In this document: positions 1 to 64,000 of the stretch, piece by piece
How the letters are laid out: each line of letters starts with the position of its first letter
Numbering within the stretch: position 1 is the first letter of the stretch
From: an uncultured Candidatus Saccharibacteria bacterium
GTDB taxonomy: Bacteria; Patescibacteriota; Minisyncoccia; Phycocordibacterales; UBA918
Direction: 5' to 3'
Assembly: GCA_964402035.1 (NCBI GenBank)
Contig: CAYOAM010000001.1
Location: 371,558 to 435,557, forward strand
DNA: 64,000 bases
Translations under genes and position numbers: made by a program
The notes under the pieces: generated by a model
What the model was told of the DNA's origin: nothing
What the model saw: only the letters and a program-made list of their open reading frames with translations
The model's database searches: none

Positions 1-1294
1 ATGGGTGCATGTGCGTCGTGACCATGGCAAGCTTATCTTTATCGATATTCGCGATCGCGGAGGTCTCCTACAGGTGGTGTTTATTCCACAGGTCTCGACT
101 GAGGCTCATGCGGTTGCATCGACACTCAAAAATGAAGACGTGGTTGAAATCGTGGGCAAGGTCAATGCGCGACCAGAAAAACTCGTGAATCCTAAGATTG
201 CTTCAGGAACTGTCGAAATTGAGGCACATGAAGTACGCGTTCTTGCACGGGCTGCGACCCTTCCTTTCGACATGAGCAAGGATGTTCTCGATGTTGAACT
301 CCCCACACAGCTCGATCACCGCGCACTTACGCTGCGTCACGCTTCGGTACAAGCAGTGTTTAAAGTGCAGGCGGTTATCATCGACTCTTTCCGTGAATTT
401 TTAAAGTCACAAGAATTTGTCGAATTTCAAGCGCCATGCATCACTCCCGCAACAGCGGAAGGGGGTGCGGAAGTATTTGAAATAAAATACTTTGATCAAA
501 AAGCATATCTGACCCAAAGCCCGCAACTCTATAAGCAGATCGTGATGACCGCATTTGAGCGTGTCTTCTCCGTCAACAAAATCTTCCGCGCAGAACCAAG
601 TGTGACCACGCGACACCTAACCGAAATCGTCTCACTCGACGCGGAGATGGGCTTTATCGACTCATGGACTGACGTGCGTGATATGGCAGAAGCGACCGTG
701 CGCTATATCTTGAAAGCTGTCGGTGAACGCTGCACTGCAGAACTCACACTACTCTCTGCCACACTTCCGACCATGACTGAAAAGACGCCCACACTTTCGC
801 TTAAAGAAGCACAAGAAAAGATTTTTGCAGTGACTGGCAAAGATGTACGTGGTGAAAAGGATTTAAATCCTGAGGATGAACGTGCGATCTGCGAGATAGT
901 GAAAAACGAAACGGGCTCTGACTTTGTCTTTGTGTACGGATACCCTACCCGCAAGAGAGCATTTTATGTGTACCCTAATCCTGCAGATCCTGAGGTGAAC
1001 GAAGGCATAGATCTTCTGTGTCGCGGTATCGAGTGGCTTTCAGGAGGTCGTCGTATCAATGACTACGAGCAACTCAAAAAGCACGTAGAGATTTGGGGTA
1101 TGGATGAGGGCAAGATCAAGATGTTTCTCGATGCATTTAAATATGGTGCGCCACCTGAAGGAGGGTTTGCCTTTGGCGCCGAGCGCATGACCATGCAGAT
1201 TTTAGGTCTCAAAAACGTCCGCGAAGCCTGCATGTTCCCTCGTGACCTCTCTCGCATCGACGAACGCTTTGCCGTTGTAGAGGATGAGATATAA
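1..1294 (+). CDS. aspS: aspartate--tRNA ligase, archaeal/eukaryotic type (AspRS2, no GAD insertion domain); 5' end cut by window edge
   Basis: Frame continues from position 2 (WVHVRRDHGKLIFIDIRDRGG = N-terminal OB-fold). Class II motifs QSPQLYKQ and FRAEPSVTTRHLTEIVSLDAEMGF are present. The ~460 aa total length fits type-2 AspRS rather than the ~590 aa bacterial type. Confidence 0.85.
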   Translation, partial: WVHVRRDHGKLIFIDIRDRGGLLQVVFIPQVSTEAHAVASTLKNEDVVEIVGKVNARPEKLVNPKIASGTVEIEAHEVRVLARAATLPFDMSKDVLDVELPTQLDHRALTLRHASVQAVFKVQAVIIDSFREFLKSQEFVEFQAPCITPATAEGGAEVFEIKYFDQKAYLTQSPQLYKQIVMTAFERVFSVNKIFRAEPSVTTRHLTEIVSLDAEMGFIDSWTDVRDMAEATVRYILKAVGERCTAELTLLSATLPTMTEKTPTLSLKEAQEKIFAVTGKDVRGEKDLNPEDERAICEIVKNETGSDFVFVYGYPTRKRAFYVYPNPADPEVNEGIDLLCRGIEWLSGGRRINDYEQLKKHVEIWGMDEGKIKMFLDAFKYGAPPEGGFAFGAERMTMQILGLKNVREACMFPRDLSRIDERFAVVEDEI

Positions 1295-1324
1295 TAGGTA
1301 TTACTTAAATTTAATATTTTTTAA

Positions 1325-1873
1325 ATGACTAATCTAGAGCGAGTAGATTGGACAAAGTTCAATCCAATACCAATCACTTCATTAGATAAAATTAATTCCT
1401 ATATACTAGCAAGAGGAGGAGTGAAGGCATTTTATATTGGCAAGCCGTCTCTAATGAAGCAGCAGGAATTATGGGTAGATATTTTCCCGCATTTAAAAAA
1501 TGCTATTAGAATGAGGCAATCACATGATTTCTCTTTACAAGAACCGTTTATAGCAAGTCTTGATCCTTACCCGGGAAATACCACAGTCACAAAATTATTC
1601 CCAGAAGGTTTTGTCTTGGGAACACTGTATGGTGATGGCACATATCAATTTGTACAATTAAATGGCACGAGAAATATAAAGAATGCTTTGGAAATAATAA
1701 GTGCACATAAGACAGCCGATACATCAATAACAGGTAATTATGAGCAGTTCAAGAACGGAAACATTGACATAATCATTCTGTATCCATGGATTAAAATTTT
1801 CATTCTTTTAGGAATGAGCATACTTTGTACTGGCATACTAACATACTTCATTGGCACGATAATGTACAAATAA
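1325..1873 (+). CDS. hypothetical protein with a C-terminal transmembrane helix
   Basis: 182-aa ORF. A hydrophobic C-terminal segment (IIILYPWIKIFILLGMSILCTGILTYFIGTIMY). AT-rich composition distinct from neighbours. No recognisable motif. Confidence 0.4.
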   Translation: MTNLERVDWTKFNPIPITSLDKINSYILARGGVKAFYIGKPSLMKQQELWVDIFPHLKNAIRMRQSHDFSLQEPFIASLDPYPGNTTVTKLFPEGFVLGTLYGDGTYQFVQLNGTRNIKNALEIISAHKTADTSITGNYEQFKNGNIDIIILYPWIKIFILLGMSILCTGILTYFIGTIMYK

Positions 1874-2042
1874 TCTTCGCACTTTCTAGCTTCATGACAG
1901 TTGTGAATCTCACATACTCTCGCATTGACGAACGCTTTGCGGTAGTAGACGAAGAGAAAAAGAAGTCCTCTAATTTCCAAGGGTAATCTTCGAAATAGAC
2001 AAAACGCTTGGAGACTTGCCTTCTACGCATTGTTAAACATGT

Positions 2043-2474
2043 ATGTCTTTAATACCAAAAGATAACTGGCTTGATCCTAGAGTAGAAATACGAGTGTCTG
2101 GAGTGAGTGGCAAAGGATCATTTGCAAAAGCACCCATTCAAAAAGGTGAGACTGTCGTTATGTGGGGCGGTGGCGTTATTGTCCCAAATGCTGAATTTGA
2201 AAAAGGTTTTGCAGAAGGACTGTATGAACCAGAGACAGCAATCCATTTCGATAAAGATCACAAGTGGGTACAACTCGCATCCGACGATGATAAAGAGGAT
2301 GCATTTCTCAATCACTCATGTGACCCAAACCTGTGGTTTACCAATGGCTGGCCCCTTACGGCACGCCGTGACATCTTGGCGGGTGAAGAACTAACCTTCG
2401 ACTACGCGACGGTGAGACCTATCCACTCAAATCGGAGTGTCAGTGTGGTGCGCCTCAATGTCGAAAACATATAA
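2043..2474 (+). CDS. SET domain protein (putative protein lysine methyltransferase)
   Basis: SET hallmark NHSCDPN followed by ELTFDY near the C-terminus. 143 aa fits the minimal SET fold. Confidence 0.65.
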   Translation: MSLIPKDNWLDPRVEIRVSGVSGKGSFAKAPIQKGETVVMWGGGVIVPNAEFEKGFAEGLYEPETAIHFDKDHKWVQLASDDDKEDAFLNHSCDPNLWFTNGWPLTARRDILAGEELTFDYATVRPIHSNRSVSVVRLNVENI

Positions 2475-2755
2475 CCAGTGAAGAATGGTTAGACAAGCAT
2501 TTTCAAGAAAAGTATAAGGGGCATTTTAATCCCTACATTCAATCACTGATTGATACTGACAGTGCCGTGTAGATCTATGTAAATTCCGTTACATTTGAAT
2601 CCGTGATTTCTATCGAGCGATCCGTTCTATTGAAATGCACAAACTTTGAGTGTTCATTATAGTAATTTCCAAGGTCCGGCCTTGGAAACATAAAAACAAC
2701 TTGGAGGTCCGGTCTCCAAGTGGTTTTTAGTACGTACAGTACGTACTAAGTGCAT

Positions 2756-2785
2756 AAAACCCCAAGCCAGATTGCTTGGGGTTCC
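2756..2785 (-). terminator. rho-independent terminator for the minus-strand gene 2820..3359
   Basis: The hairpin ccccaagc-cagatt-gcttgggg reads on the minus strand as a stem followed by TTTT. Confidence 0.5.
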
Positions 2786-2819
2786 CGTTTAATTGGCATA
2801 TCGGGTGAGCCAAAATTCG

Positions 2820-3359
2820 CTAGTCAACCATCGTTGCCCCCAACCGGAACGCATCGATAAGTGAGCAGTCGCCACACCGAGCAAGCTCATGTGCAGCAAC
2901 GACATCATCGATGCCGAGCCCTTCCGCCATTTTTAAAGCAGCATGGAAGGAATCCTGGCATTCCTTGTAGTGCTCAAGGAGCACTACAAGCACCATTGCC
3001 CTCCGGCTCTGCTCTTTGTACAGAGAAGGAGGTCCAAAGCTCTGCTTGAACACCTTCGGCCAGTAGAACCTCGGTTCTTGCAGAGTGTTGAGGAGCTCAG
3101 CGAACCTTACCAGAACTCGCATCTCCTCGACGTCGCCGGTATAGCTTACAACGTCGACTGCATTCCATCCTGGGGTCCGAGTAGTGATGGTAATCATCCC
3201 ATCACTCTCGATAACGCCGGACAGTCGACCTCCCCACTGGTCTTGTTCGATCAACATCTTGACGGCGGTCGGTAGCGTCATGGACTGCGGAGTGGTGGGA
3301 AAAGCTTTCCCGCCCACCCAGCAAACCTTATTGTAAATAAGCGAGACCGGAATGGTCAT
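2820..3359 (-). CDS. hypothetical protein
   Basis: 179-aa ORF with coding-like composition. No recognisable motif. Confidence 0.45.
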   Translation of the reverse strand: MTIPVSLIYNKVCWVGGKAFPTTPQSMTLPTAVKMLIEQDQWGGRLSGVIESDGMITITTRTPGWNAVDVVSYTGDVEEMRVLVRFAELLNTLQEPRFYWPKVFKQSFGPPSLYKEQSRRAMVLVVLLEHYKECQDSFHAALKMAEGLGIDDVVAAHELARCGDCSLIDAFRLGATMVD

Positions 3360-3570
3360 TGATGAACTCCTTGGATCTAAAATGGTTAAAAGTTAAACTA
3401 CCTGCGATATATTATACCATAACAGACAATATATTGTCAATATCAAAAGCGGTAGATTCCAACCTGAAGTGCAACACCTGTTAACTCATAGAATACTTCA
3501 TACGGTGCCTTTCCACCAAGTCGCCCTGCGGGGTCGCGAGTTTTTTTACCAAGGGCAGCCCTTGGTAAAG

Positions 3571-4194
3571 CTATGGGCGGTTTGGATTGCCCTCATCTGC
3601 AAGGCGCCAGAGGTACCATGACGCGACCGAGCAGTATGGGTGCCAGTCTTTCGCAAGCTTTTGCATCTTTTTATCATCCGGCAATGCGCGAAGTTTAAAA
3701 AGTTTCTGAAAGCCTTTTTTAATTCCTAAATCAAGTGTCGGCAGCACATTGGTGCGTCCCAGGGTAAACATCAAAAACATATCGGCAGTCCATACACCGA
3801 TCCCCTTCACCGCTATCAAGTGCTCTCGTATCTCTTCATCCGTCATCTCGGTGAATTTGTCGGGAGTGATAAACCCTTCATTAAACTTGCGAGCGAGATC
3901 GTAGAGATAGTCTGTCTTTTGATTTGAAAGTCCACATTTTCGCAAGGTCTCACGACGCTTTTTCAAAAGTGCTTGCGGCACAGGTTTTTGATCCGGAAAG
4001 AGTGCGACAAAGCGTCCGTGGATCGTACCCGCTGCTTTCCCTGAAAGCTGCTGGTAGATAATGGACCGGCAGAGCGCCTCATACGGATCACCATTTTTTC
4101 CAATATCTGGTTTTGGATGACGAGCAGTAACTGCCGCAAGCGCAGTATCTTTTCGCAAGTGTCGTAGTCCACGGGCAAACTCTTTTGTGCTCAT
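3571..4194 (-). CDS. alkA: DNA-3-methyladenine glycosylase II / HhH-GPD family base-excision glycosylase (AlkA-like)
   Basis: Helix-hairpin-helix Gly/Pro-rich loop region (VKGIGVWTADMFLMFTLGRTNVLPTLDLGIKKG). Size matches the AlkA core. Confidence 0.75.
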   Translation of the reverse strand: MSTKEFARGLRHLRKDTALAAVTARHPKPDIGKNGDPYEALCRSIIYQQLSGKAAGTIHGRFVALFPDQKPVPQALLKKRRETLRKCGLSNQKTDYLYDLARKFNEGFITPDKFTEMTDEEIREHLIAVKGIGVWTADMFLMFTLGRTNVLPTLDLGIKKGFQKLFKLRALPDDKKMQKLAKDWHPYCSVASWYLWRLADEGNPNRP

Positions 4195-4805
4195 ACGTCA
4201 GAAAGATTCTGGATGAGTTCAACTATTTCAGGAAACTGTTCTTGATTGAAATGACCGCGATCATCAAATACTATTGGGGTCGCAAACGGAAGCGCTTGTG
4301 TGTATTTTCCAAGATCAGCGTACGGTACGACAGGATCGTCACTACTATGTATGAGATACAGCTCTCCCCCTTGCGCAGTACATTTTTCCATGGTGGGCGG
4401 CACTGCAAAATCTGCCAATGAGTAGCCGTATGATCGATCACTGTCATCATAAGGAGCCGCAACCAGTATCGTTGCCCGTATATCCCGTGGCAAATGGTGT
4501 TCAGAGAGATACTTTGCCAGAAAAATACCACCCAATGAATGCCCTACAAAAATCACGCCGTCACGAAGATGTGGAATATATTTTTCAAACCACATTTTCC
4601 ACTCGAAGTACTTAGCATTTTTTGGAGACGGCATGCTTGGTCGTATGACCTCGTAGTCCTCACCCAGATCTTCCGCCAAGTTGTCTTTCCAACCCATCGT
4701 CTTAGGCACGTCAAAATCTATTTCATAACTCTCAAGATAGGTGAGATATTTTTCATACGTATCAAAAGCTTCCCCTCCATGCACCACAAACACCTGCTGT
4801 TTCAT
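4191..4805 (-). CDS. alpha/beta-fold serine hydrolase (YdeN/RBBP9-like)
   Basis: Nucleophile elbow VGHSLGG. ~200 aa. The 4-nt ATGA start/stop overlap with alkA suggests an operon. Confidence 0.55.
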   Translation of the reverse strand: MKQQVFVVHGGEAFDTYEKYLTYLESYEIDFDVPKTMGWKDNLAEDLGEDYEVIRPSMPSPKNAKYFEWKMWFEKYIPHLRDGVIFVGHSLGGIFLAKYLSEHHLPRDIRATILVAAPYDDSDRSYGYSLADFAVPPTMEKCTAQGGELYLIHSSDDPVVPYADLGKYTQALPFATPIVFDDRGHFNQEQFPEIVELIQNLSDV

Positions 4806-4856
4806 ATGAAGAGTATAACAAAAAAAGCCCCCGTCCAGTATGGCGGGGGCCGCATC

Positions 4857-5501
4857 TCAAGAGCAGGCTTGGATAATGTACTGAGCTCGACTGAGCTCGG
4901 CCTTGTACAAAGCAGCTCTGGAGCGTCTATTCGGCAAATTGAGTAACACAAGGCCGACAACCGACAGGCCGACCACACTCCACCATGGTGGAGTACCGTT
5001 CAGGAAGTAAAATACTCCGGCGTTTACCAAAATCCCAAGACAGCACAACGAAAGCAGTTGTGGAGTCCGTAGCAATACCCTATTCCATGCACGCTCCTTA
5101 AGTGCACTAGCACGCAGTATTGCGGTTAACACCTCAAAATAGCGAATCCCGCGAATGCCAGTCAATGTATAGACATCTTGCGCACCGCAGACTCGTACAT
5201 GAAAGACATGCCCGTTCAGTTCTTTCTGCAACAAGTGGTAACCATCATCGACATCCATGTAGCATAATTTCCACTCGCCATGTAGGAATGCTTGCATGAC
5301 CGCACCAAAATCCACTTGGCTCGGTCGAGTGGCTTCGTGCCGAAATAACACTTCAAAATCAGCCGAGATTATGATTTGTTTAGAAGCAGAAAGCTCTTCG
5401 GTGACGTTTTTAATTGATGCAGAAACGCGCACTGGTGCAAGCGTCATAACTTCCTCCACTGAGCGACGTAACCCAAACGGGATGCCTGGGGTGTCGCTCA
5501 A
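4857..5501 (-). CDS. hypothetical membrane protein (two C-terminal TM helices)
   Basis: 214-aa ORF. Hydrophobic segments LLSLCCLGILVNAGVFYFL and WWSVVGLSVVGLVLL. Confidence 0.4.
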   Translation of the reverse strand: MSDTPGIPFGLRRSVEEVMTLAPVRVSASIKNVTEELSASKQIIISADFEVLFRHEATRPSQVDFGAVMQAFLHGEWKLCYMDVDDGYHLLQKELNGHVFHVRVCGAQDVYTLTGIRGIRYFEVLTAILRASALKERAWNRVLLRTPQLLSLCCLGILVNAGVFYFLNGTPPWWSVVGLSVVGLVLLNLPNRRSRAALYKAELSRAQYIIQACS

Positions 5502-5619
5502 AAATTGATCCGACTACATTAAGCGCCGAATATAGTATTTTGTCAATCAATATAACTCCACAGTCTACTCAGACAGAGATGCATCCCTATGCTACTGTCA
5601 TAGGGTACGACAGACTGTC

Positions 5620-6807
5620 ATGGAACATATCCTCACCATAAACGCAGGTTCTTCGAGTATAAAATTTGGCCTATTTGAGGCAGGCACTGAACCCAAGAAA
5701 ATTTTGTGGGGTTGCATGGAAAATATCGGCCTTGAACACACCACATTTTCTATACAAAGTGCCGAAACTGAGTCACCGCAACCGCAACCGGTGGATGCCG
5801 CAAATCTTTCGATCGCTCTCCCGATCTTTATCTCGCTACTCAAAGAGCATCTTGCACCGTACACGATTGTTGCTATTGGTCACCGCATCGTACATGGCGG
5901 TGCAACACACGCCGCATCGATAGTGATTACACCTACCGTCATAGAGGATATACGGCAGCTCACCCATTTCGCACCGAACCACCTCCCTGCTGAAATCGCG
6001 CTTATTGAAGCACTGCAACAGACATTTCCACACGTACCACAAGTGGCGTGTTTTGATACTGCATTTCATCATGACCTACCACGCAAAGCGCAGATCATCC
6101 CTATTCCCCGCTCACATGAATCAAAAGGTCTTCGTGCGTATGGTTTCCATGGAATTTCCTATCAGTTTTTGATGCAGCGCCTCCATGAAATAGGAGGCGC
6201 TGCAGTAGCAGAGAGTCGCGTAGTCCTCGCACACCTGGGAAATGGTGCCAGTCTCGCGGCTGTGAGCAAGGGAGCTGTGGTCGACACTACTATGGGTTTT
6301 TCGCCCGCCTCAGGCATACCCATGAGCACCCGCTCCGGTAGCATCGACCCCGGTATCGTCAACTACTTTCTCGAAACAGAAAAAATGTCAGCGCAAGACT
6401 TGAGCACGCTCCTCACCGAACGTTCTGGGCTCCTTGGTATGTCGGAGACGAGCGCGGATATGCGCCAGCTGTTAGACCAAGAAGCAACGGACATACGCTC
6501 AAGAGAAGCGATAGATGTATTTTGCTACCACATACAAAAAACCATCGGCGCATATGCCGCAGCCATGGGAGGCATCGACACCTTAGTATTTAGTGGCGGT
6601 ATCGGTATGCGAGCGCCAAAAGTGCGAAGTCGCATCTGTGAAAACCTTGTCTTTCTTGGTATCGCTATTGATGCAGAAAAAAATAATGCGGGGGCATTGG
6701 TTATTTCTGTAGCTGATAAACCCGTAACGATATACGTCATCGCAACCGATGAGGAACACATGATTGCAAGCGACACAGCACGTATTTATGCCGCATCAAG
6801 CCAGTAA
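5620..6807 (+). CDS. ackA: acetate kinase
   Basis: N-terminal ILTINAGSSSIKF(G) signature. ~395 aa. Immediately upstream of the phosphoketolase gene. Confidence 0.9.
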   Translation: MEHILTINAGSSSIKFGLFEAGTEPKKILWGCMENIGLEHTTFSIQSAETESPQPQPVDAANLSIALPIFISLLKEHLAPYTIVAIGHRIVHGGATHAASIVITPTVIEDIRQLTHFAPNHLPAEIALIEALQQTFPHVPQVACFDTAFHHDLPRKAQIIPIPRSHESKGLRAYGFHGISYQFLMQRLHEIGGAAVAESRVVLAHLGNGASLAAVSKGAVVDTTMGFSPASGIPMSTRSGSIDPGIVNYFLETEKMSAQDLSTLLTERSGLLGMSETSADMRQLLDQEATDIRSREAIDVFCYHIQKTIGAYAAAMGGIDTLVFSGGIGMRAPKVRSRICENLVFLGIAIDAEKNNAGALVISVADKPVTIYVIATDEEHMIASDTARIYAASSQ

Positions 6808-6825
6808 TATATTAAAAACCAATTT

Positions 6826-9210
6826 ATGCAAACCACACACAACACACTGTCAGACGAAATGCTCGCACGCATCGACGCATATTGGCGCGCCGCAAACTTT
6901 CTCTCCGTTGGACAAATTTACCTGAAAGAAAACCCTCTACTCAAGGAGCCTCTCAAACTAGAGCACATAAAACCAATCCTACTCGGGCATTGGGGAACAA
7001 CACCTGGTCAAAACTTTATCTATGCGCACCTCAATCGCATCATAAAAAAGTATCACCTCAACACGATTTACATATCGGGACCCGGACATGGTGGCCCCGC
7101 ACTTGTTGCGAACACCTACCTTGAAGGCACCTATAGCGAAATCTATCCAAACATTAGCCAAAATGAGGCCGGCATGAAACGGCTCTTTCAGCGTTTTTCA
7201 TTTCCCGGTGGTATTGCAAGTCACGTGTCGCCTGAGTGTCCTGGCTCCATACATGAGGGCGGAGAGCTCGGATACTCCTTGAGCCATGCCTTTGGTGCAG
7301 CATTTGATAACCCCGATCTCGTCGTTGCGTGTGTCGTGGGTGACGGCGAAGCAGAGACCGGGCCGCTGGCAACCGCATGGCACTCAAACAAATTTCTAAA
7401 TCCTGCAACAGACGGCGTCGTGCTCCCCATTTTGCATCTCAATGGTTACAAGATTGCGAACCCAACAATCCTCGCTCGTATTTCACACGATGAACTCGAG
7501 CAACTATTCCGCGGCTATGGATGGACCCCGTATTTTGTTGAAGGAGATGACCCACAGTACATGCACCAGCAAATGGCAGCAACACTGGATACTATTACGG
7601 AGGAAATCCAAGAGATCCATCGAAAGGCACGCGAAGAAGGAAGTACCGAACGACCACGCTGGCCCATGATCGTACTACGATCACCTAAAGGGTGGACAGG
7701 GCCAAAAGTGGTCGGTGGAAAACTAAACGAGAATACGTTCCGTGCGCACCAAGTGCCACTCTCCGATCTTCCCAACAAACCTGAAAATTTGATCCAACTT
7801 GAGGAGTGGCTCAAAAGCTACCGTCCAGAAGAGCTGTTTGATGTTGACGGTCGACTGATACCTGAACTCGCTGAACTAGCCCCAACAGGCGATCGTCGCA
7901 TGGGAGCGAACCCTCACGCCAATGGTGGCGGGCTTCTTCGCGACCTCCAAATGCCTGACTTCCGTGACTATGCAGTCGATGTACCCGCGCCGGGTGTTGT
8001 AAAAAAGGGAGACACTCACGTGATGGGCGTATTCCTCCGCGATGTGACGAAACTCAATGAGTCACAAAAAAACTTTCGTATTTTTGGACCCGATGAAACA
8101 CTTTCAAATGGTCTCGAGTCAGTATTTGAAGTCACGAACAGACAATGGATGGGCAACCGTATGGACGCAGATGAATTTCTATCGCCCAATGGTCGCGTCA
8201 TGGAAATGCTATCAGAGCATCAGTGTCAGGGCTGGCTTGAAGGATATCTCTTGACCGGTAGACACGGTCTCTACAACTGTTATGAAGCGTTCATTCACAT
8301 AGTGGACTCGATGTTCAATCAGCACGCCAAGTGGCTCAAGATTACGTCAGAGCTTCCATGGCGCCACAAAATTGCTTCACTCAACTACCTGCTAGCGTCA
8401 CATGTGTGGCGCCAGGACCACAATGGTTTTACGCACCAAGACCCCGGCTTTATTGACCATGTGGTCAATAAGAAATCAGAAATTATTCGTGTGTACCTAC
8501 CACCGGATGCAAACTGTCTCCTCTCGGTCACTGATCACTGTTTGCGTAGCCGTCACTACGTCAACGTGGTCGTTGCAGGCAAGCACCCTGCCCCACAATG
8601 GCTCAATATTGATGCAGCCATAAAGCACTGCACCGAGGGCATCAGTATCTGGCAATGGGCAAGCAATGATCAAGAGAGCGAGCCGGACATAGTCATGGCC
8701 TGCGCAGGTGATGTACCGACACTTGAAACATTGGCCGCAGTGACGATTCTCCGAGAACACGTACCGAATCTAAAAGTTCGTGTTGTAAACGTGGTTGACC
8801 TTATGAAACTCCAACCACAAGAAGAGCATCCACACGGGCTCAATGAAAAAGATTTTGAATCTATTTTTACCAAAGACAAACCAGTGATTTTTGCTTTCCA
8901 TGGATATCCTATGTTGATACATCGACTCACGTATCGACGTGCAAATCACCGAAACATCCATGCACGCGGGTACAAAGAAGAAGGTACCATCACAACCGCA
9001 TTTGACATGACAGTACTCAATGATCTCGACCGTTTTCATTTGGTCCAAGATGCGATCGAGCGACTACCGCAGCTTGGCACTAAAGGGGACTACCTAAAAC
9101 AAATGATGCAGGATAAACTTGTCGAGCATAAACAGTACATCAAAGAGCATGGCGAAGATATGCCCGAGATACGCGACTGGAAATGGTATGTTGCGGATGC
9201 ACAGCAATAG
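6826..9210 (+). CDS. xfp: xylulose-5-phosphate/fructose-6-phosphate phosphoketolase
   Basis: 794 aa. [18 protein letters not shown] signature and the TPP-binding region GDGEAETG. Canonical ack-xfp pairing. Confidence 0.9.
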
Positions 9211-9215
9211 CTTCT

Positions 9216-9785
9216 ATGGCTCTCAAAAGTTTTTTGATTTCCTGTGCTATTGAATTTGGCCCTATCACACTCTTTTTTTTTGGAACGGAATTTGTAGGGT
9301 TCTTTGTCGGTACGATCCTGCTTGTAGTTGGAACCGCGGCAGCACTCGCTACATCGCTCGTACGTGACAAACGGATACCACTTTTTTCCCTCATTTCAGG
9401 AGGATCCGTGCTGGTATTTGGTATCTCAACACTGAGTCTTCGAGATCCCGTATGGCTCATGATCGAATACGCGCTCTACAATGGCGCATTTGCACTGGTG
9501 CTCCTCGTCGGTAGTGCACTCAATAAACCACTGCTCAAACCACTCTTCATCAACATGTTCCAGATCACTGACCGTGGTTGGTATATCCTCTCATTGCGCT
9601 GGGGTCTGTTTTTTCTCCTTGTTGCGCTTACCAATTGGTACGTGTGGTATACGTATACTGATGATCAATGGGTATTCTATCGACTACTCGCAACTGTACT
9701 GCTATCTCTCTTTGGATTTACACAATTTTTTCTCACACGCAAAGAGCGACTGCCCCACGCAAGCCCTTGGGGTTTACGACTGTAG
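9216..9785 (+). CDS. yciB: inner membrane protein YciB/IspZ family (intracellular septation protein A-like)
   Basis: ~190 aa, 5 TM. Its architecture and the segment KPLLKPLFINMFQITDRGWYILSLRWGLFFLLVALTNWYVW parallel E. coli YciB ([43 protein letters not shown]). The start was moved to the ATG at 9216, after the xfp stop. Confidence 0.7.
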   Translation: MALKSFLISCAIEFGPITLFFFGTEFVGFFVGTILLVVGTAAALATSLVRDKRIPLFSLISGGSVLVFGISTLSLRDPVWLMIEYALYNGAFALVLLVGSALNKPLLKPLFINMFQITDRGWYILSLRWGLFFLLVALTNWYVWYTYTDDQWVFYRLLATVLLSLFGFTQFFLTRKERLPHASPWGLRL

Positions 9786-9801
9786 AAAAGCTACATACCG
9801 A

Positions 9802-10200
9802 CTATGACTCCTTGATACACCGTGTACGCTTTCCGTACGATTCAATATCGTGTGGCGCAAACAGTTTGTGCATGTGTGCGAGCAATGCGTCTGCTAGCGC
9901 GTCGTTGTTCTTGGTGAAATTGCAATAGTGAATCGTGAGCTCGAGCGCCTTCCGTTCTGGCCATGTGTGTATCGCTACATGTGACTCGCCAATAATTGAG
10001 ACGAAGCTGTATCCATGCCCTTCTCCAAATGAATAAAAACATGAATCAATGTAGGTAAAACCAGAATTTTTGATAGCATTCACCAACTCATCATGCGCTC
10101 GCGGCTCATGCAGCATGTCGACATGTTCACACTGATAAAAATCCCACGCGAGATCAATACTTCCCCCAAACTGAGGTACCATTTCTTTTTCCATATACAC
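9802..10200 (-). CDS. speH: S-adenosylmethionine decarboxylase proenzyme, archaeal/Bacillus SpeH type
   Basis: Diagnostic ESHVAIHTWPE motif (self-processing serine). ~130 aa. Confidence 0.8.
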   Translation of the reverse strand: MYMEKEMVPQFGGSIDLAWDFYQCEHVDMLHEPRAHDELVNAIKNSGFTYIDSCFYSFGEGHGYSFVSIIGESHVAIHTWPERKALELTIHYCNFTKNNDALADALLAHMHKLFAPHDIESYGKRTRCIKES

Positions 10201-10349
10201 ATCAACCTATGAGTCGGAGCAAGCTTCGAACTCTTCGAATAATAGATACTATTGTGGTCCCATTGCCCCAAAAATCAAATGGTACTTGTCCCCTGTTTTA
10301 TGATACGATGCGTGCAGATAAGTATAGTGATTTGCAACAGAACCCATGA

Positions 10350-10634
10350 GTGGAGGCTGGCATGTCTACTACGAAACGCAATACAAAAAAGAGCACTCGG
10401 AAAAAACCTCGCAAGCGTCGTCAATCCAAAATGTACATAACTGCAGGACAAGTATTCGATATACTTCATGCTCCGAAGAGTCCAATCAGACAAATGATGG
10501 ACTTCCATGCCGCAGGCGGAACGCACCAGGAACCTGGCAAACCATACGATAGTGATGCTTTGCGGAAGATCAGTAAAGAATCAATTGGAATGCACGTTCG
10601 CAGTGCAGGTAGAACCGCACTCAAGATGAAGTAA
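10350..10634 (+). CDS. hypothetical small basic protein
   Basis: 94-aa ORF with a Lys/Arg-rich N-terminus (TKRNTKKSTRKKPRKRRQSK). A terminator-like hairpin follows at ~10648-10685. Confidence 0.3.
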   Translation: MEAGMSTTKRNTKKSTRKKPRKRRQSKMYITAGQVFDILHAPKSPIRQMMDFHAAGGTHQEPGKPYDSDALRKISKESIGMHVRSAGRTALKMK

Positions 10635-10772
10635 TCGTACACGGTGCGCATAGCCCTCGCCACGACTGGCTAGGGCTTTTTCATATAGAAATGACACAGA
10701 CTGTTTATTATTCATTTTTTATGGTACAAACATCGGCAGACTACGGAGATTCAGCAACCAAGGAGACACAGC

Positions 10773-11090
10773 GTGGGCTTTAGTGATACACGGATTGGAA
10801 ATCGTCCGATCGGAAGCATCGGAAACGGCTGCCTACACAACAAGCATGCTGGCGTGAGGAGGGGCAAAACCGAAGCTGAGCTGAAAACCGCAGCAATTGC
10901 ATTGGCGGCAGAAACGCAAAGACGTGAACAACTGCTTGCACATTTGACCATCCGCAAAATGGTCAGGTACAAAGATGGTGACAGTCCGCTCGGTGTTATA
11001 GTGGGGTTCACCGACCATGGTACTGTTAACGTGCGATCAGGCAGAAAAATTGCATCCTATTGCCCCTCTGTGCTGATCATGATGACCTAA
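10773..11090 (+). CDS. hypothetical protein
   Basis: 105-aa ORF. Followed by the hairpin gctctc-tacg-agagcg plus a T-run (~11096-11127), which could also terminate the convergent ABC operon. Confidence 0.3.
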   Translation: MGFSDTRIGNRPIGSIGNGCLHNKHAGVRRGKTEAELKTAAIALAAETQRREQLLAHLTIRKMVRYKDGDSPLGVIVGFTDHGTVNVRSGRKIASYCPSVLIMMT

Positions 11091-11118
11091 GGCGAGTGCT
11101 CTCTACGAGAGCGCTTTT

Positions 11119-11883
11119 TTAATTTTTGGATGGATTTTTACTATCAAAATGTGATAGGACTTGATCTTCGAGTGCAAAAAACGCAGCAGAGCGTGCATCA
11201 CGTGGTCTTGTGAGCTCATTTTGTATCACCGCTTTAATAGAGCTTGGACGATCAGAGAATACCGCAATTCGATCCGCCAAGAGCACCGCTTCATCAATAT
11301 AGTGACTCACCATGACCACGGTCGTCTTATGCTCTTCCCACAGCGTCAATAGCACTTTCCGTAAGTTTTCTGCGGTAAAAAAATCGAGTTCAGAGAATGG
11401 TTCGTCCAGAAATATGACGTCGGGCTTTATCACAAATGCACGGGCAAGCCCGACCCGTTGCTTCATACCTCCTGAGAGCTCATGTGGAAATCTATCCTTA
11501 AAAGCAATAAGGTCAAAAACTTCGAGTATATGTTTGACCTCAGCATGACGCTGGTGCTCTGGCATACTCTTCCCTATTAAATTAAGTTCTACATTTTGAA
11601 ATATTGTCAGCCATGGAAGCACACCAAAGTTTTGAAAGACAAAACTACTATTTTCTAGCCTAAAGCGTTCACTATACTCTATATGCCCGCTCGTCGCATG
11701 ATCAAGACCAGCCATGATACGAAGCAGTGTAGACTTCCCACATCCAGACGGCCCTAGCAATATGAGAAATTCACCTTGCTCGACCGCAAGGTCAATGTCT
11801 TTAAAGACTTCCACGCGCCTATTCCCTTCCTTTTTAGGAAATATTTTTGCAAGCTTCTTAATGGTAATGATGGGTGTGCGCAT
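11119..11883 (-). CDS. ABC transporter ATP-binding protein (NitT/TauT nitrate/sulfonate/bicarbonate-type)
   Basis: Walker A LLGPSGCGKSTLL, ABC signature LSGGMKQRVGLARA, Walker B VIFLDEPFSELD. Confidence 0.85.
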   Translation of the reverse strand: MRTPIITIKKLAKIFPKKEGNRRVEVFKDIDLAVEQGEFLILLGPSGCGKSTLLRIMAGLDHATSGHIEYSERFRLENSSFVFQNFGVLPWLTIFQNVELNLIGKSMPEHQRHAEVKHILEVFDLIAFKDRFPHELSGGMKQRVGLARAFVIKPDVIFLDEPFSELDFFTAENLRKVLLTLWEEHKTTVVMVSHYIDEAVLLADRIAVFSDRPSSIKAVIQNELTRPRDARSAAFFALEDQVLSHFDSKNPSKN

Positions 11884-11884
11884 A

Positions 11885-12607
11885 TTATTGTTCGAGCATA
11901 CGATGGCTCTTCTCCAAAAGCGGCAACCAAATAAATTTATTCAATGCATAAATGATGGAAAGAAAAATCAAAATGCCAAATAATGTCTTTACCGAGTCAT
12001 TTGAAAATATCGTGAAAAATGGCCCGAGACCTGTTTTGGTATGCAACAGCAACTCAGTTGCAATGAGCGCCTCCCACCCCTCGCCCAAACCAATGATCGC
12101 ACCGGTCACAATACCAGGCGCAGTAACCGGTAGCAAAAAGTAGCGTATGTAATCAATTCCTCGAATACGACTCATACGTACCGCTTCAAGCCAACTGCGA
12201 TCCACTTGCTTTAATGCGCTCACTATGGAAAAGATAATGGGCCAAATAATCGTGATCGTGAGAAAGAAAATAATGGTGGTCTCAGTTTGTCCAAAATAAT
12301 GCACAGCGATCGGTAAAATCACAAAAGTTGGTAGACTTTGTAAGACATCAAAAAGTGCGAGTACCGGACTTTCCGTCTTGCCTCGTATGAGAAGTACAAC
12401 CAGAAACCACGCCAAAACAGTGGCAAGTACAAAAGCCGCAAAAAGTCTCCACATAGAAATCGAGAGATCCCGCATAGCAGTACCAAACGAAATGTCGCTC
12501 ACTTGTGAAAAAACAAACAGTGACACGAGCGGCAACACGAGGATGCCAAAAGCAATGAGCACGTGCCTACGAGAGCGATTGAGCGAGAAGTGGTGATACG
12601 CACGCAT
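11885..12607 (-). CDS. ABC transporter permease (NitT/TauT family)
   Basis: 240 aa, multi-TM. Abuts the ATPase gene with a 1-nt gap. EAA-like loop region. Confidence 0.8.
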   Translation of the reverse strand: MRAYHHFSLNRSRRHVLIAFGILVLPLVSLFVFSQVSDISFGTAMRDLSISMWRLFAAFVLATVLAWFLVVLLIRGKTESPVLALFDVLQSLPTFVILPIAVHYFGQTETTIIFFLTITIIWPIIFSIVSALKQVDRSWLEAVRMSRIRGIDYIRYFLLPVTAPGIVTGAIIGLGEGWEALIATELLLHTKTGLGPFFTIFSNDSVKTLFGILIFLSIIYALNKFIWLPLLEKSHRMLEQ

Positions 12608-12735
12608 TGCATAATGCTACCATATACCTGGAGCCGCTTTTGGTATATCTGAGATGTGAGTATACTCGTTGCGGTATGTACGAGCCTGAGCCAGGAGCAA
12701 TGGCACAAAACCAGTTTACGACTGCTTTCTTGGCG

Positions 12736-14103
12736 CTATTTTTTTATCGAAGCTTTTTTTAGCGGAATGATCATCGGAGTTTTTCCCGTCTTTGGATTTG
12801 GTGCGATACTTTCGACAAACGAAAGCTGCACATCGACATCAGTTTTCCTGAGACATTTTTCTGCAAGAAGAAGTCCAATAAGTGTCTGTATTTCTTCAGT
12901 GATTCGCTCCCTATCACCCTCTACAACCATCCGCAGTACGACTGTCCGCACCCCTGTCTGTTCAATTTGATACTGTTTTAATCCAGGGAAAAATAGACCC
13001 ACAAGATCCATGGGATGAATTTCAACCACTCGCTTATCTTTAAGTGTAAGAGTAATTCGGTCGAGTTTCCTTCCAGTCACCTGACTGATGCGTGTAAATG
13101 AAAAAGCATCATCCTCGCCCTCAATCGTCAGTTCATCGTCAAGTGTATAGCGAATCAGAGGGAAAATATCATTGCCAAAAATAGTGATGACCACCCGCCC
13201 CAATACACCAGAAGGGACAACGGCCCCGTGGTCATCAATAGCCTCAAGTTTTAAAATATCATCAAATACATCGAGCGTGCCAGAGCTATGGAGACTTGCC
13301 GCCATCGCGAGGCATTCAGTTGCGCCGTAGTAGTCGACAGGACGTCTACCGAAAGCAAGTTTGATCCGCTCTTCGCGATCTGCTGTTAGAGGTTCGCCTG
13401 AGGTGATGATCATCTTGGGCGCAAGATCAAGTAGTTTTTGTATTTGCGCTTCAGCAACGACGACAAGCCCACTCGCATACCCCACAAGCACTGTTGGCTT
13501 AAATGCAGTGAGTTTTTTTACTAACTCCTCTTGTGGCAGCGCAACATCGACACTCAAGGTCTTTAGAAATGGCACATCGTTGACGAGGCTAAAGCCTGCA
13601 TGATGTCCCGATGCTTCACCGATAAAAGCGATACGCACGCGTCCTAAAAGGAAATCACTGATCGGGAGTGGCAGCAAACGTGAAGCAACGGTCCCTGAAA
13701 GCCGTGCCCAAAACTTCAAAGAGAACAAGAAGATACCAACAAACCCAGATGAGCCCGATGTATTGATCGCAATATATTTGTTTTGAAAAAGCTCCTTTCC
13801 GGTTGGATCTTGTCGTATAAAATCTTCAATGGCCCCCTTCTCTATCCCCGGGACCGTGATCACGTCCTCAAAATGTGTCATGAGGTCATGTTTATTGACC
13901 GTCGGAAATTTTGAAAGTGGCGTTCGCAGGAGTGTTGCACGTGTAATCCCAGCCTTCGCCCAAAGCTCGCGATAAAATTTTGAATGCGTATGCGCATGGA
14001 GTAACGTCGCATGCAGCCGTCGCTCTTGCAGTGACAATACTTTCTTGCGTGGAAACGAAAAAATCCGTCGTGCATTAAAATAACTTATGATTCCAAAGAA
14101 CAT
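12736..14103 (-). CDS. adenylate-forming enzyme, phenylacetate-CoA ligase (PaaK/CapK/F390-synthetase) family
   Basis: 455 aa. P-loop-like AINTSGSSGFVG matches the PaaK (S/T)SG(S/T)TG motif. The C-terminal domain architecture fits the family. Confidence 0.6.
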   Translation of the reverse strand: MFFGIISYFNARRIFSFPRKKVLSLQERRLHATLLHAHTHSKFYRELWAKAGITRATLLRTPLSKFPTVNKHDLMTHFEDVITVPGIEKGAIEDFIRQDPTGKELFQNKYIAINTSGSSGFVGIFLFSLKFWARLSGTVASRLLPLPISDFLLGRVRIAFIGEASGHHAGFSLVNDVPFLKTLSVDVALPQEELVKKLTAFKPTVLVGYASGLVVVAEAQIQKLLDLAPKMIITSGEPLTADREERIKLAFGRRPVDYYGATECLAMAASLHSSGTLDVFDDILKLEAIDDHGAVVPSGVLGRVVITIFGNDIFPLIRYTLDDELTIEGEDDAFSFTRISQVTGRKLDRITLTLKDKRVVEIHPMDLVGLFFPGLKQYQIEQTGVRTVVLRMVVEGDRERITEEIQTLIGLLLAEKCLRKTDVDVQLSFVESIAPNPKTGKTPMIIPLKKASIKK

Positions 14104-14110
14104 ACCTGAA

Positions 14111-14794
14111 CTAAGTCTCTAAATATTCCTTTAAACGCTCTTCTCCCAACGGGTGATCACCTTTGGGTATTCTAAAACTCTCCCTTAACTCTCTCCAATG
14201 GTTTTTATTTAGTATCCAATTAATGCAAAATACAATAAGCAAGCCAATGAGTCCACCCAACATAGCTAGGGCCATATCTTTTTGGGCATCCCATATATCT
14301 CCCTGACTCCCTAAAAATGCCAACCCGACCGCAGGATCAACACTGCGAGCAGCGGCCCATTCTATGATTTCATACAGAGCTGAAGATGCTCCTACAAGAT
14401 CGAGTGGGAAGTAGTACGACCAAAACCCCTTGACACGCGATATACGTATGAAGACTTCTCGCATAGGATATACCAGAAGCAGACCAAAGCTAAAATGTAC
14501 CAATCGGTCATACATATTTCGGTCAGAACCAAACCAGTCTTGCAGCGTAAAGCCAAAAGGCACACTCGAATACGTGTAATGAGATCCAATAACGTGCAGT
14601 ACCATAAAGAGCGTAATCAGCGTATACGAAATATTTGAAAGCCGAAAATACCGCCCCAGCACAAGTAGGAATGGTACAAAACCAAAAACTAAGTAATTCT
14701 CCAACAGCCAATCGTGCGGATACAACGGGTTAATCGCTGCCCAAATCCACGCAACGACAAAAATAATAAGGAGAGATATCTTGTACATGCTCAC
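14111..14794 (-). CDS. membrane protein, YjdF/DUF2238-like
   Basis: 227 aa, multi-TM. The segments HVIGSHYTYSSVPF and NMYDRLVHFSFG resemble the DUF2238 family. Confidence 0.45.
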   Translation of the reverse strand: MSMYKISLLIIFVVAWIWAAINPLYPHDWLLENYLVFGFVPFLLVLGRYFRLSNISYTLITLFMVLHVIGSHYTYSSVPFGFTLQDWFGSDRNMYDRLVHFSFGLLLVYPMREVFIRISRVKGFWSYYFPLDLVGASSALYEIIEWAAARSVDPAVGLAFLGSQGDIWDAQKDMALAMLGGLIGLLIVFCINWILNKNHWRELRESFRIPKGDHPLGEERLKEYLET

Positions 14795-14978
14795 CCATAA
14801 AGCATATCAGGACACGGAGACTGAATTGTGTGTTGTACACAAATGCTGCTGCGTTTTATAAAATAAACCGGGCAGCCCACCACCTCTGTCTCCTTTTGTT
14901 TTTGAGCTAAATTTGGTATAACAGACGAGCAGATTTACTGCCTGCTTTAAAGTAAGTGAAGTGGTAAATCTAACCGGT

Positions 14979-15167
14979 CTCCCCTTCACAGGGGCAGTAC
15001 ACCTTCAGGATTTTTTGTCTCCCTTCGGTCACAAAAAACCTCTGAAGGTCCCAAAACAGTCCCCCGGACTTTTTCTCCCTACGGGAGCAGTACACCTTGC
15101 TGCTACTTTTGTTGCTTCGCACAAAAGATACCTATCAAGGTCCCAAAACAGTCCCCCGGACTTTTTT
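14979..15167 (+). repeat. tandem direct repeat of two ~95-nt units, each ending in a terminator-like hairpin plus T-run, immediately upstream of tRNA-Glu
   Basis: The units share ...c(c/t)cc(t)-hairpin-gcagtacacctt...aaggtcccaaaacagtcccccggacttttt. The 3' hairpin agtcc-ccc-ggact is followed by TTTTT. Confidence 0.6.
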
Positions 15168-15239
15168 GGCCCTATCGTCTAACGGTTAGGACGGAGCCTT
15201 CTCAAGGCTCAAATCAGGGTTCGATTCCCTGTAGGGTCA
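15168..15239 (+). tRNA. tRNA-Glu (anticodon CUC)
   Basis: Cloverleaf fits. Acceptor GGCCCTA/TAGGGTC, D-arm GTCT..GGAC, anticodon stem GAGCC/GGCTC with loop TTCTCAA, T-arm CAGGG-TTCGATT-CCCTG, discriminator A. CCA is not encoded. Confidence 0.8.
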
Positions 15240-15261
15240 TGGTTTAAGTTTACTTCACAAA

Positions 15262-15290
15262 AGAGCACTATTTCAGTGCTCTTTTGTGTT
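15262..15290 (+). terminator. rho-independent terminator after tRNA-Glu
   Basis: Hairpin aaagagcact-atttc-agtgctctttt followed by a T-rich tail. Confidence 0.55.
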
Positions 15291-15729
15291 TAGTAAACTC
15301 ACCATGACCCTAAGCAGGCAACCTATGTTGCCTGCGTCGGGGAATCGAAGCGGCGCAGTATATCGCAAAGCGATACGAGCCGCCGTCCAGAAGTCTTAGT
15401 ATTTTAAATATTTTAGTATTTAAAATACTAAGAACTTCGGGGACGATCCAGAACCGGCAAGAGTCCTTACGGGACCCGTTTAGGTTGTATGATATTTTTT
15501 TCAAAAATAATCGACAACCTCTTGAGAAGCTACATGTATTCGCTTCTCAACCCTGTAGGGTCACCATTGACAGCTAGCACTAATAGGTTTGTAATGAATG
15601 CATTTAGAGCTAGCTGTAGAAGCATACGAAATCCCCTAAATTGATTAGGGGATTTCGTATGCTTCAAGATAAATCACTTTTGCAAGAGTTTTTCGGTCCG
15701 CGCCATACTGAATCAGTTATACTTGGATA

Positions 15730-16359
15730 ATGTTTGAACGAAACTCTTTAAGTGACAAGATATTATTTTTAAAATTTGGACTTTTAAATCTCATCTTATT
15801 TTTACTAGTCTATGTTCCAACTAATAATTTACCCCATGAAACATACTTTCAACCATATTTTCTCTGGGAACTTCAGACACAACGAATAGACTGGATGATA
15901 ATTCCATACCATAGTTTCAACTTACTCTTTCTCATCCCTTTGTTTCTCCTCAGAGGCAGACATATCAAAATACTTGGAGTATCATTTTTTTTAACCACTG
16001 TAATCGCGGGGCTCTTCTTTATAATATTTCCCACCCAACTTGGTTTTGTGAGAATAGTTCCTGAAGGTTTCTTCACCTTTTTTTACGAGCATCTATACAA
16101 GTTGGATAATACGACAAATCTTGTTCCTTCATTGCATGTTACGTATGTAACACTTTATTTTATATCTTGTGTACCATTCTTGAAGAGAAAGCTTTCTAAA
16201 ATGTTATTCACTCTATTTACTCTGACAATTATAAGTTCAACATTCTTTACACATCAGCATCATATAGTTGATATAGTATCTGGGATCCTCTTAGCTTCTT
16301 CTGTCTACTGGTTTGTCAGCTATAAATTATTTCAGGAAAATTCTCAACATCTGCAATAA
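15730..16359 (+). CDS. PAP2-superfamily membrane phosphatase-like protein
   Basis: 209 aa, multi-TM. PSLH (resembling the PSGH motif) and HQHHIVDIVSG (matching the SRxxxxxHxxxD third motif) suggest an acid phosphatase/PAP2 fold. Confidence 0.45.
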   Translation: MFERNSLSDKILFLKFGLLNLILFLLVYVPTNNLPHETYFQPYFLWELQTQRIDWMIIPYHSFNLLFLIPLFLLRGRHIKILGVSFFLTTVIAGLFFIIFPTQLGFVRIVPEGFFTFFYEHLYKLDNTTNLVPSLHVTYVTLYFISCVPFLKRKLSKMLFTLFTLTIISSTFFTHQHHIVDIVSGILLASSVYWFVSYKLFQENSQHLQ

Positions 16360-17251
16360 CAGCAGGGGCCTTTTCGAAATTTGGTCGCATACCCCACCAG
16401 AGACTCAACCATCGTTTGAAATATGAATATTGTGGGACTGTATGATATTTAGGGTTAGACAACTCTGTCCAAGGAAGAAATGGGAACTTATGGTGTGCAT
16501 GATCCCACTGTCCATTCAAGAGTACTGCACCATGTATCTTACTTACAGAAAGATCTGAAGCTCCTTCAACTACATTTCTTGGTGTCCATGCATGAGTAAC
16601 ATATTGACGCGTTGCCCAATTAATACCAAAGCAAGCGTAAACAATCAAAACACTTTGCCACTGTAAGGAAAGAATATTCCACATTACGATCCATAGGGTG
16701 ATAGTAAAAATAATCTCAAGCCGTACTTTTGTAATAACCTTTCCTTTAAATTCGTTAAATAAGATACTTGAGAATGGCGATTGTCTAAAAGGTTTAGTCT
16801 TAAAGAACCAAGGTGCTATTGCCATCAGTAGATTTCCGAGTGGTACTAATGGGTAATATATGCCGGTGAGTATCCCGTACCATTGAATGTTTTTTGTAAT
16901 CTTATTATCATTGGGATAATAGTAATCGAAGAGTTCATGATCCGTCCTATTTCCCCGATGATGCATTCGATGAGCAATCTCGAACATGGTGAAGGATTTT
17001 GGAAATAAGCTGTGACAAAGTACTCCGAGGATATAATTCATCTTTTTCGATTTATGGAGTACGTGATGTACCGATTCGTGCATAAGTGCATAATTCGTAA
17101 GTAGCACAAACGAAAATAATATTCCTATCGGAATCGACCAAATAAGCTCAAGACGCGAACCTAACCAAAGCAAGCCAAATGCTCCAATTTGAATCAGAAC
17201 AACGAGTAGTAGGTTGAGTCTACTAGGTAATTTAATCGTTGTAATTTTCAT
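16316..17251 (-). CDS. membrane fatty-acid desaturase/hydroxylase superfamily protein (three His boxes)
   Basis: His boxes HESVHH, HRMHH and HAHH with multi-TM spacing typical of di-iron desaturases/hydroxylases. OlsE-type lipid hydroxylases share this fold. Confidence 0.8.
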   Translation of the reverse strand: MKITTIKLPSRLNLLLVVLIQIGAFGLLWLGSRLELIWSIPIGILFSFVLLTNYALMHESVHHVLHKSKKMNYILGVLCHSLFPKSFTMFEIAHRMHHRGNRTDHELFDYYYPNDNKITKNIQWYGILTGIYYPLVPLGNLLMAIAPWFFKTKPFRQSPFSSILFNEFKGKVITKVRLEIIFTITLWIVMWNILSLQWQSVLIVYACFGINWATRQYVTHAWTPRNVVEGASDLSVSKIHGAVLLNGQWDHAHHKFPFLPWTELSNPKYHTVPQYSYFKRWLSLWWGMRPNFEKAPAVIADVENFPEIIYS

Positions 17252-17259
17252 TTGTGACT

Positions 17260-17931
17260 CTACGATTTACTTCTGCGGAAAAATCTAAATGCAATGAAAC
17301 CAAGAATGAGACCAAGTGCCACTCCACCTAAAGCAAAATACTTATTCCATGACTGAGCACTTGTGAGAAGCGGGTTATCGAACAGATTGCTTGTAAATTG
17401 TAAGGAGACAACTTTCCATGAACCATTCTCCTTAACTAGTGTAGTAGACCACTTTGATGTGACTTCCATTTCCATACCGGCTACAAAAGTATAGTGATCA
17501 ACTGCAGTTCCATATGCTATTGCCGTATCGCCGTAAAACTCAGTCAATTTGTCGGCAGTCACTTTTGTCTTTATACTCTTAAGGACGCCACCATTTTCAT
17601 TAAAAATCCTTTCTTGAAATGCTTTGACTTCAGCAACTCCATCAGCAACTTCTGCATTTTGGTAAATAATGTTCACATTTGGATCAAGGTACTTGATCAT
17701 GTCATCAAACCTACCCTCATTAATTGCCTTTTCCGCATCAATCAACATTGTTCTGAGAGCATTATGATCTGCGGTGCGGTCAGAAGTATCAACAGCAGAG
17801 GTGCTCGTTTGAGCAAATGTGGTGAGGCTAAAACTACCTGCTAAAATTAACCCTACCAGAAAAAAGAGTCCTTGTTTCATAAATTTAATTTGTATTATTA
17901 ATATAATGGCACATCTTATATATGATCCCAC
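17260..17931 (-). CDS. secreted/membrane-anchored hypothetical protein (NTF2/SnoaL-like fold suspected)
   Basis: A signal peptide starting at the internal Met (MKQGLFFLVGLILAGSFSLTTFA) and a C-terminal TM anchor. No catalytic motif recognised. Confidence 0.4.
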   Translation of the reverse strand: MGSYIRCAIILIIQIKFMKQGLFFLVGLILAGSFSLTTFAQTSTSAVDTSDRTADHNALRTMLIDAEKAINEGRFDDMIKYLDPNVNIIYQNAEVADGVAEVKAFQERIFNENGGVLKSIKTKVTADKLTEFYGDTAIAYGTAVDHYTFVAGMEMEVTSKWSTTLVKENGSWKVVSLQFTSNLFDNPLLTSAQSWNKYFALGGVALGLILGFIAFRFFRRSKS

Positions 17932-18820
17932 TCATATCACTTGTTCTGAGGAAATGGTCAACTCCCCACACGGGATACACCTCACCAGAGATGTGTATCA
18001 AATCCTTGAGAAGAATTATACCATCATTCGGACCTGATGGAGCAAGTGTTTTATATCTTTTTACAAGAAATGGTTCTACATGTGAAAGTAGTGGGAACCC
18101 AACGATATGAACTACTTTAATATGTGAATCTAGAAGCATTTCTTTTTGCAAAGACTTGTTCCTGCACGCAATTTGATCTGTGACAGCATAATCAATCCTC
18201 AAGACTTTCAGCGTTAAGTACCAAATTATTTTCGTCAAAAAAGTACGAAGTTTTTTATCTGCGTGGGGTGTTCCGTTGATTAGACCACCAATACTGATCC
18301 ATCCTTTAATATTTTTTGCAAGATTTTTACCTCGTAATTCTTCAAGCGCTAAACGAACTTCTGTAGAACCTTTACTTAAAGAGACAAGCCAAACATTGTT
18401 ATGCTGGTTATCACGGAGTTTACTTAAGATGATTTCTTTATTATCTAAAACTGACCCTCGACTAAGCACTTCAACAGTCTCTGTTTCGAATCCAAATTTC
18501 TCTGCAATATTTCTGACCAATAATCCGTCCCCGCCAATATCACCATGTTCTTTATAGAACATGCCCGGTATTATAATTATTTTCGTCGGTTGATTAGGTG
18601 CTGATAGTGACGTGGAGAAATTATTAATAGTGGCAATAAAGTTCTTGTGTTTCATGAGTAAATACTTATACAGCATTGCTGTCGCCTGATCAGTACCATG
18701 CGCAGAAGTCACTTCGTCTACTTTTTCAAGTATCAGGTCACTAGTAAAAACAACTGATGTCTTTTTAAACAGTTCAATTTCATCTATAAGCGGTGAATTA
18801 CGGACAATCCCTCTTTTCAT
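17885..18820 (-). CDS. hypothetical protein, possible alpha/beta-hydrolase-like
   Basis: 311-aa ORF. A weak nucleophile-elbow-like segment LVSLSKGS. No confident family assignment. Confidence 0.35.
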   Translation of the reverse strand: MKRGIVRNSPLIDEIELFKKTSVVFTSDLILEKVDEVTSAHGTDQATAMLYKYLLMKHKNFIATINNFSTSLSAPNQPTKIIIIPGMFYKEHGDIGGDGLLVRNIAEKFGFETETVEVLSRGSVLDNKEIILSKLRDNQHNNVWLVSLSKGSTEVRLALEELRGKNLAKNIKGWISIGGLINGTPHADKKLRTFLTKIIWYLTLKVLRIDYAVTDQIACRNKSLQKEMLLDSHIKVVHIVGFPLLSHVEPFLVKRYKTLAPSGPNDGIILLKDLIHISGEVYPVWGVDHFLRTSDMSGIIYKMCHYINNTN

Positions 18821-18822
18821 AA

Positions 18823-19782
18823 TTATTTATTCATTGGGTATCGAGGCAACTTGTCCCAATAATTCCAAAAATCAACTGCAGAAGCATCTTCTATCGTAAG
18901 AATGCCCTTTTTCGGTTTCATATTCTTTTGTATAGGAAAATCGGGTTTAAGAAAAGAGAAACTCATGAATCTCAAAAATGATAATCTTGGTTTCTCAATT
19001 ATTCGCAGAAATGAGGTTCGGGATTCTTTAGGAAGAGCGACAACAAAATAAAGTGTTGTCGTTTTATTTCCTTCGTTTGGGAGGAGTGCAAGAAAAGCAC
19101 AGTGCCCTGTAATCTTGTTATGAACCATAATAAGATTACCACCGTAATAATCCAATTGAATATTTGACTTAAGTAAACCAAGAAATTTTATTATGTAGTC
19201 ATACCACCTTCTAACAATAAGACCAATTTCAAGGCTAATGCCAATATGAAATATATTCTGACTAAACACAGTATGACTAAACACAGTACGATTATGGACA
19301 TTATAAAAATGCCATGTATCAAAACCATTAAGGCTAACTGCCAGATACGGGTTTTGCAACTGATGCACCAACGGCATTGAATATGCCGGATTTGCTATTT
19401 CAGTAAATTGCGGAATTTCGAAAAGAGGTTTTTCTCCCCAAAATATGAACACGAGACCATACCTTTCCTCCACAAAAAGTCTGCCTGTTACAACTTGTGA
19501 GGGCTTAAGATTTGAGGGTGGCATTTTTGTGCATTCTCCATCTGCATTAAACTGCCATTCATGAAGTGGGCAAGCAATGCAATTGTCCTTAACCGTCCCA
19601 TTTGCAAGGTCGGTTCCCATGTGAGGACAAAACCTGCTCACCATACCGAGTTTTCCATCACCACCTCTAAATAGAAGCCAATCTGTTCCGTTAAACAAGA
19701 TCGGCTTAAGCTGTTTTCTCTTGATTTCACGTGATAAACAGATTGGGTACCATGATTGAGGTAAGGAGAATTGTTCTGCCAT
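18823..19782 (-). CDS. Rieske [2Fe-2S] domain non-heme iron oxygenase-like protein
   Basis: Rieske motifs CPHMG...(17 aa)...CPLHEW at the N-terminus. ~320 aa matches the oxygenase alpha-subunit-like (PaO/KshA-like) architecture. Confidence 0.75.
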   Translation of the reverse strand: MAEQFSLPQSWYPICLSREIKRKQLKPILFNGTDWLLFRGGDGKLGMVSRFCPHMGTDLANGTVKDNCIACPLHEWQFNADGECTKMPPSNLKPSQVVTGRLFVEERYGLVFIFWGEKPLFEIPQFTEIANPAYSMPLVHQLQNPYLAVSLNGFDTWHFYNVHNRTVFSHTVFSQNIFHIGISLEIGLIVRRWYDYIIKFLGLLKSNIQLDYYGGNLIMVHNKITGHCAFLALLPNEGNKTTTLYFVVALPKESRTSFLRIIEKPRLSFLRFMSFSFLKPDFPIQKNMKPKKGILTIEDASAVDFWNYWDKLPRYPMNK

Positions 19783-19903
19783 ATTTTTTAATTATCTAAC
19801 AATTATTCTGTTTTGACAATACAGCACAATACGGTACTATTCGATGCGGATTGCCCTTGTTCATTGAAATAATTCACCAACCTCAACCTCTGGAGATTCT
19901 GAT

Positions 19904-21284
19904 GAAGATCACACTACTTATGCCTCAGAGCGATATGTATCGTAAGGGTGGGATTTTCCCGAAAGCCCTCCGGTATGCACCGCTTACACTCACAACTCTC
20001 GCAGCTTTGGTTCCAGAAGCTCTAAATGCCACTATCAAGTGCCATGACGAAGCTTCTGAAGTCTTTGATCCCGAGAAGTGTGATGCTGACATCGTCGGCA
20101 TCACCGTAATTACACCGACGTCAAAACGTGCGTATGCTTTTGCAAAAAAATTGCGCGCGCGAGGCATCTTTGTGGTTCTCGGTGGTGTCCATGTAACTCT
20201 TGTGCCTGAAGAGGCCCAAAAACATGCCGACGCAATCATCACTGGCTACGCAGAAGAGACATTGCCACAACTTTTGCGAGATTTTGCCAAGAAGCAGACT
20301 CGTAAGAGGTATGACCAAGGACATTCGTATCAGTTTCAAAGCGTGCCAATACCCCGACGAGACCTGCTCAACAGGAAGCCGTACGTAACCATGAACACTG
20401 TGCAAGCAGTGCGTGGGTGCCCATACAAGTGCACCTTCTGTGTAGTTCCGTCAGCTTGGCCTCAATATATGCACCGACCAATCAAAGAAGTCATTGCAGA
20501 AATTGAAGCCCTTGATGGGGACACGTTCTTATTCCTCGATTTGAGTCCTGTGGAAGATCGAAGGTACATCAAAGATCTTTATCGAGCTTTGATACCACTC
20601 AAGAAAAAATGGGGAGGCTTGTCTACGTTCACGATTTGCAAAGATCGTGAGATGCTTGAACTCGCTTCCAAGAGTGGTTGCCGAGGTTTGCTCATTGGTA
20701 TCGAATCAGTGAACCCATCAAACCTACACGAAATGAAGAAAGGGTTTAATAAGCCCGACTCCTACCGTGAGCAGATCAAAATGCTGCACGATCACGGAGT
20801 AGCAGTAAACGGCTGTTTCGTGTTTGGTATGGACGAGGATAACAAAGACGTCTTTGATAGGACGGCTGAGTTTGCAATCGAGACCGCCATTGACTTGCCG
20901 AGGTTTGCCGTGGCTACTCCTTTCCCTGGAACGCCGTTCTTCAAACAACTGCAATCTGAGAAAAGGATACAGAGCTACGACTGGAGCTTGTACAGTGGCC
21001 AACACGTCTTGTTCCAACCAAAGCAAATGACCGCCGAAGAGTTGCATCAAGGTATTCGTAGGACATGGAAAGAGGTTTACAGGCTTGGTTCGGTTTGGAA
21101 GAGAATCTTTTCTTCTGAGGCGAGCAGAGACTGGGACTTACTCAAAGTGTCCATCCCTGCAAACTTGGGTTACGCCGCGTATTCAAAATTTCTCCCACCA
21201 TTCATTTCGATGTCGTGTGGGGAGGAAGATATGTGGCTACCTGAGACAGTGCAACAATCACCAATCGTTCTCAACAGACTCTAG
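19904..21284 (+). CDS. B12-binding domain radical SAM protein (class B radical SAM methyltransferase-like)
   Basis: N-terminal B12-binding-like region, then the CxxxCxxC cluster RGCPYKCTFCVV. The start is set at MKITLLMPQ, which is typical for the family. Confidence 0.8.
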
Positions 21285-21292
21285 GAGGTTTT

Positions 21293-22687
21293 ATGCGTAT
21301 TCTATTTGTCACTCCTCATGTCGGACGAAAGTCTGATATGAGGTATGTGCGAACGTGGCAAATGGAGCCGCTCACCATTGCCACGCTCGCAGCACTAACA
21401 CCGAATGATGTGGAAATTGAGTATGTCGATGAACGCTTAGGCGAACGCATCGACTACTCTGTCCACAGGGACTTGGTCATCATCACGGTAGAAACCTATA
21501 CAGCAAAGAGATCTTACGAAATCTGCGCTGAATGCCGTGAACATGGTCTCCCTACCTTAATCGGCGGGTACCATGTAATGCTCTTGCCCCAAGAAGCACA
21601 GAAGTACGGAGACTCCATAATGGTCGGCTTCGCCGAGCCATTGTGGGAGGAGATGATTTCTGACGCAAAGAAAGGAAGTCTGAAACCTCTCTACGTTCAA
21701 GATAGAACGGTGAAATACCCGTTCGTTATTCCACGCAGAGACATTTTCGGAGGGAGAAACTACTTCAACCTCCACTGCGTGGAAACTGGACGTGGATGTC
21801 CTCTCACGTGCGAGTTTTGCTCGATTACGGCCGTAACAGGTGCAACATACATTGCACGGCCAATAGACAGAGTCGTGGAAGATATTCGATCCCTCAAAGG
21901 AAACAATATATTCCTCGTCGAAGATAACTTCGTTGGCAACAAGCGACACGCCAAGGAATTACTTCGAGCAATGATTCCCCTCAAAATCAATTGGGTTGGC
22001 CAAGGAACACTCAACATGGCCAATGACGAGGAATTACTTGAACTCATGAAAGCAAGTGGGTGTGCAGGGGTGTTGATCGGCTTTGAGTCGCTTAAAAGGG
22101 AGACCTTGATGGCGATGAACAAACCAATCAATACAAGGTTCGACTACGAGAAGTCAATCAAGCAATTGCACCGGTACGGCATCGCACTCTACGGTACGTT
22201 TATCTTCGGGTATGACACCGAGAGTGTGGAAGACATCCGCCTTACTGTCGAAAAAGCAATCGACTTCGGCATCTTCATGGCCGCATTCAATCACTTACTA
22301 CCGTTCCCTGGTACGCCAACGCATGACAGGCTTCAAGCTGAAAAGAGGTTGGTGTATGACAAGTGGTGGCTGTCCCCCGAGTTTCGATTTGGGGAAGTTC
22401 CATTTCACCCGAAAAGTATGTCTCGGGAGAGACTGCATGAAGAATGTTTGCGAGCACGTGAACGTTTCTACAGCATGTCATCAATTCTGCGAAGAGGTGT
22501 TGAAAACATCCAAGGTAACTGCGGTTCTTTGAAGAAAATCGGTGCATACACGTGGATCAACTATTTGCTTCGGCGAGAAGTTGCCGAAAAAGATGGTTTG
22601 CCACTTGGTAATCACCCATTTGTACCAAAACCAAACGAAAGGAGTCCTGGGCATGAAGCGTTTCCTATTCGGATCCGAAGTGCATGA
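21293..22687 (+). CDS. B12-binding domain radical SAM protein (paralog of the preceding gene)
   Basis: MRILFVTPH start and the radical SAM cluster RGCPLTCEFCSI. Same domain order as the upstream paralog. Confidence 0.8.
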   Translation: MRILFVTPHVGRKSDMRYVRTWQMEPLTIATLAALTPNDVEIEYVDERLGERIDYSVHRDLVIITVETYTAKRSYEICAECREHGLPTLIGGYHVMLLPQEAQKYGDSIMVGFAEPLWEEMISDAKKGSLKPLYVQDRTVKYPFVIPRRDIFGGRNYFNLHCVETGRGCPLTCEFCSITAVTGATYIARPIDRVVEDIRSLKGNNIFLVEDNFVGNKRHAKELLRAMIPLKINWVGQGTLNMANDEELLELMKASGCAGVLIGFESLKRETLMAMNKPINTRFDYEKSIKQLHRYGIALYGTFIFGYDTESVEDIRLTVEKAIDFGIFMAAFNHLLPFPGTPTHDRLQAEKRLVYDKWWLSPEFRFGEVPFHPKSMSRERLHEECLRARERFYSMSSILRRGVENIQGNCGSLKKIGAYTWINYLLRREVAEKDGLPLGNHPFVPKPNERSPGHEAFPIRIRSA

Positions 22688-23726
22688 CGAAGCGTGTCGT
22701 GCAATACTTCGAGAAAGTTCGATGGGAAAAGACGTTAGGCTCTCGTTTCGACGGGAGCCTTCTTTTTTTCCAGCAGAAAAAATCACCAACACGTGGTCAC
22801 AACTAGTCGTCTTACTAGACGACGAAAACGACAAAGTGCTTGGCTTCGGTGTAAGGTCAGGAAGACCATACTGGCTCAATGGTCAAGAAGTTGAACTCGG
22901 TTACATCAGTCAACTCAGACTCGTTCCTGAGTTCAGAAATGGACTCTATCTTGCGAAAGGATACAGGAAGTTCAAGGAGTTACACGAACAAGATGGAAAG
23001 GTTCCGTTCTACATTACAACAGTGTTTTCAGACAACGAAATAGCGAGGTCAACACTAGAAAGTAAACGGGTTGGGTTACCGTCCTACAGACCTCTCGACG
23101 AATTATCCTCGTACTTTTTCATTGCACAGAAAGCGCACAGTGAGTCAGCCGAAGCTACACATCAGGCTGATATCGTTGAGGTGCTGACAAAATACAATGA
23201 AGAAGTGCGGGGCGGAAGTCTTGCAACGAGGTACGACGGAAACACGATGTCGTGGATGGCACTGGTTGATCATGAAGCAGTTGCGGTGCACACCAGTAAT
23301 TTCACAGCTTCGGCAGTACTTGTAGATTTCTCAAACGTTAAGCAAGTGGTTATTGATGGGTACTCAATGCCTTACAAAATAATCACAGGACTCGCAAGAG
23401 CCACTGCTCTATTTTTGGGAATTAGACCACCACCAAAGGTCGGTTCACACCTGAGATCTCTCTACCTGACCGCTATGAGTATCACAGGTGACAGAGAAGA
23501 TGGATTTAATACGTTGTTGCAACACGCAAGAGACAGAGCCTTCAAAAGAAACTGTCACGGGGTTGTGTGTGGACTTAGTTCTCGTAGTTCTTTTAATCAG
23601 CACGCAAACCGGATGTGCATCAGCATCACAAAAAGTATTCTGTATGCTGTTGCATGGGACGAGAGCGTGATACCGAAAATAGATGCCGACACTAATCAAA
23701 TCAATGTCGAAGTCGCCACCTTATAG
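22653..23726 (+). CDS. hypothetical protein, GNAT-like acyltransferase suspected
   Basis: The start is set at the Met preceded by AAAGGAG (22637-22643). It overlaps the upstream radical SAM stop by 35 nt. The core LVVLLDDENDKVLGFGV...LGYISQLRLVPEFRNG resembles the GNAT beta-strand/P-loop region. Confidence 0.4.
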   Translation: MKRFLFGSEVHDEACRAILRESSMGKDVRLSFRREPSFFPAEKITNTWSQLVVLLDDENDKVLGFGVRSGRPYWLNGQEVELGYISQLRLVPEFRNGLYLAKGYRKFKELHEQDGKVPFYITTVFSDNEIARSTLESKRVGLPSYRPLDELSSYFFIAQKAHSESAEATHQADIVEVLTKYNEEVRGGSLATRYDGNTMSWMALVDHEAVAVHTSNFTASAVLVDFSNVKQVVIDGYSMPYKIITGLARATALFLGIRPPPKVGSHLRSLYLTAMSITGDREDGFNTLLQHARDRAFKRNCHGVVCGLSSRSSFNQHANRMCISITKSILYAVAWDESVIPKIDADTNQINVEVATL

Positions 23727-23808
23727 CCATTCGTTGCGGAATGGCTATTTTTATAATGCTGTGATAGATTTTCATAAGTTTTTTGTTCATTGTCAAGGAG
23801 CACACACC

Positions 23809-24510
23809 ATGAGTAAAATTATCGGAACGCTTGAGCCTGTATGGTCATGTGGACCAGAAATAAAGCAGGCCTGTTTTGAACTACTGTCACGACATTTTCA
23901 AGGAGTGACGTGGAAGCAGTTCAACTCTGACTTTCATGAAAAACAGTACGTTGCACTTTTGAGGAAAAATGATCGGATTGTCGGTTTTTCAACTATGACA
24001 ATTCTCCCCATATTTCTTTCAGAGGGTCATGCCATGAACGTCGCCTTCTCTGGCGACACGATTGTTGAATTTGAAGACAGGAATACAACTGAACTGGGAA
24101 AGTCACTGGCTTCCTTCTTCCGAGAGGTAATATCTGTTCATGGTGATGGAAACGTATGGTACGTACTTATCTCGAAAGGATGGCGTACATATAAAGCAAT
24201 GGAATTTATGTTCCACCGTTTTGCGCCACATGCCCATCAGAAACTTTCGGGTCTCGAAAAAGAAGTCATTGTTGGATTCGGAAAGGAAAAGTACCTGTCT
24301 CGTTTTGATGAGAAAAGTCTCATCATTAAAGCGCTTGACGGCGATCAAAAACTGCAACCAAATTCACCTGACCTGAAAGTCCCTCCTTCAGAGCTGGGGG
24401 CGTTCTTTATTGAGCGGAACCCCGGCTTTGCAAATGGTGACGAACTTGTTTGTGTGGCTCGGTTGTCCTACAACAATTTTACTGAGAGGTTTAAGCGATG
24501 TTTCAGATAA
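23809..24510 (+). CDS. OlsB/FeeM-like N-acyltransferase (Acetyltransf_5-like), putative N-acyl amino acid/aminolipid synthase
   Basis: The start is set at the Met preceded by AAGGAG (23795-23800). ~234 aa. The segments ALLRKNDRIVGFSTMTILP and AFSGDTIVEFEDR match the pattern of ornithine-lipid OlsB / long-chain N-acyl amino acid synthases. Confidence 0.45.
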   Translation: MSKIIGTLEPVWSCGPEIKQACFELLSRHFQGVTWKQFNSDFHEKQYVALLRKNDRIVGFSTMTILPIFLSEGHAMNVAFSGDTIVEFEDRNTTELGKSLASFFREVISVHGDGNVWYVLISKGWRTYKAMEFMFHRFAPHAHQKLSGLEKEVIVGFGKEKYLSRFDEKSLIIKALDGDQKLQPNSPDLKVPPSELGAFFIERNPGFANGDELVCVARLSYNNFTERFKRCFR

Positions 24511-25940
24511 AGCTACTGCTATGCAATATAGTGCTGTGGCTGTCGTTGCTACCTGAAGCGACACGCTACATCATTGCATTTCTATTTCCGAAACGAGCTC
24601 AGAAAAAAGTACTCATGCAAATCCTTAAGAAGATGAGCATGGACATATCTGAGTTCAGTAATCGCCCTGTCACCAGATATGACGATTACACGGGACAAAT
24701 CGAAGTACTGAAAGAAACAGGAGTTCACCCTACCTACCATGAAGAAGTAACGCGACTGTGTCCAACAAGTGGCACCTCGGGAGGAAGTAAGCTCATACCG
24801 TACACAAAGAGCCTTAAGGGTGCATTCCAAAGTGGATTATACCCTTGGATCTTCTTTATGTACCTGAGATTTCCTTCGCTATTTCTCAAGCGCCAATACT
24901 GGTCAATCACACCAATTATTCAGACCAAAACTGATGATGCTACAAGCAAAGTCAAGATTGGGTTTGAAGACGACGAGGAATACGTTGGTGCTCTGCAGCG
25001 TCACATTACGAAGACGGTATGGGTTGATACGAAAAGGATTACCCACAACTGTCCTGATGTTGAAGCATTTCTTTCCCGACTTGGGGCGAAGTTAAGCAAA
25101 GAGAAGAGGCTGGGTTTAGTTTCAGTCTGGAGCCCGAGTTTAATTTCCTTGCTGGTAAGAAAGTATGGGGGGATACTACCGAAGAATCTTGTTCTCAGCT
25201 CATGGGCACACGGTTATTCAAAGGCGGAATCAGAAAATGTAGTTCAAATTCTCAAGGCAGAGTTACAGCCGAAAGGACTGTTATCTACGGAAGCTTGCGT
25301 CACAATCCCGATCGGCACTGACACCTTTCTACTTTCGTACAATTCACACTATTACGAATTTAGAGACACCAATACGGATAAGCTGGAAACAGCCACAACT
25401 GTAGAGGTTAGTCATGAGTACGAAGTGGTTGTAACCACGCAAAGTGGGTTTGTGCGATACGCCACAGGAGACGTAGTGAGAGTGGTAAAATTTGCGCTTG
25501 GCAGACCCTCTTGCGTGTTCATTGGAAGGATAGGAGTTACAGACCTATTCGGAGAGAAACTTGACGAACGCACTATTGAGAAAGCAGTTGGTGAGCTTTT
25601 GGGCGAACAGAAGACTGAGGAGTCGTTTTGGTTCTTTGCCCCAACAAGAAACCATGACGAATCAATTTCCTACACATTGTTCGCTGGATCAAATGTAGTA
25701 GGTGCTTCGTTACCAGAAAGTCTTGATACTCTGTTACGGACCTCGTATCACTATAACTATTGCAGAGAGCTCGGTCAGCTGGCGCAAGCAAGGATTTTTG
25801 TCATTGAAGATTCTTCGCCAGAAGTACGGTTTATCGAGATATGTTCACGTGAAGGTGGTACTCGACTGGGAGACATCAAGATAGGTCGAATCTCAAAAAG
25901 GTTCGACTGGAATCAACTGTTTTCAGGTCATTTCGTTTAG
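24498..25940 (+). CDS. GH3 auxin-responsive-promoter family protein (acyl-acid amido synthetase-type adenylating enzyme)
   Basis: The GH3 signature TSGTSGGSKLIPYTKS matches SSGTSGG-KLIP. 480 aa. 13-nt overlap with the upstream gene. Confidence 0.7.
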   Translation: MFQIKLLLCNIVLWLSLLPEATRYIIAFLFPKRAQKKVLMQILKKMSMDISEFSNRPVTRYDDYTGQIEVLKETGVHPTYHEEVTRLCPTSGTSGGSKLIPYTKSLKGAFQSGLYPWIFFMYLRFPSLFLKRQYWSITPIIQTKTDDATSKVKIGFEDDEEYVGALQRHITKTVWVDTKRITHNCPDVEAFLSRLGAKLSKEKRLGLVSVWSPSLISLLVRKYGGILPKNLVLSSWAHGYSKAESENVVQILKAELQPKGLLSTEACVTIPIGTDTFLLSYNSHYYEFRDTNTDKLETATTVEVSHEYEVVVTTQSGFVRYATGDVVRVVKFALGRPSCVFIGRIGVTDLFGEKLDERTIEKAVGELLGEQKTEESFWFFAPTRNHDESISYTLFAGSNVVGASLPESLDTLLRTSYHYNYCRELGQLAQARIFVIEDSSPEVRFIEICSREGGTRLGDIKIGRISKRFDWNQLFSGHFV

Positions 25941-25971
25941 GGCTCGGTCATTTGATCGAGCCCTTCTTTTT
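25940..25971 (+). terminator. rho-independent terminator after the GH3 gene, with a second hairpin at 25981-26010 serving convergent dedA
   Basis: gggctcggtca-tttga-tcgagccc followed by TTCTTTTT. The hairpin gatcccaccg...cggtgggtc is followed by a T-run on the minus strand. Confidence 0.55.
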
Positions 25972-26023
25972 GATAAAAAAGATCCCACCGCATTATCTAC
26001 GGTGGGTCTCATAAAGGTCAGTG

Positions 26024-26596
26024 TCATCTTGGTTGGATACTCTTTACGTATTTGTAGAATATGTAGATGGCTCCACCTGCAAGAATAAGTAGCCCAGCAC
26101 TGTACCAACCAAATGTGCCATCACCGTAATTCCTGCCGAAGTAGTAGCCAAAGTACGTCAGTCCTAGTGCCCATAAAAATGATGTGACCGCGATAATCAC
26201 AAAATACAAGGCACGATTCATTTCAGCAATACCTGCTACGACAGGAACAACGACTTTAACCCCTGGAAGAAATTTCCCGAAAAAGATAACTGCGGAGCCA
26301 CGTCTAGCAAAAGCAATCTGTAACTTAGCAATTTTTTCTTCTGAGAATCCTTTCCATTTTCTCACGTATACTATGCCTTTACTCCGGGATGCTTCATACA
26401 GAATCGTATTTCCGATGATATTCCCGATGGTTCCTGACACCGCAATCAACAATATCGACAATTCGATTGTTGGTGCAAAAAATCCTGCGGTGACGTATAC
26501 AAACTGACTTGACGGTAAGCTGATTACGCCGTTTGTGATCATAAAGATCACAATGGCAAGATAGCCAAACGTCACGATGGTTGTTTCGATAGTCAT
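26024..26596 (-). CDS. DedA/TVP38 family membrane protein
   Basis: 190 aa. The conserved DedA segment VTAGFFAPTIELSILLIAVSGTIGNIIGNTILYEASRS. Confidence 0.75.
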   Translation of the reverse strand: MTIETTIVTFGYLAIVIFMITNGVISLPSSQFVYVTAGFFAPTIELSILLIAVSGTIGNIIGNTILYEASRSKGIVYVRKWKGFSEEKIAKLQIAFARRGSAVIFFGKFLPGVKVVVPVVAGIAEMNRALYFVIIAVTSFLWALGLTYFGYYFGRNYGDGTFGWYSAGLLILAGGAIYIFYKYVKSIQPR

Positions 26597-26694
26597 GGCG
26601 ACCTCCCATAGCGTTAAACATCAAAATTCCATTACGACTCTACCATATAAATCCTAGTTCCCTAAGCTCTATAAAAAATACTTCTTGAACTACA

Positions 26695-27423
26695 CTAGTG
26701 TGAAAAGAAAGCCTCAGTATAGATTTGTTCCTCACGGATATTTGCATTTATTAATCCATTCCACATATCTCTCACAAAGTGTATGGAACCACAGATAAAA
26801 TACTCATCGTTACTTGATCCATCCCCTCTGCAATTAACCTCCTCAACAATTAGAGCGGGGGACATCCTGCCTTTTCTGTATGTACCTGAGACAATATCAT
26901 CTTTGGTGATAAAAAAAGTTGCTTGGATGTTAGAATTTTTCTCTACTATTTCTTCCAGTTCGCCTTTAAAGAGGATTGATTCAATAAATGAATTACTGTA
27001 AAAAAGTTCTATTTTTCTTTCTACATTATTTTTTAGAAAATGCCCAAGCATACTCATGATTGGTGTAATACCAATCCCTGCAATAATAAAAATAAGTCTT
27101 GTTTCATTGTTTTCAGTATAAAAATAACCGTAGGGATCAGACGCTTCTATAGTGTCTCCAGCATTTAAATTAGATAGATGCTTAGAAAATTCCCCCATTT
27201 CTTTAACTGTAATAGCGAGAAAGTTGTCTTGAGGCGCACTTGAAATACTGTATGATTTTCCCTCGGTAATAGATGGATCCTGAAGAAAAATATTTATGTA
27301 TTGACCAGGGATGAAAGCAGGGACAGATGATTCTGTTTGTGTGACTAGTTGAATGGTAACCACGTCATCCAGCTCTCTTTTCTTGTCAATCACTTTATAG
27401 GTTCTCTTACTTGTCTGATGCAT
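26695..27423 (-). CDS. FAD/NAD(P)-binding oxidoreductase, ferredoxin-NADP reductase-like
   Basis: FAD-binding RxYS-type motif (KSYSISS) after a beta-barrel segment (GQYINIF), then a Rossmann-like GxGxxP (IIAGIGITPIMSM). Confidence 0.6.
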   Translation of the reverse strand: MHQTSKRTYKVIDKKRELDDVVTIQLVTQTESSVPAFIPGQYINIFLQDPSITEGKSYSISSAPQDNFLAITVKEMGEFSKHLSNLNAGDTIEASDPYGYFYTENNETRLIFIIAGIGITPIMSMLGHFLKNNVERKIELFYSNSFIESILFKGELEEIVEKNSNIQATFFITKDDIVSGTYRKGRMSPALIVEEVNCRGDGSSNDEYFICGSIHFVRDMWNGLINANIREEQIYTEAFFSH

Positions 27424-27874
27424 ATACTGTTTCGTAATTTTTTATCGCTTCTCGTAGTGCTAAGTGTCCAAGTACGGAACAATGATACTTCCTGTCTGGT
27501 AATCCTATTAACCTAGTCACAATTGCTTCTGGTGTTAATCGTTTTGCTCGTTTCAATGTCATTCCACCATTTTCCGTCACCATGATAGACATCATTGAAG
27601 TCGAGGCCACCGCAGATGGACACCCAAACGTCTTCCACTTACATTCAGAGATACTTTTCGTATCTTCCATTACCTTTATCCATACAGCCATCATATCTCC
27701 ACAAGTAGCACTCCCCACAACGCCATAACCATCTGCATCATACTGCGATTCGTCAATCAAACAGTTTTGGGGGTTAAAAAAATGCTCTTTTACGGTATCG
27801 CTATACAACCAACCGAGCTGCTCTGCTTCTTTCTTACTAGCTTTAGAAAAGAGTTTTTGAAAAAAGTTTTTCAT
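27407..27874 (-). CDS. iscU: Fe-S cluster assembly scaffold, NifU/IscU N-terminal domain type
   Basis: GSATCGDMM (matching GSPACGD) and KYHCSVLG (matching KLHCSMLA) scaffold cysteines. Adjacent to the cysteine desulfurase gene. Confidence 0.8.
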   Translation of the reverse strand: MKNFFQKLFSKASKKEAEQLGWLYSDTVKEHFFNPQNCLIDESQYDADGYGVVGSATCGDMMAVWIKVMEDTKSISECKWKTFGCPSAVASTSMMSIMVTENGGMTLKRAKRLTPEAIVTRLIGLPDRKYHCSVLGHLALREAIKNYETVYASDK

Positions 27875-29058
27875 AGCTCGGAAAGTGGAGATAAGTTTGT
27901 TAACGTACTCACGACCTGTGGAAATACTTTAAGAAAATAATCAATCTCTTTTTTTGTTGTGAATCTACCCATGGAAATCCTTAAACTTCCGTGAATCAAT
28001 TCGGGATTTTGTCCAATAGCAGTAAGTACATAGGATGGTCGTAAATCAGTTGCGGAACACGCTGATCCTGTTGAGACACAAATACCATGACTATCAAGCA
28101 TCATGAGCATCGACTCACCCTCTATACTTGGAATTGTTATATGCACCATCGAGGGCACACAGGCGACTTGATCACCATTAAACAGAACCTGAGGAATTTT
28201 CTTTTCCAATTCAGTACGCAAATATTTCTGTAGAACTTCTAATCGTTTGTGTTCGGTCTCTCTTTTCTCATTTGTAATAAATAGTGCTTTAGCAAAACCT
28301 ACAATCAGTGGCACACTTTCCGTTCCTGCTCGGAGATTATTCTCTTGACCCCCGCCAAGAATAAGAGCCTCAATCTTAATCCCAGTTTTTTTGTATAGTA
28401 AGCCCACCCCATTTGGACCGTACACTTTTGAGCTGTTCAGCGTTAAAAGATCTACGCCTAAAGTTTCCACATTAACAGGAAGCAATGTTATAGCTTGGCA
28501 AGCATCAACATGGAGCAAAGGAAGATTATTATGTTTAATTTGTGAAATTCTTGCAGACAGCTCTTCAATCGGTTGTATGGTACCTATCTCATTATTTACA
28601 AGCATTACAGAAATCAAAATTGTTCCATCGGTGATAAATTTTGCGCATTCATCGACATCAATAATCCCCTTCGCATTGGCCGGCACGACACTCACTCGAA
28701 ATCCCTCTCGTTCTAAACTATGCACCGCCTCTAGATTCGACTTATGTTCTATGTTGGAAATAATAATATGGTTTCCCCTATCTTTATAGGCCCTCGCCGC
28801 ACCAACAATAGCCATATTATTTGATTCAGTACCAGAGCCCGTAAAGATGATTTCTTCAGATCTTGCTCCTATGATTTGTGCAATTGATGTACGGGCATCT
28901 TCGATTGCCTTTCTGGATCGTCGTCCGCGGATATGAAGCGATGACGGATTCCCATAAGATTGATCAAAAAAAGGCACCATGCAAGCAGTGACCTCTCTGT
29001 CTATAGGTGTACTGGCGGCGTAATCCAAATACACCTCCTTATGTGAATGGAAAAACAT
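27871..29058 (-). CDS. iscS: cysteine desulfurase (NifS/IscS, class V aminotransferase)
   Basis: PLP-lysine region SSKVYGPNGVGLLY (matching SGHKIYGPKGVGALY) and the active-site-loop Cys in SACSA. The start is trimmed to MFFHSHKEVYLDYAAS, which is preceded by GGAG. The longer ORF-track start lacks homology. Confidence 0.85.
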   Translation of the reverse strand: MFFHSHKEVYLDYAASTPIDREVTACMVPFFDQSYGNPSSLHIRGRRSRKAIEDARTSIAQIIGARSEEIIFTGSGTESNNMAIVGAARAYKDRGNHIIISNIEHKSNLEAVHSLEREGFRVSVVPANAKGIIDVDECAKFITDGTILISVMLVNNEIGTIQPIEELSARISQIKHNNLPLLHVDACQAITLLPVNVETLGVDLLTLNSSKVYGPNGVGLLYKKTGIKIEALILGGGQENNLRAGTESVPLIVGFAKALFITNEKRETEHKRLEVLQKYLRTELEKKIPQVLFNGDQVACVPSMVHITIPSIEGESMLMMLDSHGICVSTGSACSATDLRPSYVLTAIGQNPELIHGSLRISMGRFTTKKEIDYFLKVFPQVVSTLTNLSPLSEL

Positions 29059-29463
29059 AGGGTCTCCAGTGCGTAACGATCCTAGTCTAACATAAATAGG
29101 CAGTACCCACATCGAATATGCCTTGTAAGTACAGATATGCAACATTATTCTTGAAATACGCCAAACAAAGCTGCTCCACATATAAAAATGATTAGCATCG
29201 CTGCACATCATTGTCTAAAGTAGAATTAAGCGACTCATCATAGTACTATGTCTTCTGTACACTATCGGGAGGCGTTACCCCATCCACGCAAAGACGAGCA
29301 ATACGTCCAACAATCTTTTCAAACAAGTTGAAGATGTGGCGAGCCAAACGAGCTGTTTTGTGTGCAAATCTAAATGACGTCTAAATTCGTTACAGTGCCC
29401 ATTTCTTCTCTGTACAAAAAACTATCCGGCACCCTATCCCATGGGTTATAATTTGAAGCAACC

Positions 29464-29814
29464 ATGTTCAAATGGATTAAAAAAATTTACAGAGCTGTTC
29501 GCCCCCTCTCTCGCCTGGGACTCTTGGAGCAGAAACTGGTTGATTTAAAGGATACGGATATTCGCAATGCTGCTGAACACGCCTATGCATTGGCGATCAT
29601 TTATAAGAAAAAAGGAGACACTGCAAAAGCAATCGATTTTGGCCTTGAGTCTCTTGCTCTGTTTGACCGTTCTAAACTTCGCGCTGAATGGGACAGCACA
29701 AGGCATAACACAGTAATAGGCGGCATAACAATCCCTGAAATAATCCACCAAGGCATAGTGCGTGAGCACCTAAAACCCCTCGAACTTAAACACCCTCCAA
29801 AGAAAGAAACGTGA
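29464..29814 (+). CDS. hypothetical protein
   Basis: 116-aa ORF with coding-like composition. No motif. Confidence 0.3.
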   Translation: MFKWIKKIYRAVRPLSRLGLLEQKLVDLKDTDIRNAAEHAYALAIIYKKKGDTAKAIDFGLESLALFDRSKLRAEWDSTRHNTVIGGITIPEIIHQGIVREHLKPLELKHPPKKET

Positions 29815-29945
29815 CCTCTTTTGATTCATACGCGCCTCCCAGCAGTGTGAGGTAAGAAAAATATAAAAAAATCGCCGCTATCTCTAAGGAATGCGGCGGT
29901 TGTTTTGTTAGGTAAGAATAACTTAACTAAAGATGAGGAGCTTCT

Positions 29946-30197
29946 TCACTCGATACGGAACTTCAAATAGGTATGTACCATATACAAGTGCATGAGCTTC
30001 ATAGCTTCTGGACCAAAATTCCTGAGGTTCTGTATTTCAGACTCCGTTCTATTGCAGAGGTCCTCGAAGGTATGTATGCTCGCATTTCGAAACGTTCTCC
30101 TTAAGCTGTTTACCACTCTAGAATGACATATGACGTCAGCATATTCCGCCCAGAAGCGGTAAATCGATCGAGTGAGGATCGTTTCAAAATCATCCAT
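29946..30197 (-). CDS. small protein resembling the RNA polymerase alpha-subunit C-terminal domain (HhH)
   Basis: 83 aa. LRNFGPEAMKL resembles the alpha-CTD hairpin (KNFGKKSL). The preceding SIHTFEDL fits the first helix. Confidence 0.4.
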   Translation of the reverse strand: MDDFETILTRSIYRFWAEYADVICHSRVVNSLRRTFRNASIHTFEDLCNRTESEIQNLRNFGPEAMKLMHLYMVHTYLKFRIE

Positions 30198-30376
30198 TGT
30201 ATCCTACGGCAAGAGTAGCACGTCCCATTCAGGGACATGGTGTCTCTTTGAAACCGAAGGAACTTGCTGAGGGCAAATATATCATGAGTTTAGTCATTGT
30301 CAAATGCGCACATTAAAGAACCGAGCTCTTTGCCCTACAAATACCCCTCCTCACCCATCCATGCTAGGATGCAGAA

Positions 30377-30943
30377 ATGAAAATCGTATCCTCAGTATTT
30401 ATGCGCAGTGTCCAGGGTGATAATGAGATTCTCGATGATGGAATCCCACATATCGCGTTTATAGGACGTTCCAATGCCGGCAAATCGAGCCTCATCAACT
30501 CTCTGACCGGAGTAAAAAATCTTGCCATAAGCGGCAAGACTCCTGGCCGAACACAATCTATCAATGTGTTTTTGATTAACGGTTCTCACTATTTTTTAGA
30601 CCTACCTGGCTATGGATTTACAAAGCGAGACGCAGGGACGCACGAACAATTTGGGAAACTAATCTATTGGTACCTCTTTGATTCGAAACATACACAAAAA
30701 GTAGTACTTATTGTCGACGCAGAAATTGGCCCTACCGATAGTGATATTGCCATGCTCGAAGACCTAGTGCGCGCACACAAAGATATCATCATTGTACTCA
30801 ATAAAGTAGATAAGATTAAGAAATCACAGTACAAGCATCACATAGAAAAGATTGCCTCCCGGCTTTCTCCACATAAAATCTTTGTTCACTCCGCCATAAG
30901 TAAAGTAGGCAAACAAGAATTAATCGATCAACTCTTGGGTTAG
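30377..30943 (+). CDS. engB: ribosome biogenesis GTP-binding protein EngB/YsxC/YihA
   Basis: G1 motif IAFIGRSNAGKSSLINSLTG, G3 motif DLPGYGF, G4 motif NKVDK. 188 aa. Confidence 0.8.
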   Translation: MKIVSSVFMRSVQGDNEILDDGIPHIAFIGRSNAGKSSLINSLTGVKNLAISGKTPGRTQSINVFLINGSHYFLDLPGYGFTKRDAGTHEQFGKLIYWYLFDSKHTQKVVLIVDAEIGPTDSDIAMLEDLVRAHKDIIIVLNKVDKIKKSQYKHHIEKIASRLSPHKIFVHSAISKVGKQELIDQLLG

Positions 30944-30984
30944 ATAAGATACAGACAGGTTATTTCTTTTGTTATAATTGAAAC

Positions 30985-31515
30985 ATGAGTTTTGAGAATC
31001 AATCAGAGAGCATCCGCTTCCCCCACATTGCAAAGGAACTTAAAGCGATGGTCGACATTGACCAAGATATGCGTAATCGTAATCGTAGCGATGATTACTG
31101 GGATGAAACAATTGACGTAAAACATACTGAACGAATGAAACAGATTGTTTCAGAAATTGGATGGCCTACTATATCAAAAGTAGGAATTGTGGGAGCTAGT
31201 AATGCGTGGCTTTTAGTGCAGCACGCTAATCATGATGTAGATTTTCAAGAGCACTGCTTACAGCTGATGAAGGAAGCGCCAGCTGGTGAAGTTAGTATCA
31301 TCGACACTGCCTACCTGACAGACAGAGTAAACGTTCACCGAGGCAAGGGTCAAATATATGGAACTCAAGTTACGCGCGAAAATGGAAAACATATTCCACG
31401 TACGATCGAAGACGAAGTACATGTAGACGCGAGACGCGCCGCAATCGGAATGGGACCACTTTCAGAATATATTGAAATGATTTACAAACAATACCCAATC
31501 AATAACGAGAAGTGA
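30985..31515 (+). CDS. hypothetical protein
   Basis: 176-aa ORF. No motif recognised. Confidence 0.4.
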   Translation: MSFENQSESIRFPHIAKELKAMVDIDQDMRNRNRSDDYWDETIDVKHTERMKQIVSEIGWPTISKVGIVGASNAWLLVQHANHDVDFQEHCLQLMKEAPAGEVSIIDTAYLTDRVNVHRGKGQIYGTQVTRENGKHIPRTIEDEVHVDARRAAIGMGPLSEYIEMIYKQYPINNEK

Positions 31516-31797
31516 TTTGATTCAGTTTACAACAATATCCACAATATTTAACTCCTGACAGTTCCTTAACTGTCAGGAGTTAAAATTTTTTTCTAGAATG
31601 AAGGGAAATAGGGTCAATCACCATTTCTCATTCTTTCTCACCAAAAAAAGTACCTGACACCTTTTCCACTTTTCCTTTTCCTATATCACCTCTTCCACTA
31701 CAAAACTATGAAAGCGCGCGATTGGGTGGCAGATTTAAAAGTTATCGTTTAGGCAGTATTTCGATACCCCCAAAGAGAGTTTAGAACTATTGACTTT

Positions 31798-32457
31798 TTG
31801 TATATACATGGTACATTGCCATCAGCTCTTTCACATTTTGGAGAACTTCCGATGAAGTCCGTTACCCTCACACTCGACTACCGCACCATCGAACAACTCA
31901 TCGACCTGATAGATGAACCACACAGGGTGATTTGTCACAAAATCCTCGTCGACAACCGCGTGCTTTTTGAAAAAACACGTGGCTCGACACACAATCACCA
32001 GACATGGGAAGGTGGCTACATTGACCATGTGACCGACGGGATGAACTACACTTGCCATCTGTACGCATTTGATACCGCCTTTGGCAGACCAATGCCGTTT
32101 ACGTTATCTGATGCCCTGCTTGTCTTTTTTCTCCATGACCTCGAAAAACCGTGGCGGATACAGGTGGATGAGCGAGGCAAAGCATCAAACCGTGAAGGTC
32201 TTCAAACCAAGGACGACTTCAAGAGGTTCCGTGACAAAAAGCTCGCCGACTACGGTCTCGTCCTCAACCCAAACCAGCTGAACGGCTTCACCTACGTCGA
32301 AGGAGAGCTGGCCGACTACAGCAGTTTGCGTCGAGTGATGAATGAACTCGCTGCCTTCTGCCACAAAGTCGATAACTGGTGTGCCCGGGGATGGTATGAC
32401 TACCCAAAAGCCGAAGGTGACGAGTGGACAGGGGCAAAGCGATTTCGTACTACATGA
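31798..32457 (+). CDS. hypothetical protein, possible HD-domain phosphohydrolase
   Basis: HNHQTWEGGYIDHV ... FFLHDLEKPW resembles the H...HD metal-binding pattern of HD domains. Confidence 0.4.
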   Translation: MYIHGTLPSALSHFGELPMKSVTLTLDYRTIEQLIDLIDEPHRVICHKILVDNRVLFEKTRGSTHNHQTWEGGYIDHVTDGMNYTCHLYAFDTAFGRPMPFTLSDALLVFFLHDLEKPWRIQVDERGKASNREGLQTKDDFKRFRDKKLADYGLVLNPNQLNGFTYVEGELADYSSLRRVMNELAAFCHKVDNWCARGWYDYPKAEGDEWTGAKRFRTT

Positions 32458-32531
32458 ACAGAGACAACCAACCCCGCGGTGGAGCATGGCTCCACCGCGG
32501 GGTTTTTTATACTTTTTTTAAAAGAGGTAAC

Positions 32532-33821
32532 CTACATCTTCTGCCACATCTTGTCCTGGCGTACCAACAGATCTGCAGCGGCTTCTGGATGTGCCATGAT
32601 CTCCTCGACAGCGCGCTCGGCGCGGATACTTTGTGAGCCTTTGATCAACACGATGTCGTTTTCTTCGAGCATCTCTTCCAACTCCTTGCCTGCCAATCGT
32701 GCATCTTCATACTGCCGAATCGCTGACTCTTTCATACCAACAGCCATAGCACCTTCTGCTATACCGCGCGCACGGATACCCACCGTAAACAGCATATCTG
32801 CCACACGACCAATCTGGTGACCCGCCTTTTCGTGTGCTTCAACCGAGTACTGCCCTAGCTCCATCATATCGCCTAAGACGGCTATTTTGCGCCCATTGGT
32901 ACGTACTTCCTTCAAAGACTGAATCGCGCGCTCCATGGCGACTGGAGAAGCATTGTAGGTATCATCAATAATTAGTGTGTCTTTGAGACCGGCGACGAGA
33001 CGCATACGCCCTGGTGGCGGTACATGAGCGCGTAGGGATTCCGCACACTCGGTGAGTGGGATTCCAAAAATAGAACCGATAGCAATTGCTGCAGCATAGT
33101 TGTATGCATGTTGTACACCAAGTGAACCCGAAACATGTACCACAACCGCATCCGCGCCATGGGTCAGCGTAAACTCCAGACCTTCTGGTATGCCCTTTTC
33201 ATAAATTATTTGATCACCGGAAGCAGTAAATGGCGAGAATGAATAACGACTATATCCGATAGACTGTTGCCGTATCCCCTCTTTTATTTTTACAATTGCC
33301 TCATCGTCATTGTTGTACACAAAAATACCATCAGGTTTTAATGCCTCTACCAGTTGTCGTTTCTCATCGATCACTGCATCAGGAGAGCTGAAAAACTCGA
33401 CATGTACCGGCACATCAGGAAGCCGCGTCAACACTACAATGTCGGGTTTTATCCACGAAGCCAGGCGTTTGATATCGCCTGGGCGATCCACCCCAATTTC
33501 TAAGACCAGCCAATCAGGATATTTCCCGGGAAAGAGAGCGGTCAAAGCTCCATCAAAAATATTTTTTATCCAACGAAATGGATTACTCCACCCATTTGGC
33601 AGACCTAAAATGGTGAGCGGTACCCCTATTTCAGAATTAAAACTTTTTTCACTTTTTCGGGCATGCACTTTTTGTTTGATGACGGTATAAATAGCGTCCT
33701 TTGTCGATGTCTTTCCTACGCTACCGGTGATGCCAATAATGTGCGGTCGTGTACGCATCAAAAGTACCCTCGCTTCGAGCGTCAGTATGGCTACAATAAT
33801 GTGCTTGAAAACTTGTTTCAT
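32532..33821 (-). CDS. murF: UDP-N-acetylmuramoyl-tripeptide--D-alanyl-D-alanine ligase
   Basis: Mur ligase P-loop GITGSVGKTSTKD. Three-domain length (429 aa). Located directly downstream of ftsI. Confidence 0.85.
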   Translation of the reverse strand: MKQVFKHIIVAILTLEARVLLMRTRPHIIGITGSVGKTSTKDAIYTVIKQKVHARKSEKSFNSEIGVPLTILGLPNGWSNPFRWIKNIFDGALTALFPGKYPDWLVLEIGVDRPGDIKRLASWIKPDIVVLTRLPDVPVHVEFFSSPDAVIDEKRQLVEALKPDGIFVYNNDDEAIVKIKEGIRQQSIGYSRYSFSPFTASGDQIIYEKGIPEGLEFTLTHGADAVVVHVSGSLGVQHAYNYAAAIAIGSIFGIPLTECAESLRAHVPPPGRMRLVAGLKDTLIIDDTYNASPVAMERAIQSLKEVRTNGRKIAVLGDMMELGQYSVEAHEKAGHQIGRVADMLFTVGIRARGIAEGAMAVGMKESAIRQYEDARLAGKELEEMLEENDIVLIKGSQSIRAERAVEEIMAHPEAAADLLVRQDKMWQKM

Positions 33822-33833
33822 AGTAGAAATCCG

Positions 33834-35585
33834 TTATCGATCCGGTGGGACGTCGTAGTAGTTGAGTAAAAACTTCGCGAGGTTGAAAAAAGGTACCGTG
33901 AGTGTCTCCGAGGCATACTGCACTCCTTTTGGTTCTACCGTATAGAGAAATACCAAAAATTGTGGATCATACGCCGGGAAATACCCAAAGAAAGAATGGA
34001 GGTACCGATCCTCATAGTACCCCTTCCCGTTTGGATCCGCAATTTGGGCAGTTCCGGTCTTTGCGGCAATCGTATAGTGCTCCATTTTTTGCTTTCCATG
34101 CGCAAGAGCGGTATCCACCACTTCGACTAACATACGCGTTATTTCCTCGCTTGTTTCCTCTTTAAAGACCCGTTTATCAGGAGGAAGCGTCATCTCTTTT
34201 TGCTTGCCATTTTCATAGATCACCTTCTTTCCGATGTGCGGAGTGATCAACATCCCACCGTTTCCTAGTGTGGAGAGCGCGCGCGCCGCCGCAATAGGCG
34301 TGAGTGCAATACCCTGCCCAAATGATGCCGTAGCATACTCCAGATCGCGAGGGCTTTCCAGATTTTTGGTTAGCCCATGTGTTTCACTTGGTAGATCAAT
34401 CCCTGTTTCCTTATCAAATTCTAATGCTTTGAAATATGTGCGAAATTTATCACGCCCCATCGTCTTTACTACATACGCAACCCCTGTATTCAAAGATTGA
34501 TTGAGAACTTCCTGCATAGACACAACACCACGTCCAACACCATCATAGTTTGAAATGGTGTAATCAGAAAGTTCAATAAATCCTTTATCATCATAAGTCG
34601 TACGACGAGAAATCATGCCCGAATCAATACCCGACGCAATCGTAAGCGGTTTGATAATTGATCCCATCTCATACACACTCTCGATCATTGGATTCTGAAA
34701 GAGTTGCGGATCAGACACACCACTAAAATCATTGAGGTTAAAATCAGGATAATTGCCTATCGCATAGATCGCACCCGTTTTTGGATTGATGATCACGCCA
34801 CCTGTCTGTGCACTATTCCACTGTTCATGTGCCTTTTTTAGCTCAGATTCAAGAAGGCGTGACACCGCTGGTTCGAGTGTCGTCACTACATCGCCTGCTT
34901 TGTTCTCACTTGAATCAAATACCAGTGATCCAAAATTGGTAAAAATTTCTGCAAAGAAATTGACAAAGAGATTGGCGGTGTTTCGTGTCAGTGTATCTTC
35001 ATAGTATCGCTCAAGGCCATAGCGTCCGCCTAAAGAATCTTGATTGTAGGCGACAAAACCGATAGCGTGGGAAGCCAGTGATCCACCTGGGTAATAACGC
35101 CACTGGTCACGATAGAGCGACACGCCAGGCAGCTTTAGTGCACGTATCTTGATGCCGTCTTCTTCACTCACCCGCGTCTTGATTTCTTCATACGGATCAC
35201 CCTTCTTTGCTGCACGGGCTAAAAATACATCCTGATCAATCGACACTACTCCATTCAGTGCTGCATACGTAGCTTCTTGGTCTCGTACGAGATCAGGACT
35301 AATAGCCAACGTATATCCCACTTTTATCGTAGCCGCTGTGACTTCCGTATTATCCTTGGTGGTGAAATACACCATGCCGCGATCAAAGATATTCTGTACC
35401 GAATGCACATACTGTCGCTCTGCTCGATCAACATAGTCTTTGTTATGCATGACTTGGACGACATACAACCGTGCAATCAGCACAAGAGCAACAAGCAAAA
35501 CGCCGCCAGTGACCAACCGAATACGAAAGAGAATGTTAGAACGATTCATTTGAAGAAAATGCAACAGAAGATTTCTTTTCAACAA
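33834..35585 (-). CDS. ftsI: peptidoglycan D,D-transpeptidase, class B PBP (FtsI/PBP3-like; dcw cluster copy)
   Basis: N-terminal TM anchor, SxxK (SIIK) and KTGTA motifs. Positioned between ftsL and murF. Confidence 0.85.
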   Translation of the reverse strand: MLKRNLLLHFLQMNRSNILFRIRLVTGGVLLVALVLIARLYVVQVMHNKDYVDRAERQYVHSVQNIFDRGMVYFTTKDNTEVTAATIKVGYTLAISPDLVRDQEATYAALNGVVSIDQDVFLARAAKKGDPYEEIKTRVSEEDGIKIRALKLPGVSLYRDQWRYYPGGSLASHAIGFVAYNQDSLGGRYGLERYYEDTLTRNTANLFVNFFAEIFTNFGSLVFDSSENKAGDVVTTLEPAVSRLLESELKKAHEQWNSAQTGGVIINPKTGAIYAIGNYPDFNLNDFSGVSDPQLFQNPMIESVYEMGSIIKPLTIASGIDSGMISRRTTYDDKGFIELSDYTISNYDGVGRGVVSMQEVLNQSLNTGVAYVVKTMGRDKFRTYFKALEFDKETGIDLPSETHGLTKNLESPRDLEYATASFGQGIALTPIAAARALSTLGNGGMLITPHIGKKVIYENGKQKEMTLPPDKRVFKEETSEEITRMLVEVVDTALAHGKQKMEHYTIAAKTGTAQIADPNGKGYYEDRYLHSFFGYFPAYDPQFLVFLYTVEPKGVQYASETLTVPFFNLAKFLLNYYDVPPDR

Positions 35586-35853
35586 AAATCTTCACCTCAT
35601 TTTTTTCAAATCCTTGTGTGAGCGCCTGCGCTTCTCCAATAGCGTCCTTTCCAATGACGTAGGCTGACTCAAGCTCGCTAATACGAGTATGCATGGCAGT
35701 AATATCTTGATCCAGCTCCTTGCGTACCACCACATGCGCCACCGCCGCGCTTACAAAATAAATATACAAAACGGCCAAAATAAAAAATAGTGAAACGGCG
35801 ATGCAAAATGCCTGTCGTTCACGTTGATATGTTTTAATGTGCACTCGTGTCAT
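35536..35853 (-). CDS. ftsL: cell division protein FtsL-like (small bitopic membrane protein)
   Basis: 105 aa with a single TM (FCIAVSLFFILAVLYIYFVSAAV) followed by a coiled-coil-like segment. Canonical position between rsmH and ftsI. Confidence 0.45.
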   Translation of the reverse strand: MTRVHIKTYQRERQAFCIAVSLFFILAVLYIYFVSAAVAHVVVRKELDQDITAMHTRISELESAYVIGKDAIGEAQALTQGFEKNEVKIFVEKKSSVAFSSNESF

Positions 35854-36751
35854 TTTTTTCTAAAATACGCAACTTCGCACTCCGCGCCCTCGGGTTTTGG
35901 GCACATTCGTCCTTTGTTGCAATAACAGGTTTCTTTGTAATAATCGTTCCAACGCCACTCTCTGCTGCTACTTTGAATGCGTGCTTTACAATGCGATCTT
36001 CGATGCTATGAAAGGCAATGACTCCCACTCTCCCGCCCGCTGCTAGTCGCAGTTCCGCCGCTTTTAGGAAATCACCAAGTGCATCGAGCTCATCGTTGAC
36101 CGCTATGCGCAATGCTTGGAATGTCTTCGTAGCTGGATGTATGCGTCCATACTGATACGCACGCGGCGTTGCCTCCTTAATGAGCGCAACCAGATCATCG
36201 GTGGTTCGTATTGGTGTACGGATCCTGCTTTCACAGATTTTTTTTGCTATGCGCAGTGCGTAACGTTCGTCTGCATATCCGTAGAGCACATCAGCAATCG
36301 ATTCCTCTCTCCACTCGTTGACAATATCCGCTGCTGTAAATGCATGCGTAGCGGGATCTCCAAAGGTCATGAGCAGCGGTTCTGTGTTCTGAAATGAAAA
36401 TCCCTTCAAACCATGTGCAAACTGATCACTATTCCAACCAAGATCTGCGAGTATTCCATCAACGTGGGTAATCTGTAGGGAATCAAGTACTTCTTCAAGA
36501 AATCTAAAATTTTTGCACACAACGTGCACGGTGCCCGAAGCATCGTGGAAACGTTTCTTCAATGCTTCTACAGCAACAGGATCCTGATCAAGGATGATGA
36601 GTGTCCCGTCTGCACCAATAAGCTCCAGTATGCGCGCGCTGTGGCCTCCACCACCGCCCGTCGCATCGACTATGGTCATACCGTGCTTCACTTGAAGTAA
36701 GGTTACCGTCTCATTGATGAGAACCGGTATATGTCCACTAACGCTCTCCAT
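35834..36751 (-). CDS. rsmH: 16S rRNA (cytosine1402-N4)-methyltransferase
   Basis: HIPVL N-terminus and the SAM-binding DATGGGGGHS motif. Downstream of mraZ. Confidence 0.9.
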   Translation of the reverse strand: MESVSGHIPVLINETVTLLQVKHGMTIVDATGGGGGHSARILELIGADGTLIILDQDPVAVEALKKRFHDASGTVHVVCKNFRFLEEVLDSLQITHVDGILADLGWNSDQFAHGLKGFSFQNTEPLLMTFGDPATHAFTAADIVNEWREESIADVLYGYADERYALRIAKKICESRIRTPIRTTDDLVALIKEATPRAYQYGRIHPATKTFQALRIAVNDELDALGDFLKAAELRLAAGGRVGVIAFHSIEDRIVKHAFKVAAESGVGTIITKKPVIATKDECAQNPRARSAKLRILEKNDTSAH

Positions 36752-36754
36752 ACA

Positions 36755-37189
36755 TTAGAAGACTCCGATCTCACCCAACTTCTCGGCGAGCGCATCACCC
36801 TGCTTCTCAATACGCGCTTTGTACTCACTCCATACCTTCTCATCCCAGATTTCAACCCGATCGTGGATTCCTGCAAGTACCACCTTGCTGGTGAGTCCTG
36901 CAAAATCCTTTAAGAAATCAGGAACGAGAATACGACCGACACTATCGATATCAACTTCTACTGCACCTGACAGAAAGAAGCGATTGAATCCGCGGGTGTC
37001 CGCTTGACCAAGTGGCAGCTGTGCGATCTTTTTAGTGATCTGCTGCCACTCCTTCAAGGGATAAACAAAGAGACAGTTATCGAGTCCACGGGTCACCACC
37101 ACCTTCTTCCCAAGCTCGCGCCGAAATTTAATCGGCAACGACAGCCGTTTCTTGGGATCGAGAGAGTGTGTGTATTCGCCGATGAGCAT
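36755..37189 (-). CDS. mraZ: transcriptional regulator MraZ
   Basis: 144 aa with two DxxxR-like repeat halves (LDPKKRLSLP / VDSVGRILVP). Confidence 0.85.
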   Translation of the reverse strand: MLIGEYTHSLDPKKRLSLPIKFRRELGKKVVVTRGLDNCLFVYPLKEWQQITKKIAQLPLGQADTRGFNRFFLSGAVEVDIDSVGRILVPDFLKDFAGLTSKVVLAGIHDRVEIWDEKVWSEYKARIEKQGDALAEKLGEIGVF

Positions 37190-37379
37190 AACTCGATTTC
37201 TTTACTAGAATATTGAGCGTATCTAGATTTACCACTATCTCCCACCACCCCTACATTCTATAACACTTTGCCCCACCGCACCACACTGTTATCCACATCG
37301 ATCCTCCCTATCCACGATGCACAAAAGGTTCACATAACAAAAAAATCCCCAGCATGTGCCGGGGATTTTTTTGTTGCTA

Positions 37380-38849
37380 TTATGTTTCTTGCTCTGTCTT
37401 TTTTGGACGCATGAGTGGAAACAGTTGTGTCTCACGCAACGGTTTATCCATAAGAAATGCAAAGAAGCGTTCGCCAAATCCAAATCCGCAGGTTGGCGGC
37501 ATTCCATATTCAAGCATCTCAACAAAGTCCCATTCGGGCATCATTGCCTCATCATCACCTGCCGCCAAAAGTTCTTGCTGCAATTCAAAACGTCTTCGCT
37601 GATCGATAGGATCATTGAGCTCGCTGTACCCACGACCGACTTCGCTCCCTGCTATAATTGGCTGAAACATTTCTACCGTCTCTCCGTCAGCGCGGAGTTT
37701 TGCGAGTGGCGCCACCATTTTTGGATGATGCACCAGAAATGCAGGACCCGATATTTTCTTGCGACAGTATTTCCATAGGGTGTCCGTGAGTCGTTCACGA
37801 TTTTTTCCATCATATACAACCCCGAGCTCACGCAACTTTTTTTCCATCTCTTCGAGCGAAGTAGTAATAATATCGACGCCCGTTTGTCGCAGTACTTCTT
37901 CACGATAATCGATGAGCGGCCACTCTGCTGCGAGGTCAAAACTATGACCATGAGAAGTAAACGCCGTTGTGCCAAACACTTCTTGTGCAACCGTACGGTA
38001 TAAATCCTGCACGAGTTTCATACCTTCTCGGTAGTCAGCGTACGCAAGGTAGAACTCCATGTTGGTAAATTCTTGCAAATGCTCGGGACTTGTTCCTTCA
38101 TTGCGATATGCACGCCCAATTTCAAAAGTCTTCGGATATCCTGCGGCCATGAGTCGCTTTTGCCACAACTCACCTATTGAGATGCGTAAGTAAACATCCA
38201 TATCAAAGTCGTAGTGATGTGTTTTAAATGGACGCGCTTCAGCACCACCAGTCGTGACTTCGAGTGTCGGTGTCTCGACTTCTAAAAATCCTTTCGTCTT
38301 CATGAATGAGCGCACGGCATCCCAAAAGAGCGCCTTCTTATAAAACATATTTCGCACATCTTCATTTTGTAGCAAGTCGAGATATCGCTTGCGAAAAAGT
38401 TCCTCCTCGTCTGCAAGCCCATACCAATCACTTGGAACTGCTTGCAGAGCCTTGGTGAGAATGTGCCAAGTAGAGACTTCAATCGTGGCTTCACCACGCT
38501 TTGTTGTAAATGCAGTTCCAGACGCCTGTATAAAATCACTCGCATCAATGGCGTCGGTCAAAAGTGTATACGAAGCATCGCCGAGTATATCCTTTGAGAA
38601 AAATAACTGTAGGCGACCCGTACCATCAAAGAGATCTGCAAAGGTTGATCCTCCATGGCGACGCAACGACATGATGCGACCTGCGATCGTGACCACCGTG
38701 CGATCGGTACTATGTACTTCAAAATCAGTGCGCACAGCACCTATGGTGTGCGTGCGTGAGGTTGCTGCAGGATATGCATCTTGACCCGCTTCCTTTAATA
38801 GCTCGAGCTTTCGCTCGCGCTCCGCCTTTAGTTCTTCACGAGTTGACAT
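37380..38849 (-). CDS. lysS: lysine--tRNA ligase (class II)
   Basis: N-terminal OB-fold anticodon-binding region, then class II motifs FRNEG and GxGxGxDR-type (GFGFGERF). 489 aa. Confidence 0.9.
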   Translation of the reverse strand: MSTREELKAERERKLELLKEAGQDAYPAATSRTHTIGAVRTDFEVHSTDRTVVTIAGRIMSLRRHGGSTFADLFDGTGRLQLFFSKDILGDASYTLLTDAIDASDFIQASGTAFTTKRGEATIEVSTWHILTKALQAVPSDWYGLADEEELFRKRYLDLLQNEDVRNMFYKKALFWDAVRSFMKTKGFLEVETPTLEVTTGGAEARPFKTHHYDFDMDVYLRISIGELWQKRLMAAGYPKTFEIGRAYRNEGTSPEHLQEFTNMEFYLAYADYREGMKLVQDLYRTVAQEVFGTTAFTSHGHSFDLAAEWPLIDYREEVLRQTGVDIITTSLEEMEKKLRELGVVYDGKNRERLTDTLWKYCRKKISGPAFLVHHPKMVAPLAKLRADGETVEMFQPIIAGSEVGRGYSELNDPIDQRRRFELQQELLAAGDDEAMMPEWDFVEMLEYGMPPTCGFGFGERFFAFLMDKPLRETQLFPLMRPKKTEQET

Positions 38850-38870
38850 AGCAGTATCCTATCGTGTCTG

Positions 38871-38896
38871 TGAGAAAAGTACAAAGCCCGCTCATG
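38871..38896 (-). terminator. rho-independent terminator downstream of greA (minus strand)
   Basis: caaagcccgc-tcat-gcgggctttg. On the minus strand it is followed by GTACTTTT. Confidence 0.5.
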
Positions 38897-38911
38897 CGGG
38901 CTTTGGCTTCT

Positions 38912-39385
38912 CTACCTGACCTCGATAATCTTATACGACTGTTTTCCGTTTGGCGTTTGAAAATTGAACACATCGGCTTTTTGTTTTCCCATAAGCGCTT
39001 CGCCCAGTGGGGAAAGGTATGAAAGTTTGTGTTCGTGAATATTTGCTTCTTCGGATCCGACAATGGTGTACACACGATTGTCTTTCTCTCCGTCGCGCAC
39101 CATAGTAACTATGGAACCCAAGCCCACTACTGCACCTTTCTTGTCCCCGACAACGATCTTCGCTTCCTTGATGACGCGCTCAAGATGCTGGATACGTTCT
39201 TCGATAGCGGCTTGCATATCACGTGCCTCCTGATACTCAGCATTCTCCGAAAGGTCTCCAAGGCTTCGTGCGTACTCCAGAGACTCTGCCACTTCCTTTC
39301 TTCGATTCGTTTTTAAGTGTTCCAGCTCTTTTTTTAATTCCTCAAACTTTTCAGCGGTGAGAAATGCGTCATGTGAATCACTCAT
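38912..39385 (-). CDS. greA: transcription elongation factor GreA
   Basis: 157 aa. N-terminal coiled-coil with acidic tip residues and a C-terminal FKBP-like domain. Typical length. Confidence 0.9.
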   Translation of the reverse strand: MSDSHDAFLTAEKFEELKKELEHLKTNRRKEVAESLEYARSLGDLSENAEYQEARDMQAAIEERIQHLERVIKEAKIVVGDKKGAVVGLGSIVTMVRDGEKDNRVYTIVGSEEANIHEHKLSYLSPLGEALMGKQKADVFNFQTPNGKQSYKIIEVR

Positions 39386-39441
39386 ATATTTTCCAAACTA
39401 AATTGTGGCTCTATTATACGTGCAGGTCGATCGAAGTCAAA

Positions 39442-41127
39442 TCACACCGAATCAGCGGGGTCAAAAACATACTCTGGCATGTGTGCAATCATCCATCCAA
39501 CAAACTGACTAAAGATGGGAGATGCACCGAAAAGGTTTGCTCGTGGACCTCGTTCCATCAACAATACAAATGCATATTTAGGTTTTTCGTATGGATAAAA
39601 TCCCACCACCCAAGAATTTACAAACTCTTTCCGCGATCCCAATTCTGCCGTACCTGTTTTTCCACCAAAATGAATGTCTGGCCGATTGAGCGCACGCGCA
39701 GTCCCTTCCGTCGCAGAAAGGCGCATACCTTCATGAATAATCTTTAGATGTTGCGGATTAATATCTATTTTTTCTGCAAGCTGCGCTTCGCCTTTCACTA
39801 TGAGCGGACGAAGCAACGTACCACCGTTTGCGATGGCGGCGTATGCACGCAACATTTCAATCGGTGTCACCTGAAATCCAAACTGTCCAATGGATGTATG
39901 ATAGGTATCCCCTAGTCTCCAATCGTCATCAAACACTTCCTTTTTCCAAACTGGATTTGGAATAACGCCGACAGATTCTCCTGGTAGTGCGATACCGGTC
40001 TTTGTATCAAAACCGAACCGATGCATGTAGTCATATATTTTTGTTATACCAAGACCTGGCTGATCACCAAATCCTCCACCGACATAATAAAAATATACGT
40101 TCGATGAAACCGAAATAGCATGCCGCATATCGACGTACCCATGCGCTCGCCAATCCATAAACACCGACGGCTGCGATGGATTGTATTTGTTTGGCAGAAT
40201 CAGTGAACCCGTGCTTAATATCTCTTTTTCAGGACTTATAATCCCTTCACCAAGTGCAGCAAGCGCCATAAAAGGTTTAACAACAGAACCGGGTGTATAA
40301 ATACCCGCAACAATTTTGTTCAAAAAAGGCAATCGGTCATCGGCATTGTATGCCGCCAACTCCTCTGCACTTCCGCGCGTCATAACCTCGGGATCAAAGG
40401 CCGGATAACTCGCGAGCGCTACAATTTCTCCCGTCTCAACATCCATAATGACTCCTGCACCGCTACGGAAGCCCACCTTGGTCGCTGACGTCGCTATTTG
40501 ATCATAGAGTGCCTCACTCAGCTTTGCATCAATAGTGAGCGAGATAGGGGTACCTGGCTCGGGTGCATGCACCACATGCTCGGATATCGTCTCTCCAAAT
40601 GCATCAACTTCAAGTAGCTGTTCACCATTGGTGCCATGCAACACGTCCCCAAATGATTCCTCGACACCACCGCGTCCCGTATAGTCAGTACGAAAATAGT
40701 AGCCGGCTTTGTCCTTTTTTGGATAATTGACGTACCCCAGGAGCTGCCCCAACCCTCTCCGGTCGGTATACACACGCTCGGCAAAATCGCTCGCATCATC
40801 ACTTTCTGCATTCCACGCAAGCCGCTCACCCGTTCGATCAAAAATGACTGCGCGCTCAGCAAAAATAATGTTTCGATCAAGATGATTGTTTACACTACGC
40901 TTGGCGTACGCCGCTCCCGATACGACCTGCAGTTGTATCAGTTGACCTAAAAATACCAAAGCTATGAGCGTAAAAAGCACCCCCACACCAAAGACACGAA
41001 AGCGTGTGAGCGGCTGCTCGAGTCGACCTTCTAACCGTCCACGATTAAATTCCGGAAGATTTGAAGCGTCCATAAAGATCTGCTCGACATCAATGGTTTT
41101 TTTCTTTCGGGGTTTTAAAAAAAACAT
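39442..41127 (-). CDS. mrdA: peptidoglycan D,D-transpeptidase, class B PBP2 (MrdA-like; elongasome copy)
   Basis: TM anchor, SxxK (SVVKP), SxN (SSN) and KTGTA motifs. Downstream of mreBCD. Confidence 0.85.
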   Translation of the reverse strand: MFFLKPRKKKTIDVEQIFMDASNLPEFNRGRLEGRLEQPLTRFRVFGVGVLFTLIALVFLGQLIQLQVVSGAAYAKRSVNNHLDRNIIFAERAVIFDRTGERLAWNAESDDASDFAERVYTDRRGLGQLLGYVNYPKKDKAGYYFRTDYTGRGGVEESFGDVLHGTNGEQLLEVDAFGETISEHVVHAPEPGTPISLTIDAKLSEALYDQIATSATKVGFRSGAGVIMDVETGEIVALASYPAFDPEVMTRGSAEELAAYNADDRLPFLNKIVAGIYTPGSVVKPFMALAALGEGIISPEKEILSTGSLILPNKYNPSQPSVFMDWRAHGYVDMRHAISVSSNVYFYYVGGGFGDQPGLGITKIYDYMHRFGFDTKTGIALPGESVGVIPNPVWKKEVFDDDWRLGDTYHTSIGQFGFQVTPIEMLRAYAAIANGGTLLRPLIVKGEAQLAEKIDINPQHLKIIHEGMRLSATEGTARALNRPDIHFGGKTGTAELGSRKEFVNSWVVGFYPYEKPKYAFVLLMERGPRANLFGASPIFSQFVGWMIAHMPEYVFDPADSV

Positions 41128-41138
41128 ATGTCAGTACG

Positions 41139-41405
41139 TTACACATAATCGACATCAGTGCCTCGGAGAAACGGTTTTATGCTTTCAGCCGCCACGATGA
41201 GTATACCCGCAGCAAGTGTATACGCAATCGGTACAGGAAAAATATGGTCTGCATTTCCAAAATGTAGATCAAGGACCATCGCAAAAAAGACGATTTCGTA
41301 TGCCGTATAGCGGAATACATAGATACAAGTACACAAAAGCGTCAGCCACCAAGGGCCCACAACGGCGATAGCAAAGAGTGCAATTCCAAAAGCAGTGTGC
41401 TGCAT
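41139..41405 (-). CDS. mreD: small polytopic membrane protein, possibly a short MreD
   Basis: 88 aa, ~3 TM. Sits in the mreD position between mreC and mrdA. The assignment is by synteny only. Confidence 0.35.
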   Translation of the reverse strand: MQHTAFGIALFAIAVVGPWWLTLLCTCIYVFRYTAYEIVFFAMVLDLHFGNADHIFPVPIAYTLAAGILIVAAESIKPFLRGTDVDYV

Positions 41406-41407
41406 AG

Positions 41408-42331
41408 TTATGGTGCTTCCGCCGTCGTCGAAGCTGTTGTTGAAGCGATAGGTAAGCTCTCGATTAGCGTCCCTATGCTCGAAGTTCCTTGCAGATAATG
41501 AGATTTTGTATAGGCAACCATACGTTCGGCCTCTTCAAACGATATCGGCTCAAGTGCCTTTGTATCAATCGCAACAAAGCGCAATGTATTGATCGGTGGT
41601 TGCATTGTGACATACGCATATTGCTCCGGTTTTGATGGATCAACCTCAAGATTTTCAACCAAACCAAAAACGGCGGAAGGTGTTGTCGGTATAACGACAG
41701 GATCCCGTAGGGAGACAGGAACTCCTTGCGGCACTCCGAGCCGTACAACACCACCACCCATCCCCGTACCGTGCACAAAAATATTGGCTCCATATATGTA
41801 CATAGGACTCTTGACGCCCGCGGTCGAAAACAGCACGACAAATGCACTACCCGGAAGCACGCGACCAACCGTACCGATAACTGCGCCATTGCCGTACACC
41901 AAAGCGCCTTCGACGATGCCGTCTGCCGACCCCTGATCAACAACCAATGAATCATACGGTGTTTCATAGGGTCGACGTACGATGTTTGCTACGATCCGTG
42001 ACGAGTTGGCACTACTCGCCATAGGAAACAATTTTTTTTCTTCCGCCAATATACGCACATAGAGTTCGTCAACATGTGCACGTACCAATCGCTCCCGCAG
42101 CTCCTCATTTTCTTGTTGCAGAGCAGCGCGCGAGCGAAAATAAAATGGAATCATCGAATCAGATGTCACGAGCCACACACGCACCACAGAAAGTGGAGCA
42201 ATCACATACGAAGTCAAAAAACTAAGGGGTCCCGAAAAAAAGAATACTCCAATGCACGCAACGGCGACAGCAAAAAACACGTTCCGTCGTGTGCGTGTTG
42301 TTCTAAAACGCTGCTGAGAATTCATTCTCAT
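41408..42331 (-). CDS. mreC: rod shape-determining protein MreC
   Basis: N-terminal TM + coiled-coil, then a Gly-rich beta-domain (VVDQGSADGIVEGALVYGNGAVIGTV). Confidence 0.75.
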   Translation of the reverse strand: MRMNSQQRFRTTRTRRNVFFAVAVACIGVFFFSGPLSFLTSYVIAPLSVVRVWLVTSDSMIPFYFRSRAALQQENEELRERLVRAHVDELYVRILAEEKKLFPMASSANSSRIVANIVRRPYETPYDSLVVDQGSADGIVEGALVYGNGAVIGTVGRVLPGSAFVVLFSTAGVKSPMYIYGANIFVHGTGMGGGVVRLGVPQGVPVSLRDPVVIPTTPSAVFGLVENLEVDPSKPEQYAYVTMQPPINTLRFVAIDTKALEPISFEEAERMVAYTKSHYLQGTSSIGTLIESLPIASTTASTTAEAP

Positions 42332-43373
42332 TATCTATAAGCACTTCAGCATACCGATCCATATGCTCAAGAATTATGCCAGTACCGCGGACGACCGATG
42401 TCAGTGGATCAGGGACCACAATCACCGATACCTGTAACACTTCTTCGAGGAGACCAGCAACTCCCGGTATGAGTGAACCACCACCCGCAAGATAGATACC
42501 GCGCTGCATTATATCAGAGAGGACTTCAGGAGGCGTACGCTCCAATACGTCTCGGACGGCCTCAACAATACTATCGATTGAATGTGATATTGCTTCACGG
42601 ATATCAGCGTCGGTGATCACCACTTCACGCGGTAATCCGGTCACCACATCACGACCACGGACCACTGTCTCACGAGCAGCATCAAGTCTCACGATCGATG
42701 CGAGCAATATCTTTACATCTTCGGCCGTCTTATCCCCGATTAATATTTTAAAGTGATCGCGAATATAACTGGTGACATCATCGTCCAGTGTATCGCCCGC
42801 CACGTGCAAATTTCGGGATACCACGATGCCATTGAGAGAAATAACCGCGATGTCGGTTGTACCACCCCCAATATCAATAATCATATTCCCGACAGGTAAA
42901 TGAACGGGGAGTTTCGCACCGATAGCCGCAGCCATCGGCTCCTCGACAAGAAATACTTCACGCGCGCCGGCATTGCGCGCCGCATCACGTGCCGCCCGCA
43001 TCTCAACGTTCGTAATCCCGGATGGAACACCAATAAGAACACGCGGACCAACGAGTGATCGTGAGTCAGCGCGCACCTTTGCTATTAAATATGCCAGCAA
43101 TTCTTCCGTCATCTCAAAATCTGAAATAACACCATCAACCAGCGGTCGCACTACTGCGATATGGGCTGGTGTGCGTCCCAGCATATTTTTTGCCGCCTTT
43201 CCAACAGCAACCAACTGATCCGTTTTTTTATTGATAGCCACTATGGTGGGCTCGTTGAGAATGATGCCCTTATTCTTTTGATATACGAGGGTGTTTGCCG
43301 TACCAAGATCAATCCCAATATCAGTTGAGATAGTACCTAAAATACGCTGCGCAATTCGCCTAAGCTGAATCAT
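42303..43373 (-). CDS. mreB: rod shape-determining actin homolog MreB
   Basis: Actin-fold motifs DIGIDLGTANT (phosphate 1), DIGGGTTD (phosphate 2), adenosine motif and GIYLAGGGSL. Confidence 0.9.
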   Translation of the reverse strand: MIQLRRIAQRILGTISTDIGIDLGTANTLVYQKNKGIILNEPTIVAINKKTDQLVAVGKAAKNMLGRTPAHIAVVRPLVDGVISDFEMTEELLAYLIAKVRADSRSLVGPRVLIGVPSGITNVEMRAARDAARNAGAREVFLVEEPMAAAIGAKLPVHLPVGNMIIDIGGGTTDIAVISLNGIVVSRNLHVAGDTLDDDVTSYIRDHFKILIGDKTAEDVKILLASIVRLDAARETVVRGRDVVTGLPREVVITDADIREAISHSIDSIVEAVRDVLERTPPEVLSDIMQRGIYLAGGGSLIPGVAGLLEEVLQVSVIVVPDPLTSVVRGTGIILEHMDRYAEVLIDNENEFSAAF

Positions 43374-44638
43374 GCTTCCGCCTCGTTACGATCAGGGGTT
43401 AAAAGTGCAAAAAGTTCATCCTCCGTAACAAAAGATACCGCACCTGATTTCCGCTCAACGACTTCAAACTTACCTTCTTCCTTTGTTTTCTTTCCGACAA
43501 CAACTCGGTATGGAAGTCCAATAAGATCACTGTCGGCAAATTTTTCTCCGGGACGAAGATCGCGATTATCGTACAACACTTCTATGCCCGCACTCTTGAG
43601 TGAAGCATAGATGCCGTCAACATAATCCTTCATTTCGGGCTGATCGAGTGATAGTCCTACCAAGTGTACGGTATACGGCGCAAGCGTTGCTGGCCACACT
43701 AATCCCTTTTCATCAGCAAACGTCTCAACGGCGACACCCATGAGTCGTGTAATACCAATACCGAAGCAACCCATGATTGGATACTGTGGAGCACCGGCCC
43801 GATCTTTATACGTGAAATTAAAATCGGTTGGATATTTGATACCTAAATCAAAAATATTACCTACCTCCGACGCCTTCGCGCGGGCCAACGTCCCGTTGTC
43901 GCAGCGCGTACATGCATCACCCTCTTTTTGGTCAGAAATCTCTACGTTTGCGCAGTACGAGCATGAAGAACAATATAAAATGTCATCCTCACCCGCATCA
44001 GTAAGCACCATAAACTCATACGAGAGTTTTTTGGTAAAACTACCACCCGAAGCTTCGGTTGCTTTTGCAATGAGTCCGCATCGTGTATAGACCCGCAAAT
44101 AGGCTTCTTTTGCCTCCGCATAAAATCTATCGAAATCTTCTTGCGTCTCATGAAATGAGTACATGTCTTTCATGGTGAACTCGCGCCCGCGCATGATACC
44201 GGATTTTGCACGCAATTCATCACGATATTTCTGTCCCATCTGATAGATAGCGACTGGCAAGTCTTTGTACGAAGAAATATACTCTTGTGCGATAGGGGTC
44301 ACAATCTCCTCTTCACTTTGCCCGACAGTATATTCTTTTTCGGTGCGACTCTGTATCTTAAAAACAACATCGACACTATCCCATGCGCCAGTTTTTTTCC
44401 ACGGTTCGGACGGATGCAATGTTGCCATGCGCACCTCGATTCCTCCAATAGCGTCCATCTCACTTCGTACTATTGCTTCTATTTTTTCGAGTACACGTCT
44501 GCCAAGTGGCAGATATGAATAGACCCCCGCCATCTCTTTATGAATAAAACCGGCACGGATCAATAGCTGTGCGTTTTTTGAAACTTCATCTTTTGGCGCT
44601 TCGCGCCGAGTCTTTGTAAAGAGTCGAGTCTGTCGCAT
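43370..44638 (-). CDS. proS: proline--tRNA ligase (short bacterial form lacking the INS editing domain)
   Basis: N-terminus MRQTRLFTKTRREAPKDEVSKNAQLLIRAGFI matches the bacterial ProRS start. Class II core and C-terminal anticodon-binding domain. 422 aa. Confidence 0.85.
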   Translation of the reverse strand: MRQTRLFTKTRREAPKDEVSKNAQLLIRAGFIHKEMAGVYSYLPLGRRVLEKIEAIVRSEMDAIGGIEVRMATLHPSEPWKKTGAWDSVDVVFKIQSRTEKEYTVGQSEEEIVTPIAQEYISSYKDLPVAIYQMGQKYRDELRAKSGIMRGREFTMKDMYSFHETQEDFDRFYAEAKEAYLRVYTRCGLIAKATEASGGSFTKKLSYEFMVLTDAGEDDILYCSSCSYCANVEISDQKEGDACTRCDNGTLARAKASEVGNIFDLGIKYPTDFNFTYKDRAGAPQYPIMGCFGIGITRLMGVAVETFADEKGLVWPATLAPYTVHLVGLSLDQPEMKDYVDGIYASLKSAGIEVLYDNRDLRPGEKFADSDLIGLPYRVVVGKKTKEEGKFEVVERKSGAVSFVTEDELFALLTPDRNEAEA

Positions 44639-44700
44639 ATCGCACTATTGTATAGGCAAAGGAATATGCGGTCAAAAAATCCGTATGTACGCACCAAAAT

Positions 44701-45792
44701 CTACCCGATCAGTCGCACTATATCGTTGTAGGTTACTGCGACCATAAGGAGCATGAGGAGAATAAACCCAAATGCATTAAGGCCATACGCAATTCTTGGT
44801 GCAATTGGCGAACCCTTAACCATCTCAACAATAACCATCAACAACCGTCCTCCATCAAGAGCTGGAAACGGTAGGACATTAATAACCGCCAAATTTAAGG
44901 ATATAAATGCCGTAAACATAATAAGTGACGTGAGGCCAAATGTTGCAGCATCACCCACAAGGCCTGCAATACCAATAGGTCCAGCGACACCTGAAAAATC
45001 TGCCTTAAACCTGACTGCATCGTACGCCAAACTAGCGATTCCAAGTGCAACAGCCTTTATACTTGAAAGCGTATACCCCGCCGCTTCATACATTGCCGTG
45101 TGAATCGGCATCGATGTTGTCTCTAGAAGCCCCATCGTGATACCGAGCACTTTTTTGTTTGGATCGTCAGCAACAAGACCTGCCGCAGACGAAATAGTCT
45201 CCACATGTTCTTTTTGGTTACGGACATAAGTGATGGCAACAGTCTCTTCATCCTGGATAAACGTTGATACCACACTCGGCTTCAAACGATCAGCATCTAC
45301 GCCATCAATGTTTTTTACCGACACAATGCTGTCACCCAACAGCAAACCTGCTTTTGCGGCAGGACTTTCTGGAAGTACCGAAAGTACGGTCAACGTGGCA
45401 TCGGCACTTGCCTCAGACTCATCGACGGCTGTACGTGTACCAACAGTAAACGCTATTGAAAAAAGAAACCATGCGAAAAGTACATTCATGGAAACACCTG
45501 CTATGAGCACGGCGATTTGTGCCAGAAAAGGGCGGTTGCCAAAAGCACGAACGCTATCTACATCTCCAGCAGCGGCATCTGCATCCTCCCCGTAGATTTT
45601 TACAAAGCCACCCAATGGAACAGCATTGAGTGTATAGACGGTCTCCCCTCTCTTCATACCAAATAAACGCGGTGGAAAACCAATACCAAATTCATCAACG
45701 CGCATGCCCGTCTTTTTTGCCACAATAAAATGACCGAACTCATGGACGAGCACTAGGACAAACAGCACTGCAATAAAAATAAGTGCGCTCAT
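44701..45792 (-). CDS. rseP: RIP metalloprotease RseP (site-2 protease) with PDZ domain
   Basis: HEFGHF zinc motif in TM1, central PDZ, C-terminal LDG motif (FPALDGGRLL). Confidence 0.85.
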   Translation of the reverse strand: MSALIFIAVLFVLVLVHEFGHFIVAKKTGMRVDEFGIGFPPRLFGMKRGETVYTLNAVPLGGFVKIYGEDADAAAGDVDSVRAFGNRPFLAQIAVLIAGVSMNVLFAWFLFSIAFTVGTRTAVDESEASADATLTVLSVLPESPAAKAGLLLGDSIVSVKNIDGVDADRLKPSVVSTFIQDEETVAITYVRNQKEHVETISSAAGLVADDPNKKVLGITMGLLETTSMPIHTAMYEAAGYTLSSIKAVALGIASLAYDAVRFKADFSGVAGPIGIAGLVGDAATFGLTSLIMFTAFISLNLAVINVLPFPALDGGRLLMVIVEMVKGSPIAPRIAYGLNAFGFILLMLLMVAVTYNDIVRLIG

Positions 45793-45797
45793 AATGG

Positions 45798-46349
45798 TTA
45801 TTGCTGTATTTCAGCTTCTTTACGTACCAACATATCATCGAGCGTCAGATTTCCTGCATCGATTCTTTTTTGCACACCCTCCTTGCACGCAAACTTTTCA
45901 TCTTCACTCATATCTCCACCTTTTTCTTTAGCATCGATATCTTTCATCACTTCATCACGAGATTTTCGCAGCGCTACACGCGCTTCTTCGAGTTTTGCTT
46001 TTGCAACCTTGAGTAGTTGCACCCTGCGCTCACTCGTAAGCTCCGGGAAAACGACGCGAATACCTTTGTCGTCCGTGACAACCGAGAGACCAAGATTTGC
46101 GTCCACAATAGCCTTTTCAATAGCTTTGATTTGATTTTTATCCCACGGTGATATACGAAGTGTACGAGCATCTTCGGTTCCAACTGAGCCTACTTGCTGC
46201 AGAGGCACTTTTGTCCCGTACGACTCCACATGCACCATATCGAGTAGTGTTGGTGTTGCACGACCTGTTCTGATGGAGGTAAACTCACGTGTCAACCATT
46301 CAGTAGTCTCTCTAATACGTCCCTCAAATGGTTTAAAATCATACGCCAT
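45798..46349 (-). CDS. frr: ribosome recycling factor
   Basis: 183 aa. Conserved RRF segments (IRTGRATPTLLD..., LSERRVQLLKVAK...). Confidence 0.9.
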   Translation of the reverse strand: MAYDFKPFEGRIRETTEWLTREFTSIRTGRATPTLLDMVHVESYGTKVPLQQVGSVGTEDARTLRISPWDKNQIKAIEKAIVDANLGLSVVTDDKGIRVVFPELTSERRVQLLKVAKAKLEEARVALRKSRDEVMKDIDAKEKGGDMSEDEKFACKEGVQKRIDAGNLTLDDMLVRKEAEIQQ

Positions 46350-46386
46350 ACCTTATGATAGCTTTACTACGGGCGCGACGCAAGAA

Positions 46387-47013
46387 TTAACGTTGTATGG
46401 GTAGCGCAAGTGAAAGATGCTCAAGCAACATCTTTACCGATGATCCTCGAGCGAGAAAATGCCGCGAAACCACCGCAAGATCCCTAAGCACCGCGGTATG
46501 CATGGACGCATGAAAGATTTCTTCAAGCGAAGAAATGAGTTCACCACACCACGCCATATCCTTTGCCTTATGCCGACGAGCTATTTCTTCAAATCGTTGT
46601 GCATATGACAGCGCCAAAAAATCGGATGCCACGCGATGCTCTATTCGTGTATGCAAAAGACGGACCACTTCAAAACGAGAACGTAACGTAGGGAGGATGC
46701 GATCATCGCGGTCGATCGAAAGCACAAATGCACTCGTCAGCGGAGGATCTTCAAAAAGTTTCAAAAGTGCGTTCTGCGCCTCATGTGTGACGTTGTCAGT
46801 ACGGATAACAAATACGCGATACGGCCTAACTACGGGTCGCTGATACGCGTACTGTTGCAGTGCCCGCACTTCCTCAATGCCAAATACCGTATAAACAAAC
46901 GCTTGGTAGTCAGGATTTCCTACCGTATCCTCGTCCACTATGCCATGCAGACTTGATGCCTTTTGTTGGGCAGCTTCCCAGGATCCTACAAGTAGATATG
47001 CATGATGCGCCAT
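46387..47013 (-). CDS. holB: DNA polymerase III delta-prime-like clamp-loader subunit (short)
   Basis: HAYLLVG start, sensor motif EAQNALLKLFEDPP (matching AANALLKTLEEPP), and SRC-like LRSRF. No Walker A, as expected for delta-prime. Confidence 0.55.
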   Translation of the reverse strand: MAHHAYLLVGSWEAAQQKASSLHGIVDEDTVGNPDYQAFVYTVFGIEEVRALQQYAYQRPVVRPYRVFVIRTDNVTHEAQNALLKLFEDPPLTSAFVLSIDRDDRILPTLRSRFEVVRLLHTRIEHRVASDFLALSYAQRFEEIARRHKAKDMAWCGELISSLEEIFHASMHTAVLRDLAVVSRHFLARGSSVKMLLEHLSLALPIQR

Positions 47014-47042
47014 ACACTAGCAGTATACCGTCACCAAAGCAG

Positions 47043-48479
47043 TTACGCAGCTTGCTGCATACCAGCCATCACAACACGACGCACAAAATGTTCAACAAGC
47101 TCACGTTCAATCGGCAGTAGTTTGTATGCATCGCGCCACGCTCGCAGATTTTCACCGACATTATTAAACGTCTCAGGACGGATTTCTTTTGGAATAGTGC
47201 CATCATTATGGAGCAAGTCTTCAATCATGATATGTCGTACCGCAATCCAATCGGGATGCTGCGTGCCCGACTGCCCACCGATGCCGAGGAAACCTGTGGT
47301 ACCTAACCAACGCGTAAGCAAATCATTGAGACCTTTTGTCACCTCAGGGGCCAACAGCGGATCGATCGGTGTACTTTCTCTGAGCACTGCAGCATTTGCA
47401 TCACCCACATTCTTTTGCTTTTCAGTTAGAATGCTCCCTGCGGTCACTACACCAGAAGCAGGAGCACGGGGCACTGCTACTGGTGCAGACGGAACAGCAT
47501 CTGGTCTTGGAATTGATGGCGTCGTCACCGCTTCATTACTCTGTTTATTGATCACGATGTCGAGTGGTGCATCGACATGCTTACTGGTGCCATAATTGGT
47601 CGGCGCAGAAACATCGACTGGTGGAGGTGGAGGGACAGCAGCCTCCACAACTGGCTTAGTGAGAATTGAGACACGCGCTTTCAGAACGGCAGGCGGAGGG
47701 ACGGATGCTGCTGCCGATGGAGGAGTGGTTTCTGGCTTCGGCACATGACTATCTTTTCCCACAACCATACGTACTGATTCCGCTTGTTTTTTCAAACCCT
47801 CCAAACGCTGCTCTAAAGCAGGTATATCAATACCTGCAGTTATTGATGCAAGTGCCGCTCGAATCTCAAGCAACTCTTTTACATACTCGCGATACCCAGT
47901 CGTCGTATCATTGAGCCACTGAAATGCTCTTCCACGTCCAAATGCAATGAGCTCATCGTTTGTCTTTTCGAGCCGAGTGCGCAAGGCCTGTATTGCAGTA
48001 TCCACTCCTGTGCCCGCCGAAGTTTCCGACACTGCTACTACGGGTTCGGCTTGAGGTACTGGCACGGGCGCTGAAGTAACCGAAGCCGCAACGGGTGCTC
48101 CAAAATCAGGTCCTCGCTTTCGCGGAGCAGAAACGACCGCATCTACAGACGATCGTGCGGGGTCGACTGACTGGACTTCTATCTTTTTTGATACGACAAC
48201 AGGAGCAGGTGCGTCAGGTGTAGTAGGCGCAGATGCAGGTTGTGTGGCTGGAAGCGCTGCCACAGGAACAAGAAAGTGGGCAAGCGTTTTTAATTGTGCG
48301 TCAACATGAGCAGGAGTTCCACCTCCTCGCGCAAGCTGCATAAGTTCATCACGAAGTGTATTGTACGCCGCACGCTCAACATCATTAAAAGAAGCAGATG
48401 CTTTCTGAAGCGTCACAAACATACGCGCACGATCGGCAGCATTTTTTATATCAAAATTCTGAGGAGCATTTCCGTTCAT
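47043..48479 (-). CDS. hypothetical protein with a long Pro/Ala/Val-rich low-complexity linker
   Basis: 478 aa. A structured N-terminal ~110 aa, a >200-aa P/A/V-rich region (PPPPVDVSAPTNY...) and a C-terminal ~120-aa domain. No signal peptide seen. Confidence 0.5.
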   Translation of the reverse strand: MNGNAPQNFDIKNAADRARMFVTLQKASASFNDVERAAYNTLRDELMQLARGGGTPAHVDAQLKTLAHFLVPVAALPATQPASAPTTPDAPAPVVVSKKIEVQSVDPARSSVDAVVSAPRKRGPDFGAPVAASVTSAPVPVPQAEPVVAVSETSAGTGVDTAIQALRTRLEKTNDELIAFGRGRAFQWLNDTTTGYREYVKELLEIRAALASITAGIDIPALEQRLEGLKKQAESVRMVVGKDSHVPKPETTPPSAAASVPPPAVLKARVSILTKPVVEAAVPPPPPVDVSAPTNYGTSKHVDAPLDIVINKQSNEAVTTPSIPRPDAVPSAPVAVPRAPASGVVTAGSILTEKQKNVGDANAAVLRESTPIDPLLAPEVTKGLNDLLTRWLGTTGFLGIGGQSGTQHPDWIAVRHIMIEDLLHNDGTIPKEIRPETFNNVGENLRAWRDAYKLLPIERELVEHFVRRVVMAGMQQAA

Positions 48480-48523
48480 ACGATACCACTACTATAGCAT
48501 CACCCAAATCGGCAACCGAGATG

Positions 48524-51262
48524 TCATCGTTGATAACGTGCTTGAATATCATTTTCAATAGCAGCTCGTTCTTTTCCGTACCGCACGTACGACGCGTTCA
48601 TGAGCGCCTCAATACGGTGAGCGTCACCAACAACAGGAGGAAATGTAGCGATGGAAAATGGTTTTGCCGGCACTCCCTCGACCAACATGCGTACGTATGC
48701 ATGTCTGTTTTCTATGTGCATCAAATCATGCGCTTTAAACTCTGGTGCAAATTGCTTTTCCAAAAATTCAGCGTCAGCAGAACCGACACGAAACGCACAG
48801 ATTGAACCCACGTTGCCAAAAACCGCATCACGAATTTTTTCATCTATTTGCGCTATAAACTGGTGTGCTATTGTGAGCCCAAGCTTGTATTTGCGCGCCT
48901 CAGAGAGAATCGATGCGATCGAGTTTGTGGTGATATTTTGAAACTCATCGATGTGGAGATAAAACGGTGCGTAGTCGCCCGATCGATCATCGACGCGTGA
49001 GAGCGCAGCCATGAGTATTTTTCCGACAATGATCATACCGATGAGGTTCGCATTGATTTCTCCCAAACGCCCCTTGGAGAGATTTACCAATAAAATTTTC
49101 TTACTGTCCATCACTTCACGCATATTAAATGCAGATGTTTGTTGACCAATGATCGGACGCATAAAATCGTTTGCGGTAAAGATATCAAACTTGGAGGTGA
49201 TATACGGCACCATATTTTCAAGCGCAGCATCTCCGCCGGCCTTGGTCGCAATTTCTTTCCAAAACTGGATGACGACGGGATTTGTCGCTTTGCTCAATTT
49301 GAGACGACGAAATTCGGCATCAGCCATGACGCGAGAGACATCGAGCAAAGTTGAACCACTTTGAGGATCATCAAGGACGAGCATGGTGGCGTTTCTAAAA
49401 TACTGTTCAAATATCGGACCCATTGATTCCGGTACCGCGCCATACAATTTTTGAAAAATTGAAAAAAGTTCGTTGACAACAAACGTTTTCTGCTCGGGAA
49501 ATTGCGGATCGTACTCGAGCATGTTGAGTCCGAGCACATGTTCCGTGTGCGCAGGATCAAAATAGATAATATCTTTTTCTCGCTCAGGGGGAACAGCAGC
49601 CAATACATCTGCAATATCGGTACCGTGTGGGTCAATAAAGCACACGCCTGCCCCATTTTTCATGTCGTCAATCACCATGTTTTTGAGCAATACCGATTTT
49701 CCCGTACCGGTCTGCCCCACGACATAAAAATGTCGCAGACGATCTTGTGGCGAAATATAAATATCAGTTTCTTTGCCACGATGTGAATTTTTTCCAATGC
49801 GCGTCCCTTGCTGCGGCATTACGATCGGTGCGGGAGCAGTTTTTGCTTGCACCTGTTTAAATTGTGGCGCAAGTTCATTGCTACCACGCGGTATATGGAT
49901 GAGTGTTGCAATTTCGCGCTCAGACAGTGGCAGTGCATACTCGTCTGCAAACTCACGAAATGAGAATCGTTGTAGTTCGCGCGTGCTCGTCCGACCCTTG
50001 AGCGTAGAAAAAGAAATACTATTTCCCATGGTGTGTTCAAACTGATTGAACGCCGCCTCTATTTCATGGACGAGCTGCTGCGCACGTGCTTCTTCCTTTG
50101 CTGAAATAGCGATACGTATCACCACCTCATGAATGGGTCGTTCAATCTTCTTTTGAAACAATTCGAGTTTCTCTTGCGGTATATCGTGCTTCTCTTTCTC
50201 CTCTTCTTTTTTCTTTGAGCTAAACAATTCATCCTGCACAAAGTGTAGGACGCTACCAAACATGGTCGACTGCTCTATCGCCTTGTCAACCGAGGTACCT
50301 TTCCGCACTTTTTTTATAATATCCTCGTACTTTTTTTGATAATCAAATGGACGAGGACGCACTAGTATCTGGAGCGATGCTCCGCCTCCCTCGCGTTCTA
50401 TTTTTGAAAACGCATTCAAGAGAACTCGCAATGGGTCATGGTCAAATGTATCGTACGTCCGTATCGGATAAATCGGAAACTTCTTGAGCTTCGCCACTGA
50501 GACGAGCGAAATTCCACCTTCAGAAAAAATATTGTAGTCATTTTTCTCTTCAGTCAAAACGGCATGTGGAAAAAGTGAGAGTAGCTGTTTTTCAAAAAGG
50601 TCAATGTACTGCGTTGGTACCGCCATATAAAAAACAATGTCGTCACTCTTGTCGGAGACCGCAATTTCGAGCGAATAATGAAAGTGCTGTTTGCGATCAC
50701 CCTTGCCAATGGTCTGGAGTCCCGCAAACAATTGCTCCATCGCCGATATGATAGCCGTCAATTCTTGCGCTTCTTCTTTTTCATCGGGAGATTCTGGGAG
50801 CGACACCGAAAACAATGTCATATGGAGAATATTCCACTCAGGTGCTCCGTCTTTGAAATTTGCAACATGCTTGCCGGTGCGGATATGCGCTACGAGTGCG
50901 CGATGCGCCTCATCGATAATAAATGAGTTTCGTGTTCGCTCAAGCACCGAAAGCGCATTGCGGATACCATAGTCTTCGGCAAGATGTATAACTTCCTCAA
51001 CCTTGTTGCGCGCCACGCTAACCTGCTCTGCAAGTCCGACCGTGAGTGCTGGCGAGAGTCTGCGATCCTCGGGCAAGACGGCGCTCGGTTCATGTTCACC
51101 ATATTCACGCAAAGCGGCCTTGCCCAAGGTCTCATAGTCTGCCGTATCGCCATTCCCTTGCCGCTCCATCATTGTACGTTCACGCTTTGCTATTTCTGCG
51201 CGCAAATACGCAATCTCTGCTTCAGGAGACCCAAAACTCTTCGGTTGTGGCCGCTCACTCAT
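48524..51262 (-). CDS. HerA/FtsK/VirB4-superfamily ATPase (DUF87-like), 912 aa with a large unknown N-terminal region
   Basis: Walker A GQTGTGKSVLLKN is followed by FIDPHGT (HerA/VirB4 DPHGE-like). Walker B YLHIDEFQNI. Arginine-finger segment EARKYKLGLTIAHQ (matching EGRKYGVGL). Confidence 0.7.
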   Translation of the reverse strand: MSERPQPKSFGSPEAEIAYLRAEIAKRERTMMERQGNGDTADYETLGKAALREYGEHEPSAVLPEDRRLSPALTVGLAEQVSVARNKVEEVIHLAEDYGIRNALSVLERTRNSFIIDEAHRALVAHIRTGKHVANFKDGAPEWNILHMTLFSVSLPESPDEKEEAQELTAIISAMEQLFAGLQTIGKGDRKQHFHYSLEIAVSDKSDDIVFYMAVPTQYIDLFEKQLLSLFPHAVLTEEKNDYNIFSEGGISLVSVAKLKKFPIYPIRTYDTFDHDPLRVLLNAFSKIEREGGGASLQILVRPRPFDYQKKYEDIIKKVRKGTSVDKAIEQSTMFGSVLHFVQDELFSSKKKEEEKEKHDIPQEKLELFQKKIERPIHEVVIRIAISAKEEARAQQLVHEIEAAFNQFEHTMGNSISFSTLKGRTSTRELQRFSFREFADEYALPLSEREIATLIHIPRGSNELAPQFKQVQAKTAPAPIVMPQQGTRIGKNSHRGKETDIYISPQDRLRHFYVVGQTGTGKSVLLKNMVIDDMKNGAGVCFIDPHGTDIADVLAAVPPEREKDIIYFDPAHTEHVLGLNMLEYDPQFPEQKTFVVNELFSIFQKLYGAVPESMGPIFEQYFRNATMLVLDDPQSGSTLLDVSRVMADAEFRRLKLSKATNPVVIQFWKEIATKAGGDAALENMVPYITSKFDIFTANDFMRPIIGQQTSAFNMREVMDSKKILLVNLSKGRLGEINANLIGMIIVGKILMAALSRVDDRSGDYAPFYLHIDEFQNITTNSIASILSEARKYKLGLTIAHQFIAQIDEKIRDAVFGNVGSICAFRVGSADAEFLEKQFAPEFKAHDLMHIENRHAYVRMLVEGVPAKPFSIATFPPVVGDAHRIEALMNASYVRYGKERAAIENDIQARYQR

Positions 51263-51357
51263 AGTAGCTTCATCGTACTTGATCTCGCCTACCGCTAGAA
51301 GTGTTTCCGTCCACAGGCCATATCACACAAGAAGGTTGTTGCGCAGCAATCGTCCAA

Positions 51358-52368
51358 TTATTGCTTAGAAACAATACTACGTTTATAAGTATCCAAATGC
51401 TCAAGCGCAATGCCAGTACCTTTTGCGACACAGTAGAGCGCATTGTCCGCAAGAATTGCTTTTACACCGGTACGACGACGTACGAGCTCGGGAAAATTGC
51501 GGAGTTGCGATGTACCTCCCGTCATAATGATGCCTTTATCAATAATATCTGACGCAAGTTCTGGTGGTGTTTCTTGAAATACATCCTTGATTGCTCGCAC
51601 CATGTCACGCAACTCGCGCGAGATAGCACGCACGATTTCATTTGTCTTGATTTCAACCGTACGTGGAAGTCCCGTCAGCAAATCGCGACCTTTGACTTGC
51701 ATCACCAACTCTTCTTCAAGTGGCAACGCTGATCCAATATTTATTTTTACTTCCTCCGCAGTCTTGTCTCCGATTGCAAGGTTGGCACTTTTTTTAACAT
51801 AGTCGATGATGGCGTGATCAATATGATTTCCTGCACACTTCACCGAGTTTGCCGCGACAATACCGCCAAGTGAAATAACCGCAACGTCGATCGTTCCGCC
51901 TCCGACATCGACGATCATGTGCCCACGCGGCTCATATATAGGTATGCCAGCTCCAATTGCGGCGAGGATCGGCTCTTTGACCACATAGGCATTGCGAGCT
52001 CCGACATTCATCGCCGCCTCGACCACAGCACGCTTTTCAGTCGAAGAAACTCCAGCAGGTACCGACACCATGACATCCGGCTTAAATATCGAATACGGTC
52101 CAAGAGCTTTGCGGAGAAAATACCGCAACATCGCCTCAGTCACGCGATAGTCTGCGATGACGCCATCTTTCATCGGACGATACGCACGAATATTTTCTGG
52201 CGTCCGACCCACCATCTCTTTTGCCTCCGCGCCCACAGCAAGGATTTTTTTATCATCAGATATCGCCACAACCGAGGGTTCATTGAGTACAATCCCCCGC
52301 CCAGGGATAAAGACGAGCACATTAGTTGTACCCAAATCAATACCAACTTTTGGAGTGAAATAAGACAT
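51358..52368 (-). CDS. second actin-like MreB/Mbl paralog
   Basis: Actin-fold motifs VGIDLGTTN, DVGGGTIDVAV and IIMTGGTSQL. 336 aa. Shares only low identity with the mreB at 42303..43373. Confidence 0.8.
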   Translation of the reverse strand: MSYFTPKVGIDLGTTNVLVFIPGRGIVLNEPSVVAISDDKKILAVGAEAKEMVGRTPENIRAYRPMKDGVIADYRVTEAMLRYFLRKALGPYSIFKPDVMVSVPAGVSSTEKRAVVEAAMNVGARNAYVVKEPILAAIGAGIPIYEPRGHMIVDVGGGTIDVAVISLGGIVAANSVKCAGNHIDHAIIDYVKKSANLAIGDKTAEEVKINIGSALPLEEELVMQVKGRDLLTGLPRTVEIKTNEIVRAISRELRDMVRAIKDVFQETPPELASDIIDKGIIMTGGTSQLRNFPELVRRRTGVKAILADNALYCVAKGTGIALEHLDTYKRSIVSKQ

Positions 52369-52501
52369 ATCTCTAAAACGTGCTTAGTATAGCAGTTTTT
52401 TAGCTTATATATTGAAGATACTTGCTTTATTCATGTTATATGGTATAATTGACACCTGATATTGTTCCCAGTTCTTCTCACTATCGACAGGGAGTATCCC
52501 A

Positions 52502-52984
52502 ATGAACAATTCTTCAATGCAAGCAAACCCCTGCATTCTTGTTGCTTTACGTGGAGGTATCAAGGATGCGTTTGCCGAAATCATAAGGCAAATCGAGCTA
52601 TTAGAAATGGAATTCGATGCACTGCGTTTGAGACCGCTCGACTCCGAAGAAGAGAGACGATTCCTACTTTCTTTTCACAAAGAAATAGGCGTCTCTCTAA
52701 AAAGTATATTGCGTCAATCCGCCACGATGGATGTTGTCAATACAATGACATCAATCGACACTGTTCTCTGTCTTTACGCATTCGCCACAAGCAACCGATG
52801 CATTGAAAAGGTGAAACCAAGAACGATTGTTGTTCTGACAGAATTTAGGGTGACGTTTCAAGCTCTTGACCGGGCACGAAAATGGCTTCAAAGGGAAGTT
52901 GAATACATTACCAACCCGCCACCATTGTGGTGGCGCATACTTGCGGGTCTAACGAACAGCCGAGCACCGTTGCGCGGTCGGTAA
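52502..52984 (+). CDS. hypothetical protein
   Basis: 160-aa ORF in the divergent region between mreB2 and murA. No motif. May be spurious. Confidence 0.3.
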   Translation: MNNSSMQANPCILVALRGGIKDAFAEIIRQIELLEMEFDALRLRPLDSEEERRFLLSFHKEIGVSLKSILRQSATMDVVNTMTSIDTVLCLYAFATSNRCIEKVKPRTIVVLTEFRVTFQALDRARKWLQREVEYITNPPPLWWRILAGLTNSRAPLRGR

Positions 52985-53047
52985 CAACATTCGCCCACGA
53001 AGAGTCGCTTGCGACCTTCGTGGGCGATTTTTCTATTTATCTTTCCA

Positions 53048-53095
53048 TACCAAGGGTAGCCCTTGGTAGATATTTTTTCCAAGGGTTACCCTTGG
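53048..53095. promoter_or_regulatory. two tandem 17-21-bp perfect palindromes CCAAGGG-N3-CCCTTGG upstream of murA (candidate operator pair)
   Basis: taccaagggTAGcccttggta (53048-53068) and ccaagggTTAcccttgg (53079-53095). Centres are ~30 bp apart. They lie 60-110 bp upstream of the murA start. Confidence 0.4.
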
Positions 53096-53155
53096 CAGTA
53101 TCTGTCCTTACCTTGAGATCTTCCCTCAAAGTCTATATTGACGTATCATTTCGCT

Positions 53156-54493
53156 ATGACCGATCCTAAAAGCCACAAGATCAATGTCAGTCTCTCTATT
53201 GAAGGCGGACACCCACTCTCGGGGACTATTGAAACAAACACCAGCAAAAATGGTGCTGTTGTGCTCTTGGCCGCTTCCCTACTCAACAAAAAAACCACAA
53301 CGCTGCACAAAATGCCACAGATCGAAGAGGTGTTTCGCCTCATTGAAGTGTTGCGCAGCATCGGAGTTGTCGTCACCTGGAGCGGTTCAACACTCACTCT
53401 AACTCCACCTCCAAAATTTTTACTTGACGATGTCGATGTACCCGCAGCACAGCTCACCCGCAGCATTTTGATGTTTATTGGTCCCCTACTGCATCATTTT
53501 TCTTCTTTTTCACTTCCTCAGTCAGGCGGATGTAGACTCGGTGCACGCACAGTACGTCCGCACTTTTTTGCACTCGAACCATTGGGAGTTGCAGTCACAA
53601 CCGAAGAAGAGCGCTTCAATATTTCACACGAGAAGCTTACACAGCCTGCAGAAATCATCCTCTATGAGTCTGGCGACACGGTCACAAACAACCTCACCAT
53701 GGCGCTCGCACTAATGGAAGGCACGACGACAATCAAGTACGCCTCAGCCAACTACCAAGTGCAGGAGCTCTGTTTCTTCCTCGAAAAATGTGGGGTCAAG
53801 ATTGAAGGAATTGGATCTACCAACCTCACCATCACCGGTGTACGTGAAATCGCACAAGATATTGAGTACACACTTTCAGAAGATCCGATAGACAGCATGT
53901 TTTTTATCGCTACAGCGATCGTGACGAAGTCTGCGATCACTATCACTCGCGCGCCGATCGAATTTCTGGAACTCGAACTTTTGAAATTGGAAAAGATGGG
54001 TTTTGTGTACACCAAAAGCGCTCCGTACTTCTCACACAATGGTCGCACCAAACTTGTCGACATTCATACACAACCATCCAAGCTCATTGCACCAGAAGAA
54101 AAAATTTATGGCCGCCCCTATCCGGGACTCAATATCGACAACCTCCCATTTTTTGCTGTCATTGCGACACAAGCCGACGGACAGACACTGATCCATGACT
54201 GGGCATACGATGGCCGCGCCATCCACTACACCGAACTTTCAAAACTCGGAGCCGAAGTACTGCTGGCTGACCCACATCGCATCTTTATCTCAGGACCATC
54301 GACCCTAACACCTGCCGATCTCACCTGTCCTCCAGCACTACGGCCTGCAGCGATACTCTTAATCGCCATGTTGGGTGCGGAAGGCACGTCCAAACTCCGC
54401 AATATCTATAGTATCAAGCGTGGCTACGAAAACTTGGCTGAACGACTTGCTTCGATTGGTGCGCATATCACCTCCTTTGAAGAAGATCTCTAA
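53156..54493 (+). CDS. murA: UDP-N-acetylglucosamine 1-carboxyvinyltransferase
   Basis: EPSP-synthase-fold repeats. The conserved N-terminal (L/V)SG-type segment (GGHPLSGTIETNTSKNGAVVLLAASLL) and the active-site Cys region. The start is trimmed to MTDPKSHKINVS. Confidence 0.9.
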   Translation: MTDPKSHKINVSLSIEGGHPLSGTIETNTSKNGAVVLLAASLLNKKTTTLHKMPQIEEVFRLIEVLRSIGVVVTWSGSTLTLTPPPKFLLDDVDVPAAQLTRSILMFIGPLLHHFSSFSLPQSGGCRLGARTVRPHFFALEPLGVAVTTEEERFNISHEKLTQPAEIILYESGDTVTNNLTMALALMEGTTTIKYASANYQVQELCFFLEKCGVKIEGIGSTNLTITGVREIAQDIEYTLSEDPIDSMFFIATAIVTKSAITITRAPIEFLELELLKLEKMGFVYTKSAPYFSHNGRTKLVDIHTQPSKLIAPEEKIYGRPYPGLNIDNLPFFAVIATQADGQTLIHDWAYDGRAIHYTELSKLGAEVLLADPHRIFISGPSTLTPADLTCPPALRPAAILLIAMLGAEGTSKLRNIYSIKRGYENLAERLASIGAHITSFEEDL

Positions 54494-54546
54494 GATAGAT
54501 CGGAGCTGTAGGAAAATCGCGGACAACGTTTTTTGCAATAGCAACC

Positions 54547-54607
54547 AATGCCCGCAAGCCCTTTTAAAAAAACGTGGCCAGCGGTTTATGTTGGGCATTT
54601 TTTTTTG
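54547..54607 (+). terminator. terminator-like structure after murA
   Basis: The long-range stem aatgccc ... gggcatt is followed by T9. Confidence 0.4.
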
Positions 54608-54640
54608 GTTTTCTGATTCTCACAAGGTACACTACTCCTG

Positions 54641-56527
54641 ATGTTTGTTATTGAAATTACTCCCATTGGTCGTGGTGTTTTGGCTGAATCACTCTCCTAT
54701 TTTTCGCATACCGCCTACCCACTGGGCGCACTACTCTCCATTGCCGTTCGAAAAAGTACTCAACTCGGTGTCGTGACCAAAATCACCGATGCTTTTTCAA
54801 TGAAAACTGCGCTGCGTGCAGCAACATTTTCACTGCGCAAGCTCGACGAACAGGTACCAAAGCATCATCTTTCACCGCATATCATAGAGACAGCAACCAA
54901 GGCTGCTGCTTTTTACGCTGCATCCATGGGATCCGTTCTTTTTTCGTTGATCCCAAAAGAGATACGCGAAGGAACCATTCCTTTTTTAGAAGGGACTGAA
55001 CACAATGATATACTCCCCAATACTGAAAAACCCTACGTATTTATTGCCCCCGCAAAAGAACGGTACCGTGAATATCGGAGAATGGTGCGAGAATCGTTTG
55101 CAAATAAAAAATCAGTGCATTGTGTACTGCCAACGCTCGAGTATGTGAGCGAGGTACAAGACCTACTAAGTACCGGCATCGAGGCATACACCGTACTACT
55201 ACACAGTGGCCAGCCCAGGTCTTCCTTCCAAAAAATGTACGAGCGGCTACGAAATGAAGGACATCCACTGCTCATCATCACAACTCCAGGACATGCTTTT
55301 ATTGATAGAAAAGATATTGGCACGGTTATCGTGGAGCACGCACGGTCAAACGGGTATCGTGCAAAAATACGGCCATATATCGACTACCGCTTTGCGCTTG
55401 AGGTGCACGCGACCGCACACCGCCGCACACTGATATATGCAGATACCGTGGCGCGCTCCGAAGAAATATATCGATTGCACAACGGGAGTGCTACGTCATT
55501 TGGAGAACTGCCAAAAAGACACAGTCTCCCAGCAACACTGCAGGTCATCACCATGGAAAGCGAAGCAGACCCAGCAACTTTTTTGCTTATATCACCAGAG
55601 CTCAAAAAGCACTTGGAGCTCGCGGTAAAAAACAAAGAGCGGTTCTTTCTGTATTCAGCACGACGTGGACTCGCGCCACTTGTCGCATGTGCTGATTGTA
55701 AACATATTTTTAGAGACCCACATTCAGGATCACCGCTCGCGCTCATACGCGCAGCGCATCATGGTGAACAAAAAAGATTCTTGGTGAGTTCTGTGTCCGG
55801 ATATCGCATGTTGGCACCTGACACCTGCCCCACCTGCGGCGGATGGCGTCTGCGCGAACGAGGCATTGGTATTCAGCATGTGTACGACGAACTTTCAAAG
55901 ATCATCGATCCTGCATCTATATTTTTGTTTGACCATATCACCGCATCGACACACAAAAAAGCGCAGAAAATCCGAGACTCATTTTATGAAAAAAAAGGAT
56001 CGATTCTTTTGGGAACCGCCCTCGCACTGCCATACATTGCGCACCCCGTACACCACAGCGCTATCATGAGTATGGACTCTCTTCGTGCCCTCCCCTCGTG
56101 GCGACAACAGGAAGAAGTATTTGCACTCATGATGTCACTGCGCGAAAAGACGATGGGCAGCGTCTTTGTGCAAACCCGGAGTGAGGATGATATTTTTGAA
56201 TTGGTCCGCCGTGGTGAATTGCAGGAGTTCTATGACCAAGAACTCAAATTGCGCGAACAATTTCGTTATCCGCCCTACGATATTTTTTTGCATCTTACGT
56301 GGTATGAAAGTGAGAACACTACAACCACTCGGGATATGCTTGGGCAACAGTTTGCACCATACGCCATTTCCCTTTATAGTGCACCCAATGTGAGCGCTGG
56401 AAAACAGCTATGGTACGGACTTATACGCATCCCGCGTTCAGACTGGCCTTTAGAAGAACTTTCCCAACAGTTACGAACGCTCCCGCCCACAATTCGTATT
56501 ATGATTAACCCTGATCGTATTATCTGA
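54641..56527 (+). CDS. priA: primosomal protein N' (PriA)-like protein with degenerate ATPase motifs
   Basis: The PriA-like N-terminal domain, the conserved-order helicase-core segments (VLLHSGQ..., LLIITTPGHAF) and the C-terminal Zn-finger cysteines CADCKHIF...CPTCGGW are all present. The Walker A position reads IAPAKERY and the DExH position reads VEHAR. Confidence 0.55.
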   Translation: MFVIEITPIGRGVLAESLSYFSHTAYPLGALLSIAVRKSTQLGVVTKITDAFSMKTALRAATFSLRKLDEQVPKHHLSPHIIETATKAAAFYAASMGSVLFSLIPKEIREGTIPFLEGTEHNDILPNTEKPYVFIAPAKERYREYRRMVRESFANKKSVHCVLPTLEYVSEVQDLLSTGIEAYTVLLHSGQPRSSFQKMYERLRNEGHPLLIITTPGHAFIDRKDIGTVIVEHARSNGYRAKIRPYIDYRFALEVHATAHRRTLIYADTVARSEEIYRLHNGSATSFGELPKRHSLPATLQVITMESEADPATFLLISPELKKHLELAVKNKERFFLYSARRGLAPLVACADCKHIFRDPHSGSPLALIRAAHHGEQKRFLVSSVSGYRMLAPDTCPTCGGWRLRERGIGIQHVYDELSKIIDPASIFLFDHITASTHKKAQKIRDSFYEKKGSILLGTALALPYIAHPVHHSAIMSMDSLRALPSWRQQEEVFALMMSLREKTMGSVFVQTRSEDDIFELVRRGELQEFYDQELKLREQFRYPPYDIFLHLTWYESENTTTTRDMLGQQFAPYAISLYSAPNVSAGKQLWYGLIRIPRSDWPLEELSQQLRTLPPTIRIMINPDRII

Positions 56528-56535
56528 CGAACACT

Positions 56536-57087
56536 ATGGCGAAACTCGTACCACAAAAACATCCTGCACTGCATCAAATAGCGGAGGAAGTACCGCTTGA
56601 AGATATTGGCTCCCCGAAGCTTAACAAAGTGCTCGCAGACATGCGGACAGCACTCCATGCATACAATGTGGAAGGTTTTTCTGGTGTCGCCATTGCAGCG
56701 CCGCAAATCGGCATTCCCTTTCGTATTTTTCTTATCGAGGATATGAATCCTGTCCGAGATGATGGAGTGGTTATCCCAGCACTTGTTGCCATAAATCCGA
56801 CCATCGTGAAAATGTCGAAACAAAAGAAAGTTGTTGGTGAAGGTTGTCTTTCGGTACCGGAAGCGTACGGTGCAGTCTCGCGATCGGTCCGCACGACGAT
56901 CCGTGCATACGATGAGAACGGCAACCTGTATGAGCGCGGTGGCAGCGGTCTTTTGGCACAAATATTCCAACATGAAGTCGATCACCTCGACGGCATTCTC
57001 TTTGTTGATAAGGCAACAAAGGTGTGGGACAAAATAGAGGAACAGGAAAAACGTCTGAATAAATCTAAAAAGGAAACACCTGAATGA
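56536..57087 (+). CDS. def: peptide deformylase
   Basis: Motifs GVAIAAPQIG, EGCLS and QHEVDHLDG. Confidence 0.9.
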   Translation: MAKLVPQKHPALHQIAEEVPLEDIGSPKLNKVLADMRTALHAYNVEGFSGVAIAAPQIGIPFRIFLIEDMNPVRDDGVVIPALVAINPTIVKMSKQKKVVGEGCLSVPEAYGAVSRSVRTTIRAYDENGNLYERGGSGLLAQIFQHEVDHLDGILFVDKATKVWDKIEEQEKRLNKSKKETPE

Positions 57088-57962
57088 AAAAAATACGCAT
57101 TGCTTTTTTTGGGACACCAGAATTTTCAGTCGATATTCTACGCGAATTGGAGAAGGCGCATATTGTGCCGTCTCTTGTCGTAACAGCTCCTGATGCGCCA
57201 CGCGGACGCCACCTCGTACTCACGCCCCCCGAAGCAAAAGTCTGGGCTCAAGAACACGATATCCCAGTACTCCAACCGACCACCCTACGGCTCACCTCCA
57301 AAGAGGACAACGATCGCGACGCACTCTATAACAGCGAATGGGATCTATTTATTGTCGCCTCATATGGAAAAATCTTGCCACAGACACTGCTCGATATCCC
57401 ACGTCACGGTACCTTAAACGTTCATCCTTCTCTACTCCCACTGTATCGTGGCGCAAGTCCGATACGATCAGCAATACTTGAAGACAACAAAGCTGCCGTC
57501 GGCGTCACCATCATGCAACTGACCGAAGGGCTCGATGAAGGACCGATCATCGCGCAAGGCCGCGTCGAGACAGAAGAGTGGCCTCCACACGCACTTGTGT
57601 TAGAAAAGCTCCTCGCACACGAAGGTGGCGAGCTATTGGCTGAGGCAATCCCTCTCTGGGTTGCAGGGGGTATCACACCAGAAGCACAGGACAACGCTCA
57701 AGCAACATTTTCATCGAAAATCACTAAAGAGATGGGCGAAATAGATCTTGCTGGTGACCCGTATCAAAATTTCTTAAAAATCCGCGCACTTGAAGGTTGG
57801 CCTGGTACCTACTTTTTTGTAGAGAAAACAGGAAAGAAAATGCGTGTAAAAATTACCGATGCATCATATGCAGATGGCACACTTCATATTGAAAAAGTTA
57901 TTCCCGAAGGAAAAAATGAAATGTCCTACGAACAATTTCAAAAATCACAAGCGACTACCTAA
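57084..57962 (+). CDS. fmt: methionyl-tRNA formyltransferase
   Basis: N-terminal formyltransferase domain (FFGTPEFSV, HPSLLPLYRG) plus a C-terminal domain. 4-nt overlap with def. Confidence 0.9.
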   Translation: MKKIRIAFFGTPEFSVDILRELEKAHIVPSLVVTAPDAPRGRHLVLTPPEAKVWAQEHDIPVLQPTTLRLTSKEDNDRDALYNSEWDLFIVASYGKILPQTLLDIPRHGTLNVHPSLLPLYRGASPIRSAILEDNKAAVGVTIMQLTEGLDEGPIIAQGRVETEEWPPHALVLEKLLAHEGGELLAEAIPLWVAGGITPEAQDNAQATFSSKITKEMGEIDLAGDPYQNFLKIRALEGWPGTYFFVEKTGKKMRVKITDASYADGTLHIEKVIPEGKNEMSYEQFQKSQATT

Positions 57963-57977
57963 GCAAACACCATAATA

Positions 57978-58010
57978 AAAGGCTGGCACCGTTGGCGCCG
58001 GCCTTTTATT
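57978..58010 (+). terminator. rho-independent terminator after fmt
   Basis: The GC-rich hairpin ggctggcacc-gttg-gcgccggcc is followed by TTTTATT. Confidence 0.55.
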
Positions 58011-58022
58011 ATGTGCCGAGTA

Positions 58023-58394
58023 CTAGCCACCAAACCGAAACATTTCTTTCGCACGACGCGCACCACGGCGCATCAAACTTTCTGATCGCGAGTTTGTGCG
58101 TCGCAACTCTTCTTTAATTTCATTTTTCATACGATCAATAGCATTTTCCATCGTCTCCTCCGTCGCTTCCGCGCGCAACACCGTCCCATTTATCTTAAGT
58201 GTGATCTCAGCTCGATAAATCTTGCCTGTCTGATGATGTTCGGTCACCTTTTCAAGCTCAACATCACACACCATATCTGCTGCTTTCCTTGGTAAAAAAT
58301 GCTCGAGAGAAATCAATTGTTTATTGAGCTTCTCTTCTATTTCTGCCGTCATTTGAAAATTCTTGGTCTTTGTATTGATATGTGGAAATGTCAT
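58023..58394 (-). CDS. hpf: ribosome hibernation promoting factor (HPF/RaiA, short form)
   Basis: 123 aa. The beta-alpha-beta-beta-beta-alpha core pattern (MTAEIEEKLNKQL...YRAEITLKINGTVLRAEATEE). Confidence 0.8.
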   Translation of the reverse strand: MTFPHINTKTKNFQMTAEIEEKLNKQLISLEHFLPRKAADMVCDVELEKVTEHHQTGKIYRAEITLKINGTVLRAEATEETMENAIDRMKNEIKEELRRTNSRSESLMRRGARRAKEMFRFGG

Positions 58395-58400
58395 AGGATA

Positions 58401-58619
58401 TTAACTTATGCGAATAACTTTGTTCCGCGAATGATGACCTGACATAATACGGACCTGAGCAAGTCGCACCTCAAAATGATCAGCAAGCATCTCACGCACA
58501 CGGAGATTTGCTTGGTTCTCAATCTTTGGTGCTCGTACCCCGATCCGATACATATTAGTACGCTCCTCCTTGATAGATTCCTTTCGTACTTCGGTCAGAA
58601 CCTTGACACGTATCTCCAT
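58401..58619 (-). CDS. DUF167/YggU family protein
   Basis: 72 aa with the C-terminal GHHSRNKVIRI motif typical of YggU. Confidence 0.6.
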   Translation of the reverse strand: MEIRVKVLTEVRKESIKEERTNMYRIGVRAPKIENQANLRVREMLADHFEVRLAQVRIMSGHHSRNKVIRIS

Positions 58620-58867
58620 TATTCTTGTGCCTTTGCGACCTCACGCTGGTCAAGATAGTCCACTATCTCAGCAGACTCATACATTTCAATACCAGCTTCT
58701 GCATCAACCAAGTACGGCACCTGTCGCTTGCCACCGCGAGCTACAAGCTCCTCACCCACTCCAGATTCAGCAATATCTTTTTCATCATATTCAAGACCAA
58801 GCTCCTCGAGCTTATGAATCACCATAGCGCAAAATGGACATCCCGACTTCACGTAGAGCATGAGCAT
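58619..58867 (-). CDS. glutaredoxin-like protein
   Basis: CPFC active site in MLMLYVKSGCPFCAMV. 82 aa thioredoxin fold. Confidence 0.7.
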   Translation of the reverse strand: MLMLYVKSGCPFCAMVIHKLEELGLEYDEKDIAESGVGEELVARGGKRQVPYLVDAEAGIEMYESAEIVDYLDQREVAKAQE

Positions 58868-58884
58868 AGTTTATATCTCATTAG

Positions 58885-59574
58885 TTATGAACCTTGTAAT
58901 CGAGCGTACCTTGAGAGGAGCTCCGTCTGCTGCAGTATGTGCCCATGCATTGCCTTTTCTACTTCAGCTTTAGTCGCCCCCTCCTCTAATTCTAACACGA
59001 CATCGAGGGCAAAGAGTTTCCAAAAATACCGATGCTCACGATCCGGTGGACAGGGACCGGTGTAGGTATTTTTGCCACTAGAATTTTTCCCCAACGCCCC
59101 ACCCGCCGCTTGATCCCCTTCTGCTAGGTGTGTAGTTGTAGCGGGAATGTTAAAAAGCACCCAATGATCAAAGACATCAATACCCATTCTTTCTTTCACA
59201 AAATTCGGAATATCTGGGTCTTCCATCAAAAGCACAAGCGACCGTGTCCACTCTGGAACACCCGAAATCTGAAGCTCCGGATTTTTGTTTTCCCCATCAC
59301 ACGTGTATTGAGACGGTATCAAGCCGCCCTCAGTAATAGCTGGACTGGTGAGTGAAAATGTGGATGTTGCTTTACTTGCGTCATTCGTAGGTGTAGCCTG
59401 CATTATTGGTTGCTTAGTTTGGTAAAAAATAAAAAACAGTGCAGCCGCAATGATCAAAAAGCCGAGACTCGAAAGCGTAAAAGCCAACCGCATACCCCAT
59501 CCTACCATGTTGAATCTCCACCATTTTGATGTACAATGCAGAGCGTTCGGATCAAAGACCCGAACAAGAAGCAA
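58885..59574 (-). CDS. YbhB/YbcL family (PEBP/Raf-kinase-inhibitor-like) protein with an N-terminal membrane anchor
   Basis: The PEBP core (LIPSQYTCDGENKNPELQISGVPEWTRSLVLLMEDPD). The true start is more likely the internal Met (MVGWGMRLAF, ~59508), because the long start abuts the tRNA-fragment repeat. Confidence 0.7.
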   Translation of the reverse strand: MLLVRVFDPNALHCTSKWWRFNMVGWGMRLAFTLSSLGFLIIAAALFFIFYQTKQPIMQATPTNDASKATSTFSLTSPAITEGGLIPSQYTCDGENKNPELQISGVPEWTRSLVLLMEDPDIPNFVKERMGIDVFDHWVLFNIPATTTHLAEGDQAAGGALGKNSSGKNTYTGPCPPDREHRYFWKLFALDVVLELEEGATKAEVEKAMHGHILQQTELLSRYARLQGS

Positions 59575-59598
59575 TTCCGATGTAGCTCAATGGTAGAG
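59574..59598 (+). repeat. 25-nt exact duplicate of the tRNA-Asn 5' exon start (attccgatgtagctcaatggtagag), followed by a structured ~110-nt insert and a degenerate anticodon-stem copy
   Basis: Identical to 59736-59760. Downstream at ~59710-59724 gctcgctgGgaacag mirrors the tRNA segment gctcgctgTgaacaa. The interval contains the hairpins gacaatttt...aaattgtc and cctct-gtaa-gaggg. Confidence 0.6.
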
Positions 59599-59737
59599 TG
59601 AGAAAGTCTGGGAGACTTTCGCAAGAGGTTGTCGACAATTTTGAGCTTGAGAGAAATTGTCATACAACCTGAACAGCCTCTGTAAGAGGGCTCGCTGGGA
59701 ACAGTTTGGTGAAGTGGAGGTAGGTACAAGTACATAT

Positions 59738-60065
59738 TCCGATGTAGCTCAATGGTAGAGCAGCTCGCTGTGAACAAAAAAGTTCCAATCGCAGCTTCCT
59801 AGAGAAACCTAGGTTGAAAAACAAGGTGAATTGCTGGAAACCCCTTTGGGGCAATCAGCAGCCAAGCCCGATCGTATCGCAGATACGATTTAGGGAAGGT
59901 TCAGAGACTATCCCTTCGGGGAGTAGCAGGATAACGTTAATCTTTGCGAAGCGCCTTGCACCGTCATTTTGATCAAACAAAATCGGTGATGATATAGTCC
60001 ATCCCTTTTAGCAATAAGAGGAGCAATGTAACGAGTTGGTTGTAGGTTCGAATCCTACCATCGGA
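59738..60065 (+). tRNA. tRNA-Asn(GUU) interrupted by a group I intron between anticodon positions 35 and 36 (exons 59738-59771 and 60028-60065)
   Basis: Exon 1 TCCGATG-TA-GCTC-AATGGTA-GAGC-A-GCTCG-CUGU. Exon 2 UAA-CGAGT-TGGTT-GTAGG-TTCGAAT-CCTAC-CATCGGA-G. The acceptor stem pairs perfectly and the discriminator is G73. After splicing the loop reads CU-GUU-AA. Confidence 0.7.
59772..60027 (+). ncRNA. group I self-splicing intron (256 nt) in the tRNA anticodon loop
   Basis: P1: exon GCUGU (59767-59771) pairs with IGS GCAGC (59791-59795), placing U:G at the splice site. Core elements are P aattgctggaaa (59829-59840), Q aatcagcagcc (59853-59863), R gttcagagacta (59899-59910) and S gatgatatagtcc (59987-59999). 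P2 is cctag/ctagg, P8 has a UUCG loop, and the intron ends in G60027. Confidence 0.75.
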
Positions 60066-60069
60066 GCAA

Positions 60070-60106
60070 AATAAAAAGAGCCACATTTGTGGGCTCTTTT
60101 TATTTT
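60070..60106. terminator. bidirectional rho-independent terminator after the tRNA
   Basis: An A-run, then the hairpin gagcc-acatttgt-gggctc, then a T-run (ctctttttatttt). Confidence 0.55.
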
Positions 60107-60378
60107 GCGTAGATGGAGGAAGTGAACAGTTTCACTTCCGTTAGGATTCGAACGACGGAGTATGTTGCAGAGCAACTACGAGTCGGTGCCCAGACAAATT
60201 TCCATTTGGAAATTTAGTCGAGGGAGAAATTCATACCATCGGAGCCCACGATAAAAGCCTTATCAATAGGGCTATTATCTTTGCGCCTCAGACAGGATTC
60301 GAACTAAAGCGCTTGTGTTCTAGCAACATTTATTAAAAATGCTATGCTTCGCGCAGACACCAGCGGAGGAAATGTGCA

Positions 60379-60726
60379 ATGTTTCGATGCGTCAACTGCG
60401 GATGCAAGCGCGAGGAGCATATTCCTGACTTAGTTAACGAGCCTGCCGAAGGAGAATTCGCAGGCATCGACACGGTAATGCCGGGATATACCATGTCGAT
60501 CTTGGACTGCATGGAAACTCCATGGCCACCAGATTACCAGAAGCAAGCTGACGAACTATGTTTTGGTTCTCTTTGTGTTCGAGATGGACGAGGTTACATC
60601 TCACCAGATATGGAACGTGAAGAGGTCGAGGCAAGATCAAAGCTTGCGACGGCGGCTGGCACAGGATCAGTACTCATTGTTTATGATGAACGTACCGGCA
60701 TGTCCCACATATTATATCTTGAGTGA
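60379..60726 (+). CDS. hypothetical small protein with an N-terminal CxxC pair
   Basis: 115-aa ORF (MFRCVNCGCKREEH...). The upstream region is full of tRNA-derived fragments. No motif beyond the cysteines. Confidence 0.35.
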   Translation: MFRCVNCGCKREEHIPDLVNEPAEGEFAGIDTVMPGYTMSILDCMETPWPPDYQKQADELCFGSLCVRDGRGYISPDMEREEVEARSKLATAAGTGSVLIVYDERTGMSHILYLE

Positions 60727-60925
60727 ATTCGCACCCTACGGTCCATTTGACTCCGTTGGGTGCTTTTTTATACTCTCACCACTTCACTGTTACACAGGTT
60801 CTAACATCCTTCATCAACTGGAGCTGAATATAAATAACCATATTGATATGGTTATTTTTAATTCAGATTAGATACCCTGTGAAGACGTACGAATCATCTC
60901 AAGTTCGGCGAGCACCGTAACCCTC

Positions 60926-61660
60926 TCACGACCTTGGCACCATCTCCTGTGGAATCATCTTAATGGATAAATGAACTCGTTCAGTATTATAGTATCGCAG
61001 ATATTTTTTCAACGCACAGTTGATTGCACGCACATCAGTGGGTACATGGTCTAAACACTCCTCTTGGAGAGTTCTGTTGAAGCGCTCAATGTGTGCGTTG
61101 TCGTTTGGTTTCCCGATACGCGAATAGCGATGGTCATGCTTGATTCTGGAGACAAACCATGACGAGAACTCAGGTCCATGATCAGACTGCAGCATCGAGA
61201 ATCGAAAGGTGCAGTGTCGTGCTGCTTCGCGCACGAAACGCACACTGGTTCTGCCGTTCATGCGCGCGTATGCTTTCGCATACGCAACACGAGAGTTCAC
61301 GTCGATGAGTGAGAACACATACAGTCGCTTTTTCTGGTCAATCATGCGGTGGATGGTATCGATTTCCACTAAGGAACCTGGCCGTGCTGCGATCGGTCGA
61401 TCGATATGCGGGTGGTACCGTTTCCACGGACTTCGTTTCTTGAGGAGCCCGTGTCGTTCGATGGTACGGTGTACCGTATTTCGAGACACCATCACCCCCT
61501 CACGCATGAGCATCAGATGTATTGCTTCCGTACATCGCCCCGTACTGAGCCGCAGGCGTACAATCCGTTGTTCGACTGCATCGGGAATACTGCGTGGATG
61601 ATGACGAGGACGAGAGCTTCTGGTGGGTATGGTATGATACCCAATCCTCTTCGCTCTTCA
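60926..61660 (-). mobile_element. IS3-family transposase OrfB (DDE integrase core) fragment without a detectable orfA (truncated IS remnant)
   Basis: The 195-aa ORF carries the rve-domain pattern (LMREGV..., VEIDTIHRM, DHGPEF, IERFNRTLQEE). The same frame extends upstream to ~61660 without a stop (...IPDAVEQRIVRLRLSTGRCTEAIHL). No HTH orfA or slippery heptamer was found. The next plus-strand gene starts at 61903. Confidence 0.6.
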
Positions 61661-61902
61661 CACCCACTTCATCACCGCAGTATGGTGGTACCCAAGGTAC
61701 CGACCAACCTTGCGTGCACTCCATCCTTTGTTGAGGACAAGATACGCCGCTTCGCGGCGTATCTTTGGCATCTGTGGATTTTTGGTATACATGGCACTAG
61801 TATGTGGTGCCAAGGTATTGGGGGATTACGGTAAATTTGACAAACACGTAGCATAATCGTATAGTCGCTCCCGATTGCTCTTTCACAAAGAAAGGACTTC
61901 CC

Positions 61903-63405
61903 ATGAAGATTGAAGATGTTCTCGCCCGCCTCGATCATGAGCACAAAAACGGTGCCTCTGAAGAGGATCTCGCAAATACGGCTAAATCGATCATTCGTCC
62001 ACCTGCCGTCGCGCACCTTAATCCACACTCGACGAGGAAAATGGTGGGAACAAGGGAGTCGTTTGACAAGTCGAGCGTCACCATTTCGTTAGAAACCGAA
62101 CATGGGATGGCGACAGACGAGATTCGTCGTACTCTCGCGGAGACACTTGCAACGTTCGGCACACTGGAAGCACCTCCTGACATGTTTACGGCAGAAATTA
62201 GCTATCGCTGGGAATCGATTGCGGCATTTCTACGAGAAACGGAAATTTCGCCAAAGGTCAGCCATATTACGATTAGTCCGCATTACGCCACTATCGACAA
62301 GACGAAGCTGCGTATGCACAAACCCCGTGGCAACTCCGTTGATCTTAAACTGGACTACTGGCCGAACTACAAAGGTCCGCATATCGAGATCGCCACGAAG
62401 CACAGTGTGCAATTGCACGAGGAGATCGTACGGGCAATTCGTCCGTGGGTTACCTACTCATTCAGTAGGCCTGCATGGCTTCCACGTCTGAGGCGCAGAG
62501 ATACCACACAGATGCGATTCAATTTCGGCGGAGGCGGCGGTATTTCTTTTGCAGAATTCGAGCCCACGATCAATATTCCCGCGCCTGCAAACTTTCTGCT
62601 CGGCGTCGGAAGACTCTTTGGCACGAAACTACCGCTGCCAACGGAGTTCAGGAAGGCAGTTTTCAACAGCGACCGCCTTCTTGAGTACCTGCAGACAGCA
62701 AGCAGCCTCTTTAGCAAGCATCAAGATGCTGCGACGAACAAATACGAACCGCCGAGCGAGGAAGAGACAGCACGCATGTTCCATCAAGAGCTGCTCGTCA
62801 TCGATTCCTTCGGAAAGGACAAGTCGGGCAACGAGTGCTGGCCTTCCTCAATTGCAGCAGGCCGCGCTGCAGTCAGGATGATCCAGGAACATTTCGGGTG
62901 GAATCACCAGCACATGCAAGCACTCATGCTTGTAACTCCATATCCATGGAATCTTGGTGTGTGGATCACGCACGTATCGGATACATACGGCGTTGAACTG
63001 GAACCCGACTACCCTTCGTGCATTCCCGAGAAAGATACCCAGATCATTCGCTTGTGGTGTCTCCTTCGGGCATTTCGGAAGAGCTTTGCAGCTGATCCGA
63101 AAAATTCATATAGGCGCTACCACGAAGAATATCTTCACCCGACATACTTGTGGTCGAGCTACGTAGAGAAGTGTGACCTGAACGAAGTCGTCCACACGCC
63201 AAAGCCGATGCATGCAGATCTGCAGAAAGTCAGCTTCGGCCATGCGGACATACGCCGCGACAACAAAGACTTCTTCAAGGTGGAATGCTCAACTTTCGAA
63301 CCAAATACCTTGAGCTTTGCGCTTTCGCTCAACACGGGGTCCGATACACCGTTCTTTCCTTTCTACAACAGTGTTCTCAAGCAACTGGGATACACACTCG
63401 GCTGA
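61903..63405 (+). CDS. hypothetical protein (500 aa), no recognisable domain
   Basis: A long uninterrupted ORF with coding-like composition and a GGGGG loop (FNFGGGGGISF). It directly abuts the IS3 remnant. Confidence 0.5.
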   Translation: MKIEDVLARLDHEHKNGASEEDLANTAKSIIRPPAVAHLNPHSTRKMVGTRESFDKSSVTISLETEHGMATDEIRRTLAETLATFGTLEAPPDMFTAEISYRWESIAAFLRETEISPKVSHITISPHYATIDKTKLRMHKPRGNSVDLKLDYWPNYKGPHIEIATKHSVQLHEEIVRAIRPWVTYSFSRPAWLPRLRRRDTTQMRFNFGGGGGISFAEFEPTINIPAPANFLLGVGRLFGTKLPLPTEFRKAVFNSDRLLEYLQTASSLFSKHQDAATNKYEPPSEEETARMFHQELLVIDSFGKDKSGNECWPSSIAAGRAAVRMIQEHFGWNHQHMQALMLVTPYPWNLGVWITHVSDTYGVELEPDYPSCIPEKDTQIIRLWCLLRAFRKSFAADPKNSYRRYHEEYLHPTYLWSSYVEKCDLNEVVHTPKPMHADLQKVSFGHADIRRDNKDFFKVECSTFEPNTLSFALSLNTGSDTPFFPFYNSVLKQLGYTLG

Positions 63406-63627
63406 CACAGTGCGACGGCAACGTCGCACTTTTTTTATACAGGAGTGGAATAAGGGTGTCAGGTACCTTAAAAATTGTCCCTGTCCCCATTTCTCCGTGT
63501 TGCACTATGATGCTATCAAGTTGTATATCGTGCTCTTTGGCGTAATTTCCAGGTCTCATGGACCAGTAATATCACAACAAGAAAAATACGCAACTTAACC
63601 TTTTCGGCACTCAAAGTTTTTATCGCT

Positions 63628-64000
63628 TTACAATTCTAGGAATTTCCACTCGCTTAAGTCATTCGGATTGAAATGATACTTCTTTTGCTCGCTTATACGC
63701 CAACTTTTTCCATCAGGAATCACAATCCCTCCAAAGAGCTTAGTCTTCCGTTTACTTCGCTCAAGAATATACTTTGAAAGTCCTTCTGCACGTGACCCTG
63801 CTGTTTCTGCAGTAAGACCACCCTTTGTATCGAACAGACCAATTGAACCATCTTTAAGTTGCACTACAAAGTCGACATAAAATGCCTTCTCTTGATCATG
63901 TTCAACATACGGGACCGCAAAATATGTCGCATCACCAACTCCATTTTTAAACCACCACAAAACATTTTTAGACTTCTCGAGAAAATCAATAAATGAGACC
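63628..64000 (-). CDS. hypothetical protein, C-terminal part only (gene continues past the window end), possible PD-(D/E)xK nuclease-like fold
   Basis: The frame stays open upstream of the TTG at 63958-63960 all the way to the window edge. VDFVVQLKDGSIGLFDTKGG resembles a D...(E/Q)xK nuclease core. Confidence 0.35.
   Translation of the reverse strand, partial: VSFIDFLEKSKNVLWWFKNGVGDATYFAVPYVEHDQEKAFYVDFVVQLKDGSIGLFDTKGGLTAETAGSRAEGLSKYILERSKRKTKLFGGIVIPDGKSWRISEQKKYHFNPNDLSEWKFLEL

What the first reader, a model, noticed from the sequence alone, without database searches (positions are those of the whole stretch)
59574..60378. tRNA-Asn locus surrounded by duplicated tRNA fragments
Upstream of the tRNA is an exact 25-nt duplicate of the tRNA 5' end (59574-59598 = 59736-59760), followed by a hairpin-rich ~110-nt insert and then a one-mismatch copy of the anticodon-stem region (gctcgctgGgaac).

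Downstream of the bidirectional terminator, the 3' acceptor sequence taccatcggagc recurs at 60229-60242. Two T-arm-like aggattcgaac motifs occur at 60142 and 60293.

Such piecemeal duplications of tRNA ends are signatures of repeated site-specific integration/excision or intron reverse-splicing/transposition at this tRNA. The structured upstream fragment could also be expressed as a tRNA-derived small RNA.
Basis: seen in the sequence. Interest (0 to 1): 0.55.

Follow-up and report, generated by a model that had tools for sequence, protein, structure and literature searches.

The report
Structured repeat element flanking split tRNA-Asn
The "duplicated tRNA fragments" are real, but they are the arms of a small, widespread and apparently undescribed three-hairpin repeat element of Patescibacteria that sits inside short copies of gene ends next to the intact gene; here that gene is a tRNA-Asn which is itself split by a group I intron.

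Summary
The gene is a tRNA-Asn(GUU) split by a 257-nt ORF-less group I intron (59772-60028).

The upstream "fragment + hairpin insert" is not a decaying scar. It contains a ~93-nt three-hairpin module (59598-59692) that recurs:
- twice more in this window, beside tRNA-Glu;
- upstream of intron-less tRNA-Asn genes in three other Paceibacteria-type genomes;
- in 114 metagenome stretches.

The module's structure is supported by covariation (187 compensatory cells against 42 in shuffles). About 43% of instances lie next to tRNAs of 16 identities. Others sit at protein-gene ends, and two are in-frame inside coding sequences.

The module precisely replaces 2 nt inside a short copy of the neighbouring gene. 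The arms of that copy track the local gene. In the window, the right arm has even copied the exon-intron junction, which points to gene conversion.

The downstream pieces (60104-60245 and 60280-60304) are a degenerate second element built on the tRNA 3' end.

No integrase, transposase or RT recurs nearby. There is no Rfam family, no viral hit and no literature match.

Best reading: a non-autonomous selfish element, functionally like Rickettsia palindromic elements but with a different anatomy. Its mobility mechanism is unknown.

The parts
59510..59537 (+). Sigma-70-like promoter TTGAAT-16-TACAAT upstream of the whole unit. The -10 context GTACAATGC is also present upstream of tRNA-Asn in L007 and L010.
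   Evidence: consensus scan only; by eye
59564..59598 (+). Left arm of the upstream (U) element: an orphan copy of ~10 nt of leader plus tRNA-Asn positions 1-24, ending ...GGTAGAG. The inner 25 nt are exact.
   Evidence: (D1)
59598..59692 (+). Three-hairpin module: H1 ~59600-59623, H2 59626-59670 (AGGTTGTCGAC...GTCATACAACCT), GAACAG linker, H3 59677-59689 with a GUA triloop.
   Evidence: model R1, 96.4 bits, E 3.7e-21; covariation
59690..59703 (+). Right arm of the U element: a copy of tRNA-Asn positions 27-35 plus the first 5 nt of the intron (GCTCGCTGgGAACA). The gene's positions 25-26 (CA) are what the module replaces.
   Evidence: (D3)
59704..59737 (+). Locus-specific spacer plus the leader of the intact gene. 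No promoter-like site was found here.
59738..59771 (+). tRNA-Asn(GUU) 5' exon (positions 1-35). The splice site follows U59771, which forms the U.G wobble in P1.
59772..60028 (+). Group I intron, 257 nt, ORF-less, inserted between anticodon positions 35 and 36.
   Evidence: RF00028, 88.1 bits, above the gathering score. Splicing at these bounds gives ARAGORN tRNA-Asn gtt.
60029..60067 (+). tRNA-Asn 3' exon (positions 36-73 plus one base). No CCA is encoded.
60058..60116 (.). Bidirectional intrinsic terminator. Its stem is extended to include the tRNA acceptor 3' strand and its complement GCGTAGATGG (25-nt arms, 88% complementary).
   Evidence: I1
60104..60245 (+). Degenerate downstream (D) element. 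It comprises an acceptor-5'-like strand (60107-60116), a hairpin (60118-60139), an inverted T-loop/T-stem TAGGATTCGAAC (60142-60153), two insert hairpins (60154-60228), and an orphan tRNA 3' end TCATACCATCGGAGC (60231-60245).
   Evidence: D2, I4. The fold has z = -4.37, with a closing stem GAUGG/CCAUC. Homologous position to the R1-positive D elements of L011, L016, L023 and L012. No significant R1 match here; best 2.4 bits, E 1.3 at 60114-60179.
60256..60273 (.). Second terminator-like hairpin.
60280..60304 (-). Third fragment. On the minus strand it reads as the 3' end of a tRNA (GTTCGAATCCTGTCTGAGGCGCA) and is followed by the 60256-60273 hairpin. A 19-nt core is conserved in L016 10092-10110. 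The parent tRNA is not identified.
   Evidence: (I2)
15460..15550 (-). Second full module copy, downstream of tRNA-Glu and antisense to it. Its 5' end abuts TGACCCTACAGGG, the reverse complement of the tRNA-Glu 3' end (orphan at 15551-15563).
   Evidence: R1, 74.5 bits
15072..15169 (-). Diverged variant of the module abutting the 5' end of tRNA-Glu (15167-15240). A second tandem variant lies at ~14975-15075.
   Evidence: R1, 28.7 bits, E 4.6e-5; by eye

Best explanation
The locus is a tRNA-Asn(GUU) gene split by an ORF-less group I intron. It is flanked on both sides by members of a family of small, non-autonomous, structured repeat elements found in Patescibacteria.

The core of the family is a ~93-nt module of three hairpins: GUGAGAA-H1-UUCGC, AAGAGGUUGUCGA-inner hairpin-UCAUACAACCU, GAACAG, then H3 with a GUA triloop.

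Shown:
- The module is multi-copy, with 3 copies in this 64-kb window and about one extra copy per 18 kb in the other loci.
- Its structure is conserved by compensatory changes, on one strand.
- It lies in either orientation relative to neighbouring genes and is present or absent at orthologous sites.
- It can sit in-frame inside coding genes.
- In its upstream (U) form it precisely replaces 2 nt inside a short two-armed copy of the neighbouring gene, next to an intact copy of that gene.
- The arms are identical or nearly identical to the local gene.

Inferred:
- The element is selfish DNA whose insertion into an essential gene survives only when an intact copy is kept beside it.
- The arms are kept identical to the gene by gene conversion. 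In the window this has copied the exon-intron junction into the right arm.
- The upstream element is co-transcribed with tRNA-Asn from the promoter at 59510-59537 and released as part of the 5' leader by RNase P.
- The strand-specific RNA structure matters either for the element's spread or for tolerance of the transcript.

The downstream pieces are an older, decaying element of the second architecture, in which the module sits in the T-loop of a second acceptor/T-arm copy.

The enzyme and the chemistry of insertion are unknown.
For: - Family membership: R1 hits in the window at 96.4, 74.5 and 28.7 bits.
- Conservation next to intron-less tRNA-Asn: L016, L023 and L011 show 83-91% nucleotide identity while Fmt is 46-55% identical.
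- Abundance: 114 metagenome stretches match a 24-base pattern, and R1 gives 127 hits in 99 loci, many with 2-3 copies.
- Covariation: 12 of 24 pairs have double changes; 98.3% of cells are paired against 85.6% in shuffles and ~45% with slid partners; 187 double-change cells against 42 (0/500 shuffles). G.U cells number 22 against 4 A.C.
- Association with tRNAs: 52 of 121 instances lie within 600 nt of tRNAs of 16 identities, 43 co-oriented and 9 opposite.
- Orphan gene ends abut the module at G|TGAGA. Orphans and the module co-occur: 16/3/8/58 upstream and 27/10/14/31 downstream.
- The arms track the local tRNA, and 2 nt are replaced.
- In-frame coding insertions in L133 and L107.
- Presence/absence: no module in L007, L010, L018-21 or L025-27.
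- No recurrent integrase, transposase or RT near the module.
- Modules at Asn sites are barely more alike (0.71) than modules anywhere (0.66). The window's nearest relative is a copy inside a coding gene.
- The degenerate D element in the window gives no significant R1 match (best 2.4 bits, E 1.3).
Against: - No mechanism of mobility was identified. There are no terminal inverted repeats and no target-site duplication.
- The very high sequence conservation of the single-stranded segments, the strand-specific structure and the 43:9 co-orientation with tRNAs would also fit a host-beneficial RNA.
- The regular size of the arms (about positions -10 to 24 and 27 to 43) is not what random decay of a disrupted duplicate predicts.
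- No filled and empty alleles of the same strain were compared, and no expression data exist.
- The loci were collected with a pattern taken from the module itself, so the counts are biased towards canonical copies.
Confidence: 0.58

Rival explanations
1. Host-functional RNA. The module is a cis-acting or processed non-coding RNA domain serving the cell, for example as a leader/trailer processing or stability element for highly expressed genes, or as a tRNA-like small RNA matured by the tRNA-processing enzymes. It would be copied around the genome because it is useful, not selfish.
For: - Strong, strand-specific covariation and invariant single-stranded segments.
- 43:9 co-orientation with adjacent tRNAs.
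- Position inside the probable tRNA-Asn transcription unit.
- D-type elements fold as acceptor/T-arm minihelix mimics closed by acceptor-like stems.
- Neighbours are housekeeping, highly expressed genes such as EF-G, L7/L12, L10 and GatA.
Against: - Absent from many orthologous tRNA-Asn loci.
- Degenerate copies exist, for example window 60104-60245.
- Copies occur inside coding sequences, where they are translated rather than removed. In L107 a loop variant avoids a stop codon.
- Copies occur in both orientations.
- This reading gives no explanation for the orphan gene arms.
Confidence: 0.22
2. Integrase scars. The fragments are attL/attR-type remnants of repeated site-specific integration and excision of genetic elements at tRNA-Asn, and the hairpins are what is left of the elements.
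For: - Direct repeats of tRNA ends flank inserted DNA, which is the classic signature of tRNA-targeting integrative elements.
- An rve-family gene lies about 550 nt downstream of the locus.
Against: - The repeats are only 160-180 nt apart.
- The inserted module is conserved and shows covariation across many species and many tRNAs.
- The same module replaces 2 nt inside protein-coding genes with no repeat at all.
- No integrase recurs near the module.
- The right arm continues the target, skipping only the 2 nt the module replaces, which is an insertion into a copy and not an att junction.
Confidence: 0.05
3. By-product of the group I intron. The fragments would arise from reverse splicing, homing-endonuclease cleavage and faulty repair at this tRNA.
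For: - The right arm of the upstream element contains the first 5 nt of the intron.
- Relatives carry an HNH-like ORF in the same intron.
Against: - The same upstream element occurs next to intron-less tRNA-Asn in L011, L016, L023 and at least five further metagenomic tRNA-Asn loci (L094, L128, L131, L134/L150, L125), and next to Thr, Val, fMet and Tyr tRNAs.
- The intron-bearing relatives L007 and L010 lack it.
- The 5-nt intron copy is better explained by gene conversion from the neighbouring gene.
Confidence: 0.03
4. Guide-plus-scaffold or template RNA. The orphan arm is a targeting or template segment and the module is the protein-binding scaffold of an RNA-guided or reverse-transcription-based system encoded elsewhere in the genome. 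Analogues would be the IscB/TnpB omega RNAs, IS110 bridge RNAs, or the template repeat plus spacer RNA of diversity-generating retroelements.
For: - A gene-identical segment of 10-39 nt directly abuts a conserved structured RNA at a fixed junction.
- The arms stay identical to the target across species.
Against: - No effector gene is nearby.
- Arms occur on both sides of the module.
- D-type elements carry the gene-identical segment at the 3' side.
- Copies without any arm exist inside coding genes.
- No Rfam omega-RNA or HEARO-type match was found.
Confidence: 0.07

Closest known systems
Rickettsia palindromic elements (RPEs)
   Same: Both are ~100-150-nt non-autonomous structured repeats in reduced genomes. 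Both are found intergenically, fused in-frame into conserved protein genes, and inserted into RNA genes. In both cases the mobility mechanism is unknown (PMC2229807, PMC10969869; here).
   Different: RPEs are single long palindromes with ~12-bp terminal inverted repeats, and each encodes a conserved peptide. This module is three successive hairpins without terminal inverted repeats. It has variable-length inner hairpins, so no conserved reading frame. It has a fixed 5' junction, replaces 2 nt, and is typically embedded in a short copy of the neighbouring gene's end. There is no sequence similarity and the phylum is different.
Bacterial MITEs (Correia/NEMIS, ERIC, RUP, BOX)
   Same: Small, multi-copy, hairpin-forming and co-transcribed with neighbouring genes; some affect mRNA processing (PMC2229807).
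   Different: MITEs are defined by terminal inverted repeats and target-site duplications (often TA). Both features were tested here and not met: no TIRs, and a 2-nt replacement instead of a duplication.
tRNA-targeting integrative elements (attL/attR repeats of tRNA ends)
   Same: Direct repeats of a tRNA end flank inserted DNA, and the intact gene is preserved on one side.
   Different: The insert is ~100-200 nt with no recombinase. The orphan has two arms that continue the target across the insert. The same insert also occurs in protein-coding genes.
Group I introns in bacterial tRNA anticodon loops (tRNA-Leu UAA and tRNA-fMet in cyanobacteria; tRNA-Ile and tRNA-Arg in proteobacteria; from my own knowledge)
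   Same: This applies to the intron only: a self-splicing-type group I intron within the anticodon loop, with P1 formed with the 5' exon and a U.G wobble at the splice site.
   Different: The host tRNA is Asn(GUU) and the host phylum is Patescibacteria. Relatives carry an HNH-like ORF in the intron. The intron is unrelated to the repeat element.

Membership tests
Group I intron (Rfam RF00028) | Covariance-model match above the curated gathering score | tested here: met
   88.1 bits against a gathering score of 50; full-length model match 1-253 at 59762-60021
Group I intron (Rfam RF00028) | U.G wobble at the 5' splice site in P1, terminal G before the 3' exon, and exons that join into a functional gene | tested here: met
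   U59771 pairs with G in P1 (alignment). G60028 precedes the 3' exon. Joining 59771|60029 gives a canonical 73-nt tRNA-Asn gtt.
Group I intron (Rfam RF00028) | Self-splicing activity | not testable with these tools
   Needs in vitro transcription and a splicing assay
tRNA | Cloverleaf recognised by a tRNA finder | tested here: met
   Found only after removing the intron. Not found in the unspliced DNA.
MITE | Terminal inverted repeats | tested here: not met
   The module ends GTGAGAA... and ...C-N-GUA-N-G-NNN are not complementary. The structure is three separate hairpins.
MITE | Target-site duplication of fixed short length | tested here: not met
   The module replaces 2 nt of the target in 8-9 of 14 informative cases. 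The longer direct repeats (10-39 nt) vary in length and belong to a partial gene copy.
Rickettsia palindromic element | In-frame fusion into protein-coding genes | tested here: met
   L133, histidine kinase, 31 residues; L107, metallo-beta-lactamase fold, 33 residues
Rickettsia palindromic element | Single long palindrome with TIRs and a conserved encoded peptide; sequence homology to RPE families | tested here: not met
   Three-hairpin architecture. The frame shifts with the length of the inner hairpin. Homology to RPE sequences was not searched directly.
Integrative element att scar | A recombinase gene associated with the repeats, at least in some copies | tested here: not met
   No integrase, transposase or RT family recurs within 2.5 kb of 121 instances. 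The rve gene at 60926-61513 is not a recurrent neighbour.
Integrative element att scar | The orphan fragment ends at the crossover point, with foreign DNA beyond it | tested here: not met
   The target sequence resumes on the far side of the module, skipping only 2 nt.
Any described RNA family (Rfam 15) | Match of the module to a curated covariance model | tested here: not met
   No hit at 59598-59692 even at E up to 10, apart from a 13.8-bit chance hit
Phage or viral element | Presence in viral contigs | tested here: not met
   0 matches of the module pattern in IMG/VR. blastn against phages hits only the intron core.

The most novel reading that the evidence does not exclude
The module defines a new class of genetic element with its own insertion chemistry (exact replacement of 2 nt, fixed G|UGAGA junction, no TIRs, no TSD, no encoded protein). 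It persists as 'two-armed' cassettes, meaning a short copy of an essential gene's end interrupted by the module, parked beside the intact gene and kept identical to it by gene conversion. Such cassettes could be RNA-level entities, either leader RNAs or tRNA top-half mimics matured by RNase P and RNase Z. They could also be templates for a recombination- or reverse-transcription-based homing process that uses the conservation of tRNA and housekeeping genes to spread between CPR lineages.
Probability: 0.3. Interest if true: 0.85.

Novelty: new variant of a known kind. Interest (0 to 1): 0.66.

Why it matters
Patescibacteria have tiny genomes of about 1 Mb and usually one gene per tRNA. Even so, 37 of 82 tRNA genes examined here (45%) carry a copy of their own 3' end within 350 nt, and a single conserved ~93-nt structured module accounts for much of this.

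If the element is selfish, it is a new example, outside Rickettsia, of repeats that colonise essential RNA and protein genes in reduced genomes. It also has an unusual insertion signature that should point to an unknown enzyme.

If it is functional, it is a widespread unannotated RNA domain tied to tRNA expression in a major uncultured phylum.

There are practical consequences too. The element breaks assemblies at tRNA loci, hides tRNA genes from standard finders, and creates pseudo-tRNA fragments that could be mis-annotated.

Tried and rejected
- **Rfam, gathering and E up to 10:** only the group I intron and the tRNA-Glu matched; nothing matched the module.
- **ARAGORN on unspliced DNA:** misses the tRNA-Asn.
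- **Phage blastn:** only the intron core resembles phage introns, such as the S-PM2 psbA intron.
- **Viral contig scan for the module:** zero matches.
- **Literature searches:** searches on CPR tRNA introns, CPR repeats or MITEs, and the motif strings found no description of the element. The motif-string hits were unrelated primers.
- **Search for a recurrent partner protein near 121 instances:** only housekeeping and syntenic genes recur.
- **Minus-strand tRNAs:** I considered reading the downstream AGGATTCGAAC motifs as minus-strand tRNA genes, permuted tRNAs or split tRNA halves. No cloverleaf, no matching acceptor 5' strand and no tRNA model hit supports this.
- **Self-cleaving ribozymes:** I compared the junctions with hammerhead, HDV-like and other ribozymes, by eye and via Rfam. 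There is no match.
- **Other structural analogies:** integron attC, dif/Xer sites, group II intron domains V/VI and archaeal bulge-helix-bulge introns were considered by eye only and do not fit.
- **Anticodon-loop mimic:** reading H3 as an anticodon-loop mimic or a TGT substrate (UGU) is rejected, because loop positions 2 and 6 covary as a base pair, leaving a GUA triloop.
- **Model R1 on 60104-60378:** no significant hit, so the downstream insert is degenerate or belongs to another subfamily.
- **Thermodynamic fold of the whole upstream element:** unremarkable on its own (z = -0.98). The evidence for structure is comparative.
Full report
**1. What is in the sequence**

- 59574-59598 equals 59736-59760 exactly (25 nt). 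The repeat extends to 35 nt at 89% and so includes ~10 nt upstream of the tRNA.
- GCTCGCTGgGAACA (59690-59703) matches 59763-59776 at 13/14.
- The tRNA 3' end recurs at 60231-60245 (14/15).
- AGGATTCGAAC occurs at 60143-60153 and 60294-60304, as inverted copies of the T-loop/T-stem.

Two independent assemblies of the same strain are 100% identical over the whole locus, so the arrangement is real. A third assembly breaks exactly in the repeated T-arm sequence.

**2. The tRNA is a split gene**

Rfam finds a group I intron at 59762-60021 (88 bits, gathering score 50). P1 pairs the end of the 5' exon with the internal guide, with a U.G wobble at U59771. G60028 precedes the 3' exon. Joining 59771 to 60029 gives a canonical 73-nt tRNA-Asn(GUU). 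The intron is therefore 59772-60028, 257 nt, without an ORF, and lies between anticodon positions 35 and 36. ARAGORN on the raw DNA sees only tRNA-Glu at 15167-15240.

**3. Genomic context**

The neighbours are priA, def, fmt, hpf, a DUF167-like gene, a glutaredoxin and a PEBP-family gene upstream. Downstream are a 115-aa ORF, a degenerate rve transposase and a 500-aa ORF. This is a bacterial chromosome.

A scan of species-representative genomes with Fmt places it among Patescibacteria of the Paceibacteria/Kaiserbacteria type. The best identity is only 62%. In many of these genomes a tRNA-Asn lies about 2 kb downstream of fmt. It is intron-less in 11 of them. In the two closest (L007, L010) it carries the same intron with an HNH-like ORF.

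**4. The upstream fragment plus insert is a conserved unit**

In L016, L023 and L011 the stretch homologous to 59574-59687 lies just upstream of an intron-less tRNA-Asn. Nucleotide identity is 83-91%, although Fmt is only 46-55% identical. It also shows that the unit has nothing to do with the intron.

**5. The module family**

The conserved core is GTGAGAAR-H1-YTTCGC, AAGAGGTTGTCGA-inner hairpin-TCATACAACCTGAAC, AG, then H3.

- **Occurrence.** A 24-base pattern from the core finds 114 stretches in metagenome contigs, none in viral contigs, and a second copy in the window next to tRNA-Glu.
- **Covariation.** An alignment of 64 full copies gives a consensus of three hairpins with 24 pairs, 12 of which show compensatory double changes. 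98.3% of cells are paired, against 85.6% in column shuffles and ~45% with slid partners. Cells with double changes number 187 against 42 (0 of 500 shuffles).
- **H3.** It is a 5-bp stem on an invariant GUA triloop.
- **Strand.** G.U cells outnumber A.C cells 22 to 4, so the structure is selected on the strand that reads GTGAGA to GUA.
- **Model search.** A covariance model (R1) scores the window copies at 96.4 bits (59598-59692, +), 74.5 bits (15460-15550, -) and 28.7 bits (15072-15169, -, a diverged variant abutting tRNA-Glu). It finds 127 copies in 99 metagenome loci, often 2-3 per locus. That is roughly one extra copy per 18 kb beyond the copies used to fetch the loci.
- **Prior description.** Rfam 15 has no family for it, and I found no description in the searchable literature.

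**6. Where the module sits**

52 of 121 instances lie within 600 nt of a tRNA gene, of 16 different identities. 43 are co-oriented with the tRNA and 9 are opposite. Others lie at the ends of protein genes such as msrA, mscL, EF-G and P-loop and Rossmann-type genes.

Two instances are in-frame insertions inside coding sequences. L133 is in the ATPase domain of a histidine kinase (31 residues). L107 is in a metallo-beta-lactamase-fold protein (33 residues), where the H3 variant CGGUACG removes the stop codon that CUGUAAG would give in that frame.

No integrase, transposase or reverse transcriptase recurs near the module. The recurrent neighbours are housekeeping genes.

**7. Anatomy of the upstream (U) type, which is what the window has at 59564-59703**

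An exact copy of the neighbouring gene's end (10-39 nt) abuts the module's 5' end at a fixed G|TGAGA junction. Its second copy, 23-226 nt beyond H3, runs on into the intact gene.
- The arm is the gene's 5' end when the gene and module are co-oriented (Asn, Thr, Val, fMet, Tyr).
- It is the reverse complement of the gene's 3' end when they are opposed (Ile, Pro, Glu).

The sequence after H3 is not foreign either. It resumes in the target exactly 2 nt beyond the end of the left arm. This holds in 8 of 14 informative cases by an automatic test, plus L049 on inspection. The skipped dinucleotides are CA, CG, AA, AT and TA.

For Asn, Thr and Val the left arm ends at tRNA position 24 (...GGTAGAG), and the right arm begins at position 27 with the local tRNA's own anticodon stem (8/8 or 7/8). 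For tRNA-Tyr the same rule applies at positions 15 and 18.

The unit is therefore a short two-armed copy of the target, with the module replacing 2 nt, parked beside the intact gene. Orphan ends and the module co-occur strongly. Upstream the counts are 16 orphan with module, 3 orphan only, 8 module only and 58 neither. Downstream they are 27, 10, 14 and 31.

**8. Concerted evolution of the arms**

The arms differ between species exactly as the tRNAs differ. Examples are TCCGATG...AATGG in the window against TCCGGTG...AGCGG in L016, and the anticodon stems GCTCG, GTTGC and GGTGA.

In the window the right arm reads GCTCGCTGgGAACA, which is the exon-intron junction including 5 nt of the intron. 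Relatives with the element but without the intron have an anticodon-arm copy there instead. The simplest account is gene conversion from the adjacent gene after the intron arrived. This also explains why the 25-nt repeat is exact.

**9. The downstream pieces**

In L011, L016, L023 and L012 the region after the tRNA-Asn terminator holds an R1-positive element (21-55 bits) of a second (D) architecture. In order it comprises:
- a strand complementary to the tRNA acceptor 3' strand, which also extends the terminator hairpin;
- a hairpin;
- an inverted copy of the T-loop/T-stem;
- H2 and H3;
- an orphan copy of the tRNA from the T loop to the 3' end.

The same design follows tRNA-Lys, Cys, Val, Ser and others, and tRNA-Glu in the window with the module reversed.

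The window's 60104-60245 has all the tRNA-derived pieces in the same order. It folds far better than shuffles (z = -4.37), closed by GAUGG/CCAUC. Its insert no longer matches R1, and the orphan end is decayed (GAAATTCATACC against GAATCCTACC). I read it as an old, degenerating D element.

The third piece (60280-60304) reads, on the minus strand, as the 3' end of a tRNA followed by a terminator-like hairpin. It shares a 19-nt core with L016. I could not identify the parent tRNA.

**10. Transcription**

A promoter-like site (TTGAAT-16-TACAAT, 59510-59537) lies upstream of the U element, and none lies between it and the tRNA. The same -10 context occurs upstream of tRNA-Asn in L007 and L010. It is therefore likely, though not shown, that the U element is part of the pre-tRNA leader.

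**11. Interpretation**

Most of the evidence points to a non-autonomous selfish element that works like the Rickettsia palindromic elements (PMC2229807, PMC10969869):
- it is multi-copy;
- it is present or absent at orthologous sites;
- it occurs in both orientations;
- degenerate copies exist;
- some copies are in-frame in coding genes;
- modules at Asn sites are only slightly more alike (0.71) than modules in general (0.66), and the window's nearest relative is a copy inside a kinase gene.

It is not a member of that family, nor of the MITEs. It has no terminal inverted repeats, no target-site duplication and no conserved reading frame, and it has a distinctive 2-nt replacement.

Four things remain unexplained:
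- the insertion chemistry;
- why the element so regularly ends up in a short two-armed copy beside an intact gene;
- why the arms have such regular extents;
- what the strand-specific RNA structure is selected for.

A host-beneficial RNA role (22%) and a guide or template RNA role (7%) are not excluded. Integrase scars (5%) and intron by-products (3%) are largely refuted.

**12. Verdict**

The finding leads to an apparently undescribed, widespread structured element of Patescibacteria.

- Novelty: new variant of a known kind (small structured non-autonomous repeats), with about a 30% chance that it represents a class of its own.
- Interest: 0.66.

Noticed in passing
window 59772-60028; L007 9620-10198; L010 12161-12777: Group I intron in tRNA-Asn(GUU), between anticodon positions 35 and 36. 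It is ORF-less in the window. In the two closest relatives it carries an HNH-like ORF (...CANCHREIHGG...; Pfam HNH E 2-3e-3, below the cut-off) inserted near P1. As far as I know tRNA-Asn is not among the classic bacterial tRNA intron hosts.
   Followed up: partly
window 14975-15565: tRNA-Glu (15167-15240) is surrounded by the same element family. Two tandem diverged variants lie on the minus strand, abutting its 5' end (about 14975-15075 and 15072-15169). Downstream there is a D-like element with a full module on the minus strand (15460-15550) and an exact orphan of the tRNA-Glu 3' end (15551-15563).
   Followed up: partly
L006-L152 (91 tRNAs): 37 of 82 tRNA genes with enough flank carry an exact copy (11 nt or more) of their own 3' end within 350 nt downstream. 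10 of these have no R1-type core nearby, so other insert families probably exist.
   Followed up: partly
L133 365-460 (-); L107 2064-2162 (+): The module is inserted in-frame in a histidine-kinase ATPase domain and in a metallo-beta-lactamase-fold protein, adding 31 and 33 residues without a stop.
   Followed up: partly
L058 3200-3400; L130 870-1100 (-); L116; L120: Protein genes with a truncated copy of their own first 9-14 codons, followed by the module and then a complete gene with a new start codon. In L130 the stop of the module-extended upstream ORF overlaps the real start (ATGA).
   Followed up: no
window 60058-60116; 15229-15312; L011 9815-9870: The intrinsic terminator after the tRNA is extended into a long inverted repeat that includes the tRNA acceptor 3' strand and its complement. 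The trailer could therefore pair with the tRNA 3' end or with the orphan copy further downstream.
   Followed up: no
window 60926-61813 (-): A degenerate IS-type transposase: an rve/rve_3 core at 60926-61513 and a separate helix-turn-helix-like ORF at 61658-61813. It appears frameshifted and is not a recurrent neighbour of the module.
   Followed up: partly
window 60379-60726 and 61903-63405: A cysteine-rich 115-aa ORF and a 500-aa ORF, neither with a Pfam match. Both are conserved with the locus in the same-strain contigs.
   Followed up: no
window 60039-60056: Logan contigs of the same strain end and start exactly here, inside the repeated T-arm sequence. These repeats fragment short-read assemblies at tRNA loci.
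   Followed up: yes
L007 9470-9585; L010 12095-12130: Intron-bearing relatives without the module still have pieces of the tRNA-Asn 5' end upstream. L007 has an orphan CATTCCGCGGTA beside a different hairpin. L010 has an inverted ATCGCGGAAT 20 nt upstream.
   Followed up: no

Follow-up and report, generated by a model that had tools for sequence, protein, structure and literature searches.

We examined the window, meaning the whole stretch of 64,000 nucleotides that was analysed, and found a tRNA-Asn(GUU) gene that is split in its anticodon loop by a group I intron and is flanked on both sides by partial copies of its own ends. The coordinates of the exons, of the intron and its helices and of the flanking elements are given in Table 1. 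The neighbouring genes are of housekeeping type (a priA-like gene, def, fmt, and genes for a hibernation factor, a glutaredoxin and a PEBP-family protein), and a transposase gene was also found near the tRNA-Asn locus. The best named relatives of the Fmt protein came from Kaiserbacteria (59%) and from a "Patescibacteria group bacterium" (61%), and the host, as read from its sequence, is evidently a Paceibacteria-like member of the Patescibacteria.

Table 1. Features of the split tRNA-Asn gene and of its flanks, in window positions. Percentages of paired cells and counts of compensatory pairs refer to the alignment of 63 introns.
Feature	Positions	Strand	Composition and evidence
Divergent second copy of the downstream element	15323-15449		83 nt after tRNA-Glu; covariance model, 28.6 bits, E about 5e-6
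Copy of gene positions -12 to +23	59564-59598	direct orientation	89% identity; 162 nt upstream
Upstream segment, structured, ORF-less	59599-59725		127 nt; after the 5' copy
tRNA-Asn gene, split	59738-60066	+	exons and 257-nt intron
5' exon, tRNA positions 1-35	59738-59771	+	acceptor 5' strand TCCGATG, D arm, anticodon stem GCTCG, C32 U33 G34 U35; ARAGORN after splicing, ARAGORN with intron detection
P1	59767-59773 with 59789-59795	+	GCUGU+GA with UCGCAGC; L1 of 15 nt; string search, covariation
Group I intron	59772-60028	+	257 nt, without endonuclease ORF; RF00028, ARAGORN boundaries, ORF scan
P2 hairpin	59798-59813	+	CCUAG/CUAGG, GAAA-type loop; 5/5 pairs compensatory, 95.9% of cells paired
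P3	59822-59828 with 59952-59958	+	CAAGGUG with CGCCUUG; 99.1% paired, 3 compensatory pairs; MFE fold
P motif	59829-59840	+	AATTGCTGGAAA; string match
P4 around P5	59832-59860	+	P4 UGCUGG/UCAGCA, P5 CCCC/GGGG, J4/5 AAA, J5/4 CAA
Q motif	59853-59863	+	AATCAGCAGCC; string match
P6/P6a/P6b extended hairpin	59861-59900	+	
R motif	59899-59910	+	GTTCAGAGACTA; string match
P7	59904-59910 with 59995-60000	+	G-(A bulge)-GACUA with UAGUCC; 6/6 pairs standard in the window
P7.1	59911-59922	+	UCCC-UUCG-GGGA; 4/4 pairs compensatory
P7.2, between P7 and the P3 3' strand	59926-59947	+	5/5 pairs compensatory
P8/P8a hairpin	59959-59988	+	94.9% paired; 4/5 pairs compensatory
S motif	59988-60000	+	GATGATATAGTCC; string match
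J8/7	directly before the P7 3' strand at 59995	+	AUGAUA
P9 hairpin	60004-60021	+	GCAA tetraloop; 7/7 pairs compensatory, 90% paired
Terminal guanosine (omega G)	60028	+	28 nt past the S element
3' exon	60029-60066	+	U36 A37 A38, stem CGAGT, variable loop, T arm, CATCGGA, G73; ARAGORN
Discriminator G73	60066	+	
Hairpin and T-run 3' of the tRNA, terminator-like	60073-60106	+	inverted repeat
Downstream element	about 60107-60245	+ (same strand as tRNA-Asn)	about 140 nt; ends in a copy of the last 15 nt of the tRNA
Copy of the last 15 nt of the tRNA	60231-60245	direct orientation	178 nt downstream

The intron was recovered by the Rfam Intron_gpI model (RF00028) at 59762-60021 with a score of 88.1 bits (gathering score, 50; E = 3.9e-21) and over the full length of the model (positions 1-253 of 253), and ARAGORN with intron detection returned "tRNA-Asn (gtt) i(35,257)" on the unspliced DNA. 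Default ARAGORN called no tRNA at 59738-60066, its only call in the window being a tRNA-Glu elsewhere; this blank was dismissed as an argument against the tRNA-Asn gene, as it reflects a limitation of the tool. The diagnostic pattern, consisting of R, S and the 3' junction, matched once in the window and never in 100 shuffles of it. A preliminary description of this DNA had claimed a group I intron at position 35/36 of tRNA-Asn(GUU), to be checked by these two programs and by folding P3-P7 with its guanosine-binding site. That claim is borne out by both searches, by the P3/P7 fold, by covariation across 63 introns and by an exon identity of 85% (see below). All four of the core elements that it had named were located by string match between 59829 and 60000. 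Its P1 helix was likewise found, with GCTGT at 59767-59771 paired to GCAGC at 59791-59795 and the expected U:G at the 5' splice site (U59771.G59791), and the intron indeed ends in a G immediately before the 3' exon.

The 3' boundary in that description has to be corrected by one base. Because the terminal G is base 60028, the intron comprises 59772-60028 and not 59772-60027; it is thus small and free of a homing endonuclease ORF as had been claimed, with an exact length of 257 nt in place of about 256 nt. Removal of 59772-60027, which was said to yield a canonical cloverleaf, retains the G and gives an 8-nt loop for which ARAGORN names no tRNA. Removal of 59772-60028 gives tRNA-Asn(gtt) with the loop CU-GUU-AA, in an ARAGORN call of 73 bases that holds the 72-nt tRNA (positions 1-73) and one base past the discriminator. 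The Asn-type loop and G73 of the earlier reading are therefore both present, and the gene ends at the G73 itself (60066) and not at 60065. A single junction, CUGU (59771) / UAA (60029), combines a U at the 5' splice site, a terminal intron G and a 7-nt anticodon loop. The other junctions that we tried (59771/60028, 59769/60029, 59771/60022 and 59769/60024) were rejected, since in ARAGORN the loop came out at 8 nt, or in one case 5 nt, or the stems were distorted. No ORF of more than 52 codons was found inside the intron, the largest one on the + strand having 52 codons, and with an L1 of 15 nt the intron of the window is thus the endonuclease-free form.

We compared the spliced tRNA with 105 intron-less tRNAs from the fetched loci and found 85% identity to the sole tRNA-Asn among them, against at most 74% to 18 other isotypes (73% for the best tRNA-Thr). 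The pair U1-A72 and the discriminator G73 were present in the gene of the window and in all of its at least 108 relatives (described below); together with the GUU anticodon, they are given in the literature as identity elements of AsnRS. On these sequence features, the exons encode a tRNA of Asn identity. The CCA end is not encoded after the 3' exon. The hairpin and T-run that follow the gene resemble a terminator and were not among the calls of a simple terminator scan.

The helices of the intron were derived by string search and each pair was checked as standard: every helix of the window's copy is fully paired, P6b being Watson-Crick or G.U throughout. The thermodynamic (MFE) fold recovered P1, P2, P3, P4, P5, P6b, P8 and P9 (z = -3.69). 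P7 forms the P3/P7 pseudoknot and contains the guanosine-binding pair G59906-C59999 beside the bulged A59905. In the Rfam alignment, the 39 nt that contain P7.1 and P7.2 form an insert located after R and before the P3 3' strand. P10 is a weak helix: three pairs at most are possible, and these are displaced from P1.

We then aligned the intron with 62 related short introns (MAFFT, n = 63). The named structure was paired in 92.9% of the cells, compared with 34.7-45.2% when the 3' partners were slid by 1-3 columns, and 40 out of the 62 pairs showed compensatory changes. The covariation score was 0.469 versus 0.047-0.109 in the slid controls, and none of 500 shuffles reached the observed values. 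Every pair of P2, P7.1, P7.2 and P9 covaries; in addition, P4 was paired in 99.6-100% (4 compensatory pairs), P6 in 99.5% and P6a in 96.3% (3 compensatory pairs). The P1 pairs C32-G, U33-A, G34-C and U35.G do not vary in any of the 63 homologues, and the guide GCAG pairs with CUGU, the U.G included, in all 63 sequences; covariation also links the first base of the intron to the base that precedes GCAG (GC 14, AU 8, CG 5, GU 4). P7 was paired in 100% of the sequences, an invariance that, like that of CTGT/TAA, was partly forced by construction, since the scan for relatives required R, S and GTAA and the filter required CTGT. Neither the scan pattern nor the filter forced the guide GCAG to be invariant.

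Relatives were searched for in species-representative genomes with the pattern of R, S and the 3' junction, and at least 119 loci were recovered, in 114 of which the exon pairs could be rebuilt. At least 108 of the spliced products were tRNA-Asn(gtt) by ARAGORN, all of them split as CTGT/intron-G/TAA, with the terminal G before TAA in every case. Among the matches listed, 6 rebuilt exon pairs received no ARAGORN call and had 3' exons that start with TAAAAT and are tRNA-Leu(UAA)-like, while the 5 loci without a rebuilt exon pair comprised 2 that were tRNA-Leu(UAA)-like and 3 with tRNA-Asn-like 3' exons. The record titles of the matches listed were mostly from Patescibacteria; other titles among them were Aminicenantes, Elusimicrobia, Omnitrophota, Deltaproteobacteria, Cyanobacteriota, Gemmatales and Binatia, as labels of metagenome-assembled genomes that may be unreliable. 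The closest relatives among the matches listed, at about 65-70% identity, were from Nomurabacteria (locus L064), Parcubacteria (L009) and Paceibacterota (L085 and L010). The intron of the window aligns with its relatives over the full length (MAFFT), and its BLASTN matches to the relatives listed, including L064, L072, L085 and L110, had E values from 1e-21 to 1e-35. Finally, 32 of the at least 108 introns listed (about 30%) were longer, 519-630 nt, most of them with an ORF of about 100-137 codons. This ORF begins a few dozen bases into the intron and extends as far as the internal guide, which places it in L1. Three such L1 ORFs of relatives were compared with the Pfam HNH domain, and one exceeded the curated cut-off, with the other two falling slightly short of it.

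The insertion site, which the preliminary description had regarded as unusual, turned out to belong to a known class. As far as it is quoted in later work (PMC13011429), Williams 2020 (bioRxiv 10.1101/2020.01.27.920355) lists a class "Asn.4Ug", and that preprint raised the interrupted types of bacterial tRNA from 4 to 21; the confusion of "Asn.4Ug" with "Thr.2Ug" is mentioned by Nakagawa et al., citing the same preprint (PMC13011429). Nakagawa, Amikura, Omae & Suzuki (2026, mSystems; PMC13011429) reported group I introns at 35/36 in 15 tRNA-Asn(GUU) and 3 tRNA-Asp(GUC) genes from 95 complete Patescibacteria genomes, and, for one intron from each of the two tRNAs, precise self-splicing in vitro, in which a change of the terminal G to C served as control. 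[quoted passage not shown] HNH endonuclease genes were present in 4 of the 15 tRNA-Asn introns, and the intron-bearing gene was usually the only tRNA-Asn copy of its genome. The at least 108 loci recovered here are further cases of the same split.

The gene of the window is absent from the table of that study. Its intron is nearest, with 69% identity, to the published Paceibacteria intron of GCA_016699245.1 (Table S3, PMC13011429), has 60% identity to the experimentally spliced intron of GCA_016700035.1, and agrees with both in architecture. It shares with the "Asn.4Ug" class the host tRNA, the site CTGT/intron-G/TAA, the guide GCAGC, the core motifs, the place of P7.1 and P7.2, the spacing between S and the 3' splice site (28 nt, versus 28-29 nt in all the published 35/36 introns), the phylum, and the length, which in the published introns averages 257 nt. 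By contrast, the lengths of P5, P6b, P7.2 and P8a differ, and the L1 of the window's copy lacks the HNH ORF found in 4 of the 15 published introns. The intron is thus a further example of a class that is already described and shown to splice, while the sequence itself is new to the published tables.

The tRNA-Leu(UAA) intron of cyanobacteria and plastids (subgroup IC3) is similar in being a small, ORF-less group I intron in an anticodon loop with a P1 formed from loop bases, but it is inserted at 34/35 and lacks P7.1 and P7.2. The IC3 intron of Nostoc PCC 7120 tRNA-Leu (Table S4, PMC13011429) has 49% global identity to that of the window. We rejected subgroup IC3 for the window's intron, since it contains both P7.1 and P7.2 and the compact IC3 core has neither. 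Phage introns of the T4 td type lie in protein-coding genes, carry the extra P9.1/P9.2 and usually have their ORFs in P6; as members of subgroup IA (in the classification of Michel & Westhof 1990) they have hairpins that follow the P7 5' strand and precede the P3 3' strand. Going by this description, the placement of P7.1/P7.2 between P7 and P3' is the same in the window's intron. Its assignment is accordingly worded as IA-like, being suggested by the position of P7.1/P7.2 and by the published class of its relatives.

The reading that we favour, with a probability of roughly 93%, is that of a functional, IA-like self-splicing group I intron without a homing endonuclease gene, inserted at 35/36 of tRNA-Asn(GUU) in a Patescibacteria (Paceibacteria-like) genome. 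By analogy with the relatives spliced in vitro, the window's own copy would also splice, and the split gene is probably the cell's only tRNA-Asn gene. After transcription of the precursor, the intron would fold and its guide GCAGC would pair with C32-U33-G34-U35, and with G31 in the gene of the window, to form P1 with the U35.G wobble. The first attack, on the bond 3' of U35, would come from a free guanosine bound by the P7 G-C pair; G60028, the last intron base, would next occupy the guanosine site of P7, and the 3'-OH of U35 would attack the bond 5' of U36. The joined exons would give the 72-nt tRNA with the loop CU-GUU-AA, to which CCA would be added afterwards, since it is not encoded.

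We consider it improbable that the locus is instead a decayed, non-splicing relic, a tRNA pseudogene whose work is done by an intact tRNA-Asn gene elsewhere in the genome. The view is of 64 kb of the genome, and the partial duplicates of the gene ends, a transposase gene nearby and the missing endonuclease ORF of the window's copy would all fit such a relic. Against this, all helices are fully paired, no core motif is disrupted, the terminal G is in place and the exons give a perfect cloverleaf; moreover, the locus was found with identical sequence in two independent Logan assemblies, and published genomes with such an intron-bearing gene usually have no other tRNA-Asn copy (PMC13011429).

A second alternative retains the intron and moves both splice sites 2 bases upstream, to 33/34, so that the product would be tRNA-Thr(UGU). 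This is the product that tools such as ARAGORN and tFind frequently call for such genes, shifting the junction by 2 bases (PMC13011429), and the alternative 5' site is preceded by a U, namely U33. However, U33 pairs with A in P1, whereas U35.G is invariant in 63/63 homologues, and the intron would then end in A60026 and not in G. The call of ARAGORN with intron detection is Asn, and the exons carry U1-A72 and G73 and are closer to tRNA-Asn (85%) than to the best tRNA-Thr (73%). As the sequenced spliced products of published relatives also have the 35/36 junction (PMC13011429), we regard splicing at 33/34 as very improbable. A chance resemblance, with no intron and with unrelated tRNA-like fragments as flanking pieces, has only the blank of default ARAGORN and nothing else in its favour and is of negligible probability given the Rfam E value of 3.9e-21, the 0 matches of the diagnostic pattern in 100 shuffles and the covariation across 63 homologues.

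We found that the intact gene lies between two direct-orientation partial copies of its own ends, from which it follows that the locus has been rearranged; extra copies occur at similar distances in 11 related loci among the at least 108. The ORF-less segment that follows the 5' copy shares conserved blocks, separated by length-variable hairpins, with two Paceibacteria loci (L025 and L028), and, for the downstream element, homologous segments follow the tRNA-Asn genes at loci L064 and L107. Upstream segment, gene and downstream element may form a conserved three-part module, inside which the intron-bearing tRNA-Asn gene would sit.

A scan of metagenome contigs with the 29 invariant core bases of the downstream element recovered a family of 69 copies on 67 metagenomic contigs. 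All the copies with a detectable tRNA nearby (43/43) had it 77-193 nt upstream on the same strand, and the preceding tRNAs represented 16 isotypes. A family copy ends in a 10-30-nt copy of the 3' end of its own tRNA. Among the 39 parsed copies, 30 also contained the 5' strand of the T-stem of their own tRNA (with at most one mismatch) and 20 contained its acceptor 5' strand. The order of the element is the acceptor-5' strand, a hairpin, the T-stem-5' strand and A(A/U)UCGAAC, followed by a covarying four-pair helix (GC 17, CG 16, AU 15), a GGA/GA loop, a second hairpin, GGUGCCCAGAC...GUCGAGGGAGA around a third hairpin and, finally, the T-stem-3' and acceptor-3' strands with the discriminator. 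A conserved and covarying insertion of about 110 nt occupies the T-loop position among strands that mimic the acceptor/T-arm half of the tRNA. RNAalifold predicted 30 pairs in the element, 18 of them with compensatory changes, and its core was 97.4% paired, compared with 30-50% in slid controls. For 47 of 51 copies the more stable fold was that of the tRNA strand and not that of its complement; a strand test based on G.U versus A.C counts was weak (30 vs 21).

A covariance model built from 49 family copies also recovered a divergent second copy in the window, located after the tRNA-Glu, which is the only other tRNA there (Table 1). No Rfam 15 family matched the downstream element (E <= 1 in the window; E <= 0.1 in 18 loci), a scan of viral contigs gave no match, and our literature search found no description of the family. 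The genes located 3' of the copies are heterogeneous and often accessory (DNA methylase, AbiEii, AbiEi, SET-domain protein). Since these genes are heterogeneous and lie in both orientations, we rejected the element as the leader of one gene family. Pfam detected a tyrosine or serine integrase in none of 10 ORFs (6 downstream on other contigs and 4 in the window). Tentatively, the copies may form an undescribed family, either of tRNA "top-half" mimic RNAs that would co-evolve with the tRNA or of ORF-less integrative mini-elements that would use tRNA 3' ends as attachment sites.

Finding this split gene in at least 108 species-representative genomes widens the published picture, which was formerly drawn from complete genomes only. 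As standard annotation misses the tRNA-Asn gene, which default ARAGORN did, this genome would be scored as lacking tRNA-Asn; a split tRNA-Asn that goes unnoticed is a known source of error when the completeness of Patescibacteria genomes is estimated. The lead worth following is the flanking elements rather than the intron: if real and undescribed, they would make up a new class of structured RNA, or else of mobile DNA, that is linked to tRNAs and occurs in a phylum whose genomes are very small.

The tRNA-Asn gene of the window is followed by a structured element without an ORF, at the end of which the last 15 nt of the tRNA gene are copied. Scanning of metagenome contigs recovered 69 copies of this element on 67 contigs. 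Where a tRNA was detectable, it lay upstream on the same strand, 77–193 nt from the element, and 16 isotypes were represented. Family copies mimic the acceptor and T stems of their own tRNA around a conserved covarying insertion of ~110 nt. The family had no match in Rfam 15 and no copies in the viral contigs scanned, and our literature search found no published description of it.

The element can be present twice on one contig. In two metagenome contigs, L157 and L129, a tandem pair of units 177 nt apart follows a single tRNA-Cys. Each unit has a terminator-like hairpin of its own, in which compensatory differences occur, and each repeats the 3' end of the tRNA. In a third contig, L132, the element and its upstream sequence are repeated ~3 kb apart (at 3295 and 6280), and ARAGORN called a tRNA-Asn before the first element copy only. 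The window also holds a divergent second copy, recovered with R1 (the covariance model built from 49 copies of the family), which starts 83 nt after the end of tRNA-Glu (15167–15240); thus, both tRNA genes of the window have such an element behind them. The acceptor-5' mimic of this second copy reads GACCCTA versus GGCCCTA in tRNA-Glu, a difference that converts the G2.U71 pair of the tRNA to A-U, and the copy lacks a clean 3' repeat.

Features around the tRNA genes of the window, ordered by position
Feature	Coordinates	Strand	Remarks
Divergent second copy of the downstream-element family	15323-15449	+	model R1, 28.6 bits, E about 5e-6
Partial tRNA-Asn copy (gene positions -12 to +23)	59564-59598	+	89% identical
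Direct repeats	60053-60067 and 60231-60245	+	tRNA-Asn end and its downstream copy
Structured element without ORF	60107-60245	+	3' of the tRNA-Asn terminator; core match 60126-60230
Fragment like the 3' end of another tRNA, GTTCGAATCCTGTCTGAGGCGCA	60276-60304	-	resemblance
18-nt inverted repeat, 94% complementary	60276-60293 and 62486-62503 (+)		brackets ~2.2 kb
rve/rve_3 integrase-core ORF, 195 aa	60926-61513	-	inside the ~2.2 kb bracketed by the inverted repeat

Upstream of tRNA-Asn, a partial copy of the gene is directly followed by a 127-nt segment (whole stretch 59564–59725, forward strand) with the conserved blocks ..GTAGAGTGAGAAA[hairpin]TTTCGCAAGAGGTTG[hairpin]ACAACCTGAACAGCYTCTGTAAG.., and the same blocks precede the intron-bearing tRNA-Asn gene at two related loci, L025 and L028. 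A 30-nt block is common to the upstream and the downstream segment of L025. The sole promoter-like site near tRNA-Asn (59510–59537) lies in front of the partial copy rather than in front of the intact gene.

For the tRNA-Asn locus, two independent Logan assemblies (L001 and L002) end at one identical base, corresponding to window position 60056, which lies in the 3'-exon T arm, 10 nt short of the tRNA end. This shared stop suggests an assembly-graph branch starting exactly at 60056, i.e. strain variation or rearrangement. The region downstream of tRNA-Asn resembles a mosaic of remnants of mobile elements; the interval bracketed by the inverted repeat holds an integrase-core ORF that is probably truncated, together with unannotatable ORFs.

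Among the matches listed, L1, the loop of P1, was filled by an ORF of roughly 100–137 codons in about 30% of related introns in tRNA-Asn genes (L012, L015, L016, L021, L026 and about 25 other loci), and one of the three L1 ORFs tested exceeded the curated Pfam HNH cut-off. The final codons of the ORF (protein ends ..TQLP, ..AQLP, ..VQPT) overlap the internal guide GCAGC, and therefore the endonuclease reading frame and the ribozyme guide have bases in common. The published introns at position 35/36 reside in tRNA-Asn (GUU), tRNA-Asp (GUC) and tRNA-Tyr (GUA), all with GUN anticodons (PMC13011429). In our introns, the invariant part of P1 is GCAG paired with C32-U33-G34-U35. Because this tRNA sequence is common to queuosine-family tRNAs, we infer that a single guide could, in principle, work for the tRNAs of Asn, Asp, Tyr and His.
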